A stretch of 63,879 nucleotides of DNA, counting the filler, from Octopus bimaculoides (taxonomy: Eukaryota): assembly GCF_001194135.2 (NCBI RefSeq). It is 3 parts of 3 records of this genome, joined end to end, with 100 filler letters (N's around TTAATTAATTAA, not from the genome) between each part and the next. Parts side by side here need not be neighbours in the genome. Positions count along the whole stretch, not along the records: positions 22,697 to 51,773 come from NC_068983.1; 2 more parts are not named here. One strand, 5' to 3'. Both the position numbers and the translations under genes were made by a program. Below are positions 1-63,879 of this stretch, in pieces. A model generated the notes under the pieces. It was not told the origin of the DNA and did not search any database. It saw only the letters and a list, made by a program, of their open reading frames with translations. Within the stretch, counting starts at the first letter, position 1. Each line of letters starts with the position of its first letter.

Positions 1-713
1 GGGAGGAGAAGGATGCAGTAGAAGTAGGGGAGGAAGAAGAAGAATTAGAAGAAGAAGAAGAAGAAGAAGACGACGATAGATGAGAGGAGGAGGACGTGAG
101 TGGAGAATGATGATTTCATATTTCCTTTCCCCTCTCCATCATCTAACCTGAGTACACAGATGATGAAGGAAAGACAATGGTTGCTTGTGCACACAGTAAA
201 TCCCAAACTACTGGGTCACAGTGGTGCAACCACCCACATTCTTCCGCTATGGACACACCACTCCGCAAATCACAGAATTTGATCCTGGGTAAATCTATCT
301 ATCTATTACCGTCCTATCTACCATTACCATTTACTTATTTTCTACAACTCACAAATGAACCTGACATCTATAAAAGTAAAGACGGTGACTTAAAGATGGT
401 GATGATGACGATGATGGAGTACGAACAAAGGTAAAAGAAAGGTCATGTTTAAGGTGAGGATATAATAACAAATATTGAGTTGAGTCATGCATCAGCAGCC
501 CAGTTCTACTTTGCGCCTCCACTAATCATCTCTACCGACCCAGTACCAGGAGCACACATGATCCACTCCTTACCAAAAATCAAAAGCAAGGAAGAAAAAT
601 AAAAGAAGAATAAAAGAAGAAAAAAACTACACATGGGATCTACCCCTAAGAACACATACATGTGATACTTGAACAGAGCAAACCCCTATCATCTGGAAAG
701 TGGAACCAAACTG

Positions 714-731
714 TATTATTTATTTATTTTA

Positions 732-810
<79 letters not shown>

Positions 811-812
811 TT
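714..812. repeat. (TTA)n microsatellite
   Basis: Direct reading; similar arrays at about 45446, 51913, 53556 and 57169. Confidence 0.95.
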
Positions 813-1899
813 ATCCTGCTTTAGCAGTTTGAAGTTTGACATTTTTACTGACAAGTGACTATACTAACATACTTCTTGCTCCAAAATATTTTTGAAACAG
901 AAGTACAAGGAGAGGCTAAAATAAAAAGAAAGGCTAAAAGAAAAAAAAATCATACAAAAAATATTAATAAAATCAGATGAATAAAATAAAAAAATAAAAA
1001 TGCTAGAATATACATTTATCTCAACCAAACATAACTTTTTTTTTTCCACNNNNNNNNNNNNNNNNNNNNNNNNNNNNNNNNNNNNNNNNNNNNNNNNNNN
1101 NNNNNNNNNNNNNNNNNNNNNNNNNNNNNNNNNNNNNNNNNNNNNNNNNNNNNNNNNNNNNNNNNNNNNNNNNNNNNNNNNNNNNNNNNNNNNNNNNNNN
1201 NNNNNNNNNNNNNNNNNNNNNNNNNNNNNNNNNNNNNNNNNNNNNNNNNNNNNNNNNNNNNNNNNNNNNNNNNNNNNNNNNNNNNNNNNNNNNNNNNNNN
1301 NNNNNNNNNNNNNNNNNNNNNNNNNNNNNNNNNNNNNNNNNNNNNNNNNNNNNNNNNNNNNNNNNNNNNNNNNNNNNNNNNNNNNNNNNNNNNNNNNNNN
1401 NNNNNNNNNNNNNNNNNNNNNNNNNNNNNNNNNNNNNNNNNNNNNNNNNNNNNNNNNNNNNNNNNNNNNNNNNNNNNNNNNNNNNNNNNNNNNNNNNNNN
1501 NNNNNGACTTTAACAGTTAGTAGTTATTGCAATAAATAAGATTTTACTTTTGACCTCCTACTCCTCCTCCTCCTCCGCCTCACTCTTATTCTTTGTCTTC
1601 ATCTTTCTCCGTTTCCTGACAGTCTTTCTTCTTTGGTCCGTGAGGAAAGAGGAGCTTAAGGCTCTAACACATTTTTGATGGAATGGAAAAATGAGCGAGA
1701 GAGTGAGAGAGTGAGAAAGAGAGGTGAAAAGACGAGGGAAAAGAGTGAGAAAGACCGAGAGAGAGAGAGACTGAGAGAGAAAGAGAGGTGAGTGAGAGAG
1801 AGAGCATGGAGTAGGGAGATCAAATTACTTGATCCCCTTTTTTTACCATTGTTTTTCCATACCAGCAAAACTTAATTACACGCAAACACATGCGTGCAT

Positions 1900-1933
<34 letters not shown>

Positions 1934-2374
1934 GCACATATATACTTACATACATACACATACATTTATACATATCTATCTATATACATATATATATACA
2001 TATATACATATTATATATATATACATACATACATATATATACATATATATACAAATATATATATATACATATATATATATACATACATATATATACATAT
2101 ATATATATACATATATATACATATATATGTACATATATATATATGTATATATANNNNNNNNNNTAGATATATATATATGTATATAAATTTTTTTAAATGA
2201 AGAAAAAACAACAACGCGAGGACGTGGTACATGCAAAGTATTAGCAGACGCTCAGGGAAGGAAAGAAAAGTAGTTTTACGTTTCAAAGAAACTCTTCTTC
2301 AGGAACAGGAGACAGAGGAAAATCCAAGAGAAAAGGAAGACAGAGGGAAAAAATCCACATGTAATTACATTTTG

Positions 2375-2405
<31 letters not shown>

Positions 2406-2499
2406 GATGTGCATACATACATACAGATTTAGTCATAAATGTGTTTATGTAAACAAAAACACTACAGTTCTTTAGTGTGGGTGTGTCTTCATCTTCATC

Positions 2500-2900
2500 A
2501 TTTTTATGCACATTTTCTAATGCTTACATGGGTTAGATGAGTCCTTGCTAGCACAACATTATTGCCACATACGGCATTCTATCCTTTCATTGTTATCTCC
2601 TCTTTCATGCTGTTTAGCCTCTTGGGATCACATTTCATCACTTCTTCCCCAGTATCTTCCTTGATCTTTCTCTCCTGCTTGGATTGATTGCTTGGCATTT
2701 CTTTAGCCAACTGTCAGTATTACATCACATGTCTATAACTATGCATTCTCCTCTTTCTCTTATGCACCGCAGCTCATCATTTCCCACTAACTTTGCCTGC
2801 AGCAGAATGCACACTAGCACGAGATACTTTACCTCCACAGTATGAATCTTATGTTATCGAACATACCTCATGTTAGTTTCATCAGCCATACTCTTCTGTA
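2500..2900 (-). mobile_element. Degenerate RTE-like LINE 3' fragment
   Basis: Weak minus-strand similarity to the RTE ORF2 C-terminal region; many stops. Confidence 0.4.
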
Positions 2901-2925
2901 CTGGCTTTGGGAAAGCTGAAGGGAG

Positions 2926-3336
2926 CTCTTTTACTCTTTTACTCTTTTACTTGTTTCAGTCATTTGACTGTGGCCATGCTGGAGCACCACCTTTAGTCGA
3001 GCAAATCGACCCCAGGACTTATTCTTTGGAAGCCTAGTACTTATTCTATCGGTCTCTTTTGCCGAACCGCTAAGTTACGGGGACGTAAATACACCAGCAT
3101 TGGTTGCCAAGCGACGTTGGGGGGACAAACACAGACACACAAACATATATACATACATACATATATATACATATATACAACAGGCTTCTTTCAGTTTCCG
3201 TCTACCAAATCCACTCACAAGGCTTTGGTCAGCCCGAGGCTATAGTAGAAGACACTTGCCCAAGGTGCCACGCAGTGGGACTGAACCCGGAAACATGTGG
3301 TTGGTAATCAAACTACTTACCACACAGCCACTACTG
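2926..3336 (-). mobile_element. Full-length tRNA/CORE-type SINE with internal microsatellite and (TAAAAGAG)n tail
   Basis: CORE-like CCTTGGGCAAGTGTCTT. Homologous pieces at about 9630-9790, 15270-15600, 17870-18060, 18990-19140, 22900-23110, 26765-26920, 29085-29235, 29857-30030, 50640-50800, 58480-58620, 60050-60300. Confidence 0.85.
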
Positions 3337-3799
3337 CTGTTAATTTTGGGATTTTCCTTCTCTTGGATTGATTGCTTTCACTACAGCTAAGGAGCTCAAT
3401 CTACCCTTACAAAAAAATCTATTTAACCTATAGATGGAACCCTGACAGGTAATACCATTCCGGATCAGAACAAATCTGGGAGTAATGATAATTAAGTGGT
3501 GACTCCATGCTCCCCACAACTCCAGAACCTGTGAGCTGGGGCCGCACCACTGGATGCAGTTGTTTAATGTCATACCAAAGGCCATAGCTCAGTGGTCTCC
3601 AGTCTTTTTTGCACCATAGACTGATTTCATGCAAGACAAATTTTTCAAGGATTGAGGCATCATATGCATAACAAAACAAAATAAGGTGCATGATATATAA
3701 TTCAATTATTATATATATATATAATACATAAATAATACAAAAACACTCTCCCTACAGACTGAAATAATCAATCAAATAGGAATAAAAAATAAAATTGAA

Positions 3800-4154
3800 C
3801 CCTTTATCATTTAAACCAGTCATATCAAGCCCAAATATTGTACATGTTTTGAACCTAAAACTGGCCAGATCCAATCTCTCACACCTATCCTACAATGTCA
3901 TTCTAGAAATATACAATCACATCCTTCTTTTCTACTCTAGGCACAAGATCAGAAATTTGGGGGGTAGGCGGGGCCAGTCAATTAGATCAACCCCCAGTAC
4001 ACAACTGGTACTTAATTTATCGACCCTGAAAGGATGAAAGGCAAAGTAGACACATCATTGAAATCCTGAAGCTACATGACAATGCAGGATTAATTCGAAG
4101 CAATGTGAATAAATAAGCATTAACACTTAACACAATATACTGAATGCTAAAGGG
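3800..4154. mobile_element. piggyBac-like MITE copy carrying a nested SINE (3924-4050)
   Basis: CCCTTTA...CTAAAGGG-TTAA termini and internal homology to 19674-19893. The SINE fragment is flanked by a CACATC duplication (3918-3923, 4051-4056). Confidence 0.72.
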
Positions 4155-4674
4155 TTAAGAATTGATTCTTTCTGTGTAACCCAGTACCAGATGATCTGGT
4201 GCCTGGTACTAGTCTGCTATCTGGGGACTCCTGCTATACCCGATTTCCCTTGCACCCTATTTTTCTCGCAGCATATTTTTTGTTCTGTTGTTTCAGCATA
4301 CTACATTTCTCACTACATTTATTTTTCATTCAATGCCAATGCACTTCCTCTGCATTCCGCGCTCGCTTTTTTTACTGTCATGCAGCATCACACAAGCAGC
4401 ATAGGATCTGCCCTTCACTCAGAGAGAAAAATCCCTTTGTTCTCAGCAGAAGTAATTGCTCCTTGAATTTTTTGCACTCTCTACTTGCTTTAGTTATTAT
4501 TGCTTTCAGAACATCAACACCCACTCACTGCTAATTAGGTCACCTAGGCAACAAAAACTGCAAACTATTCTAGGAGGAGTGAGAGTCAGGTAAGCCCTGA
4601 ACAAAACTACTCCACTTAAAAAACAAATCCTTTGTTACAGGTTACTCAGTAACAAGATATATGCACATGTGCAT

Positions 4675-4727
<53 letters not shown>

Positions 4728-4751
4728 CATACATATACAAACACACATATA

Positions 4752-5224
4752 CAGGGTGTTTGGGCTAAATTTGACAGTTTGCACAAAAGAATAAGAAAGC
4801 ACAATATCTTATCCAAAGATCCCAAAATCAAAAGACCTCAACTAGTTTACAGCTGGGAGATAACAGTTTACACAGTCTAGCAGCCCTCGGATTCTACCAC
4901 AGCCTTAAGAAGGCTCCAGAACCTGACACAGGCATTCTTCACTGTGTACCTGGGAAGATTTTCAAACACTTCCTTGATCTTGGCCATCAGATCAGTTGAT
5001 ATCTTTCTCAAGCAGGTTCTACACACCGTCATCCATGGAATTATAATTGGGGGGATTAGGAGGCCAAAAATTGGAGCTGGTGAAGCCACAGAAATTCTCC
5101 AACAACTGCTTCTGACCCCACCCCCCTTGAGGGATGGCAAGGAGCCAAATCCTACTGCCACATATATGACCTCCCAGCAGCAACCCTCACTAGCCAGGGT
5201 TTGACCAGTCTCCAGCAGCCTCAC
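4752..5224 (-). mobile_element. IS630-Tc1-mariner superfamily 3' fragment
   Basis: TA-CAGGGTG terminus; minus-strand FWPPNSPNYNSMD motif and C-terminal LMAKIKEVFENLP..VKNAC..F..LKAVVESEG. Confidence 0.7.
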
Positions 5225-5571
5225 ATTTCTTTTTTTTTTTGTGCCCTTTTAAAGCCTAGCCAGGCTCATGGGCCCAGTTTCCATGGCGTATGTTTTTCTC
5301 CCCCAGCTGGAAGGGATGCCAGTCCATTGCAAAAGCAGCTTCACATAGCTATCTGAATTTAACCTCAGGCCCTGTTCAAAGACACGGGCAGTATGACATC
5401 ACACTCACTGTAGACATATCCAAAGGCCAAAGTTTGGAGGGACTTGGTTTTTGTGATGTCCATGTCACATCTTACAGTCTTTACAGCGTTCACAGAGCAT
5501 TGATCAGCAGTTGACTTTTCAACCAATGCATCAAGCTGTAATACACACAAACACATAGGTATATATATATA

Positions 5572-6040
5572 TCATCATCATCATCATCATCATCGTTTAA
5601 CATTCGCTTTCCATGCTAGTATGGGCTGGACGATTTAACTGAGGACTGGTGAAGCCAGATGGAAACACCTGGCTCCAATCTGATCTGGCAGAGTTTCTAC
5701 AGCTGGATGCCCTTCCTAAGGCCAACCACTCAGAGAGTGTAGTGGGTGCTTTTACGTGCCACCCGCACGAAGGCCAGTCAGGCAGTACTGGCAACAGCCA
5801 CGCTCAAAATGGTGTATTTTATGTGTCACCCGCACAAGAGCCAGTCCAGGGGCACTGGCAACGATCTCACTTGAAAATCCTTACACATGTCACGGGCACA
5901 AGTGCCAGAAAGGCGACCCTGGGCACAGGTGCCATCCCGATTTCGCTTTCGCTTGCCCCAATAAGTCTTCGCAAGCTGAGTTTCGTGTCCAATGAAGAAG
6001 ATGACGTTGGCATGGGTACCAGTCATCGAATTAAGTTCGA
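5572..6040 (-). mobile_element. SINE family with (GAT)n tail and GGGCATCCAGCTG motif
   Basis: Homologs at 8575-9183 (+), 10280-10420, 11770-11900, 13290-13440 and 21845-22140; variable internal tandem repeats. Confidence 0.75.
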
Positions 6041-6176
6041 TATGTATGTATACGCAAAGAAGAACACTGATATTTGTTGAGATTCTTGATAAACAAAATA
6101 TTTCTTCTGTAAACAAAAAAAGAGTTTGGAGAGAACTGTTCTTGGACTGATGTGATTATGTATGTATGTATGCTTG

Positions 6177-6394
6177 TGTTGTGTGGATGCCCCCAGGTGA
6201 TAAGTAGGCTGGTCTAATACGTATAAATAGTGGACATGATAGCTAGTCATAGAAGCGTCGCGTAGAGCGAGCCGGAGCCATCGGTAGACTAGACTTTGAG
6301 TTTTGTTGAGTTGAGTTGTCGGAAGTGAGAGTTCCGTAGTTGAGTAGAGGTACGTTATTGGTGAAGGCACGCCATCTGAACGTGCGATATAACA
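6177..6394. mobile_element. Solo-LTR-like element
   Basis: TGTTGTG...ATAACA termini; 5-bp flanks GCTTG/GCATG; shares its 5' end and ATAAATAG with 17501-17652. Confidence 0.55.
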
Positions 6395-8059
6395 GCATGT
6401 ATGTATGTATGTACGTATGTATATGAATATTAAAGTATTGGAGAGGTAGATAGAAATAACAGAGTGTCAGAAAAAATGCCATAGAGTATTTAGTTTTGTA
6501 CTTTTACACTCTGCATGCAACCATTGTGTGTCAACTTTGACTTTCATTCCAATGATGTTGATTAAATAAGTACCAGTTACATATTGCAATGATTCAATTC
6601 CACATATACATACATATATAAATACATATATATATGTGTGTGTATATAGCCATCAGACATCTGGCTTTGTGCCAAAGTTTGTAAACCTTACTTGTATTCA
6701 CAACATATCTATCTTTCACAGGAAGTTTAAATATATAATCCTAACATGTAAATATGCTTGTATGTTTATATGATTTTCCTCTCCAATAAAGGGCCTGGTA
6801 TGTAATATCAGTTGATGATTACAGCAGTGCACAGGGCAACAAGAGAGAAACTCTTAATATCTTTTATTTGTATTCTGATATTTTTTACCAGTTCTAATGA
6901 CTATGCATGATTGCATCCTTGGTTACGTAAATATATCATTAGTGGTAATTATAAAAACTGAATAATTTATAAACACACTGACTTCTAAGTTTTGACCAAT
7001 AGCACTTCTCTAAAACACAATCAAGGGGCATAAATGATTTGAGTTGAGAGAATAAGTACCAGGCTTTAAAAAAAAATACCGGGGTTGATGCATTCAACTA
7101 AGATTTTTGAAGGCTATGTCCCAGCATGGTCACAGTCTAATCACTGAAAGAAGTAAAAGATGAGAGATAACAAACCAATGGTCAAACTTAGATAACAAAC
7201 CAATGGTCAAACATAGAAGAGATGTGTCCAAGTTAGCACACATTGGGACTAGCCCCAGAACCACTTAGTTGTGAAGCGAACTTCTAAGGCTACTTGAATA
7301 AAACCCAGATATTCTAACTTCTACATATGTGTGTATGCATGTATTTTATGTGTGTATGTTTGCATGTGGTGTGTATCTATGTATCTTGTCATGTCCTTGG
7401 CTAACACACTTAACTTTCAAACAGCTCGAAGTATCTAACTATAACTATGTACCATAAATAAGTACATAACTATAAGCATTCATCTGGGTCACCATTGTAG
7501 GCAGCAAGAACACCATACATTTAACAAGTGTTTCATTAACTTGCAGTGCTGAGTTAAAATCCACTTATGCACCTGGAAAATGTCAGAATAGAAAAAATTC
7601 AGTACTAAGTTTCTTAAACCTGAGTCCTCAGATCATCTTGGTCTTATCTCTGCAGCTGAATTCATGTTGGTGTTAAATAGCATATCCCACATAAAACTCG
7701 TGAATTTTAAGTAAAATAAAAATTATAGTCTTTAGCTACTGACTGCACTTATAATTTGTCAGTTAAATTTGAGGGCTTATGAAGGTCATCTGCCAAGCAA
7801 GTCAGGCTGTGACAATAGGATTTAATAGGGTTCTCTTTTTCTTTTGTAGGAACAAGTATTTCAACCAGCCAGTCAGAAAGCCAGCATCAGCAATGTGCCC
7901 AGCAAATCAAACTGCAACCTGTTTGAATGAACTTGTCTCTTTATTGCCTCTTCAGGTGTCAATTGTAGTGCCCCAGCATAACTATAATCTACTTGTTGGA
8001 TCTGGAACATAAGATACAACCAAAATATAATTTTATTTTATTATTGGTTTCAACCACGG

Positions 8060-8430
8060 GTTGTGGCCATGCTTGTTTATTTTAGACTCACTTCCAGGTC
8101 CTGTCCCTGGAATCAGTCCAGGTGAATTAGTGAGTAAGACAGAGCTGCCTTTCTTTGCATTTCTTGCTGTGATGTGGGTTCATCTGATATATCAGATAAA
8201 AGTTTGTCTAATTGTTCTTTAAACACATCCACATCTACACCTCATAGTTCTCTAAGGCCTTTTGACAAGGTACTAAAATGTTTCAGTCATAATATTGAGT
8301 TCTTTCTCTGAATAGAGAGGACCGGACCTTTGACACTATGCAGTAGTGTCCTGTCCAGGTGATTGGTGTAGCTTTCAGTCCCAAAGCTGGGTGCTAGCCC
8401 TTCCAGTATTTTCCATAAATGAAGCCAGTA
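8060..8430 (-). mobile_element. CR1/L2-like LINE 3' fragment
   Basis: Minus-strand WKILEGLAPSFG...VDVDVFKEQLDKLLSDISDEPT resembles the C-terminus of CR1-type ORF2. Confidence 0.6.
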
Positions 8431-8574
8431 TGCTTCACTGGATGTGTAATGTCAGTGTGCATGTTCGACAGAGTGTAAGATCTTGAGAGAAAAGCTAGGC
8501 ATAAGAGGAATCAGATGTGGTGTGCAAGAGAGAGATGACTGCACTGGTATGGTCATGTGATGCATATGGATGAG

Positions 8575-9183
8575 GACAGTTGTGTAAAGAGGTGCTGATC
8601 TCTAACTGTGGAGGGAACCTGTGGCAGATGTAGACCCAGGAAGATACGAGACAAGGTGGTGAAGCATGACCTTCAAACTTTGAGCCTCACAGAGGCAATG
8701 ACTAGTGACCGAGACCTTTGGTGATGTGTTATGCTTGAGAGGACCCATCAAGCAAAGTGCATCCATGCTGGTGGCACATAAAGAACACCTTTTATACATT
8801 GGGCCTCATGGAGGTAAAGTGACTGAGTTCCTTTTGAGCATTGGGCCTTCACAGAGGCAATGACCAAGGCCTTTGTCATTATGTTGTGCTTGAGAAGAAG
8901 ACCCATCAAGCCGAGCAAAATTGCAATCATGACAGATACAGGTATCATGAAATTGACACCCATGCCAGTGGCATGTAAAAGCACTCCGGTGTCACGCAAA
9001 TGGCATCCGTACCGGTGGTATGTAAAAGCACCCATTACATTCTCAAAGTAGTTGGTGTTAGGAAGAGCATCCAGCTGTAGAAAACCATGCCAAATCAGAT
9101 TGAAGCAAGCCAGCCCGGTAAAATCGTCTGACCCATGCCAGCACAGACAAAGGACATTAAATGATGATGATGATGATGATGAT
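8575..9183 (+). mobile_element. Same (GAT)n-tailed SINE family with expanded internal repeats
   Basis: GGAAGAGCATCCAGCTGTAGAAA...GGACATTAAATGATGATG; internal degenerate direct repeats at 8670-8930. Confidence 0.7.
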
Positions 9184-9830
9184 TATCACTGTATATCTTT
9201 GTGTTCTTCTCTTCAGGGATTAGAGCCTCAACTCTTATAGCCTCTCCCAGTAGTCCACCACCAACACTTTTAAGTATATGCATGTGAACAATAGCTTTGT
9301 AGCACAAAAGACCTGAAAGAGTAGTCCAAAATCAATGGTGCATTGTTGAAAAGTTTGTGCACTCAACTTTTGAAAGCATACATCCACTGAGATGGCTTTA
9401 ACTATTTGCAAGATGTTTCTAGCTTAGATTTTTGTTTCACATAATCTTGGTTACTATAAAAAGTGCCTGCTTAATGTGCATTTCTTATCAGGCACTGAAA
9501 ATACATTTGCTATAATAAAATTATTACTCTTAGTACAACAATGTCTTTCATACAATAGTTGGAGGTGGCAACAGCATTTTGTGTTCTGATAGGCTGTGCA
9601 GTTTCAGAGCCTTTTATAAATGCTAAGGGGTGGGTGTGACTGTGTGGTAAGAAGTTCACTCTCTAACTCCATAATTTCAAGTTTAGACCCACTGTATGAC
9701 AGCTTGGGCAAGTGACTTCCACTATAACCCTGGGCCGAACAAAGCCTTGTAAGTGAGTTTCATGGAAAGAAACAAAGAATCCCATCATGCATGCATATAT
9801 GTATGTACGCAGGTGCATGTGTGTGCATAC

Positions 9831-9863
<33 letters not shown>

Positions 9864-10979
9864 TGCACATGAATGCATACATGTGTGTTATTTTGTGTTA
9901 TTTCTTTACTGCCCATATGGGGCTACACACAGAGGAGACAAACAAGGACAGACAAACGGATTAAGTCGATTATATCGACCCCACTGCGTAACTGGTACTT
10001 ATTTAATCGACCCCGAAAGTATGAAAGGCAAAATTGACCTTGGCGGAATTTGAACTCAGAACGTAGTGGCAGACGAAATACTGCTAAGCATTTCACCCAG
10101 CGCGCTAACATTTCTGCCAGCTCGCTACCTTGTATACATGTGTGTCTTTGTGTTGCTGTCTCCTTGCTTTGACTTCACTTGATTGTTGTAAATGTGCGTC
10201 ACTGCCTTCCAATCAACAATCTTCATTTCTGGTCTTCTGTGAAAAATATCTGGTCATGGGAAAATATTTATTACCTTACCTGGAAACAAGTAAGGGTTGG
10301 TTGGTTGGTTGCAAGAAGGGCATCTAGTCATTAAAAACCCATCTCAATATATTCTGTCCAACCCATGCATGGGAAAGTGAACACTCAAATGATGTGATGA
10401 TGATGATGATGATGATGGTGACGATGATGATGATGACGACTACAACAATGACAACGAAAGTACTGATGGCACACCAAACTCTCTCTCTTGTGTTGTAAGT
10501 TGTTTATGACAAAATTTTTGGCAGCTTTATTCCATCAACTGCAACTATTCTGAAAATTTTCTTTAAGATTAGTTCAATTGGTTAAATATGTTATTTGAAG
10601 CATTCATTCAGAATAAGCAGGTGTACCACCATAATACTTGAGATTCAGGTTTTGTAGACAGTGGCTCTTTTTTTTTTTTTTGTATTTGTATTCAACTTGT
10701 ATGCAATTTTGCAAAGTAATCCAACCCCATGTCAGGATATGTTTTTTTCTCATACCAGCTGCTGTTCATGTTTACACCCTAAATCTCAAGCTTCTTGCAA
10801 TTGCCAAAATGAATTTCAAAGAACAATAGGCACACGTGTGACTGTATAGTGAAGTTTGCTTTCCAACTAGGTGGTCTCGGGTTCAGTCCCACTGTGTAGC
10901 AGCACCTTGGTCAAGAGTCATAGAAAATTTGCCTCAATAAATTTCTTTGAACCATGCAAGCATGGAAAATGGACGTTAA

Positions 10980-10991
10980 ATGATGATGACA

Positions 10992-11034
<43 letters not shown>

Positions 11035-11056
11035 CGACGACGACGACGACGACGAC

Positions 11057-11105
<49 letters not shown>

Positions 11106-11158
11106 ATGATGATGATGGTGATGGTGATGATGATGATGATGATGATGGTGATGATGAA
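10980..11158. repeat. (GAT)n/(GAC)n/(GGT)n compound microsatellite
   Basis: Direct reading; grows from a SINE tail. Confidence 0.95.
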
Positions 11159-11420
11159 GGGCTTCTTTTCTATAAAAAAAACTATTTTGTACTTTGATGA
11201 CTCAAAAATCATATCAACCTTACTTTATTGACCCCCGAAGAGACAAAAGGCAAAGTTGACCTCAGTGGGAGTTGAACTCAGAACATAAAGAGCCAGAAGA
11301 AATGCTACTAAGTATTTTGCCTGATGTGCATACAATTCTGCTAGCTCCCCACCTTATGAACTGATACACAGCTTGTTAATTCATATAAGAAGGAACCAAT
11401 GCAACAATAAAAAAAAAAAG

Positions 11421-11605
11421 ATAATGCATTATTGACTAAAGATTCACATAATGCAGTCTAGACTAAAGATTCACATAATGCATTATTGACTAAAGATTCA
11501 CATAATGCAGTCTAGACTNNNNNNNNNNATTCACATAATGCAGTCTAGACTAAAGATTCACATAATGCATTATTGACTAAAGATTCACATAATGCAGTCT
11601 AGACT
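11421..11605. repeat. 27-bp minisatellite with two unit variants
   Basis: ACTAAAGATTCACATAATGC + ATTATTG or AGTCTAG; interrupted by a 10-N gap. Confidence 0.9.
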
Positions 11606-13460
11606 ATCTGCATATACAGCAGCTGCTCTGTACAAGATATATGAGTTGTAAATTAGTGTGGAGCACACTTGTATGTTCTGTTGGATCAGCAGCTGATCAG
11701 AGATGAAGTAATTTATTTTATTCCATGAAGAAAACAGAGTCTTTGTCATCGTCGTCGTCATTGTCATCATCATCGTTTTTAACATCCATTTTCCCACACA
11801 TGGAATTTGTTGAAGAAGAATTACTATGGCTGGATGCCATTCCTGTCAACAACCCTCACCTGTTTTAAAGTAAGGTAATATTTCCCATCACCAGACATGT
11901 TACCATGAAAGATTGGAAACTTAAAACACTGCAAGTACGATGGTGACTCACATTTACAATTATCATGCATTGTCAAAGCAAGAAGACACTAGCAGACACA
12001 CACAAACGTACAGCTACACTTACATGAAAGATGGCCCTCTTTCAGTTTCCTGTAATCGACTTAATCCCTTTGTCTGTCCTTGTTTGTCCCCTCCATGTTT
12101 AGCTCCTCATGGGCAATAAAGAAATAAGAAATTTATTGCTTAGTGGAGCTTCTAAATTGTCTTCACATCACGAATGCATTGTGCAAACCAAGCAGTATTT
12201 AATAGGGTATGTTCAAAGTGTTGTTAGAGACAACTCCTTCAATATGGAATAAAAAATAACACTTGGCAGGTCAGCTTATTAGATGTATAATAATGATATA
12301 CTAAAATTACATTAATCTAGGTCAGTTATAATTGCCCCTCCTAAAAAAAGTCTCAAAACTTCAGAAAAACACCTCATATACATGTAACTTTGTTCACCTG
12401 TCTTCTTTCAGCATTTTTGTCACATGATTTCTTATTTTTGTCATTACAATTAATTAACTTCCAGCATACATCTGCGTACATGAATGTTTTGTGTGTGTTT
12501 ACAAATATACTTGATATTATTATATCTTTCTTTCAATATTGTACGAGGTATTCATTTGCAAAGATTTTCGTCTAAGTGTTTATGTGCCTATATTTGTATT
12601 TTATTCTTTTTTTTTTAATATATGCATTATGTGTACATAGATACATATTCATATATTCGGCACGTGTACATCTAAGAACATATATATGCATATATGTATC
12701 TATGTGTATATATATGGGAGAGTCATTCTCTTTTGGTGCCTTATAATTTAAGACACTCACCGGTAAAATTTCCACTTATTCCTTTTTTTTTTTTTTTCTA
12801 AAATTTTCATTGCATCTTGCAACCTTTTCAATAGTTTTGACTATTGAAAAGACACAACGAAAATTTTAGGAAAATAAAAATAAGGAATAAGTGGAAATTT
12901 TACTGGTGAGTGTGTTAAGTTATAAGGCACCAAAAGAGAATGACTCTCCCCAGGCACAACAGAATATACTTCAACACACAAACTCACATGAAGTCTACAT
13001 AGGAGGATATTCTCAACATCTTTTCTCGTGTCTAGCAAGAAGTATTTTGATTGCATGGGTGACGCCTTAATATGAAAAGTCATCATGAAATCTAAAGTTT
13101 AGGAGCAGTGTGCTTGGCATCCCTAGAGTAGTGACTTAGTATAATAAAAAGTGTATGGTACTAAGATACATCTTTTAGCACATTTACTTTCATCTTTCTG
13201 GAACTTGAGTTCAGGACTTGCTAAAGTCCAAAGTCAAATTTCTTTTGAACTCCCACCTGTTCCTCCTCCTCCTCCTCCTCATCACCATCATCATCTTCAT
13301 CACCATCATCATTTAATGTCCCTGTTCCATACTGGCATGAGTTGGACAGTTTGACAGAACTTGGTTGGCCCAAGGACTGCATCATGCTCCAGTATCTGTT
13401 TTGGCCTGGTGTCTATGGCTGAATGCATTTCCTTATGTCTACTGTTTATATTAGCCAGAC

Positions 13461-13817
13461 TGGTGTCCTCCTCTTGATTATTTCTTTTACCAAGTTTCAG
13501 CTGTTGTGTGCTCCAGTTTTCTTCAGGTGCTTTGTGTTGAATTCAGTTATGGTATTTGAATTTCAAACCTAACCCTTTATTTGATCTACAAGGATACACT
13601 GTTCTCATTCTGCTCTCTGCATTTTGTGGCATTTTTTGTTTCAGTTGAATTATATGAACTGCCTTAGTGCCTTGCTTGGGACTGAACTTGGAACCTCTAG
13701 GTTATCTACTATGCTATGCCTGATACAACAACCGAGTTCAACACAAGACACCTGAAGAAGGCTGGAGCACACAGCAGTCAGGATGTAGTGAAAGCAACAA
13801 TCAAGATGTGGACACCA
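13461..13817. repeat. Inverted pair of Penelope-like terminal-repeat fragments
   Basis: Arms 13461-13548 and 13730-13817 are about 77% identical by hand count; each contains CAC-CTGAAGA-A and is homologous to 44925-45065. Confidence 0.7.
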
Positions 13818-13957
13818 ATATGAATGTTATAAACAGTAAACATGATAGAAATTCATCATCCCAGCAATATAGAATTGCACTTCCTCATGTCAAATAGTTT
13901 ACAGTGTGTGCTGGGTGGTTTTTATTTCCACTAGCACTAGTAAGACCNNNNNNNNNN

Positions 13958-14286
13958 GATCGCGGTTTCGATTCCCAGACTGGGCGTTGTGAGTGTTTAT
14001 TGAGCGAAAACACCTACAGCTCCACAAGGCTCCGGCAGGGGATGGTGGCGAACCCTGCTGTACTCTTCCACCACACCTTTCTCGTACTTCTTGTTTCTGC
14101 TGTGCCTGTAATTCAAAGGGCCAGCCTTGTCACACTGTGTCACGCTGAATATCCCCGAGAACTATGTTAAGGGTACACGTGTCTGTGGATTGCTCAGCCA
14201 CTTGCACGTTAATTTCACGAGCAAGCTGTTCTGTTGATCGGATCGACTGGAACCCTTGACGTTGTAAGCGACGGAGTGCCAACAAC
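13958..14286 (+). mobile_element. tRNA-derived SINE (same family as 35155-35527)
   Basis: Colinear homology; the 5' end is lost in a 10-N gap. Confidence 0.85.
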
Positions 14287-16420
14287 AGGTAAGACCATCA
14301 TGCTCAAAAATGCAGTCAGAAAATGTTAGTTAACTTACAAACAAGAAATTTTGTTTTATGATCACACGTATCACTTAGTTATTTTATCATGTAGTAAAAT
14401 TCAAACTGTTCCATGGCAAATCATGTAACGGGCATAACACCACATGACTCTTGTTTCCTCTGCCTGCACCTCACTTTGGTTCTTCATTCTCCTTTGTTCA
14501 ATGAATGACCATACATGTTCTCTTTGTTATGAAGTTTTCACATTTGTAGATGCATTAAGAAATTGGCTAGAATTCATGCGATGCACCCAGATTCTAGCAC
14601 CTCAGGTGAATACCTAGTTTGACTGGATGTAGCACCAGCTCTGACAATAGCTTTCTAAGCTGCTGGACATAGATATGCTGTCCTGCTTTTTGTAGAATTA
14701 GTTGACCACAAGTGGACTGTTTTCATATATTAACCTAATTTTTTAAAAACTAGCAGCTGTGCATTATCTTTTTCTTACTTCACACCTGGGAGTCCTGTCA
14801 TGGTAAATTACAAAGCAAGCATTATTCCACTAGATTGGCTTATTTGATATTGGCTTCTGTTTTAAATGGATTTGATTTATCCTCATGCTGAAACAGAACA
14901 GCCGGTGTCTTTGGTTCACATGTTTCATTGGTTGAAATCTTATAGTGGTCGTTATGTGAAATACTCAGCCTAACTTCTTTGGTTATTTAAAAACTAAGCT
15001 TTATGGATCTGGTTCAGTTGGGGCAGTTTTTTAAGATTTGTTTTGTCCAAGTACCATGGTAAAGTAGCAGTGTGGCACTACAACATAGAGGGATAGTGGT
15101 ATTTTGGTATAAGGCCACTGTCATATAGGGTAAGAGCAAAATGAAACTAGCATTAGCTTATCACACTCTTTCTCACGGAACCCCAAGGAACCTTTCATAG
15201 AACCCTGGTTGAGAAACATTAGTCTCGATCATCAGGTTTCAGAAAGTCAATGTTGTTTTAGTCAATCAAATCAACCCCTAAGCAACAGGGATGTGAACAA
15301 ACCTACAACAGTTGTCAAGCAGTGAGAAACAGACACGAAGACACACACACACACACACTCACACACATGCTCAAACATGCACAAACACACACACACCACA
15401 CGCGCGCATGCACACATACACACACACACACACAGACACACACACACACATGTATACACACAATTTCTACCTGCCAAATTCACTCAGGAGACATTGGTCA
15501 GCTCAAGACACACTTACCAAAGGTGCTACACAGAGGGACTTAAACGCAAAATTTTGTGGTTCCAGAACAAACTTCTTAATTAGACATACATGTTTGCATC
15601 TATTTACCATTATTTCTCACAGAACCCCAAGTAACCTCTTAGAGAAACCCAGTTAGGAAACACTGATCTAAGATCTGGTTTCTGTTATAAACTGTGAGCT
15701 TTTGGCTGATCCCACAGGAAATTCATCATGTACAGACTCTGCGATGAGGTGAATAGCTATTTCCTGAGTTATCAAGGATTTCTATTAGTTTTCATAAATA
15801 AGAAGGGGAAATGCATTTGTTTCTGTTTAGAAGTGAGAAAAATTAAAAGCAAATATTTCTAGTCATGCAGAGAAATATATGTTTTAGGAGTTTAACATGT
15901 TTTAGGGGTTAAAGAAAATTCTCTTTTGATTAAAAGCAAAAATATTTTGTTGTCAATAGTTGAAATATCTGATAAATGTGTGGCTGTTAGAAATGTTAAA
16001 CATTGAGTTTTAATTGATTATTTTTTAAACTAATTATTTAATCATTGATTTATAATTTTATTTATTTCTTTAATATCATTAGTATGTTCAACTTGGAGAT
16101 GTACAAGTTTTGTAAGTTGTTGGTGTATCAAATAGACTTACACTGAATGAAAAATTTCAGTAAACTTGTTTACTGATGCAAATAATTATGTGAACAGTTC
16201 ACTGGAAGTACCACATAAGTTATGTTACCTAGTGACCTAATTAGTGTTGGGGGTTGGAATGAGGGATAGCATTAAAAAAATATATATATATCAAGTGGGT
16301 GGAAGAATTTTTAGTGATATGTTATTACATTTAGTGACAAAAAAAAAGGGAATTTTTACACTTCATATAAGAGTTAGAGTGCATGATTTGTTATAAAGAT
16401 ATGCATTGCTGTGTTGTGAA

Positions 16421-18094
16421 ATATAGTTAGTAATCTTGCAGTGATTGGAATAACATGAGGTCAGTGTTGTCTGTTGGACATACAATATGAACTTGTGAAA
16501 CCTATTGAAAGTAAAGGGGTGGAGAAACATGTGTATTATAAGCATACTTGCTAATTGTAAGGAAGTCAATCGGTATGTACAGGTGGTGGTAAGAGATTAT
16601 TCACCTGAAAACTAAGCACTGTCTTTGGCCATCAACATCTATTGTCACTCATAGACAAATCCACACAGCTTTCTCCATCTGAGAACACCTGTGAGAGGCC
16701 TTTATGTGAGTCAATGAAGATGACCTCTATGTAGTTGTTTAACCTGCAAGAAATAGCAGGCAAATCTCACTCTGTTTTGAGCAGGGAAAACACATTGGAT
16801 AATTAATGTAGTAATAGATACACTAAATGTGCACAAAGACTGCTGATGAAATACCTTTCGTCATAGTTTGGCTATATCAGGGCTGACCTCTGCCTAAATA
16901 ATTCTTCTTAATTTTGGCACATGGCCAGCATTTTAAAGGGAAGGGCAAGTTAATAACATTGACCCCAGTGATTCTCAACCAAGGTCCACACAGCCCCTGA
17001 GGGTCCATATAAGATCTTCAGGGCCCATGCAAGAAAATAGTAAATTGAGGATTCACAATGGTATTTTAAGGACCCCTGAAAAAATTTTGCTTTAGATATA
17101 TGTATCGCTATGTTTTACAAGAAACACTTAGATTTCTTTCTCAAACAGTTTACATAATTCAAACTACACAAGGGAATGTGTGCAAAACAAAATAGGGATT
17201 TTGAAGGAAGTTTCAGTAAAACTAGTTTTTAAATATCAAATGGCTAGGGGTGGGGAGGCTCCAGAATGAAATGGCAATCAAAAGAGTCCATGAATAAAAA
17301 ATGGCTGAGAACTCCTCACCTAAATAATGACAACAGCACCATAATTTAGAAGATAAGATGGAGTGACCATGATTGCAACGCCTTTGACCATAAGGTCTGC
17401 CCAATCATGACTTATCTGGAGCTAAGCAACAACTTCTACAACATTGAGCCAATGGCAAAGGGGTGCTGACCACATAGGGTAGCTACTTAATATATGTGTG
17501 TGTTGTGTCGACGCCCCCAAGCGAAGAAGTAGGATCACCCAAAACATAAATAGAGGTAGTCTAGCCGTGGTAGAGGAGTTGAGTAGCTCTTGAGTAGCAG
17601 TCGAGTAGCGATCATCCGAAAGTGCTAGGTAGCAGTAGCTTGAGACATAACAGTATGTTTGCTGTAGTTGAAAGCATGTTACATTTAAGGAAGAGGGCAA
17701 CAAAATTTGGCTGCCATTCAGGGAGCTAAAACTCATGCTCTGTCAATACATTCTGCACACTAAAGTTCTTTTCTGAAACAAAGGGGTCCACAAAGAAGGG
17801 CTTAGCTTCAGTTTTCCTAACCATAAATAGATGAGAGATAAATTCCACTAGATATCTTTTATGTTTTTACTTGTTTCAGTCATTGGACCGTGGCCATGCT
17901 ACGACATCACCTAGAAGGATATTTTTGTCAAACTGATTACTCTCAGTTCTTATTTTAAGGTTTCTAAGTTCAGTACTTATTCTATCAGTGTCTTTTCCCA
18001 AACTGCTAAGTTACAGGGACATATAAAAGCAAGCCAACATGGGAACAAACACATTCACAAAGACACACACACACACACAAACACACACACGCAT

Positions 18095-18129
<35 letters not shown>

Positions 18130-18252
18130 TGCACAAACACACATATATACATACATATAGTTAGTAATCTTGCAGTGGTTGGAATAATGTGAGGTCAGTG
18201 TTGTCTGTTGGATACACAATATGAACATGTGAAACATATTGAAAGTAAAAGG
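16421..18252 (+). repeat. About 97-bp local duplication (16421-16517 and 18155-18252)
   Basis: atatagttagtaatcttgcagtg...gaggtcagtgttgtctgttgga...attgaaagtaaa is present twice. Confidence 0.85.
17501..17652. mobile_element. Solo-LTR-like element
   Basis: TGTTGTG...ATAACA termini; 5-bp flanks GTGTG/GTATG. Confidence 0.55.
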
Positions 18253-18349
18253 TTACCTATGCCTTGTATTGACTTGCCCCTCCCCTACATACGTAGGCTA
18301 TGTCATGTTTCTGTGGAAGACATTACACGTGATTAGCAGCTGTCCTAAA

Positions 18350-18862
18350 ATGTCATGACAATACTACCTCCCTATGCGGCACGATGTTGCTGCTAAAACA
18401 ATTTACAATGCCATCCGCAAAAAAGACTGTCCTGAAATAAACTTATAAAATTCCTCTGTTATGGAATAAACACCAACTCAAGGAATACTGGTAGAATATT
18501 CCCATCAATACTTCTCTCAAATGTAAGCATAACAGGCTGGATATTGTTGTTTGGGACAGAAGGGCAAAGGTATGTACCATCATAGAGGTTAGCTGCCCTG
18601 CAGATATAAATATCTCTTTGAAAGTCAAAGAAAAGGAGGATATCTATGAGAAAACCTCCAGCTTCTATATCCAGACTATGAATTCATATTCATAACAATA
18701 ATAATCGGAGCACTAGGTTTCGTTAGTAAATGCTTAAAGGAGAATCTGGATAAACTGGGATTTTCAGAAAGAGAAATTGACCGGCTGATTCGTACATTAC
18801 AAGTTCAATCTGTGAGTGGAACAGTAAAAGTATGCAAGACTTTTCTCAAGTTCCAAATGTGA
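18350..18862 (+). mobile_element. RLE-type (R4/NeSL-like) LINE 3' fragment
   Basis: RHDVAAKTIY...HNRLDIVVWD..CTIIEVSCP.D.N...K.KEK..Y...LG...KTFLKF* gives the Zn-knuckle RHD and PD-(D/E)xK endonuclease motifs. Confidence 0.75.
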
Positions 18863-19673
18863 ATTTGTCTGTGTTAACTACATCCCAAAGATGGAGCCTT
18901 GTATCTTTGTTGGAAACTGGTTCCCTCCTCAGGGGAATATTTATGACAATTAAAAAATAGAAGAGACATACATATATGTATATACACAATGAGCTTTTAC
19001 AAAGTTTCCATTTACCAAACTCACTTACAAGGTATTGGTCAGCTGGGGACTGTAGTAGAAGACACTTACACAAGGTGCCATGTAATGGGATTGAACCCAA
19101 AACCTTGTGGTTGCAAAGTGAGCTACTTAACTACGCAGCCATACCCAATATCAATCTAACATAAATAGATTTTTTTCTACAAAAGCAGCTGATATATCAT
19201 TACATACCAAGAAAACTATTTAATTTCATAAAGTTATTGCTGCTTACAATGGTTCCAAGTTACTCATGCAGAAAAGAGAATATTTATCTGATCGCATAAA
19301 CTGCTAAAAATAGAAGTTGAAAAGACACCTTTTGTCTTAAAAGAAGTACACAACGGATAATGTGGTCATACATGAACTATGATTGAATAAAGGGTGAAAT
19401 GGTCAAAGCTGGAATGCCTTTGAAGATAAGTCCTCTCGATCCAGGCTGACCCAGGGCTAAACAACAACATAGGATCTTAGAGCTAAGAGGATTAGACCAT
19501 TAGGAGTTAAGTGTTTTACCGGTGATGCCATACAATACCAATGAGAGAATACATAAACAGCTGATTGTCCGGTGCCTTATTGGTTCAACACACAACACAC
19601 TCAATCAGACAAAAGCAGACTTCTTAAATCTTGAAGGAATTTTCTGACACACAGTTTTGCCAGGCATATTTAA

Positions 19674-19893
19674 CCCTTTAGTGTTTAAACCGGCTGTATC
19701 CGGCCCAAATATTCTACATATTTTATGCTCAAACTGGCCAGAACCAGCATCTCACACCTACCCTACAATGTCATTCTAAAAGTAAGCAATTACATCTTTC
19801 CTATCTTGAAGCTACAAAATAATATCAGATAATTTTTTTTAAATGTGAATAAATAAGGATTACTTTTGACAAATTAATCTAAACGCTAGAGGG
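19674..19893. mobile_element. piggyBac-like MITE
   Basis: TTAA-CCCTTTAG ... CTAGAGGG-TTAA; 220 bp; homologous to 3800-4154. Confidence 0.75.
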
Positions 19894-21449
19894 TTAATAA
19901 GGGGTCTCAGACTCCTAAGAATTGTCTGAACAGACTCTAAGAACACACTAAAAGCAAAAAATAGTTTTTGTTACAGCTGACCAGCCATTTTACAACTAAC
20001 CACTCAACCACAAAGTAAGAGAATTTTTATTTCTCATTTACTCAGGCAAACTAGAATGAGTAATGTTATGTGTTTAAGAAAACAGATCACCATTGGTTTA
20101 AATGATGAGTAATAGACAGATGTCAGTTGAACAAATTGTTTTTTNNNNNNNNNNCAGATGTCAGTTGAACAAATTGTTTTTTTTTTACAGTTGGATACCC
20201 ATCTTACAACAAACCACTCAACCATGAAGTTGGTTCTATTTTTCATTTACTCAGGTAAACTAGAACAAGCAGTATTATGTGGTTTAATAGTGGGCCTGAC
20301 ACTATAAGTGAAGATATTTGACCAAGGTACTGCACAATGGAACTGAACCTAAAACCATGTGGCTGGGAAGCAATAAACAATGTGTGTGTGTGTGTGTGTG
20401 TGTGTGTCTGTGGAGGCGCAATGGCCCAGTGGTTAGGGCAGCAGACTCACGGTCATAGGATTGCGGTTTCGATTCCCAGACCGGGCGTTGTGAGTGTTTA
20501 TTGAGCAAAAACACCTAAAGNNNNNNNNNNNNNNNNNNNNNNNNNNNNNNNNNNNNNNNNNNNNNNNNNNNNNNNNNNNNNNNNNNNNNNNNNNNNNNNN
20601 NNNNNNNNNNNNNNNNNNNNNNNNNNNNNNNNNNNNNNNNNNNNNNNNNNNNNNNNNNNNNNNNNNNNNNNNNNNNNNNNNNNNNNNNNNNNNNNNNNNN
20701 NNNNNNNNNNNNNNNNNNNNNNNNNNNNNNNNNNNNNNNNNNNNNNNNNNNNNNNNNNNNNNNNNNNNNNNNNNNNNNNNNNNNNNNNNNNNNNNNNNNN
20801 NNNNNNNNNNNNNNNNNNNNNNNNNNNNNNNNNNNNNNNNNNNNNNNNNNNNNNNNNNNNNNNNNNNNNNNNNNNNNNNNNNNNNNNNNNNNNNNNNNNN
20901 NNNNNNNNNNNNNNNNNNNNNNNNNNNNNNNNNNNNNNNNNNNNNNNNNNNNNNNNNNNNNNNNNNNNNNNNNNNNNNNNNNNNNNNNNNNNNNNNNNNN
21001 NNNNNNNNNNNNNNNNNNNNNNNNNNNNNNNNNNNNNNNNNNNNNNNNNNNNNNNNNNNNNNNNNNNNNNNNNNNNNNNNNNNNNNNNNNNNNNNNNNNN
21101 NNNNNNNNNNNNNNNNNNNNNNNNNNNNNNNNNNNNNNNNNNNNNNNNNNNNNNNNNNNNNNNNNNNNNNNNNNNNNNNNNNNNNNNNNNNNNNNNNNNN
21201 NNNNNNNNNNNNNNNNNNNNNNNNNNNNNNNNNNNNNNNNNNNNNNNNNNNNNNNNNNNNNNNNNNNNNNNNNCACAAGATTTTTTCTGTTTTTCATTAT
21301 AATATGTATATATAAATGCATTTGAAAAAATTAATAGAAATGGATTTTCTGATAATTTTCCCACTTTAATAATTAGATGTTTATAGAAAACTCATTTCTA
21401 TTCATTTTTTTTTCAAATACATAATACTTTTCAAATATATATATATATA

Positions 21450-21480
<31 letters not shown>

Positions 21481-22346
21481 GCACATACACACACACACAC
21501 ACACACACAGAGTTTCCATTGTCTAGGTGAAGGAATTAATAATGAAGGAATGAGTTCCAAATGTAGAGCAGCCAGAGTAAGAAAAGAAAGGGTGCAAAAC
21601 CTTTTGGGGGCAGTATTAAATCTGCTGCCAACAAAGTCATTCATACTTTATATACTGAGAGTATATCATATGATACTCGCATACAAAATGCAATGCTGCA
21701 TGGTAAGAAAAAAAACATGGAGATTGAATGCAGGGAATGCATGGAGGAGGGGACAGAAATGAGCTGTGAGAAAAACTGGATAGAAGACTTATCAGATGTA
21801 AGGAGCCAGAGAAAAGACTGAGCTGCTAATCGTCGTCATCATCCATATCATCATCATCACCATCATCATTTAATGTCTGTTTTCCATGCTGGCATGGTTA
21901 GACAGCTTGATAGGAGCTGGCAAAGTCAGAGGCTGCGCCAGATTCCATAGTCTACTTTTGCTTGGTTCCTATGGCTGGATGCCCTTCCTAATGCCAACCA
22001 TTATACAGAGTGTACTGGGTGCTTTTTATGTGGTACCATCACCAGAGCTTTTTACTTGGCACCATCACCAGTGTTTTTTTTACTTGACCCCATCACCAGT
22101 ACTTTTTATGTGGCACCAGCACCTGTGCTTTTTATGTGGCAAAAAGTGCCAAGCAATTGAAGCAGATGGAACCTGTAGAAGATATAGACAGGCCAAGAAA
22201 GACATAGGAAGTAGCGAAGTTGATCTCAAGAGTTTGAAACACACAAACAAAAGAGAGGATAAAGAACTTCAACATGCTGAGGTGCTGTGATGGAGAAGGT
22301 CCTTCCTACCTGTTCAAATATTGAAAAAAAAACCCAGATGTAAAAC

Positions 22347-22596
22347 AATGATGATGATGGTGATGATGTTGATGATGATGATCACATTGGTGGTGGTGGT
22401 AATGATGATGGTGTTTATGATGATGATGACGATGATGATGATGATGATGATGACGATGACGACGACAACAACGATGATGACGATGATTATAATGATGAAG
22501 ATGATACTAATGATGACAATGACAACGATGACGATAATAACGATGATGATGACGATGACGAGGAGGAGGAGGAAGACGAGGAAGACGAGGAGGAGG
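22347..22596. repeat. (GAT/GAC/GAG)n compound microsatellite
   Basis: Direct reading. Confidence 0.9.
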
Positions 22597-22701
22597 NNNN
22601 NNNNNNNNNNNNNNNNNNNNNNNNNNNNNNNNNNNNNNNNTTAATTAATTAANNNNNNNNNNNNNNNNNNNNNNNNNNNNNNNNNNNNNNNNNNNNGCGC
22701 G

Positions 22702-22734
<33 letters not shown>

Positions 22735-22775
22735 TGTGTGTATGTATACATATATATATGTATGTATATATATGC

Positions 22776-22819
<44 letters not shown>

Positions 22820-23176
22820 GTGTATGCATGATGCATGGATAAATATTCTCTCGCTCTCTCTCTCTTTCTCTCTGTGTTTGTATATATATATATATATATA
22901 TATATGTACGTGTATGCTTGTGTGTCTGTCCCACCGCCATCACTTGACAACCGTTGTTGGTGTGCTGTTTACGTCCCTTTAACTTAGCGGTTCGGCAAAA
23001 GATACTGATAGTATAAGTAGCAGGCATACAAAGAATAAGTCGATTAGTTCGACTAAAGGCGGTGCTCCAGCATGGCTGCAATCAAATGACTGAAAAAAAT
23101 AAAAGAATAAAAGAATGTGTGTATGTGTGTGCGTGTGTGTGTGTGAATCTGTACAGCTTTTCATTGGAACGGGCTA

Positions 23177-24461
23177 CAAGGGCTGGATAAAATAATGGAA
23201 ATACCTTAAAATTTCAAACAAAATTATTTTAATCCGGAGTTGGACCACCTTTGGCATTAATTACAGTTTCAATTCTATGAGGCATGGACTCGTACAAAGC
23301 TTGAATTGTTTCCAAAGGATTTTTTGTCCATTCTTCAGCTAAAACAGTCTCCAGTTTTTGTAGTGATGAAGGTGGAGGATATCGACCCCTTAATTGTTTT
23401 TTTCTAAAATGCACCATAAATGTTCAATAATATTGAAATCTGTGGACTGTGCAGGCCAGATAATATGTTCAACTTCACTAAAATGTTCCTCGTGCCCTTC
23501 AGTAACAACTTTAGCTGAGTGAATTGGTGCATTACCACCATAAAAGATTGTGTTACTCTCCGGAAACAGTTCGCAACCATAAAATGAATTTGATAAGATA
23601 AGATGCTTAAATAGTCTTGACTATTAATTCTACCATGAAGGGAAACCATTGGTCCGGAGTATTTCCAATATATAACCCACCACCAGATCATCACAGATCT
23701 TCCTCTATGTTTAACAGTTGGAAGGATGCAGTCTGGGTCAAATGCGTCTTTTGGCTGTCGCCACACGTATATTCGGCTGGTGGTCGGAAATAAAGTAAAG
23801 GATGACTCGTCCGAGAAATTAACTTCCTTCCACATTCTTCCTGGATTCAATTCTGTAGGTTTTTATTCCACTCTAAACGCTTTGCAACGTTTCTATTTGA
23901 AAATAGTGGTTTCTTGATTGCAGCCCTCCCATGAAATCCGGCTTTGTGCAGCTCCCGGCGAACACTTTTTGTGGAAAGTGGGTTCTCGAGGTGGTCATTA
24001 AGCTCATCAGTAATTTTAGGAGCTGTACTTTTGTGATCCTTTCTAACAACTCGCGTAAGAGTCCGACGGTTCCTATCTGAAAGCTTTGGTTTTCTTCTGG
24101 TGTTTTGTTTCGACGAGGAGGTTTTTCCCTCTTTCTCAAAGGCTGTCATTACTTTCGAGACAGTACTTCTTGATGCACCAAACATTTCGGGTGTTTTCTT
24201 TACGCTAGCGCCTACCATATGATCACCAACAATATGACCTCTTTGAAAGTTCGTTAGACCTGTCATTTTAATGAATTTTAATTACCTTTTTCTGATGATA
24301 TCTAAAAAGAAACAGCAATGTTAGCAAAACGTATTAAGTAACACTAATAAGAAATAAAATAAAAAAAACATTAAAATAAACAAGCCTTTGACGGTTTTAT
24401 AGATATTTCAAAATTATGATATTATGATGCTAGATGTTTCCATCATTTTGTCCAACCCATG
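23177..24461 (-). mobile_element. Full-length decayed Tc1-family DNA transposon
   Basis: TA dinucleotides at 23175-76 and 24462-63. Imperfect terminal inverted repeats (tacaagggctggataaaataatggaaatacc vs tacatgggttggacaaaatgatggaaacatc, 25/31 including the TA). Transposase split across ORFs 23847-24266 (HTH), 23404-23850 (FSDES) and 23229-23417, with WPAQSTDFNIIEHLW in a shifted frame. Confidence 0.92.
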
Positions 24462-24919
24462 TAGAAGTTTATGGTTAAACAGAATCTGTTCGAGGTGAAG
24501 TCATCTGATTTTATCAAGGATTTTGTTTTAACTTCGCTTATTTAATTTCCTTTTAGTTTTGAAAAATAACACACCAAAGTCCATCGTTTTACTAGACCTG
24601 CTTAGTTTCATAATTCTTTTCAAATTCATTACCTTTACGGCTATCGGTAATTGTTTTTTACCCATGCTGGTGTACCAACTTCAACCCTACTGCATGCTTC
24701 ATTCTGGTATACAATTCACTACACGTATTTCTTACGTAGTCGCAACTTTCTCAATTTTAAACGGAAACACAATATATTGCACAATGCTGGTTATTAGAAA
24801 GGTTCTAACATACAGAAGAAATGATTTGTAGAAAAGATAAAGAGATTTACTGCGTGAACATACCAGAGAACGGCCATGCAACAATTTATTTTATCTATAG
24901 ACAGGCATCAGATGAAATT

Positions 24920-25133
24920 CGTTTCTAATCTAGGCACAATGCCCGAAATTTTGGGGGAGTGGGGGCAGTCGATTAGATCGACGCTAGTACGCAACTGTAC
25001 TTTATTTATCTGCCCCGAAAGGATGAAATGCAAAGTCGGCCTCGGCGGAATTTGAACTCAGAACGTAAAGACAGGCGAAATACGGCTAAGCATTTCGCCC
25101 GGCGTGCTAACGTTTCTGCCAGCTCGCCGCCTT
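24920..25133 (-). mobile_element. tRNA-derived SINE (AAGGCGGCGAGCTGGCAGAAACG head family)
   Basis: 17-bp TSD AGGCATCA(G/A)ATGAAATT at 24903-24919 and 25134-25150; other copies at about 9901-10130, 11225-11355, 25265-25430, 45780-45905, 48660-48785. Confidence 0.88.
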
Positions 25134-26384
25134 AGGCATCAAATGAAATTGACTAACGCGTAAAATTTTTGCTAGAGATGCATTCCTGGTGGATCGTTGT
25201 GATACAGGTTGCGTTTCGGGTTGTTTAAAGAAGCCATTATGCTAATAATATTCTTAATAAATTACGGCGGCGAGTTGATAGAGACGTTAGTACGCGGGGC
25301 GAAATGCTTAGCAGTATTTTGTCTGTCTTTACGTCCTGAGCTCAAACTCCGCTGAACTCGACTTTGCCTTTCATCCCTTCAGGGTCGATGAATTAAGTAC
25401 AAGTTGCGTACTGAGGTCGATCTACACACAAAAAAAAGAAGAAAATTGGGCCTTTTGCCAGGAGCAGACAACATTATTCGTAATAAATTCACTATTGACT
25501 AAAATGCTACTGTTTGACATTCAGATTACCTTGATTTGTGAAAACAACGAAAATATATTTGACGATGAAAATTAGAATATTCTGCGCTCTGATTACTACA
25601 TTGTGAACGTGTCATGATTATTTACCTATAATACACACACACACACATACGCTCACACACACACACGCACACACACACACGCACACATACACACATATGT
25701 GTGTGTGTGTATTTCTTGCCACTTCAACATGGCTGTTCCGTACGAGACGACGTTACTGTTCTTTTTTAAGCCTATAAGAAAACCTTCTGTAGCTGGTTAA
25801 TGACACAACCTGTGTCCTATACATTACAAGTAGGGGAGCAAATCCCTGCCATCTAGTGATTTTACACTTTCAATAGACCAGCCTGCTTTCAATGTATTTT
25901 CCCTTCCTTAGTTTAGGATATCTGTCCGCTAGAGATAGGTGTCGTTCACCCTAACTCGCTATATATATATATATATATATATATATATNNNNNNNNNNNN
26001 NNNNNNNNNNNNNNNNNNNNNNNNNNNNNNNNNNNNNNNNNNNNNNNNNNNNNNNNNNNNNNNNNNNNNNNNNNNNNNNNNNNNNNNNNNNNNNNNNNNN
26101 NNNNNNNNNNNNNNNNNNNNNNNNNNNNNNNNNNNNNNNNNNNNNNNNNNNNNNNNNNNNNNNNNNNNNNNNNNNNNNNNNNNNNNNNNNNNNNNNNNNN
26201 NNNNNNNNNNNNNNNNNNNNNNNNNNNNNNNNNNNNNNNNNNNNNNNNNNNNNNNNNNNNNNNNNNNNNNNNNNNNNNNNNNNNNNNNNNNNNNNNNNNN
26301 NNNNNNNNNNNNNNNNNNNNNNNNNNNNNNNNNNNNNNNNNNNNNNNNNNNNNNNNNNNNNNNNNNNNNNNNNNNNNNNNNNNN

Positions 26385-26421
<37 letters not shown>

Positions 26422-26764
26422 AGTCATCCAATAAATAATGCGTTTGTTTATAATTCTATTCTTCTGAATTATGATAAACAAATTTCTTTTTAAATCTAAA
26501 ATATACTCTCCTTTCTCCTATCTAGTAGTTTTGCAGGAACCCTCTTAAAAAATTCACTTGCCCGGGTCGAAAATACTCCTCCGATATTGTTGTGACCTCG
26601 TCTAAAGAAATCATATTTTTCCCGTCCAACTGATTTTAAAGACTGCGGAATAAATGATAATTAGATGGGGCAATATCCGGCGAATAGTGTAGGTGGGACA
26701 TTGTTACTTTTTTTTGTTGATTCTAACTGTATTGGCTCTGTAAACTATATATATATATATGAAT

Positions 26765-26918
26765 AGCAGTGTGGTAAGAAGCTTACTTCCCAACCACGTG
26801 GTTCCGGGTACAGGCCCACTACGTGGCATCTTGGGCAAATGTCTTCTACTATAACTTCGTGCCAACCAAAACCTTTTGAGTGGATTTAGTAGACGTAAAC
26901 TGAAAGAAGCCCGTCGTA

Positions 26919-26949
<31 letters not shown>

Positions 26950-26979
26950 TTGTGTGTCTATCTATCTATCTATCTATTT
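26765..26979 (+). mobile_element. CORE-type SINE 5' half plus (TCTA)n, joined directly to the TLR fragment
   Basis: Homology to 2926-3336; the 3' half is missing. Confidence 0.8.
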
Positions 26980-27975
26980 GAGCACTACGATATTATTATT
27001 CCTGTTTTGTTAAATGAAATTCCGTCGAATTTACAAACGAAAAGGCTTGGGGTTTTACTAAAACAAAAAACATACCTCGAATGGCCAAATGAAATCGAAT
27101 ACGAAGATATGTTTTGGGAGCGTTTTGTAAGACGTCTGTGCGAAAGTGAAATCGATAATGAAATTTAGAACTAAATATAGAGAACTGTTTGGAAACGAGA
27201 CAAACATATACATACGCTTGCATTTAAATAGTGAAAATCACAGTAAGAAAACAAAACTGAGTTCATTATAAAATGATGTTGCTGCTTGGAGTAAAGGTGA
27301 ATTCTTGTATCCTCATGTGTAAGTGAAATTGTTCGAATTTCGATAAACAACATTGTGAATAGTTAAATATCTCGCGACAAATATGACATCTACGATTCAT
27401 CATATGAAAGCAATTCTAAATATGTTTCATTGCGAAACGAAAGTTAGTAGAACTAAAATCTGCCATGGCATACTGTTTCATTCTAAATAAGCAGCTAAAC
27501 GCAATTCTCTGTTTCAACATTATTGCTTGTGCATATCGTATTTTAAAAATAATTACCCTCCTCTGTTATTGTAAATTTTGTAGAAAAATAAAGATAAAAC
27601 AACACACACAGATGAAATATTATTAGTTTCAAAAACGTTTTGTAAATACTTGTAAACATACAGTTGACACTACAAAGGCAGAAAATGCAGAACTATAATA
27701 TTAATTAAATGTAGATTATAAAATTTTGACTTTTCATATAAAATTACTGTTCCAGAGAAATCTGGCAAATTTTGGCGAGTAAGTATTATGTGTCATTCCG
27801 TTATATTATTTTATTATATTTTTCTATTATATTTTAATGTTTCACTTCATCCTAGTGATACTAATAACCTGGTTTCAAAATGCGATAGAAGTTTGCTTTA
27901 CAGAAAAGCATTAAATATCTCAAACATGCCTTATGAATATGTAAAACAATACATCAATAAATCAATATGCATATA
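26980..27975 (+). pseudogene. 5'-truncated TLR paralog: last 62 codons of TIR plus about 800 bp of 3' UTR
   Basis: 26980-27168 encodes EHYDIIIPVLLNEIPSNLQ...WPNEIEYEDMFWERFVRRLCESEIDNEI*, colinear with 42020-42208. Homology continues through the 3' flank to about 27975 vs about 43020. The 5' side abuts a (TCTA)n tract of a SINE. Confidence 0.9.
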
Positions 27976-27976
27976 C

Positions 27977-28044
<68 letters not shown>

Positions 28045-28059
28045 AACACACAGACACTT

Positions 28060-28450
28060 CCTACACCAACAATCATAAATTGTTGCCACTCCAACTGCAT
28101 GACCAGCATCAACCTTATTGAAGGCACAACATACAAATTCAAAGCAAGATGGACATTCACCGTCAAAAATCCCTTTACATGTTCTTCAAGGAACTTAATA
28201 TGCGCTATGAAATATCAAGGATGTAATGAAGATTACACAGGTCAAACAAAGCTTATTCTAAAAACTAGGCTGACCAATTACCGAGAACAAGTACTAGACA
28301 GATTCCACTGAGTGGTCACATAGACATATGTGTAAAAAATACGTTTCCCAAATTCCAGGTATCCCCACTCTACCTATGTTCAGCGAATAGCACAGATGAA
28401 GGGCGGATAAAGAAAGAAAATTCTTTTATACAAAAACACAAACTAAGACT
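28060..28450 (+). mobile_element. Penelope-like GIY-YIG endonuclease fragment
   Basis: CCHSNCMT...KNPFTCSSRNLICAMKYQGCNEDYTGQTKLILKTRL resembles the PLE GIY-YIG domain. Confidence 0.75.
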
Positions 28451-29400
28451 AAACAAACTTTAACAAAGCACATACACAAATAACTATTCACACACAAAAT
28501 TCATTTTGCCAAAATCATTCTGCCACTTATGATGAACCGACACAAATAACAACCTAAAATTTTAGCCACTGGACTATATACAAAAGACTCCTGTCCACTC
28601 TCCCTCTAGACAAATTGAATTTGGAGTGCCATAATAATAAATAAGCATGTTCACTCAAATGTGTCAGACTTCTTTTTAGGCGTAAAATGTACTGATACTT
28701 GACACTAACGAACAAACGTAAGGGGAAACATACAAAATGTTATAAACTTCATTCTCTACAAACATATGAAAGCATTCACAGCATTGATTGTTTAGACATG
28801 AGCAGTCAACCGTGCCAGTCTTAGCTAAGGAAGCCAAACATTGTCATTGGATACTAACACACGGACGTAGCGAGGAACCTAAAAAATTTCTGAGACCAGT
28901 CATGTGACTATTCTCTACCAATAAAATCCTATTCAAAACATACACTAATTTGAGCCATGAGCTGCCAATCAAGATACGGCACGCTTGAAGCACTAGTCAG
29001 AAGCAAGAGAGCTACGACATAAAACACGTCTTTCTATTTGAACTTTTTGAAAATCAGTGTACAATGTGATATTAATAAACAAGGCGCAGGAGTTGGTGTG
29101 TGGTAAGTAGCTTGCATACCAACCACATGGTTCCGGTTCCGTCCCACTGCGTGGCACCCTGGGCAAGTGTCTTCTACTATAGCCTCGGGCCGACCAAACC
29201 CTTCTGAGTGGATTTGGTAGACGGAAACTGAAAGAAGCCCGTCGTATATATATATATATATATAATTAACATAATATGGTAAAAATTCGATATTAATTAA
29301 TATCAATTTAATACCAGGAAACTAGCACATTAGAAGAATCAGAAGGTTCACGAAGAAATTTTTTTCGAGATCCTAAAAAGATTATAGTACTTGTGTATAT

Positions 29401-29620
29401 AAGATTGACCAGTAACCGGTCTGTCAATATGCTAGAAGAAGCTCACTTAAAAAATTCTCAAATCCGGGTTCAGCGGATAAACTATAGTCTGCAGATAATC
29501 GAGGTATGTACAATTTTCACTGGTCTAGCCCGCCTGTTTTTGCTCCGCTGAATCCGTATTTGACAATTTTTTAAGTGAGCTTCTTCTAGCATATTGACAG
29601 ACCGGTTACTGGTCAATCTT
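29401..29620. repeat. 77-bp inverted repeat with 66-bp spacer
   Basis: Arms 29401-29477 and 29544-29620; outer 56 bp perfect, 3 mismatches inside. Confidence 0.9.
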
Positions 29621-30113
29621 NNNNNNNNNNNNNNNNNNNNNNNNNNNNNNNNNNNNNNNNNNNNNNNNNNNNNNNNNNNNNNNNNNNNNNNNNNNNNNNN
29701 NNNNNNNNNNNNNNNNNNNNNNNNNNNNNNNNNNNNNNNNNNNNNNNNNNNNNNNNNNNNNNNNNNNNNNNNNNNNNNNNNNNNNNNNNNNNNNNNNNNN
29801 NNNNNNNNNNNNNNNNNNNNNNNNNNNNNNNNNNNNNNNNNNNNNNNNNNNNNNNNGCTAGTGTGTTTACGTCCCCGTAACTTAGCGGTTCGACAAAGGA
29901 GACCGATAGAATAAGTACTAGGCTTACAAAGAATAAGTCCTGGGGTCAATTTTCTCGACCAAAGGCGGTGCTCCAGTATGGCCGCAGTCAAATGACAGAA
30001 ACAAGTAAAAGAGTAAAAGAGTAAAAGAGAATATTTAAAAAATGAATAACTATTCTCAGAGCATTTTCAACTTCTACATTTCCTATATTTCTACTGGTAT
30101 GGAATAAAATAAC

Positions 30114-30166
<53 letters not shown>

Positions 30167-30673
30167 TATATATAATTTAATTAGAGATTGTGCTAATCTC
30201 ATGAAGGGATGCGTTCATCCAAGGAAATACTGGTTCAATACCTGTGTTTTTGGGGAATAAAATTTCCTTGAAAACGAAGGTATATATTAAGCATACAGTT
30301 GGTATCCATTTCAAAGATGAAAAGGAAATGTAGATATGGAAATTAATAATATTTCATTATTAACAAAGTGGTCATCTTCGCTTCTTACAGCCGTTTCAAT
30401 AAATACTCAATAATTTCATTCAGCAGTCTGCTGAAATGAATTGATAGGTCTACATATAATATCCAAAGGTACGTATTCTTTTTCTCTGATGAAATTATAC
30501 CCATGTCAGATAAATATAAATTTAATGTACAATTTTGTAATTAAATTATTGAGTATTAATTGAAACGGCGGCAAGACGCGAAGATAACAATTGTGTCAAT
30601 AATAACTAATCTTCAACTTCCACTCCATTTTCTTCTTATATACATACATATATATATACACACATACATATTC

Positions 30674-30713
<40 letters not shown>

Positions 30714-31319
30714 NNNNNNNNNNNNNNNNNNNNNNNNNNNNNNNNNNNNNNNNNNNNNNNNNNNNNNNNNNNNNNNNNNNNNNNNNNNNNNNNNNNNNNN
30801 NNNNNNNNNNNNNNNNNNNNNNNNNNNNNNNNNNNNNNNNNNNNNNNNNNNNNNNNNNNNNNNNNNNNNNNNNNNNNNNNNNNNNNNNNNNNNNNNNNNN
30901 NNNNNNNNNNNNNNNNNNNNNNNNNNNNNNNNNNNNNNNNNNNNNNNNNNNNNNNNNNNNNNNNNNNNNNNNNNNNNNNNNNNNNNNNNNNNNNNNNNNN
31001 NNNNNNNNNNNNNNNNNNNNNNNNNNNNNNNNNNNNNNNNNNNNNNNNNNNNNNNNNNNNNNNNNNNNNNNNNNNNNNNNNNNNNNNNNNNNNNNNNNNN
31101 NNNNNNNNNNNNNNNNNNNNNNNNNNNNNNNNNNNNNNNNNNNNNNNNNNNNNNNNNNNNNNNNNNNNNATACGTTGTCTGCGTGTGTGTCCTCAATGGA
31201 CGCTCAAACCTCTAGATCAATCTGTACCATACATGGTGTGTATAAATTATTTGACCTTGGAAAGAATAATACGGTCTTGATTTATTTCTTTTATTAAAAA
31301 TAATATTGCATTATATATA

Positions 31320-32760
31320 AAGATTCACTTCTTCAAACTGTTTTGTCAAAGTCAACTTCCTGTGTAAGGCGGCGAGCTGGTAGAAGCGATAGCACGCCGG
31401 GCGAAATGTTTAGCGTTATTTTGTCTGCCGTTACGTTCTGAGTTCAAATTTCGCCGAGGTCGACTTTGACTTTCATCCTCTCGGGGTCGATAAATTAAGT
31501 ACCACTTACGCTCTGCGGTCGATGTAATCGACTTAATCCCTTTGTCTGTCCTTGGTTGTCTCCCCTACGTTTAGCCGCTTGTGGGCAATAAACAAATAAG
31601 AAACTTTAGCTCGCCGGGCGAAATGCTTAGCAGTATTTCGTCTGTCTTTACGTCTGAGTTCAAATTCCGCCGGGTTCGACTTTGCCTTTCATACTTTCGG
31701 GGTCGATAAATTGAGTACCAGTTGCATACTGGGTCGTTCTAATCGACTGATCCCCTCCCCAAAAATTTCGGGCCTTGTACTTAGAGTAGGAAAGAATATC
31801 AACTTCCTGTGTTTAGCGTCCTGACGTTGTAACTAAGCAACCAGCTATTTATTTACACACGCACGGATGTATACATCATTACAGTTGTGGCGATTTCTGA
31901 TAAAAAGGAATTTCCTAAGGTACTTGCACTTTTTATATTCTTCTCCAGATTTCCATTTGCGTATCTGTACGTAGAGGTTCATTTGTGTGTGTGAGAAAAA
32001 AAAAAAAGAAAATTCATACTGAGATAGATACATTTTCATTCATTTAATTAATCAATTGTCAACAGACCTGTTTCATATACATAAGAAATATAATTATCTG
32101 TGTGCGTGTGTGAGAAAAAAAAATTCATTCGGAGATAGACGCCTTTTCTCAATTAATTGAATAAGGTACTCCATATTGTCCATTGACTTTTCAAGTCACC
32201 TTTTTAACACTCGACATTTCACATTTAAATCCGATATTATGATTATGCTTGGCGCAACTCGACTTATTAACGCTTTCACTTCTTCGAACCGTTTTGTCAA
32301 TGTCAATATAGTAACTAAGCAACCAGTTATTTGCACACACCCACACTTGTGTATACACCATTGCAGTTGTGACGACTTCAGATAAAAAGGAATTTCCTAA
32401 GGTACTTTCATTTTTTTATACTCTTCTCTAGCTTTCTATTTGTTTAAGATATGTAATTACATGAGTGTGTGTGTGGTAAACAAAATATCATAGAGTGATA
32501 GACGCCTTTTTTCTCATTGAAGCAAATGAGGTACTGTATATTTTACGTTGATTTTCCGATACATATTTCGGACATTTTTGGAATGATATTTCACATTAAA
32601 TCCGATGTGATTATTCTTGGCACAGCTCGACTTATTAACACTTTTATTCCTTCGAAGCATTTTGTCAACGTCAACTTCCTGTGTCTGGCGTTCTTTCATT
32701 TCTTTTATATTCTTCCCCAGCTTTCTATTTGTGTATCTGTACGTACAGGTTCATTGATAA
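31320..32760. repeat. Degenerate tandem triplication of a roughly 350-bp unique unit
   Basis: Recurring ttttgtcaa.gtcaa, gtaactaagcaaccag, gataaaaaggaatttcctaaggtact and aaatccgat...ctcgacttattaac segments. Confidence 0.75.
31366..31798 (+). mobile_element. Dimeric SINE
   Basis: Two head-to-tail monomers enclosed by a 14-bp TSD TCAACTTCCTGTGT (31352-31365, 31799-31812). Confidence 0.88.
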
Positions 32761-32799
32761 CTAACATTACATAGTAGTTGCGACATCATTTTCCCAATT

Positions 32800-34670
32800 A
32801 CTTTATAAACTGCTACCGAAGAAAAGTGCTGGGCTGTCACGGAAGGCCCCTGCTGCAAAGCGCAAGGCAGCTGCACGATTTAGAGAGTCTGATGAACAAC
32901 ATAATCAAAGGGTATCGTAAAACCAACCAGAATGTGCTATCAGTCTGATAGCACATTCGTACATGTAGAGTTTATCTCGAACCGGTAGCGCCTCCTAGTA
33001 ACATTGCTAGGCCAAGGAAATATAGAAATTATCCATGATAGTTCCCGACCGGAAAGACCTCCGGAACCGACTAGCCAGTTCGTTCTTGTCGGCGCCCACA
33101 GTCTCCTCGAGAAGGTTGTCGCACTTCCCCGCCACTAAGCCTTTATAAATTTCTAAAGCGGAATATTCACCGATCCCATCAGGCGACTGGTTGAGGGCTA
33201 TGATCGCCTGGCGACATTCTAGGGGCCAGTCACCCAGTCTCGGTCTTTTCTGCACCCAAGACTGACACTCCGTCAAGGAGACGAGGTGCGGAAAGACAGG
33301 TCTCACAAATAGAGCCCAGACACGCTCACCGTCCAGAAATCGTTACCGATCGCGTAACCTAAGTGTGTGTCTGCGCATTAGGAGCCAGGGCATACCTAAT
33401 CCGCCACTCAGAGGATGCTGGAGACAGACCGACGGCCTGACCATTGGAACGCGTACCATCCACAAAAATTTAACTGAGAGACGCTCCAACCAAGGCACGA
33501 CAGCCAGGCAATAAATGATAACGGAGGCGATATAAGCATTCGCCACCTCTGTCCGACCTTTCAGGGACAGCGTATTCTCAGCCCATTTCTGTGTAAGTCT
33601 GGTCACCCTGTTCACCACCTCATCGCAATTCTTATGAACCTGGAGGTCCGGACTAAACCAGACCCAGAACAGTTTAACTGGTCCGTCGGTCGAGCATCCA
33701 ACGACGCCGTGCGATGGCATCGTCCTGCCTCTCCAAGAGCTGAACCGCGAACCCACTGATTTGTCGGCGTCGTTGATTTTAGCCCCTGCAACCGACTCAT
33801 ATTCGTTTAAGATGGTGCCGACCGTCTCCGCTTCGAAGGCGTCCGACACCATGACGGTGAGGGCGTCCGCGTATGCCGACACTGTCCTTCCCTGTCCCAG
33901 TTCGAAAGGGATGCCTTTTAGCTGTTCCATCTTCCGCAGCAGCGGATCGAGTGTTAATATGCACCGAAGAAGAGACAGCGGACAGCCCTGACGGACGGAG
34001 CGTGCGATGCCAAACGGCCCCGAGAGGTGGCCGTTTACTTTGACCACTGAATAAGGGCTGCTAAGTATTGCAGAGATCCAGCTGCTGAAAACGGGTCAGA
34101 AACCGTCTGCTTACATGGCGGCTCCCAAGTAGCGATGTCGACCTTATCGAATACTTCTGATTAATCCAAATTCATCAGAGCACTCAGGAAGCCAGCTTTG
34201 GCCCCAGCCCTCTCTATGATGGAGGTTGTTGTGGATAAATCTGCTCGGGATTTCGCACGTTTACGCTTCTCCGACCAGGCTATTGACGACAAACGGCAGC
34301 CTTTTTGGCAACACCTTGGCCAAAATACTAAACTCTGCGTTTAGCAGAGTTATGGGCAGAAAATTCTCCAGTACGTCCCCATTGACGGCGTTCTTCCTCA
34401 GCAGTATCACCTCTGTTAACAGCACTAGGAAATCTCCCGTTCTGTTGCAGTTGCGTTAGGCGTCTGTCAAGAGGTCGCCAAAAAAATCTGGCCTGAATAC
34501 ATAGAATTCATAGGGCAGACCATCCAAACCGGGCGATCTGCAACTTGTGCAATTGTTCATCGCCTCCCCAATTTCAGCGGCTGTTATCGGCCTTTCAGAT
34601 AACTTCGTGTCAGCTGCTGAGTGTCGCAGCAAGCCGTCCAAGTACGAACTAAATTCCAGATGAGCACCGA
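32800..34670 (-). mobile_element. 5'-truncated L1/Tx1-clade non-LTR retrotransposon (RT remnant)
   Basis: SPGLDGLPYEFY (34456-34641), a PITLLN..ILAK motif near 34300-34400, VRQGCPLS and YAD motifs (33343-34047); multiple stops and frameshifts. 3' boundary approximate. Confidence 0.88.
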
Positions 34671-35154
34671 GGTCGATTTAATCGACTAACTCACTCCCTC
34701 AAAATCTGAGGCCTTGCACCTATTGTAGAGAGGATTATTAAGGCGATGAGCTGGGAAAAATATTTATAACGCCGGACAAAATGCTTAACGTCATTTTGTC
34801 CCTCATTACGTCCTGATTCTAAATTGCACCGAGGTTAACTTTAGATTTCTGTGTCGATAAATGAATACAAAATTTGAAATAAGTACAAAATTTGAAACCA
34901 CTGTTACTCTCATAATGATGAGAGGAATAATAGTAGCAGAGTTATTTCAATTTTTGGTTCAAGTCTAGCAATTTCGGGCCAAGGGCTAAGTTGTTTACAA
35001 CCACGCCAATACTCTGTTTCATGTTTTATGGATCCCGTAAGGAAGAAAGACAGAGCCGACTCTTTAATAATGGGAAATTGCTACTTAATTTTCAATGATT
35101 TTGTATACTATTTCACCCTGTATATAATTTGGTTTCGGTATTTGAATGGACAAA

Positions 35155-35527
35155 TTGTTGTTGGCACTCGTCGAGGGTTCCAGTTGATCCGATCAACGGA
35201 ACAGCCTGCTCGTGAAATTAACGTGCAAGTGGCTGAGCACTCCACAGACACGTGTACCCTCAACGTAGTTCTCGAGGATATTCAGCGTGACACAGTGTGA
35301 CAAGACTGACCCTTTGAAACAAAGGTACAACAGAAACAGGAAGAAAAAGTGAGAGAAAGTTGTGGTGAAAGAGTACAGCAGGGTTCGTCACCATCCCCTG
35401 CCGGAGCCTCGTGGAGCTTTAGGTGTTTTCGCTCAATAAACACTCACAACGCCCGGTCAGGGAATCGAAACCACGATCCTATTACCGCGAGTCCGCTGCC
35501 CTAACCACTGGGCCATTGGGCCTCCAC
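35155..35527 (-). mobile_element. Full-length tRNA-derived SINE with (CAA)n tail
   Basis: A/B-box head GGCCCAGTGGTTAGG...GGTTTCGATTCCC; TSD TGAATGGAC at 35143-35151 and 35528-35536; copies at 13958-14286 and 20411-20520. Confidence 0.88.
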
Positions 35528-35529
35528 TG

Positions 35530-36144
35530 AATGGACTAATACTCTTATGTAATTATCTGATGGCAATTTCAATAGCTGTAATGCATTAGAGCTTGGAGAC
35601 TAGATAAAAATTCTCTCATATCAACCATTAGTTTCCCATTTAATTAGTGGGGATGGTACATATTCTTTTATTTGTAACTTTGCTTTTTTAAATAATTAAT
35701 ACTAATTGATAATGATCATTGTTGATATTTTGCTTCCTATATCGTAAACATGTTTAAAACTGTCAGCGAGTTGGTATGCAGATGCAGCAATAAATTGGTA
35801 ACAATAGCACCCTAGTTGTGTATTATACAGTTACTGGTCATTGATGGTTCCATATATATTTACTCGGTAAGTGAAACCTTGATTGATAAATTTGCATTAT
35901 CGCGCTGTACTTATTGTAAAAGTGCTTTGCTAAGTAGTGAAGGTGTTTCACGCATGATAGTTAATGTGGGGTTACGATTCCTGGACAGGGCGATGCGATG
36001 TGATTTTGAGCAAAACATTTCGTTTCACGTTGATCCAGACCATTGTTGTTGTTATATGTATGTATGTATGTATGTATGTATGAAATTAGATGTGTTCCTA
36101 TGACAGAGAAAGGAGTAAGCGAGGGAGAGAGAGAGAGTGTGTGT

Positions 36145-36183
<39 letters not shown>

Positions 36184-36210
36184 TTCTAGTAGAGACCACA
36201 ATGAACGATG
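35530..36210 (+). promoter_or_regulatory. Conserved non-coding block copy 1; candidate TLR promoter/5' UTR exon with splice donor at 35867
   Basis: Alignable over about 650 bp to 49110-50087. Both copies keep TCG|GTAAGT. A candidate acceptor TATTTCAG (40051-40052) lies 92 nt before the TLR ATG. Function is inferred only. Confidence 0.4.
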
Positions 36211-36821
36211 TCTTCAATGTGAATTAATACTGTTGACGGAAACTGTGAGGCGTCTGTCGCGTATAATATATTCATACATTCATACGTAATACATTTATAC
36301 ACACACACACACACACACATACACATATATATATGCATATANNNNNNNNNNNNNNNNNNNNNNNNNNNNNNNNNNNNNNNNNNNNNNNNNNNNNNNNNNN
36401 NNNNNNNNNNNNNNNNNNNNNNNNNNNNNNNNNNNNNNNNNNNNNNNNNNNNNNNNNNNNNNNNNNNNNNNNNNNNNNNNNNNNNNNNNNNNNNNNNNNN
36501 NNNNNNNNNNNNNNNNNNNNNNNNNNNNNNNNNNNNNNNNNNNNNNNNNNNNNNNNNNNNNNNNNNNNNNNNNNNNNNNNNNNNNNNNNNNNNNNNNNNN
36601 NNNNNNNNNNNNNNNNNNNNNNNNNNNNNNNNNNNNNNNNNNNNNNNNNNNNNNNNNNNNNNNNNNNNNNNNNNNNNNNNNNNNNNNNNNNNNNNNNNNN
36701 NNNNNNNNNNNNNNNNNNNNNNNNNNNNNNNNNNNNNNNNNNNNNNNNNNNNNNNNNNNNNNNNNNNNNNNNNNNNNNNNNNNNNNNNNNNNNNNNNNNN
36801 NNNNNNNNNNNNNNNNNNNNN

Positions 36822-37186
36822 CCCCCCGTGTTCCGTTTTCCATACAGTATATGCGATTCTCTGTATAATCAACTACGGTACGCTACGTATTTTCTTTTAA
36901 TATATTTTAATTAATGTGTCATACAGTGCAGCACTGTACTGTATCTTTATTCATTGATTTGTTAATTTTTAGGTGCGAAAATGCTTATTTTATCACAGAA
37001 ATAATTAAAATCTAAAGAATATAAATACCTATCCGCCGCAGAAACCGGCGATATACAGAGGGGTCAGCGATATAAATTTGCATCTATTAACCAGAAAAAT
37101 CCGCGATGTACTGACTGCGCGATAGGTGACCCGCGATGTATTAAGTGCGCCATTGGTGGACTGCGATATGGCTAGGGATTATTGTA
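36822..37186. mobile_element. Possible pogo/Tigger-like non-autonomous element end
   Basis: Ends in ctgcgatatggctagggattattgTA, resembling pogo-type TIRs; GCGAT repeated internally. The other end is probably in the N-gap. Confidence 0.45.
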
Positions 37187-37286
37187 TGTTTGATTATGTA
37201 TGTATTTATACGCATAAGTATTGATACGTGTTTGTAAAATCACATATACACACAGACACTCACGCTCAGCTACAAATATATGTATA

Positions 37287-37440
37287 TATTGGGTTGGTGT
37301 ATAATTATTGCGGCTTTTCTCAACAAATTTTATTGAACAACATGTAACAAAAATATCTTTAGATGATTATTCCGGAGCATATTCACCATCTACTTCAATT
37401 ACTGTTTCCCATTTGCTTGGTAGACGGCCAGGCCGTCATT
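37287..37440 (-). mobile_element. Mariner 3' end fragment (Hsmar1-like TIR)
   Basis: TA-TTGGGTTGGTGTATAATTATTGCGGC terminus; minus-strand RLPSKWETVIEVDGEYAPE* matches a mariner C-terminus. Confidence 0.75.
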
Positions 37441-37470
37441 TAGAGATGTTTTTGTTAAATATTGTTATTA

Positions 37471-37534
<64 letters not shown>

Positions 37535-38419
37535 GTATATATATATANNNNNNNNNNNNNNNNNNNNNNNNNNNNNNNNNNNNNNNNNNNNNNNNNNNNN
37601 NNNNNNNNNNNNNNNNNNNNNNNNNNNNNNNNNNNNNNNNNNNNNNNNNNNNNNNNNNNNNNNNNNNNNNNNNNNNNNNNNNNNNNNNNNNNNNNNNNNN
37701 NNNNNNNNNNNNNNNNNNNNNNNNNNNNNNNNNNNNNNNNNNNNNNNNNNNNNNNNNNNNNNNNNNNNNNNNNNNNNNNNNNNNNNNNNNNNNNNNNNNN
37801 NNNNNNNNNNNNNNNNNNNNNNNNNNNNNNNNNNNNNNNNNNNNNNNNNNNNNNNNNNNNNNNNNNNNNNNNNNNNNNNNNNNNNNNNNNNNNNNNNNNN
37901 NNNNNNNNNNNNNNNNNNNNNNNNNNNNNNNNNNNNNNNNNNNNNNNNNNNNNNNNNNNNNNNNNNNNNNNNNNNNNNNNNNNNNNNNNNNNNNNNNNNN
38001 NNNNNNNNNNNNNNNNNNNNNNNNNNNNNNNNNNNNNNNNNNNNNNNNNNNNNNNNNNNNNNNNNNNNNNNNNNNNNNNNNNNNNNNNNNNNNNNNNNNN
38101 NNNNNNNNNNNNNNNNNNNNNNNNNNNNNNNNNNNNNNNNNNNNNNNNNNNNNNNNNNNNNNNNNNNNNNNNNNNNNNNNNNNNNNNNNNNNNNNNNNNN
38201 NNNNNNNNNNNNNNNNNNNNNNNNNNNNNNNNNNNNNNNNNNNNNNNNNNNNNNNNNNNNNNNNNNNNNNNNNNNNNNNNNNNNNNNNNNNNNNNNNNNN
38301 NNNNNNNNNNNNNNNNNNNNNNNNNNNNNNNNNNTATATATATATATATATATATATATGAAAAGCAACAACGAAAATGCTACTTTTTAAAATTTCGGTA
38401 CATTTGAATTTCATTATAT

Positions 38420-39250
38420 AGATACATTTAAAAAATGATTTTGTTTTCCATGTTTTGGTTGTTGAAAAACCTTATGAAAAATATGAATTCGGTAAATTTG
38501 TTGTATGTACATTTATCTATGTGTTGTGTGACAGGTATTTTCCTGTATTCCGGAATTCTAATTTGAGATTTGTGCACCGCCACCTTCTTACGTAGGCTGT
38601 TTCTTTGTGTGCCCAATATACTGCGTTTGCATCCCGCGCATATAATTAAGTAAATCAAATTCTCCGATGCACATGTAAAGTTAGTTTCTATGGTAAAATG
38701 TTGGCCTTGTTCTAATCGATATTCTGATTCTTCTATTATATAGGTACAGATCCCACAGTTGGGTCTCCCGCACTTTTTTACTGTCGGCTTTGTGGTTAGT
38801 GTTGAGTGAAATTTGCCCTGGGTTAAAATCCTCTTACTTTTGGTGATTTTGTGTGTTATGAGGATTTGATTTATCTTTGGGTCTCTCTTGACTAGAGCTG
38901 TGCTGTGGAGTATAGTGTTGAAGGCCTCATTTTTATGTGGGTTGTGTAAGGCAGGGTTTTCAATTTTTCTTCCTTCTTTGGTCTTGGTTGTCTAAGTTCT
39001 TGTGTATTTAATTTAAGGACTCGTTGGATCTTATTGTTGATTAAGGGTTGTGGGTAATTCCTATTGATGAGTGTGTTTTTTTATTCCTGGAGTCGTGTGT
39101 AACGGGTGATTGTGTCTGATACTATTGTGCATATTCTTTTGGCTAAACAGAATGGGATATTCATCCTGGTGCGTCTCGGGTGGCAAGAATCAAATGGCAG
39201 GTACTATTACGACTCCGTGGGTTTGTAATAGATATCTATCTATATTTTGT
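38420..39250 (-). mobile_element. Penelope-like element fragment (RT thumb + GIY-YIG endonuclease)
   Basis: Minus-strand translation gives DIYYKPTES..YLPFDSCHP..IPFCLAKRICTIVS, then KCGRPNCGIC...NFTCASENLIYLIICAGCK and a frameshifted QYIG. Confidence 0.88.
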
Positions 39251-39270
39251 TCCCGACTTTATTAATAAGG

Positions 39271-39307
<37 letters not shown>

Positions 39308-40144
39308 GTGTGCCTGTGAGTGCGTGTGTATAAATATATAATTGCCAGCAAGGATGCAGTATTTCGTTTTGTAGCCGTAATATATTTCCTAGTGTAATAA
39401 AATTTGTGTCAATATGATGCCTTGTTTTGGTGATAAGCTTTTCTCTACAGACTTTCAATAGTATTCACAAATAGCATTGACATTTCTGAAATGTCATATA
39501 CGAAAGCATTTACGTAAGTGAAACGATCGACGGTTGAAGATTAGGTAATTGGTGTACATGCATATTTCAAGAGTTGCGGCTCTTTTGTCATCATGGGATC
39601 CAACACTCTCAAAAGGCAGAGTTTGAAGCAAATTTTATGAGGTCACAACGGGTGGAGATCTTGCGTTTAAGTGTATACCTCTTCCCAAAGACAACTTACT
39701 ATACCTTTCATCATTCTTGTGTCTGAAAATCAAGTGCCAGACAAATGTAGGTGCGGGTCGATGTAATTGATTATATTCTACTGAGATTATTAACCTTGTG
39801 TGCCTGTCAACATTCTTCATTATCAATAGATTTGGAAAAATAGATTATACATTCTTCCTTCTAGATCTAGAGCAAGAATCATATTTCTGACTTTAAAATT
39901 TAACATATTATATACTAAATATTGTCGCTCATAGGATTCACTGATATATGTTTATTACATGCTTTTTTGTCCGAATGTGGTTTAGCTTTAGTGTTTTGTA
40001 ATATAAATTCTTTCGTAATCTTAAATGTAGTGTCTCGTTTGAACTATTTCAGATATAGATGACATGCTGACGACCTGAAATATATAAAACAAAATGAAGC
40101 TTTGTACATCAACCCATTCAAAGTCGTAACTAAATTCCTGCACA

Positions 40145-42148
40145 ATGAATTCCTTGACTCTAAGCGTACTCTTCCTGATTATTCATGTTTCATGTGGTGA
40201 AGCGGAAGAATGTCACGTTTTAAGAAAGGGGAGTTGGTCATGTGAAGGAAGCACTTTTGTTCCAAAATTTCCGCCTGACACTATAGCTGTAACATTCACA
40301 GATCTAAACATTGACAATTTGGACAATGAAACCTTTCAAAATTTGACAGAACTGCCCTTACTAGAACATTTGTTAATTAGGTCTACCTTCCTTAAGACAT
40401 CTACTAATGATGTATTTACGTATTTGAAGTATATACAAGAATTCGTACTTATTAATGTTCAGTTACTTCTTCCGGAATTAAGAAATATGCTGTTTGGTTT
40501 ACCACTGACTACAAAAAAATTAGTATTAGCTGAAATGCAACTGGAAAATTTGAATAAAGATATATTTGATGGTCTCAGAGGAACTAACGTCTCAAATATT
40601 TTCATCAATGAATGTAATATGGTACATTTTGATGGCAGCTATTTCAATGGTATAGATAGATTAGATCAACTTGTTCTTTCAGGAGACGGTATTACCTCAG
40701 TTACCAGTTGGGGATATCTTCCTAATTTGACTTATCTAGATTTCTATTATAATGAAATTTCAAATATGCCAAAATTTAAAAACGGGTCTGGATTTATATT
40801 TTACCCAAAACTTGAAAAGTTATTCATAGGTTTATCATTTTATGATCAATTAAACAGCAACTTTTTCATAGGACTAGAGCACCTACAGACTTTGGGAATC
40901 TATGTTGGTGATAACTTTTTTTTAAAATCGAACGTTTTTCAGGAATTGAAATGTCTACGAGCACTAAGTTTACTATCTCATAAGCACCATATCTTAAGAT
41001 TTGAGCAAAACATCTTCAAACTCAAATTATTGGAATCGGTGGAGCTAAATAACATTCATGTGGTTATTAACGAAGGCAAACCGTCTGCGATATTTAAGTC
41101 ATGTCCACAACTAACAAATTTGATTCTGAAAAATGTCAGTAACATATACCCCAACGATTTACTGAAGCCATTGACTAAACTAGAAAATCTGATGATTACT
41201 GACGGGCAGTTTAGTAAAGTTCCAGATGCGATTTGTAATATGAATAATCTTACAGAACTTTCCATTTGTTATACAAATGTTAGAAAATGGAACAAACCGA
41301 ATTGCTCAGTTATGAGAGTATTGCAGAAACTTGAGTTAAAGCACAATAAAATTCGGTACGTTAATCAAGAATTATTTTCCCATTTACTATTCAGCAACGA
41401 GAAACTGAATATTGATCTCTCAAACAACCCGTTCGTTTGCGACTGCAAAGCACTCTGGTTTCGAGACTGGTCACGGGAAAATGCAGGTAGATTGAAGAAT
41501 TACAGAAATTATCGGTGCTTCATTCCGGATACATTTCACCATATTTCTTTGGAAAATTTTTCTCTAAACTGGGATTACTGTGAAAATAGAAAGAAAACGT
41601 CTTTTATCGCTATATTTGGGGGAATTATAGCCGTACTGGTTGTCATTTTTGTATTTTTCGCAATATTATCATATGAAAAACAATGGTCTATTGGTTTCTG
41701 TTTATACCACTCATTAGTAAGAAAGAGAAAATACAAAACACTCGTTAATGAAGTCCAATATAAGCATGATGCTCTTGTATGTTACTGTAGTGCTGATGTC
41801 AACTGGGTTGTGAATAAATTGTTACCCATTATCGAAGAAGAAAACCATTTCAGTTTATGTTTACATGAGAGGGACGTTGTAGTTGGAAACGATACTGTTG
41901 ATAATATCGTAGACAGCATGCAACAAAGCCGTAAGGTTGTTTTAGTTTTGTCAAATGATTTTTCTCAGAGTAGCTGGTGCCAGTTTGAAGCAAGTATTGC
42001 CCAGCAAAAAATTTTAAAAGATCATTACGATATTATTATTCCTGTTTTGTTAAATGAAATTCCGTCGAATTTACGAACGGAAAGTCTTGTTGATTTAATG
42101 AATCAAAAAACGTTCTTGAAATGGCCGAATGAAAGTAAATACGAATAA
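40145..42148 (+). CDS. Toll-like receptor, single-exon CDS, single-cysteine-cluster type; TIR ends prematurely at TAA 42146-42148
   Basis: 667-aa ORF: hydrophobic signal peptide (MNSLTLSVLFLIIHVSCG), about 15 LRR-like repeats, LRR-CT (NNPFVCDCKALWF...C...C), TM helix (FIAIFGGIIAVLVVIFVFFAILSY), TIR with box1 (HDALVCY) and box2 (CLHERDVVVG...SRKVVLVLS...WCQFE). Box3 FW lies after the stop codon. Confidence 0.95.
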   Translation: MNSLTLSVLFLIIHVSCGEAEECHVLRKGSWSCEGSTFVPKFPPDTIAVTFTDLNIDNLDNETFQNLTELPLLEHLLIRSTFLKTSTNDVFTYLKYIQEFVLINVQLLLPELRNMLFGLPLTTKKLVLAEMQLENLNKDIFDGLRGTNVSNIFINECNMVHFDGSYFNGIDRLDQLVLSGDGITSVTSWGYLPNLTYLDFYYNEISNMPKFKNGSGFIFYPKLEKLFIGLSFYDQLNSNFFIGLEHLQTLGIYVGDNFFLKSNVFQELKCLRALSLLSHKHHILRFEQNIFKLKLLESVELNNIHVVINEGKPSAIFKSCPQLTNLILKNVSNIYPNDLLKPLTKLENLMITDGQFSKVPDAICNMNNLTELSICYTNVRKWNKPNCSVMRVLQKLELKHNKIRYVNQELFSHLLFSNEKLNIDLSNNPFVCDCKALWFRDWSRENAGRLKNYRNYRCFIPDTFHHISLENFSLNWDYCENRKKTSFIAIFGGIIAVLVVIFVFFAILSYEKQWSIGFCLYHSLVRKRKYKTLVNEVQYKHDALVCYCSADVNWVVNKLLPIIEEENHFSLCLHERDVVVGNDTVDNIVDSMQQSRKVVLVLSNDFSQSSWCQFEASIAQQKILKDHYDIIIPVLLNEIPSNLRTESLVDLMNQKTFLKWPNESKYE

Positions 42149-43124
42149 ATATTTTGGGAGCAATTTATAAGACAGCTGAACGAAAATGAAACCGATAATG
42201 AGGTTTAGAACTGAAGTGTAATGACTTCATTCGAAAAGAGACAAACAAATGCATCAGCACACATTCAAATAGAGAAAAGCTCGGAAAGAAAACAAAACTG
42301 AATATATTTTATTTAGATGTTGTTATGAGAAAAGATGAATTCATGTATCAACACCTAACAGTCAAGTTAGTCCTCGGTTAAACTGCTCAAATTCCGATGA
42401 ACAGCATTGTAAATGCTTAGATATCTAGTGACAAATGTGACAGCAACGTTTGATTCTATGAAAGCAATTCTAAATATATTTCATGACAAAACGAAAGTTA
42501 ATAAGACTATAATCTCTTATGGCATACAGTTTCGTATTAGTGAGTATCTACACACGATTCCAAAGTCACTATTTGAATAAACAGTAGTGCATGTGCATGT
42601 ATTTTTGAAATATTTATCCATCACTGTGTTGTAAAATTTGTATAAAAATAATAAAACGACACACACATATGAAATATCATTATTTTCAAAAATGTTTTAT
42701 AATTCCTTGTAAACATACAATACACGCTACTACAATAACAAATGCAGAAATATAATACTAATTAAATGTAGATTATCAAATTATACTTTTTTATATATAA
42801 TTACAGTTCCAGGTAATTTTGGTAAATTTTCGCTTGCGGATAACATATATATAGTTTTATTATATTATTCTATTATATATTAATATTTCACTTCAACATA
42901 CAGATACTATTAACCTGGTTTTAGAACACAATAAACGTATGCTTTAGAGAAAAGCGTTAAATATGTGTGAAAATTGTATCTTGAATTTGTAAACCAATAA
43001 ATGAATAAATCAATATATATACATATATATATATATATACGAGTGTGTGTCTCTTCTATGAATATGTATATGTGTGTGCATGTGTTCGTGTGCGTATATG
43101 TATACACGTTTATACACGTATGTA

Positions 43125-44050
43125 TACGAGGGAGACTCAAAAATTATAAGCACTCTTGTTTTTTCACTGTATTTACACAAAAACTGTGGGATGAACAAGT
43201 ACGTCATTTGTCTATATAGTCTCCTTCCCTTCCGATGCACTTGCTCCACCGGTCGACAAGCTTGCGCATTCCCTCCAACAAAATGGGTTTCGGTTAGTCT
43301 TGCAACAATTTATGCACCACTTCCTTCACATCTTCACCTGTAGAGCGACCCAAAGATATGATAGTTGAGCGGGGTGCGATCTGGGCTGTAGGCAGCGTAT
43401 TCCAGCACTTCAAAACCCGATTGGTTAATGGTTTCAACGGTCCGGGCGGCAGTGTGTGGGCGTGCGTTGTCGTGCAACAATAAAACCGCCTTTGACAATA
43501 GGCCTCGGCGTTTGCTGGCTTCTGCTTGTTGGCCAACAAAGCCCTATATCTTTTACTGTTGATCGTACAGCCCTTTTCTATCAGGCATCTAGTATAGACT
43601 CTTTTGAGTCCCAAAAAATGGTTGGCATCGCCTTTCCCACGGACAACTAAGTCTTGAATATCTTCGTCGCTTGCGAGCCAGGATATTTGCAATCCATACT
43701 CTGTCTTTTAGATTTTGCCTGTTAATGATGAACCCCCATTTCATCTCCTGTGACTATTATGCTCAAACATTCCTCTCTCTCATTGTTGTAGCGGTCAAGG
43801 ACTAATCTGCAGAGAAGGAGCTACCTCATGGATGATAACTCGCTGATTCACCATTACCATCTTCTCGGCAATGGTAGAGATTGACGGGCGTGCTGATCCC
43901 TCTCCGTGCATTACGCTTGTCCGGTTACTTTTAAACTTCTCTATCCACCCACACACACTTCTATACGATAGTTCACTGTCCTGTTATTGTGCTAAAAGCC
44001 GATGAATTTTAGCACCTGACGCAACTAACGATCGGCGAAATCGGATCATT
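43125..44050 (-). mobile_element. Decayed mariner transposon
   Basis: Terminus TA-CGAGGG at 43125. Minus-strand remnants IEKFKSNRTSV..EG.ARPS, LDRYNNE..IVTGDE, EKGCTINSKRY and frameshifted HDNARPH/YSPDLAP regions. Far boundary approximate. Confidence 0.85.
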
Positions 44051-44579
44051 GTCCATTGTTTGTTTTGGTGCACATTGCTAGCAAAGCTAGAAAGAAAAAA
44101 TAGCACGATCAAGCTCAGACTTTGTTCACGTGACTACAATAGTACCAACTATAAGCACGCATGCGCAGAAGGCAGTGTGACAATAATGGAGATATGTTAT
44201 GGTGAAAGTGGAGATATCTGAATTTCTCACTGGCAAGAAATGTTACATTTATTCACCTTCATGCACCGGTCTTCCTTTTTTCGAGATTAATACTGGAAAT
44301 TTGTTTAAATGAAAGAAAATAATGTAATACTTTCGGAATTATGTGGAAACTAAATCAATGCGTTTCAGTATTCTACCTTATGTGTGCATTGTTGTGTATG
44401 AAAAAAGAGAGAAGGAACGAGAGAAAGGGAAAAAGAGAGAAAGAGATAAAAAGAGAGAAAGATAGAGTGACGTGTGGGGGAGAGACTGATGCGGGGAGCA
44501 AGAATGCACAAGGGAGCGAGAGAACAGATGAGATTTCTATAGGTGAGACATCTATGAGCTACAGAGATAGATGAGGTAG

Positions 44580-44830
44580 AAAAGGTACTGTTGTAATATG
44601 CAAAAGTTCTTGTACATATTTTAAAGGACAACGATTCACAGTGTAAGATCAAACAGTTTCCAATACCGTATGATGATAAAGGTGGGGGTAACAGAGAACT
44701 TGCAAACTTAGGAACAGCTATTCCTGTATTAATTGGTGCATTTGGAACAACACTCAATCGCATTGTCGACCTGCAGAAGTATGCAAAGATTTTATCCTGC
44801 AAGTATCCTCAAAAATACTTAAATTTGAGA
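44580..44830 (+). mobile_element. Degenerate RLE-type LINE fragment
   Basis: IPVLIGAFGT...LQK pattern. Confidence 0.4.
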
Positions 44831-44924
44831 AGACTTGCTCTCACGATGTCTTTAAACAAAATCGTTTCTAACATCAATAGCGAGTTATCAATACAATAAT
44901 AATAGTTCATTATTTACATTATTT

Positions 44925-45065
44925 AAATTATTTACATTCGACGGATATTTGTCCTCATCGTGTTTGTTGTTAACACAACGTTTCGGCTGATATACCCTCC
45001 AGCCTTCATCAAGTGTCTTGGGGAAATTTCGAACCTGGGTTATCATTCCTAAGGCATTTTCGATG
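44925..45065 (-). mobile_element. Penelope-like terminal repeat with minimal hammerhead-like motif (44972-45017)
   Basis: Minus strand: GACAC-TTGATGA-A-GGCTG(loop)CAGCC-GAAAC-GTT-GTGTT. Confidence 0.6.
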
Positions 45066-45442
45066 TTATTATTATTATTTTATGTTTGACTTTTGTTTTG
45101 CATTTGTACAAGTTGGATCCAAGTCTCACCCAGAGACCTCAAGAGACAACAAGTTAGAAGTCCATGTAGGTGTTATGCCTAGGGTACCATATATTTGGAT
45201 TTGTACAGTTTTGTTCAAGTGAATGTTTAAGAAACCATAAGAAAATTATGTGTTTGCTTTAAAATTTGAGATCACATAGACAGTATTTTACGTAGGATAT
45301 GGGCAGTTCCCATGAGCACTATCTTTTGAACTTCAGCCATTTTGGGGTTTCCTGGTATCTGAGCTAGGTAGTAATCAGCCCGTTTCGCTGTCATTCCCAG
45401 GGCACCTATGGCAATAGGTATTGTTTTCGTCTTCAGATTCCA

Positions 45443-45500
<58 letters not shown>

Positions 45501-46669
45501 GTTGTTGTTGTTGTTGTTGTTCAGGTCACTACTTGGAATCGAACTTGGAATCTTGGGGTTAGTAGCCCGCGCTCTTAACCATGCTAATACGAGTGATTAC
45601 AATACCCTGCAAAAGCAGGGTATTGTAATCACTCGTCTTTGTTTGTCTGTGTATCTGTAAAATTAATGAAACTGAATAATAATAGTTATTTCAAATTTTG
45701 GCACAAGACCAGCAATGTTTTTGAGGCGAGGTGAAAGTTGATCACAACGAACCCCAAATACTTGAGCTGTATTTATTTCATCGAAAACAAAAGGACGAAA
45801 GTAATCGTCAACCTTCGCGTAATTTGAAACCAGAACGTAAAGGTAGAAAGATGCAACCGAGCATGTTGTCCGGTGTGCTAACAATTTAGCTAGCTCGCCG
45901 CGCTAAGGCAATACCGATCATTGACTCTCACGGCTTCTCATCTTAATTGATTAGTTGTTTTATCATGTATGTGTTTTGTCTTGCTGTAAGAGATGGGCCA
46001 CAGCAAATATTCTGCTCAATACCAAACATTTATATGTCACTTGTTTGATCTTCATCAGTAGAGCATGTCCCTTGGTGGTTGGCTATATGCGCATCTCTAA
46101 TAAACCTGAACTTGTAATCTAGATAGAATAACTGTAGATTTCTGTGTGTATACATACGCATCTCTAATCACGATCAGCATCATAGCCATGTGTTGAAAGA
46201 ATTTCGTTGGGATTTGAATAATTCACCTCTGGAATGATGGATATTACGTTCATCAACCTTAAACAACCTTTATTCAGAGACCTTTTAAGCGAGAAGGGCT
46301 ATGCGGGCTGAAGAAATTTCTAACTGTGCCCCACCTGCAAGGTCTTACTTTGTTTATTATCCTGCGTACGTAAGTGAAAGAAGGGTGCTGCAATCACTCG
46401 TTTGCAAAATTACTGGAAAACAGAAGAACAGATTTTCACCACATTTAGCAGAAATACTGACAGGGCGAGTGACTCGAAATGAACATTTGGTTTGATTATC
46501 ATAAAAAAAATTACAAATTTCCGAATAAGCAAGTGGTCATATTATTTTGTTCAATTTTCTTTTCATATGAATAGACGGTCGTCTGCGTGTGTATGGATCA
46601 TGGCGTACCTATGTGCGCAGGCACGTATGACTACATACATACACACATACGTAATACATACAGACATAC

Positions 46670-46876
46670 AGACAGACAAATACATAACAAAAACATCAGG
46701 ACTTACAAGTATATATAACATACAGAAAATTGCATTACTGGACACTGCACACATCCTACGCAAAACACTTTCAATACAGAAACCATGAGAGCATCACAGC
46801 AACTCTCAGCACATACGCAAGGCACACAGAGCTGCGCTCGGTAGTGAAGTGAAAGCACTTTATAAAAATAAAACTA

Positions 46877-46935
<59 letters not shown>
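46670..46935 (+). mobile_element. RLE-type LINE 3' end with (TAA)n tail
   Basis: NIQKIALLDTAHILRKTLSIQ followed by a short UTR and a (TAA)n array; inverse copy at 52405-52626. Confidence 0.7.
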
Positions 46936-46943
<8 letters not shown>

Positions 46944-47249
46944 GTGATGATGGTGATGTCTTTTATTAGACGCATTAATATGATGAGGGTGACATTATAA
47001 AGAAAGTTAACAATTTGCTTGGGGATTGACATAGAAGATGAAGAGAATGAAGGGAAAAGACTATAAAATGCAATAAAAGAATAACATGACTGATTCAGCT
47101 TTCCTCATAATGGAGACACCCAATGAAGGACCAATGAAGGAATGGCATTTAGAATTACTATGACCATGAAAAGAACGTAATTGCTCCCAACTGTTGCTCA
47201 CAAATCTATTGGCGTATTCTTAGATTAGTTTGTAGAGCAACAATTGGAA

Positions 47250-47610
47250 AAGGGATGGTGACTTCGGTCGTCATCCTTTATCTATGGGGTTCCTTGATTG
47301 ATTATATTTAGAGGTTTCTCTTGAACGTGAACAGGGGACAGCGAGAAGAACCAGAATATCAGAACAAGTATTAAGGTGACTTATGGAACTTTCTCATAAC
47401 AATTGTCCATGATAGTGACATATGATGACCAGATATCATTATAGAGGATAAAAATAAATAGCGTAATATTGTAGGCTTTGCAATTTCCAATGATAACAAA
47501 GTTGATAGCATAGAAATCAAAAATACTGAGTAATACCAGGAACTAGTCAGAGTGGTCGAAAGTTCGTGGAAAACGAAAAGAACAATTATTGGGAATATCT
47601 CTTAGTGGCT
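47250..47610 (+). mobile_element. Degenerate RLE-type LINE fragment
   Basis: PDIII.DK...FAISNDNKVD..E...YQEL..W pattern. Confidence 0.45.
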
Positions 47611-48171
47611 GACAATATGTACATCTCCGATCACTAGTAGGAGTAGTAGGGGAGCACCATAAATATGTGTTGAGAGGAATTCTTTGGGGTTTGAATAAGT
47701 CACATCTGGAAACATGGGTGTTTCGTTCATCATCCTTAAACCTTAGTCAGGGACCTTTTGATAAGGATTAATTACAAGACATGAAAAAAAATCTTTGCCT
47801 CACTTGCAAGGTCATACGTTGTTAGGTTTAATATTAGCTCACTATGTCGCAATCATATGGTTGTGGTACATGTGCCTGGTGTACCATTACCAGATGGGTT
47901 GTCATGATTGGATATTACTTTCGTATATTCATACCCCAGTGTCACTTTGATAGCATGCATATCTCTCTCACTCAATAATAATAACTAAAATCGTCTCTTC
48001 TATAGACACTAGGCCATAAATTAACAGTGAAGTGGGAGTCGACTACATCAACTCCTGCAGTAGATACGATATAGATGTGCCGATGAGGCTTATCCATGTC
48101 CACATTCAGAATATCCAGTCGGCACCTGTCAGAAAAATGGTAATGTCTGTGCCGATTTGCCAGTAATAAAG

Positions 48172-48585
48172 ATTTCAAATGTCGGCACAAGGCCAGCAGT
48201 TTCGGAAGATTGGGTATATCAGTCACATAGATCCCACTAAAAAACTGGTATTTACTTTATCGATCCTGTAAAGATGAAAGGCATATCCGATCTCGAGGGA
48301 ATTTGAACTCAGAACATGAAGACGAAATGCCGTTAAGCATTTTGCCCGGTGTGTTAACGTTTATTTCTTTATTGCCCACAAGGGGCTAAACATAGGGGGG
48401 GGGGACAAATGGATTAAGTCGATTATATCGACCCCAGTGCGTAACTCGTACTTAATTTATCAACCCCGAAAGGATGAAAGGCAAAATCGACCTCGGCGGA
48501 ATTTGAACTCAGAACGTAACGGCAGACGAAATACCGCTAAGCATTTCGCCTGGCGTGCTAACGTTTCTGCCAGCTCACCACCTTA
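48172..48585 (-). mobile_element. Dimeric SINE, second instance
   Basis: Same two-monomer layout and junction (GTGGGCAATAAAGAAATAAACGTTAACAC on minus). Confidence 0.8.
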
Positions 48586-49109
48586 TATACAACTACTACT
48601 AATATTAACCGATTTTGGCAGAAGGCCACCAATTTCATAGACCTTGACTGCGTAGACCACAGTGCTGCATTGGTACTGATCTTTTCGACCATTAAAGGTA
48701 AAATCAATGTCACTGGAATTTGAAACCAGGATGTAACAAGGGACGAAACGCCGTCGTGCTAACGATCCTACCAGCTCACCGCAATGTATCCTCAAGTACG
48801 CATGAAGCAGTTATAGGTCAATGTTTGCCTAATTATAGAAGCTGGAACGGAAATCTTAGAAATAACGTTTGACGATGTTGATGATGGTAATACTAATAGT
48901 TGTTACAAGTATTGGTATAAGGCCTGACATATCAGGGCAAAGGGCACAGCGATTACATAGACACGAAAACTGAAATGGTTCTTATTTTATCGATCCCGCA
49001 AGAAAGAAAGGCAAAGCCGACCCCTTAATAATGGGTAGATGGTGCTATATTTTCCATGTTTTTACATACAACTTCCTTCACCCAATACGTAATTCGTTTA
49101 AAGTATTTC

Positions 49110-49916
49110 ATTAGTCTAATACTCTTACATAAATATTTGATGTCAATTTTGATAGAAGCTGCAATGCAGGTCAAAACGTACGGGCTTGGGACTTTATAAA
49201 ACCTATCTATTAGTAATTACTGGCATATTTAATTAGTGGGATGGTACAAATGCTTTTTTTTTTTTTTTAACTTCTCTTTATGTGATCATTAACATTAATT
49301 GATTAAAGTCCTTGTTGATATTTTGCTTCCTATATCGAAAACAATATTAAAACTCAGTCACCGAGTTGGTATGCAGCAATAAACTGGTAACATTATCACC
49401 ATTGTTGTGTACAATACAGTTACTGGTTGATAATGGCTCCATATATATTTTTTCGGTAAGTGAAACTTTAACTGATAAATTTACATTATGGTGTTGTATT
49501 TACTGTAAAAGTGCTAGGATTAGTGTTGAGGGTGTTTCAGACATGATCGTTTAATTGGCGTTGATGTTCTTGAACCGGGCAATGCAACGTTCTTTCTTGA
49601 AGTAAACAATTCATTTCACGTTGATCCAGACCGCTCAACCGGCAAAAATGATTAATCCCTGACAAACAGGCGTTTAGTTCCACGGGCTGAGTATATGGTC
49701 CAGGCAACGTAGAAACCCTATGATTCAAAATGGTTCTTTGATCGTCTTCTTTTTTATTGTATCTATTGACTACATTTCAAACGAGATGAGTTTCATTGTT
49801 AGATGTATACTTGTATGTAATTATAAATGTTCCTATGAGAGAGAGAGAATGAGAGGGAGAAAGACAGAGAGTGAGTGTGTGCGTGTGTGAATGTATGGTG
49901 AGTGTGTGTGTATGTA

Positions 49917-49963
<47 letters not shown>

Positions 49964-50087
49964 ATCGCAGGAGTGGTAATGTTTCAAAAGTTCGCTTTGC
50001 AACTATATGGTTGCGAGTTCAGCTCCGTTGGGCGAGGCCTAGGACAAGAATCTTCCAGTAGAGACCAAAACGAACGAACTNNNNNNN
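49110..50087 (+). other. Conserved non-coding block copy 2 (paralog of 35530-36210)
   Basis: Colinear similarity, e.g. gttgatattttgcttcctatatcg, cggtaagtgaaac, tttcacgttgatccagacc, agtagagacca. Ends at an N-gap. Confidence 0.8.
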
Positions 50088-50512
50088 NNNNNNNNNNNNN
50101 NNNNNNNNNNNNNNNNNNNNNNNNNNNNNNNNNNNNNNNNNNNNNNNNNNNNNNNNNNNNNNNNNNNNNNNNNNNNNNNNNNNNNNNNNNNNNNNNNNNN
50201 NNNNNNNNNNNNNNNNNNNNNNNNNNNNNNNNNNNNNNNNNNNNNNNNNNNNNNNNNNNNNNNNNNNNNNNNNNNNNNNNNNNNNNNNNNNNNNNNNNNN
50301 NNNNNNNNNNNNNNNNNNNNNNNNNNNNNNNNNNNNNNNNNNNNNNNNNNNNNNNNNNNNNNNNNNNNNNNNNNNNNNNNNNNNNNNNNNNNNNNNNNNN
50401 NNNNNNTATATATAGAAAATTGATTAAGAGTGTTAATCGTTTTTTTTTTCAGTCTGCGGAGAAATGGCTAAAATTTGCCGTTTATAATTATACCATATGT
50501 TACGAACACATA

Positions 50513-50610
50513 CGCACACAGGCGCACGCACACAGGCGCACGCACACAGGCGCACGCACACAGGCGCACGCACACAGGCGCACGCACACAGGCGCACGCA
50601 CACAGACGCA
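50513..50610. repeat. 14-bp minisatellite x7
   Basis: (CGCACACAGGCGCA)6 plus one variant unit. Confidence 0.92.
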
Positions 50611-51152
50611 CACACACATACGTTTATATACTTTCATTTGTTTCAGTGATTTGTCTGTAGCCATACTGGAGCACCACCTCTTAGTCGAAGAAATTGAATC
50701 CTGGACTTATGCTTTGTAAGCCTGGTGCATATTTTACAGGGTTGCTTATGCCGAATCGCTAGGTTACCGGGGCAAAAACACACAAATATAGGTTGTGAAG
50801 CGATGCCAGGGTGGAGCACAGACACAAAATGGACAAAAGCCTTTCGGCTATACAACAAAAGGAAAATAATTTGACCATTACAACAAAAATAAAACAAAAT
50901 AAACAGGGTTTTACGACTATCAAATAGTGTAGTAAGCTAGCGCAAGAAAAAAGAAAATGGAAAAATCTTAACTGAGCGGGTGGCGAGACAGAACAGAACA
51001 GATGCAACTGGCCTCAAAGGCAGTCAGCCGGAACAGGACGAAAATCCCTAAACGAGACAGTAATAACGTGACAGAGGGACTAGTGGACACGAGTGGACAA
51101 AGAAATCAGAGGGACCAAATTTCGAGAGAGGGGTCACAGAATGTGATGGAGA

Positions 51153-51187
<35 letters not shown>

Positions 51188-51610
51188 AGTACGTTGTGGC
51201 GAAGGAAGGCAAAGTTTGAGGGATAAGTGGGAGGGAAAAGGAACCAGAGGGACAGAGGAACGATGGGGGGAGCGAGAGAGAGAGAAGAGAGTTAGAGCGA
51301 GAGAGAAAGAAGGACTAAGGCAGAAAAGTGAGAACGAGAGTGTGAGAGACAAAGTGGGAAAGGGAGAAAAAAGAGAGACAGACAGAGAAAGAAGAAGAAG
51401 GAAAAGAGAGACAAGTGGGGAAAGTGGGTGAGAATCGTACATAATATCCAAGGGGTATTTATTTTTACAAACTTAACAACAAATCGTACGTAGCACAGCT
51501 TGGATAAATCAAAGGTAAAAAAACACAACAAACGGAAATCGTCAAAACATAACAAGCAAGAAAAGGACGATAGCAAAACAACGGCAAACAGGTCAAAACA
51601 AGATACACGG

Positions 51611-51669
<59 letters not shown>

Positions 51670-51910
51670 TGTGTACATGTATGTATACATGTATATATAT
51701 ATATATATATTGTTGTACTTGGGGATGGTCATATTGCCAGTTTAGCCAATAAAAACACACGCACTGTATATTTNNNNNNNNNNNNNNNNNNNNNNNNNNN
51801 NNNNNNNNNNNNNNNNNTTAATTAATTAANNNNNNNNNNNNNNNNNNNNNNNNNNNNNNNNNNNNNNNNNNNNTACCACTAATTCCGTGAAATATTCACG
51901 GGTCCCTCTA

Positions 51911-51987
<77 letters not shown>

Positions 51988-52129
51988 CATCATTATTGTT
52001 GTTGTTGTTGTTGTCGCCGTCGTCGTCGTCATTGTTGTTGTTGTTAATTTTGTTGCTGTTGTTGTTATTTTATTTCTAAGTAAAAGCACTCATCCTGGAA
52101 AGCACTCAACGTCCAAAAACCAATCTCAA

Positions 52130-52310
52130 AGTGCTAGCTCTCTCTAATACTGCTGGTTTGGGAGCCTGCTCAACCCTCATGTCAATATATACGCGTGCAT
52201 CTCAAGGTATGGTAATATCTATGATCTCGGTTTCCTTGTTTCTTTTATCCATCACAACGAAGTCTGGCTTCCGAGCATCGATTAGGGAGTCACATTATTT
52301 CCTACCTTTC
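52130..52310 (-). mobile_element. RLE-type LINE endonuclease fragment
   Basis: CDSLIDARKPDFVVMDKRNKETEIIDITIP*D. Confidence 0.65.
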
Positions 52311-52404
52311 CTACCTTTTCAGACAAAACCTTTTGTAACCTTCGTCCTGTCTTTGTCCTTATGTGTTTTTGATTGATATTAGCCCTTGTGGCCAATAAAA
52401 CGAA

Positions 52405-52626
52405 TTAATTATTATTATTATTATTGTTCAATAGTTTTATTTTTATAACGTGCTTTCACTTCACTACCGAGCGCAGCTCTGTGCGCCTTGGGTATGTGCT
52501 GTGGTTTGTTGTGGTGCTCTTATGTTTACTGTATTGAAAGTGTTTTGCTTAGGACGTGTGCAGTACCCAGTAGTGCAATTTTCTGTATGTTATATATATT
52601 TGTAAGTCCTGGTGTTTTTGTTATGT
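52405..52626 (-). mobile_element. RLE-type LINE 3' end, second copy
   Basis: Reverse-complement homolog of 46670-46900 ending in (TTA)n. Confidence 0.7.
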
Positions 52627-53552
52627 NNNNNNNNNNNNNNNNNNNNNNNNNNNNNNNNNNNNNNNNNNNNNNNNNNNNNNNNNNNNNNNNNNNNNNNNNN
52701 NNNNNNNNNNNNNNNNNNNNNNNNNNNNNNNNNNNNNNNNNNNNNNNNNNNNNNNNNNNNNNNNNNNNNNNNNNNNNNNNNNNNNNNNNNNNNNNNNNNN
52801 NNNNNNNNNNNNNNNNNNNNNNNNNNNNNNNNNNNNNNNNNNNNNNNNNNNNNNNNNNNNNNNNNNNNNNNNNNNNNNNNNNNNNNNNNNNNNNNNNNNN
52901 NNNNNNNNNNNNNNNNNNNNNNNNNNNNNNNNNNNNNNNNNNNNNNNNNNNNNNNNNNNNNNNNNNNNNNNNNNNNNNNNNNNNNNNNNNNNNNNNNNNN
53001 NNNNNNNNNNNNNNNNNNNNNNNNNNNNNNNNNNNNNNNNNNNNNNNNNNNNNNNNNNNNNNNNNNNNNNNNNNNNNNNNNNNNNNNNNNNNNNNNNNNN
53101 NNNNNNNNNNNNNNNNNNNNNNNNNNNNNNNNNNNNNNNNNNNNNNNNNNNNNNNNNNNNNNNNNNNNNNNNNNNNNNNNNNNNNNNNNNNNNNNNNNNN
53201 NNNNNNNNNNNNNNNNNNNNNNNNNNNNNNNNNNNNNNNNNNNNNNNNNNNNNNNNNNNNNNNNNNNNNNNNNNNNNNNNNNNNNNNNNNNNNNNNNNNN
53301 NNNNNNNNNNNNNNNNNNNNNNNNNNNNNNNNNNNNNNNNNNNNNNNNNNNNNNNNNNNNNNNNNNNNNNNNNNNNNNNNNNNNNNNNNNNNNNNNNNNN
53401 NNNNNNNNNNNNNNNNNNNNNNNNNNNNNNNNNNNNNNNNNNNNNNNNNNNNNNNNNNNNNNNNNNNNNNNNNNNNNNNNNNNNNNTTCTTGTTTTCCTG
53501 TCTATTTTACATAGTTCGTTTAGTGTCCAGTTAAGGATGTTGTAGCTGTAGC

Positions 53553-53647
<95 letters not shown>

Positions 53648-54423
53648 TTTGACAGAACAGTTTATATTATGTATCAAAGCGTTTTGTATATATATCCTCG
53701 ACCTGGTCACTGACACGCTACCTCAAGTGTATCAGGGAGTATCAAATGTTAATCAAGTGTTATATATGAAACAACGCTGGAAATCAAACAAAATGAAAGT
53801 AAAAGGAAAATAACTATAGCACACACACACACACGCATACACACACATACGTACACACATGCATACACATATACACACTCACACATAGGCACGCATACAT
53901 ACACACGGACATTGACGCAAATGTGCACACGTATTTATGCCTCTCCCCACGAACGCATACATGAACGTGCACAAAATATATACGGATAATGACTGATGTC
54001 TGCCATTATATAATTTGGATTTGAAGGAAGTCATAATTCAGTAGTTCTAGTTATAAAGCTAAGACTAATACTACGACTAATAATAATGATAATAATAATT
54101 AGTGTTCGCGAGTTATAATTCACCCATGGTGACTCGCCCAAAATACAACGATATTTTGTTTCCAACGCGACAGCTGAAGACAAGATTTCTTACTAAAAAC
54201 AAACACAAATACACACACACAAATACACACACACAAATACACACACAAATACACACACACACAAACACACGCACATATATATATACATATATATATGTAA
54301 ATATATATATATATATGTGTATATATATATGTATGTATATGAATGCATCTATATATCTATATATGTGAGTGTGTGTTTGTGTGTGTGAACACGCACACAT
54401 TTATATCTCTGCGTTTATATATG

Positions 54424-54461
<38 letters not shown>

Positions 54462-55043
54462 TACAAACATATATACATGTCTGTGTATACCATGTGTGCA
54501 TGTGTGTTTGTGTGTGCGTGTGAGTGTGTGTGTAAGTGTGAGTGTGCTTGCCTCAGATAAGAGGAGACGAATTGAAAAATGTATTACTAGAGGATAGAAA
54601 GATAGATGGAGTGATAAAGAGAGATAGAGAGACAGAGAGAGAAAAAAGAGAAACTCATACGAAGACAAGAAGAGAGAGAAATACATACATAAAGAGAGAA
54701 AGAGAGAGAGGAGGGAGTGAATAGTGTGAGAGTGATAGGGATAAATCATTGAGATAATCTTTCATCAGCTGATCGTAAAAATGTCACGAACCAACAGTTT
54801 TATTACAAGAATGTCACTTAAATCACAATGCAACCGCGCACACATATTAACACAAATAAACACACACATATATATATATATATNNNNNNNNNNNNNNNNN
54901 NNNNNNNNNNNNNNNNNNNNNNNNNNNNNNNNNNNNNNNNNNNNNNNNNNNNNNNNNNNNNNNNNNNNNNNNNNNNNNNNNNNNNNNNNNNNNNNNNNNN
55001 NNNNNNNNNNNNNNNNNNNNNNNNNNNNNNNNNNNNNNNNNNN

Positions 55044-55106
<63 letters not shown>

Positions 55107-55689
55107 CTGCGAGACAAACATACACAGGTAAACACATGTGCAGAGACACACAATATAAGGACATATATATATATATGCCGAAATAAACACACACTCATAT
55201 ATATATACAATCCTCTAGACAATCCCGCACATCTCCGTACATATATATAGGCATTCATCACAACGTGTACGGAAGCTACATACGCATATACATATACAGT
55301 CACACACGAAACAGACTGTTGCTAACGAATGTCTTGCACTAATACACAGTTCATGGTTGTACCTATGGACTGAACATATAAACACACATTTATATAAGTA
55401 TACGTAAATGTAAAGAAAAGTATGTGCAAAAAACTACGATCAAAGAAAAGAGTACATAGCCGACTGAATTATACATGTGCCAAATCCGGCATGCGCGCAC
55501 AAACAGTTACACCCACACACACACAGAGGCATGCATATACGTTTGTGTGTGAGTTTAACAGAATGGGTGGACAAACAAAATAAAGTTGAAATTAATGCTC
55601 AACACATCTATTTGGTTGGAGTTACGTTTCTTTGATAGCAGATTCCCTGAAAATACAGCAAATCGGATATTCGGAGAGAACACAGAGAG

Positions 55690-56100
55690 AAGACGAACGA
55701 TACTTGACAGCCAAGTACCAATCTCAAAATCCTTGCTGTCCTCAATAAAACAGTTTTCTGAGCATGTTTTACGCACGTGTCACTCCCAAATTTTTCTAAC
55801 AGATTGCTCAGATCTTTGTTGCTAATGCCCTCCAGTACCTCTACACCTCCTGGGATGACATTTGCTTTCTTTATTGCTCCCAATCATTCAAGTTCATCAA
55901 TTAGTGGCTTGCACTTTTCAATCTTTTCTAGTTCTTTTTCATTCACAGGTGAGGCAATGTGTATGATCTTGGTTTCCTTCATCATATTATCAACTACAAA
56001 AATGTCTGGTCTCCGAGTATCAATCACTGTATCAGACTGGATTGTAAAATCTCAAGAGATCTCAGACTCATTATTGCTGGTGACATCTGGTTTATGCCCA
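55690..56100 (-). mobile_element. RLE-type LINE endonuclease fragment
   Basis: RRPDIFVVD...AQKTVLLRTARILRLVL. Confidence 0.65.
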
Positions 56101-56835
56101 TACAATTTCAATGTCCTTTAAAGAGAGTACTTCTTACACGATATCCAATGGACATACTTAGCTACGTTATCATGCCTCATTTTGTATTTGTTTTGGTCCA
56201 ATTTGCTTTAATCACTCACGATATGTGAGGCTGTTTCATTTTTGATGCCACACATCCTGAGAGAGGGAGATTCACTACACATCTATTTGTAACATGGTGC
56301 AATTAGTTTTCAGAGCTTGTCGGCCGTGCTCTATAGTACACTATGATATACAGGCACACCAGTCTGTAGTATGTCGAATAAAATACCTTGTGGTTTAATG
56401 TTACGAGACTCCTATAGGTCTGAGTTCAAATCTTGTCGAATTTAGGATTGCCATTTTACCAATTCGCCATTCTTTTACGTGATAAACTATCCAGTGCTGG
56501 TGACGGTCTAATTAAGCCTACAAACCACCTGCTAATGTTATGACATAGTTTATGAGACATTACTGTTTATACAAAGTGTTTATAATTAGGAGTAAGATAT
56601 TCTATCGTATATTTTAAAACAGACATCGTGTGCGGTTTGTGGCAGCATGGAGGATGGGTGTGCTTGAGTTGTGTAAAAATAAGAAGGCGTCTCAAATCTC
56701 TATGTGTGCGTGCGTTTGCATGAGCAAAGGTATGAATGTGGCGTTTGCACAACTATGAAGTGCTAAATGTACGTATATATGTATTTGCATGAATACGTTT
56801 GAACACGCTGAGACACACAAACACAGTGATATTAT

Positions 56836-56868
<33 letters not shown>

Positions 56869-56888
56869 GATATATATATGTATATATA

Positions 56889-56924
<36 letters not shown>

Positions 56925-57168
56925 NNNNNNNNNNNNNNNNNNNNNNNNNNNNNNNNNNNNNNNNNNNNNNNNNNNNNNNNNNNNNNNNNNNNNNNNNNNN
57001 NNNNNNNNNNNNNNNNNNNNNNNNNNNNNNNNNNNNNNNNNNNNNNNNNNNNNNNNNNNNNNNNNNNNNNNNNNNNNNNNNNNNNNNNNNNNNNNNNNNN
57101 NNNNNNNNNNNNNNNNNNNNNNNNNNNNNNNNNNNNNNNNNNNNNNNNNNNNNNNNNNNNNNNNNNNN

Positions 57169-57224
<56 letters not shown>

Positions 57225-57326
57225 TAACAGTTTGATTCGGGTCCATTTAACTGTTTTAAATAATATATGTAACTTCTACTAAATATGGTGACTGCCTCTT
57301 CCGTTCGTTTAAACACTCACTCGTGT

Positions 57327-57383
<57 letters not shown>

Positions 57384-58879
57384 TATATATATATATTCGT
57401 ATATATGTCCGTATGCATATAAATATGTGGGTGTATATGTGTGTGTGTGTGTTCATACGTGTATATACACATACACGCATATGTGTACACGTATGTGCGT
57501 GTCTTTGTATATGAATGTACGTTTATTTGTAAATGTGCGTGCGTGAAAGCAAAGTTAAAGTCTATATTCGAAAATTACTGGAAATGTACGTAAGAATTAG
57601 CTCGTTTCTTTGTATGCGAGTGTACAATATATTTACTTATGTACGAGAATGGCTTTCTATGTATGAATGCATGTATTTATGTTCGTGTATGCCAGCGTGT
57701 TGACAGAGACATAAACTGTAGCTATGAGCGTCCATTGACACTTTTAATGGCGGAAAGAAAGCGAAACATGGTGCTGGAACAAAATGGCCGCCACATAAAC
57801 AACATAAAATCGTGACAGCGCTCTTATTTCTTCTACGTTGCGGTTTTGTTGAATTAGACACCAAACAGTGTTATTATGTACAACTTGTGGGGATATTTTA
57901 TTACTGCTGTTGTTGTTGTTTGTCATTGTGGTTTAGATGTTTTGCTGTTTATATTTATCCAGATTTTCTGGTTCTCGTTGTTGTGGATTATAGTGTATGC
58001 TTTATGATTTGTGTTTACGTTTTATTTTATCCTTCTTGGTGATGTTGTTGCTAACACCAAAGGTTCTTGTTTTCTAACCTTTATTGCTATAGTAGTAGTA
58101 GTAACTGCTGTTGTTTTCGGAATTGGTTTAGAGTGTCATGGTGAATAAACGATTGGATTTATGGATGTTGCTGTTGCCGTTCTTTTATTTGTTGATCCTT
58201 GGAATTTTAAATTTGCGGTTTTAAGCTTCCATTGTATTCTTTTTGTGTTCTTGTTATTTTTGTTATTGTTTGTATTGCTGTTGCTTGTGTAGTAGTAGTC
58301 GTTTCTGGTGGCTGCTTGTGCTCTGTAACTGCGATTGTTGCTGTTATTGTAGCCACTGTTGAGCAAGTGAATCATGTTAATGTGTAACAAATTCACGTAA
58401 TCCAAGCGTCTCGTCATTGAAGAGATCAGATCAGAAACAGCTGTAAGCTTAGCTGTTCTATGCTTCCTTTATATATGACTGGCCTCCACACAGCTTTCGA
58501 CTACCAGATTGACTCATAACGCATTGGTTGGTGCAAGGCAATATTGGAAGACATTTGTCCATGTCACCGTTCAGTGTGACTGGAACCGGAAACCACACGA
58601 TTACACGGCAGACTTCTTACCTACACACACATTCCTTGTCTTTATTATAAAATTACCAGAAATTCTTTACACTCTGATGTCGAAATTCTAAATGTATTCT
58701 AAAGTATGTATTTTTTCCTTAAAACACTTACCTCTGTATGTGAATATGCGATAATCTATTTTTCGTATACAGGTAGAGTTTTCAGGTAATGTCCGTTTGC
58801 TGCTAAATGCATAAATAAATCAATTACTGCTTTTGTAATATATTTTCCTCTGCAGATAATAATACATAAAGAATTGGCT

Positions 58880-59007
58880 AAATGTGTGTGTGTATGTGTG
58901 TGTGTGTGCTTGTGTGAGTGTGTGTATGTGTGTGCGTGTGTGTGTATGTTATATATATGGTAGATTTTATTGGCATATTCACTTTTAGACATGTGTGCAT
59001 GTATATA

Positions 59008-59095
<88 letters not shown>

Positions 59096-59289
59096 TATAC
59101 AAGTATATGTATATATATGTGTGTATGTATACATGTATATATACATGTACATATGTATATGTGCATATATATGCATATATATATATATATATATATGTAT
59201 ACGATTATATGTATATATATATATATATGCATATATATACATACACACACATACATACATACATATATATATATATATTTATGTATGTT

Positions 59290-59328
<39 letters not shown>

Positions 59329-59330
59329 TT
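58880..59330. repeat. (TG)n/(TA)n compound microsatellite
   Basis: Direct reading; one of many, e.g. 1890-2185, 60790-61135, 61445-61815. Confidence 0.95.
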
Positions 59331-60966
59331 ACGCTCTCAATGTTGTATTTGCTTTTGAATAGATTGCATAATGTATAGCTGCTCTGTCTCTCCGTCATTA
59401 AACTTCGTTTAACCCAATAATGAATCATCTCGATGCACGTAAATACGTGTCTTAAAAGTCTTCAAATGCCTCCACATTGAATCAATCACGTTTTTGGATA
59501 ATAACTCTTACACTTTATATACCATGGATATGATTTATATGTTAAATAGATGTTTCTAGTGATGTTGGTTACCGCTCTTATTTAATGTGTGTTTGTGTGT
59601 TTCATCCAGGTCTTTTATAACTTATTTTATATGTTGCGGGCATGGCTGTGTGGCTAAGAAGCCCCACTTGGCAACTGCGTGATTTCTTGTTCAGTCCCCC
59701 CTATACGGAAGTTTGGGTAAATATCTTCAACAATCGCCCAGGACCAACGCATGCATTGCGAGTACATTTTGTTGGCAGAAATTGTGATGAAGTGCGTGCG
59801 TTTATATTTCGATGTGATTCATAAGTTAATGTAATCATAATGATTCGGTGATCTTAATAGATTTCTTCATTTGCATTAATTTGTGAATATACATTTGTAG
59901 TGAGTAATCCTGGGCATATATATACTGTATAATTTTCCTTATCGAACTTCATCGAACTTCGAAGCTTACAAATTTTATGGTAGTTATATCGAAAGATAGA
60001 TCTGTTTCCACCTGTCACATTCCTGATAACTCTATGTATATATAATTGAGTGTGCGTATGTGTGTGTGTGTTTGATGTCTTTATGCCTGTCTTTGTTCCT
60101 TAACCATCGTGTGACAGCCGGTGTTGGTTTGTTTATATCTCTGTTATCAAACGGCCTGAGAAATGAGATAGATAAAGTAAGTACTAGACTAAAAATAAAA
60201 AGAAAAAAGAAAAGAAAACAAAAGAATTGGTGTCGAATTGTTGTACGAAAACACTTCAAAGATTGTGCCCCAGCATGGCCACAGTTCAAAAATACAAACA
60301 AATAAATGATGAAATGAAAAATAAGATATGAAAATATTTATTCTGGCACATTTATTTTTAAAATGCCCTCTCGTTTAGACTATGTTTTCTATTATTTTTT
60401 TTGTTTTTTTATTATTTTAGTTTATTTTCACAAATTACACCGGTTTCAGTTTTTATAATTACATCTGTCTTTGATTTGCTTCGACATTTCGTTTGCTATG
60501 GAAGAAGCAACTGAGTCAGTTATCTCTTGGAGACCTTCAAACCATCGAAACCGTAGAGATGCAACAAGCAAAGAATAAAGAATCTCTCCCCCTCTCTCTC
60601 TCTCTCTCCCCCTCACTCTCTCTCTCCCCCCTCTCTCTCTCGTTAATTTTATGTTTCATATACCATATATGGGTTTCGGATTGAAACTCTGCATCATCTC
60701 ATCATTTGGCTTCGTTACTCTGTCAACATTCCGATTACTTATTAATCAGACCTCGTATATAGATTTGGAGGGAGAAATGCAGTTTAGCAATACATATATA
60801 CATACATACATACATACATACATACATACATGCATACATACATACATGCATACATACATACATTTGTGCGTGTATGTGTATATATATATATATATATTTA
60901 TGTATATATATTTACATATACATACATATGTTTGCCTACATGTATTTATTTCTATGTATGCATGAG

Positions 60967-61018
<52 letters not shown>

Positions 61019-61038
61019 GCACATATATGCGTGTGTGT

Positions 61039-61121
<83 letters not shown>

Positions 61122-61468
61122 TGTGTGTGTGTGTTGATGGATGTAAAGGAAAGTGCACGCTTGATGACATGAACTCAGGTCTAGTTAAACCGATTTATAT
61201 TCATTTACTCCATCCTTAATCTGAATATATCTGTTTTACACAATCGTAGACCTTCGCAAGTCGCTGAATAAACTAAACACCGCATTATTAGTACGGAAAT
61301 TGCTCATCTATTTAGTACTTTACTAGTAATCCACAGCCGGATATGACATACATGTAGCTCACTTATTCTCAGTTTGTTATGACTTTTGATTTCATTAATC
61401 CTTTTTATTCAGCTTAGAGAGCTTGTCTCAATGGTATGTGCACAGTTTATATATATATATATACATGC

Positions 61469-61503
<35 letters not shown>

Positions 61504-61646
61504 TATAGATACATATATATACATATATATACATATANNNNNNNNNNNNNNNNNNNNNNNNNNNNNNNNNNNNNNNNNNNNNNNNNNNNNNNNNNNNNNN
61601 NNNNNNNNNNNNNNNNNNNNNNNNNNNNNNNNNNNNNNNNNNNNNN

Positions 61647-61697
<51 letters not shown>

Positions 61698-61857
61698 TAT
61701 ATATGCATATATATACATATATATACATATATATAATATAAAATATATATATATATGACTATATGCATACATATATGTACATACATACATCTATACGTAT
61801 ATATATATATATTCCTTTGTAGTTTTGTTGTTATTTTTTTCTTTTGGATTTACAATT

Positions 61858-61905
<48 letters not shown>

Positions 61906-62878
61906 TATACACACATATATATATTGTGGCGGTGGTGATTGTGGTAGTGAGGCTGGTGTTGTTAGTAATGGTGATGGGACTAGTTGCCGTGAAGGTATCG
62001 GTGATAGTGCTTGAGGTGGTGAAGGTTGTGCTAATTTTAATGACAGTGATTTAAATGATAATGGTAGTGATGGATGTGGTATTGGTGGTGGTCGTGGTGG
62101 TGGTCGTGGTGATGGTGCTAGTGTTGGTGGTGGTAGTAGGGATGGTTGCAAAAAAAATAGCAACCAACGCCATATCGCCAATCTTGAAGTTCCAACAAAA
62201 CGAAACAACGAAAAAGAAAGATAAATAAATAAACCCAGAACAACCTCCCAAAGAACACCAATGCAGAAACTCTTATTTAATATACTCCAAAATAACAGGT
62301 CTATAAACAAGGTCCCACCTCGACCAAACACAACACATAAAATACAAGGGGTTATATACCCCGGAATTAAATTTAATTTATACTCTCAACCCCAAACGAA
62401 AGAAGTCAATAAATAAAATGGCGGCGTCCCTCTTTTAGTTTATTTGCTTTTTATGTTGCTTTTACGGTCGCTAATCAGTGTCCGGCTACTGTCAACATCT
62501 GATATGTCATCAGGTTTCATAAACTACAATGGTTAATGTGAATGATGTGGCTGCTGCTGCTGTTGCTGCTGCTGTGGTGGTGGGGGTGGGGTCTGCTTCT
62601 ATGCGAATGTCGTGTGAGGTAGATTCTGTATTGGAAAAGACTGACGAGGATTTCTTTTTTTTTTCTTTGAACGCAAACCAAGAAAGAGATAGAAATAACA
62701 CAGCAAGAAAAGAGATCGCTGTAGATTAATTAAAACAGTAATATGCTATGCACGGTACATAACATGTATTTGTGTATATGTAAATATGTAAATCTATGTA
62801 TGTATGTATGTATGTATGTATGTATGTATGTATGCATCAGTCTTCTTTGTTTCTACCTCTCTTCCTCTCACTTACTCT

Positions 62879-62949
<71 letters not shown>

Positions 62950-63214
62950 TTGTATTCTTTTGTTTCACCTTTAAAGCTGCAGTCATGCTGGGGTACCACC
63001 ATTAACAGACAGACAGACACACACACACACACACACTATATATATNNNNNNNNNNNNNNNNNNNNNNNNNNNNNNNNNNNNNNNNNNNNNNNNNNNNNNN
63101 NNNNNNNNNNNNNNNNNNNNNNNNNNNNNNNNNNNNNNNNNNNNNNNNNNNNNNNNNNNNNNNNNNNNNNNNNATATATATATATATATATATACATATA
63201 TACATACATACACC

Positions 63215-63263
<49 letters not shown>

Positions 63264-63879
63264 CGTGTGTGTGTATACACACACACTGGTTGGTATATCA
63301 TATTTTCCGTTTGTTGTCTCTTCATTCAATCCTGAAAAAAAAAAAAAATATATATATATTAATACAAATAAATTTGTTGAGGGTGTTGTATTCACAGTCG
63401 CAAGCTTGCTCTTTGATTCCTAGATGAGAATACACCTGGTTACAGAAAAGAATATCTCCTCAAAATGCAAAAGAATGGAACCAGAATTTAGTCCACGTGG
63501 CTGCGAACATGTTGCACGCGTGTGAACACATCATCACATCATGCATACATATGTACACACCTGAATCAAGCATGCATACCTATGCCCAAGAATATATATG
63601 TTTATACGGACACAATATACGTTCTTATATATAGATATAGATGTATAAACATACAGACAAACATGCACACAATAACACACACTCACAAACTCACACTCAC
63701 ACACACACTTATATACACACACTTACCTACATTCATAATACATATATACATTATATTCATATCTGAACGTATGTGTATATACATAGATATATATGCACGG
63801 ATATATATATATATAACACATGCATACATAAGTAGTATCTATCTATCTATTTATCCATCTATATATATATATATATATA

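What the first reader, a model, noticed from the sequence alone, without database searches (positions are those of the whole stretch)
42122..42208. TLR TIR domain cut by an in-frame TAA right before box 3, with the conserved tail still in frame
Seen: the frame reads WPNESKYE-TAA-IFWEQFIRQLNENETDNEV-TAG. The paralog at 26980-27168 reads WPNEIEYE-D-MFWERFVRRLCESEIDNEI-TAG, with its stop at the same position, so the TAA is derived and removes the FW box-3 helix. Established: box 3 and helix E are part of the TIR fold. Inference: this is either (i) a recent null allele or assembly error, (ii) a ligand-binding but signalling-impaired decoy receptor, or (iii) a receptor restored at RNA level. UAA needs two A-to-I edits to read as UGG (Trp), which is conceivable in a coleoid with heavy recoding. 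The UAA-A context is not a classic readthrough context, and I see no obvious pairing partner for ADAR.
Basis: partly seen in the sequence, partly recalled or inferred. Interest (0 to 1): 0.7.

Follow-up and report, generated by a model that had tools for sequence, protein, structure and literature searches.

The report
Recent nonsense mutation truncating an octopus TLR
One of two neighbouring Toll-like receptor genes in the Octopus bimaculoides genome carries a recent single-base stop codon that removes the last helix of its signalling domain, so it is most likely a newly disabled immune-receptor copy and not an RNA-edited or read-through gene.

Summary
Window 40145-42148 (+) is a single-exon Toll-like receptor ORF of 667 codons. 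It ends at TAA 42146-42148, and the frame stays open for 19 more codons to TAG 42206-42208. The piece is Octopus bimaculoides chromosome CM046603.1. Seven intact relatives are 2064 nt long and colinear without indels: the paralogue 16 kb downstream, the O. vulgaris and O. sinensis orthologues, and four further copies. All carry a sense codon at this position. Both orthologues have GAA, so the stop arose by one G>T change at 42146.

An AlphaFold model of the orthologue puts helix alphaE at residues 664-679, so the stop at 668 removes 12 of its 16 residues, including the box-3 Phe-Trp. In human TLR2, whose TIR domain is among the closest solved structures, deleting the equivalent 15 C-terminal residues abolishes NF-kB signalling.

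Substitution patterns on this lineage (omega about 0.5) match the intact orthologue, and there is no second lesion, so the stop is recent. RNA rescue is unsupported: UAA needs two edits, editing cannot restore Glu after G>T, the codon is predicted unpaired, and the stop is species-specific. This is ordinary gene birth-and-death in a tandem immune-gene cluster.

The parts
40145..42148 (+). Truncated TLR open reading frame of 667 codons plus TAA. It has a signal peptide (aa 1-20), an LRR ectodomain, an LRRCT motif (aa 428-442) and a transmembrane segment (aa 486-510, nt 41600-41674). The TIR domain is retained from about aa 541 to aa 667.
   Evidence: It is identical to the protein held in NCBI, UniRef and eukprot as a 667-aa product.
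42146..42148 (+). Premature TAA stop. It derives from GAA (Glu668) by a G>T change at 42146, which corresponds to about CM046603.1:48,181,896.
42149..42208 (+). Former coding tail: 19 codons (IFWEQFIRQLNENETDNEV) plus the ancestral TAG. It encodes most of helix alphaE, including the box-3 F670 and W671.
   Evidence: Ten of its 19 positions are invariant across the 8 family members.
41765..42145 (+). The retained part of the TIR domain, from betaA to betaE plus the first turn of alphaE. Box 1 is DALVCY (aa 542-547). Box 2 / the BB loop is RDVVVG, with Val in place of the canonical Pro.
   Evidence: Pfam, PDB alignments to the TLR1, TLR2 and TLR6 TIR domains, and the AlphaFold2 secondary structure of the orthologue.
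40895..41269 (+). Gene-conversion tract shared with the neighbouring paralogue P0002. Identity is 95-98% in sliding windows starting at CDS nt 826-976, against 82-91% elsewhere.
   Evidence: Sliding identity. NJ bootstrap groups A_Obi with B_Obi in 500/500 replicates for CDS nt 751-1125, against 0/500 for nt 1126-2064.
26980..27994 (+). Relic of a third TLR copy, holding the last 62 codons plus about 830 bp of 3' flank. A SINE-like repeat (26758-26973) and a (CTAT)n run lie immediately 5' of it.
42112..42161 (+). Weak predicted RNA hairpin of 12 bp, 5 of them G-U. Its 26-nt loop contains the UAA.
   Evidence: z=-2.24 and 7 of 200 shuffles fold as well. In the 601-nt context z=-0.84.

Best explanation
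A real, evolutionarily recent nonsense substitution (GAA>TAA, G>T at 42146) hit the first gene of a small tandem cluster of fast-evolving, single-exon Toll-like receptor genes in Octopus bimaculoides.

The stop lies in the only coding exon, 57 nt before the ancestral stop. I therefore infer that the mRNA escapes exon-junction-dependent decay and that a 667-residue receptor is made. That receptor would have an intact ectodomain, transmembrane helix and TIR betaA-betaE, but would lack three of the four turns of helix alphaE, including the box-3 Phe-Trp.

Helix alphaE packs on the TIR core. It also forms part of the 'EE surface' used in head-to-tail TIR assembly. I therefore predict that the product cannot signal, making this a null or strongly hypomorphic allele and a nascent pseudogene that may still be polymorphic. 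Any dominant-negative effect on partner receptors would be incidental. The relic at 26980 and the copy-number differences between species show that this cluster evolves by gene birth and death.

Shown here: the stop, its derived state, what it removes, and the lack of other decay. Inferred: translation of the truncated product, its loss of signalling, and its population status.
For: - The stop and the open tail are in the sequence.
- The window maps to O. bimaculoides CM046603.1. An intact 687-aa paralogue lies 16 kb downstream.
- Seven relatives are colinear at 2064 nt with a sense codon at this position. Both orthologues have GAA.
- Orthology of the 3' half, including the TIR domain, has 500/500 bootstrap support. 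The locus is colinear with the O. vulgaris locus over 4.4 kb at 85% identity.
- The AlphaFold2 model of the orthologue places alphaE at 664-679, so the stop at 668 removes 12 of its 16 residues.
- The closest solved TIR domains are TLR6, TLR1 and TLR2 (E about 1e-24 to 5e-25). The stop aligns two residues before their FW motif.
- Deleting the C-terminal 15 residues of human TLR2, the last conserved block, abolishes NF-kB activation (PMC2212382).
- AlphaE belongs to the EE surface of the intrastrand TIR interface, and MyD88 W284A and R288A are signalling-dead (PMC8110528).
- Recency: branch counts in the cleanly orthologous 3' part are 29N:15S on this lineage and 26N:13S on the orthologue lineage, omega about 0.5 for both. 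The whole-gene branch is 87N:46S, below neutrality at p=3e-4.
- There is no second stop and no indel in 2 kb. Under neutrality this bounds the time since the stop to under about 0.008-0.017 substitutions per site. Each lineage's dS is about 0.11, half of the pairwise 0.22.
Against: - No reads, population data or RNA or protein data were available. Fixation, heterozygosity and expression are therefore unknown, and a consensus error cannot be formally excluded.
- The same lack of decay would also be seen if the truncated gene were kept by selection.
- The loss-of-signalling prediction is transferred from human TLR2 and MyD88 and was not tested on this protein.
- The whole octopus family already has Val in place of the BB-loop Pro, so its signalling mode may differ from that of TLR2.
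- Gene conversion in the 5' half confounds the whole-gene branch counts.
Confidence: 0.75

Rival explanations
1. The truncated receptor is a selected decoy or negative regulator. It binds ligand or pairs with the neighbouring TLR through its intact ectodomain and transmembrane helix, but cannot nucleate adaptor assembly, and so damps signalling.
For: The 667-codon ORF is fully intact, with omega about 0.5 and no further lesions. A last-exon stop should allow the protein to be made (inference). Gene conversion keeps part of its ectodomain 97-98% identical to the neighbour, so the two could share ligands or dimerise.
Against: The same pattern is expected from a very recent null mutation. The stop is confined to one species and one assembly. 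There is no sign of a change in selective regime after the stop, and the data have no power to detect one (tail: 2N:1S). In the O. vulgaris and O. sinensis loci fetched, every full-length copy is intact and no truncated TIR was seen.
Confidence: 0.12
2. The TAA is a consensus or assembly error, or the minor haplotype of a heterozygous site, and the animal actually carries an intact 687-codon gene.
For: The assembly is a gapped draft, with six N-gaps in this 29-kb piece. Only one assembly of this species was available. A single-base difference is all that separates the sequence from an intact gene.
Against: The gene and its flanks contain no gaps and align cleanly to the orthologous locus over 4.4 kb. 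Single-base consensus errors are rare compared with genuine loss-of-function variants in tandem immune-gene families (my own knowledge). The same 667-aa product is carried by several databases, though all derive from the same assembly.
Confidence: 0.08
3. The full-length TIR domain is restored at the RNA or translation level. This would happen either by double A-to-I editing (UAA>UGG, Trp) or by programmed stop-codon read-through.
For: Coleoids edit mRNA heavily, and stop-loss editing is recognised in their transcriptomes (PMC8382921). The tail is still open and 14/19 identical to the orthologue's tail. A weak local hairpin exists, z=-2.24.
Against: - The stop-loss events described are UAG>UGG, a single edit. 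UAA would need two edits on the same molecule.
- The genomic change was G>T, so editing cannot be 'restorative' in the sense of PMC6881472. That paper also notes that high editing is so far confined to neural tissue.
- The UAA lies in a 26-nt loop. The stem is only 12 bp with 5 G-U pairs, the 601-nt fold has z=-0.84, and no inverted-repeat partner exists within 39900-43100.
- UAA followed by A is among the most efficient termination contexts (my own knowledge).
- The stop is absent from the orthologues, so there is no conserved stop with a conserved extension.
- An open 19-codon tail is expected by chance with p about 0.22.
Confidence: 0.03

Closest known systems
Human TLR2 C-terminal deletion mutant lacking the last 15 residues (Kirschning et al. 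1998, PMC2212382)
   Same: The cut falls at nearly the same place in a homologous TIR domain. TLR2-del15 ends 4 residues before the FW motif, and the octopus protein ends 2 residues before it. Both remove the last conserved block (box 3 / alphaE) and leave the ectodomain, transmembrane helix and the rest of the TIR domain.
   Different: The TLR2 mutant is an engineered construct that has been tested and is signalling-dead. The octopus allele is natural and untested. The octopus family also has Val in place of the BB-loop Pro and an extra acidic tail of about 8 residues after alphaE.
Natural TLR loss-of-function alleles and pseudogenes in vertebrates, such as the human TLR5 392STOP allele and TLR pseudogenes that differ between lineages (recalled from my own knowledge)
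   Same: A single nonsense change in an otherwise intact innate-immune receptor that belongs to a family with redundant members, arising within a lineage through gene birth and death.
   Different: TLR5 392STOP truncates the ectodomain. Here the cut is inside the TIR domain, 20 residues from the end. The population frequency is unknown.
TIR-less or TIR-defective decoy receptors, such as RP105/CD180, SIGIRR and IL-1R2 (recalled from my own knowledge)
   Same: They pair a ligand-binding or partner-binding ectodomain with a signalling-incompetent cytoplasmic part.
   Different: Those receptors are conserved and selected, with dedicated architectures. This one is a one-species point truncation with no evidence of selection for the truncated state.
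Coleoid stop-loss A-to-I recoding sites (UAG>UGG; PMC8382921)
   Same: An in-frame stop in a coleoid coding region with an open frame beyond it.
   Different: The codon is UAA, which needs two edits. It is predicted to be unpaired, the gene is an immune gene and not a neural one, and the stop arose by G>T and is not conserved.

Membership tests
Toll-like receptor (single cysteine-cluster / V-type architecture) | N-terminal signal peptide and an LRR ectodomain with a C-terminal cysteine cluster (LRRCT) | tested here: met
   The N-terminus is hydrophobic (MNSLTLSVLFLIIHVSCG). Pfam LRR_8 matches. The AlphaFold2 model shows a repeated beta-strand solenoid over residues 23-470. The motif NPFVCDCKALWF lies at aa 428-442.
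Toll-like receptor (single cysteine-cluster / V-type architecture) | A single transmembrane helix between the ectodomain and the TIR domain | tested here: met
   A hydrophobic stretch spans aa 486-510. The orthologue model has a helix at 487-511.
Toll-like receptor (single cysteine-cluster / V-type architecture) | A complete cytoplasmic TIR domain (betaA-alphaE; boxes 1, 2 and 3) | tested here: not met
   The Pfam TIR match only reaches profile position 163/179 when the post-stop tail is included. The ORF ends at residue 667, inside alphaE (664-679), so box-3 F670 and W671 are not encoded. Boxes 1 and 2 are present, but box 2 has Val in place of Pro.
Pseudogene (unitary or duplicated, non-processed) | A disabling mutation relative to intact orthologues and paralogues | tested here: met
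   GAA>TAA at codon 668. All seven relatives are intact at this position.
Pseudogene (unitary or duplicated, non-processed) | Relaxed constraint (omega near 1, accumulation of further lesions) | tested here: not met
   Omega is about 0.5 on this branch, the same as on the orthologue's branch. There is no second stop or indel. Either the event is recent or the gene is still constrained.
Pseudogene (unitary or duplicated, non-processed) | Loss of expression or function | not testable with these tools
   No RNA-seq or protein data were available. No transcript-derived fragments of this protein or of its intact neighbour are in the protein collection; each cluster holds one member.
A-to-I stop-loss recoding site | A stop codon convertible to Trp by editing, with the edited adenosine(s) inside a double-stranded RNA structure | tested here: not met
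   UAA needs two edits, whereas the described events are UAG>UGG. The UAA is in a predicted 26-nt loop. The stem is 12 bp with 5 G-U pairs. z=-2.24 for 201 nt and -0.84 for 601 nt. No inverted repeat involves the site.
A-to-I stop-loss recoding site | A>G mismatches between RNA and DNA at the site | not testable with these tools
   No transcriptome reads were available. The Liscovitch-Brauer 2017 site lists are not held.
Programmed translational read-through gene | A leaky stop context, and a stop codon conserved across species with a conserved coding extension | tested here: not met
   The context is UAA-A, a strong terminator (my own knowledge). The stop is absent from O. vulgaris, O. sinensis and all paralogues.

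The most novel reading that the evidence does not exclude
The truncated receptor, which lacks alphaE, is expressed and retained as a natural dominant-negative partner of the neighbouring intact TLR, with ectodomain identity maintained by gene conversion. An even less likely version is that it is conditionally restored to full length by double A-to-I editing of UAA to UGG in high-ADAR tissues, which would give an RNA-level on/off switch for an innate immune receptor.
Probability: 0.1. Interest if true: 0.65.

Novelty: new member of a known kind. Interest (0 to 1): 0.2.

Why it matters
The main value is for annotation and for counts of immune-gene repertoires. O. bimaculoides has been credited with nine TLRs (PMC8609888). 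Databases carry this one as an ordinary 667-aa protein, yet it lacks the last TIR helix and probably cannot signal.

It also gives a clean natural example of how TLR clusters in cephalopods turn over. Within about 35 kb there is a relic, a freshly truncated copy and an intact copy, with gene conversion between the neighbours. If the allele proved to be fixed and expressed, it would be a ready-made natural test of how far TIR signalling in a lophotrochozoan depends on alphaE and box 3. As it stands, the finding is ordinary.

Tried and rejected
- **Transcript evidence.** The protein collection holds no transcript-derived fragments of this protein or of its intact neighbour; each cluster has one member, from the genome. 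This says nothing about expression.
- **Published editing-site lists.** I tried to read the O. bimaculoides lists in Liscovitch-Brauer et al. 2017. The paper is not held under its DOI or PMC id.
- **Literature search.** A full-text search for TLR2 C-terminal deletion papers found nothing. The answer came from reading PMC2212382 directly.
- **Mini-intron removing the stop.** I considered one running from GTAAAT at 42135 to an AG at 42159-42160. I rejected it because it would be 26 nt, too short and not a multiple of 3 (read).
- **The new AATAAA hexamer.** The G>T change creates AATAAA at 42144-42149. Three other AATAAA hexamers sit inside the coding sequence of most copies, so the hexamer alone means nothing.
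- **Rfam.** A scan of the piece at gathering thresholds found nothing.
- **Relaxed selection.** The branch test showed no relaxation. The first whole-gene counts are confounded by gene conversion, so I repeated them on the cleanly orthologous 3' partition.
- **Failed runs.** A Biopython bootstrap timed out and was replaced by a custom NJ bootstrap. An unfiltered blastn of the flanks was swamped by microsatellite hits.
Full report
**1. What is in the sequence**

The frame at 42122-42208 reads WPNESKYE-TAA-IFWEQFIRQLNENETDNEV-TAG, exactly as reported. TAA is at 42146-42148 and TAG at 42206-42208.

The TAA ends a 667-codon ORF that starts at ATG 40145. The ORF encodes a complete-looking type-I receptor:
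- a hydrophobic signal peptide;
- a leucine-rich-repeat ectodomain (Pfam LRR_8);
- a C-terminal cysteine cluster, NPFVCDCKALWF, at aa 428-442;
- a transmembrane stretch at aa 486-510;
- a TIR domain (Pfam PF01582, E=7e-18).

The TIR match runs on through the stop into the tail when the stop is masked.

**2. Where the sequence comes from, and its relatives**

The exact 667-aa product sits on Octopus bimaculoides chromosome CM046603.1 (GCA_001194135.2) at about 48.18 Mb. NCBI, UniRef and eukprot carry it as a protein.

An intact 687-aa paralogue (P0002, named 'toll-like receptor 13' by NCBI) lies 16 kb downstream on the same strand. O. vulgaris and O. sinensis have tandem arrays of the same family. 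The first gene of each array is P0003 in O. vulgaris and P0045 in O. sinensis.

Eight coding sequences (this gene, two orthologues and five other copies) are all 2064 nt and align without a single indel. Only this gene has an internal stop.

**3. The stop is derived by one substitution**

At the stop position the two orthologues and one further copy have GAA. Four copies have GGA and the relic has GAT. The window reads TAC GAA TAA ATA TTT against the orthologues' TAT GAA GAA AAG TTT. This is a G>T transversion at 42146.

Orthology of the 3' half, including the TIR domain, is firm. NJ bootstrap gives 500/500 for nt 1126-2064. The locus is colinear with the O. vulgaris locus over 4.4 kb, flanks included, at 85% identity.

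The 5' half tells a different story. It groups with the O. bimaculoides neighbour in 421/500 replicates for nt 1-750 and 500/500 for nt 751-1125. Sliding windows starting at CDS nt 826-976 are 95-98% identical to the neighbour. This indicates gene conversion between the two neighbours.

**4. What the stop removes**

The closest solved structures are the TIR domains of TLR6, TLR1, TLR2 and TLR10. The stop aligns to the Gly of TLR1 '...KSKRG-LFWANLRAAINI', two residues before the box-3 FW.

An AlphaFold2 model of the O. vulgaris orthologue has mean pLDDT 82, with block means of 64-86 over the ordered TIR region (residues 541-680). It gives:
- betaA 541-546 and alphaA 549-566;
- betaB 571-573 and alphaB 584-593;
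- betaC 595-602 and alphaC 604-626;
- betaD 631-635 and alphaD 646-652;
- a short betaE at 658-659;
- alphaE 664-679.

The product therefore ends after the first turn of alphaE. It loses 12 of 16 helical residues, including F670 and W671, plus the acidic tail. Ten of the 19 tail positions are invariant across the eight family members, so the tail is constrained in intact copies.

**5. Expected consequence**

[quoted passage not shown] 1998, PMC2212382). That cut is within two residues of the octopus one.

In the MyD88 and MAL TIR assemblies, alphaE together with betaD and betaE forms the 'EE surface'. This surface receives the BB loop of the next subunit. The alphaE mutants W284A and R288A abolish signalling (Clabbers et al. 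2021, PMC8110528).

I therefore infer that the 667-aa protein cannot nucleate adaptor assembly and may be destabilised. The stop is in the only coding exon, 57 nt before the old stop, so exon-junction-dependent mRNA decay is not expected. The truncated protein is probably made. This is inference, and no expression data were available.

**6. How old is the stop?**

In the cleanly orthologous 3' partition (nt 1126-2001), parsimony assigns 29 non-synonymous and 15 synonymous changes to this lineage. The orthologue's lineage has 26 and 13. Omega is about 0.5 for both, with Fisher p=1.0.

Over the whole gene the branch has 87N:46S. That is below the neutral expectation at p=3e-4, and it does not differ from the orthologue's branch, p=0.56. 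Pairwise omega across the family is 0.45-0.6.

About 5.4% of possible point changes in the ORF would create a stop. With indels included, the absence of any second lesion limits neutral evolution since the stop to under about 0.008-0.017 substitutions per site at the 95% level. Each lineage's dS is about 0.11, half of the pairwise 0.22.

So the stop is recent, at most roughly a tenth of the time since the split from the O. vulgaris lineage, or else the truncated gene is still under selection. The data cannot separate these two. Parsimony and the family's history favour the first.

**7. RNA-level rescue is unsupported**

- The change was G>T. A-to-I editing cannot restore Glu and could only give Trp, after editing both adenosines of UAA.
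- The stop-loss events handled in coleoid editome work are UAG>UGG (PMC8382921).
- The 'restorative' editing model concerns G>A substitutions, and high editing is so far confined to neural tissue (PMC6881472).
- The UAA lies in the 26-nt loop of a 12-bp hairpin with five G-U pairs. For the 201-nt fold z=-2.24, with 7 of 200 shuffles as stable. In a 601-nt context z=-0.84.
- No inverted-repeat partner for the site exists between 39900 and 43100.
- UAA followed by A is a strong termination context (my own knowledge).
- The stop is not conserved in the sister species, unlike genuine read-through or recoding sites.
- An open 19-codon tail has a chance probability of about 0.22 at this composition. 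It is simply what a recent stop leaves behind.

**8.

The segment 26980-27168 is the coding end of a roughly 1-kb relic, 26980-27994. The relic matches 42020-43039 at 75% identity: the last 62 codons plus the 3' flank. A SINE-like repeat (26758-26973) and a (CTAT)n run lie immediately 5' of it. No other TLR-like sequence occurs in the piece.

Its coding part is slightly closer to the B/D-type copies (163/189 nt) than to this gene (155/189), while its 3' flank is A-type. It is evidence of an earlier gene death in the same cluster.

**9. Comparison with what is known, and verdict**

The gene works like, and is built like, a TLR1/2/6/10-type Toll-like receptor. It fails one defining feature of the family, a complete TIR domain. 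Its closest analogue is the engineered TLR2 deletion lacking the last 15 residues.

It fits the known pattern of lineage-specific TLR loss-of-function alleles in redundant tandem families. A selected decoy role (about 0.12), an assembly error or heterozygous site (about 0.08) and RNA-level rescue (about 0.03) remain as rivals. The decisive data are read pile-ups, population genotypes and RNA-seq at 42146-42148.

Novelty is low: this is a new member of a known kind. Interest is about 0.2.

Noticed in passing
window 40895-41269 (CDS nt 751-1125), compared with L001 10751-11125: A gene-conversion tract links this TLR and its neighbour 16 kb downstream. Sliding windows starting at CDS nt 826-976 are 95-98% identical, and bootstrap groups the two O. 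bimaculoides genes in 500/500 replicates here. The TIR half instead groups with the orthologues in 500/500 replicates.
   Followed up: yes
window 26980-27994, with 26758-26973 upstream: A roughly 1-kb relic of a third TLR copy holds the last 62 codons plus 3' flank, about 75% identical to the live gene. A SINE-like repeat and a (CTAT)n run lie immediately 5' of it. The same repeat family recurs at 29083-29264 and several times in the O. vulgaris locus L003.
   Followed up: partly
window 41882-41884 (Val580), and all family members in alignment A1: Every member of this octopus TLR cluster has Val where TLR1, TLR2 and TLR6 and most distant homologues have the BB-loop Pro: RDxxVG instead of RDxxPG. 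This is the position of the classic TLR4 Pro712His signalling-dead mutation (my own knowledge). The family may use a non-canonical adaptor interface.
   Followed up: partly
L003, L004, L005, L006 (O. vulgaris and O. sinensis clusters): Copy number differs between species. O. sinensis has four tandem full-length copies, and O. bimaculoides has two plus a relic. The recent B, C and D duplicates show pairwise dN/dS of 0.76-1.24, against 0.45-0.6 elsewhere. This suggests relaxed or diversifying selection after duplication.
   Followed up: no
window 42144-42149: The G>T change that makes the stop also creates a canonical AATAAA hexamer. Three other AATAAA hexamers sit inside the CDS of most copies, so it is probably meaningless. 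3'-end mapping would settle this.
   Followed up: partly
window 25989-26384, 29621-29856, 30714-31169, 36342-36821, 37548-38334, 50081-50406: The 29-kb piece has six assembly gaps (runs of N). Those inspected are flanked by (TA)n or (CA)n microsatellites. They generate spurious long 'ORFs' of X in all frames. None lies in or next to the TLR gene.
   Followed up: yes
window 33343-34047 (-): A 234-aa ORF gives a weak reverse-transcriptase match (Pfam RVT_1, E=2.3e-6, just below the gathering score). It is probably a LINE fragment.
   Followed up: partly
L002 5700-22004 and L001 1-22064: A gene model with an 87-aa product spans more than 38 kb across both TLR genes on the same strand. It may reflect upstream non-coding exons of the neighbour's transcript isoforms, or an annotation artefact.
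   Followed up: no
window 50512-50618: A tandem array of a 14-nt unit (ACGCACACAGGCGC) has 7.6 copies at 97% match. It lies next to an assembly gap.
   Followed up: no
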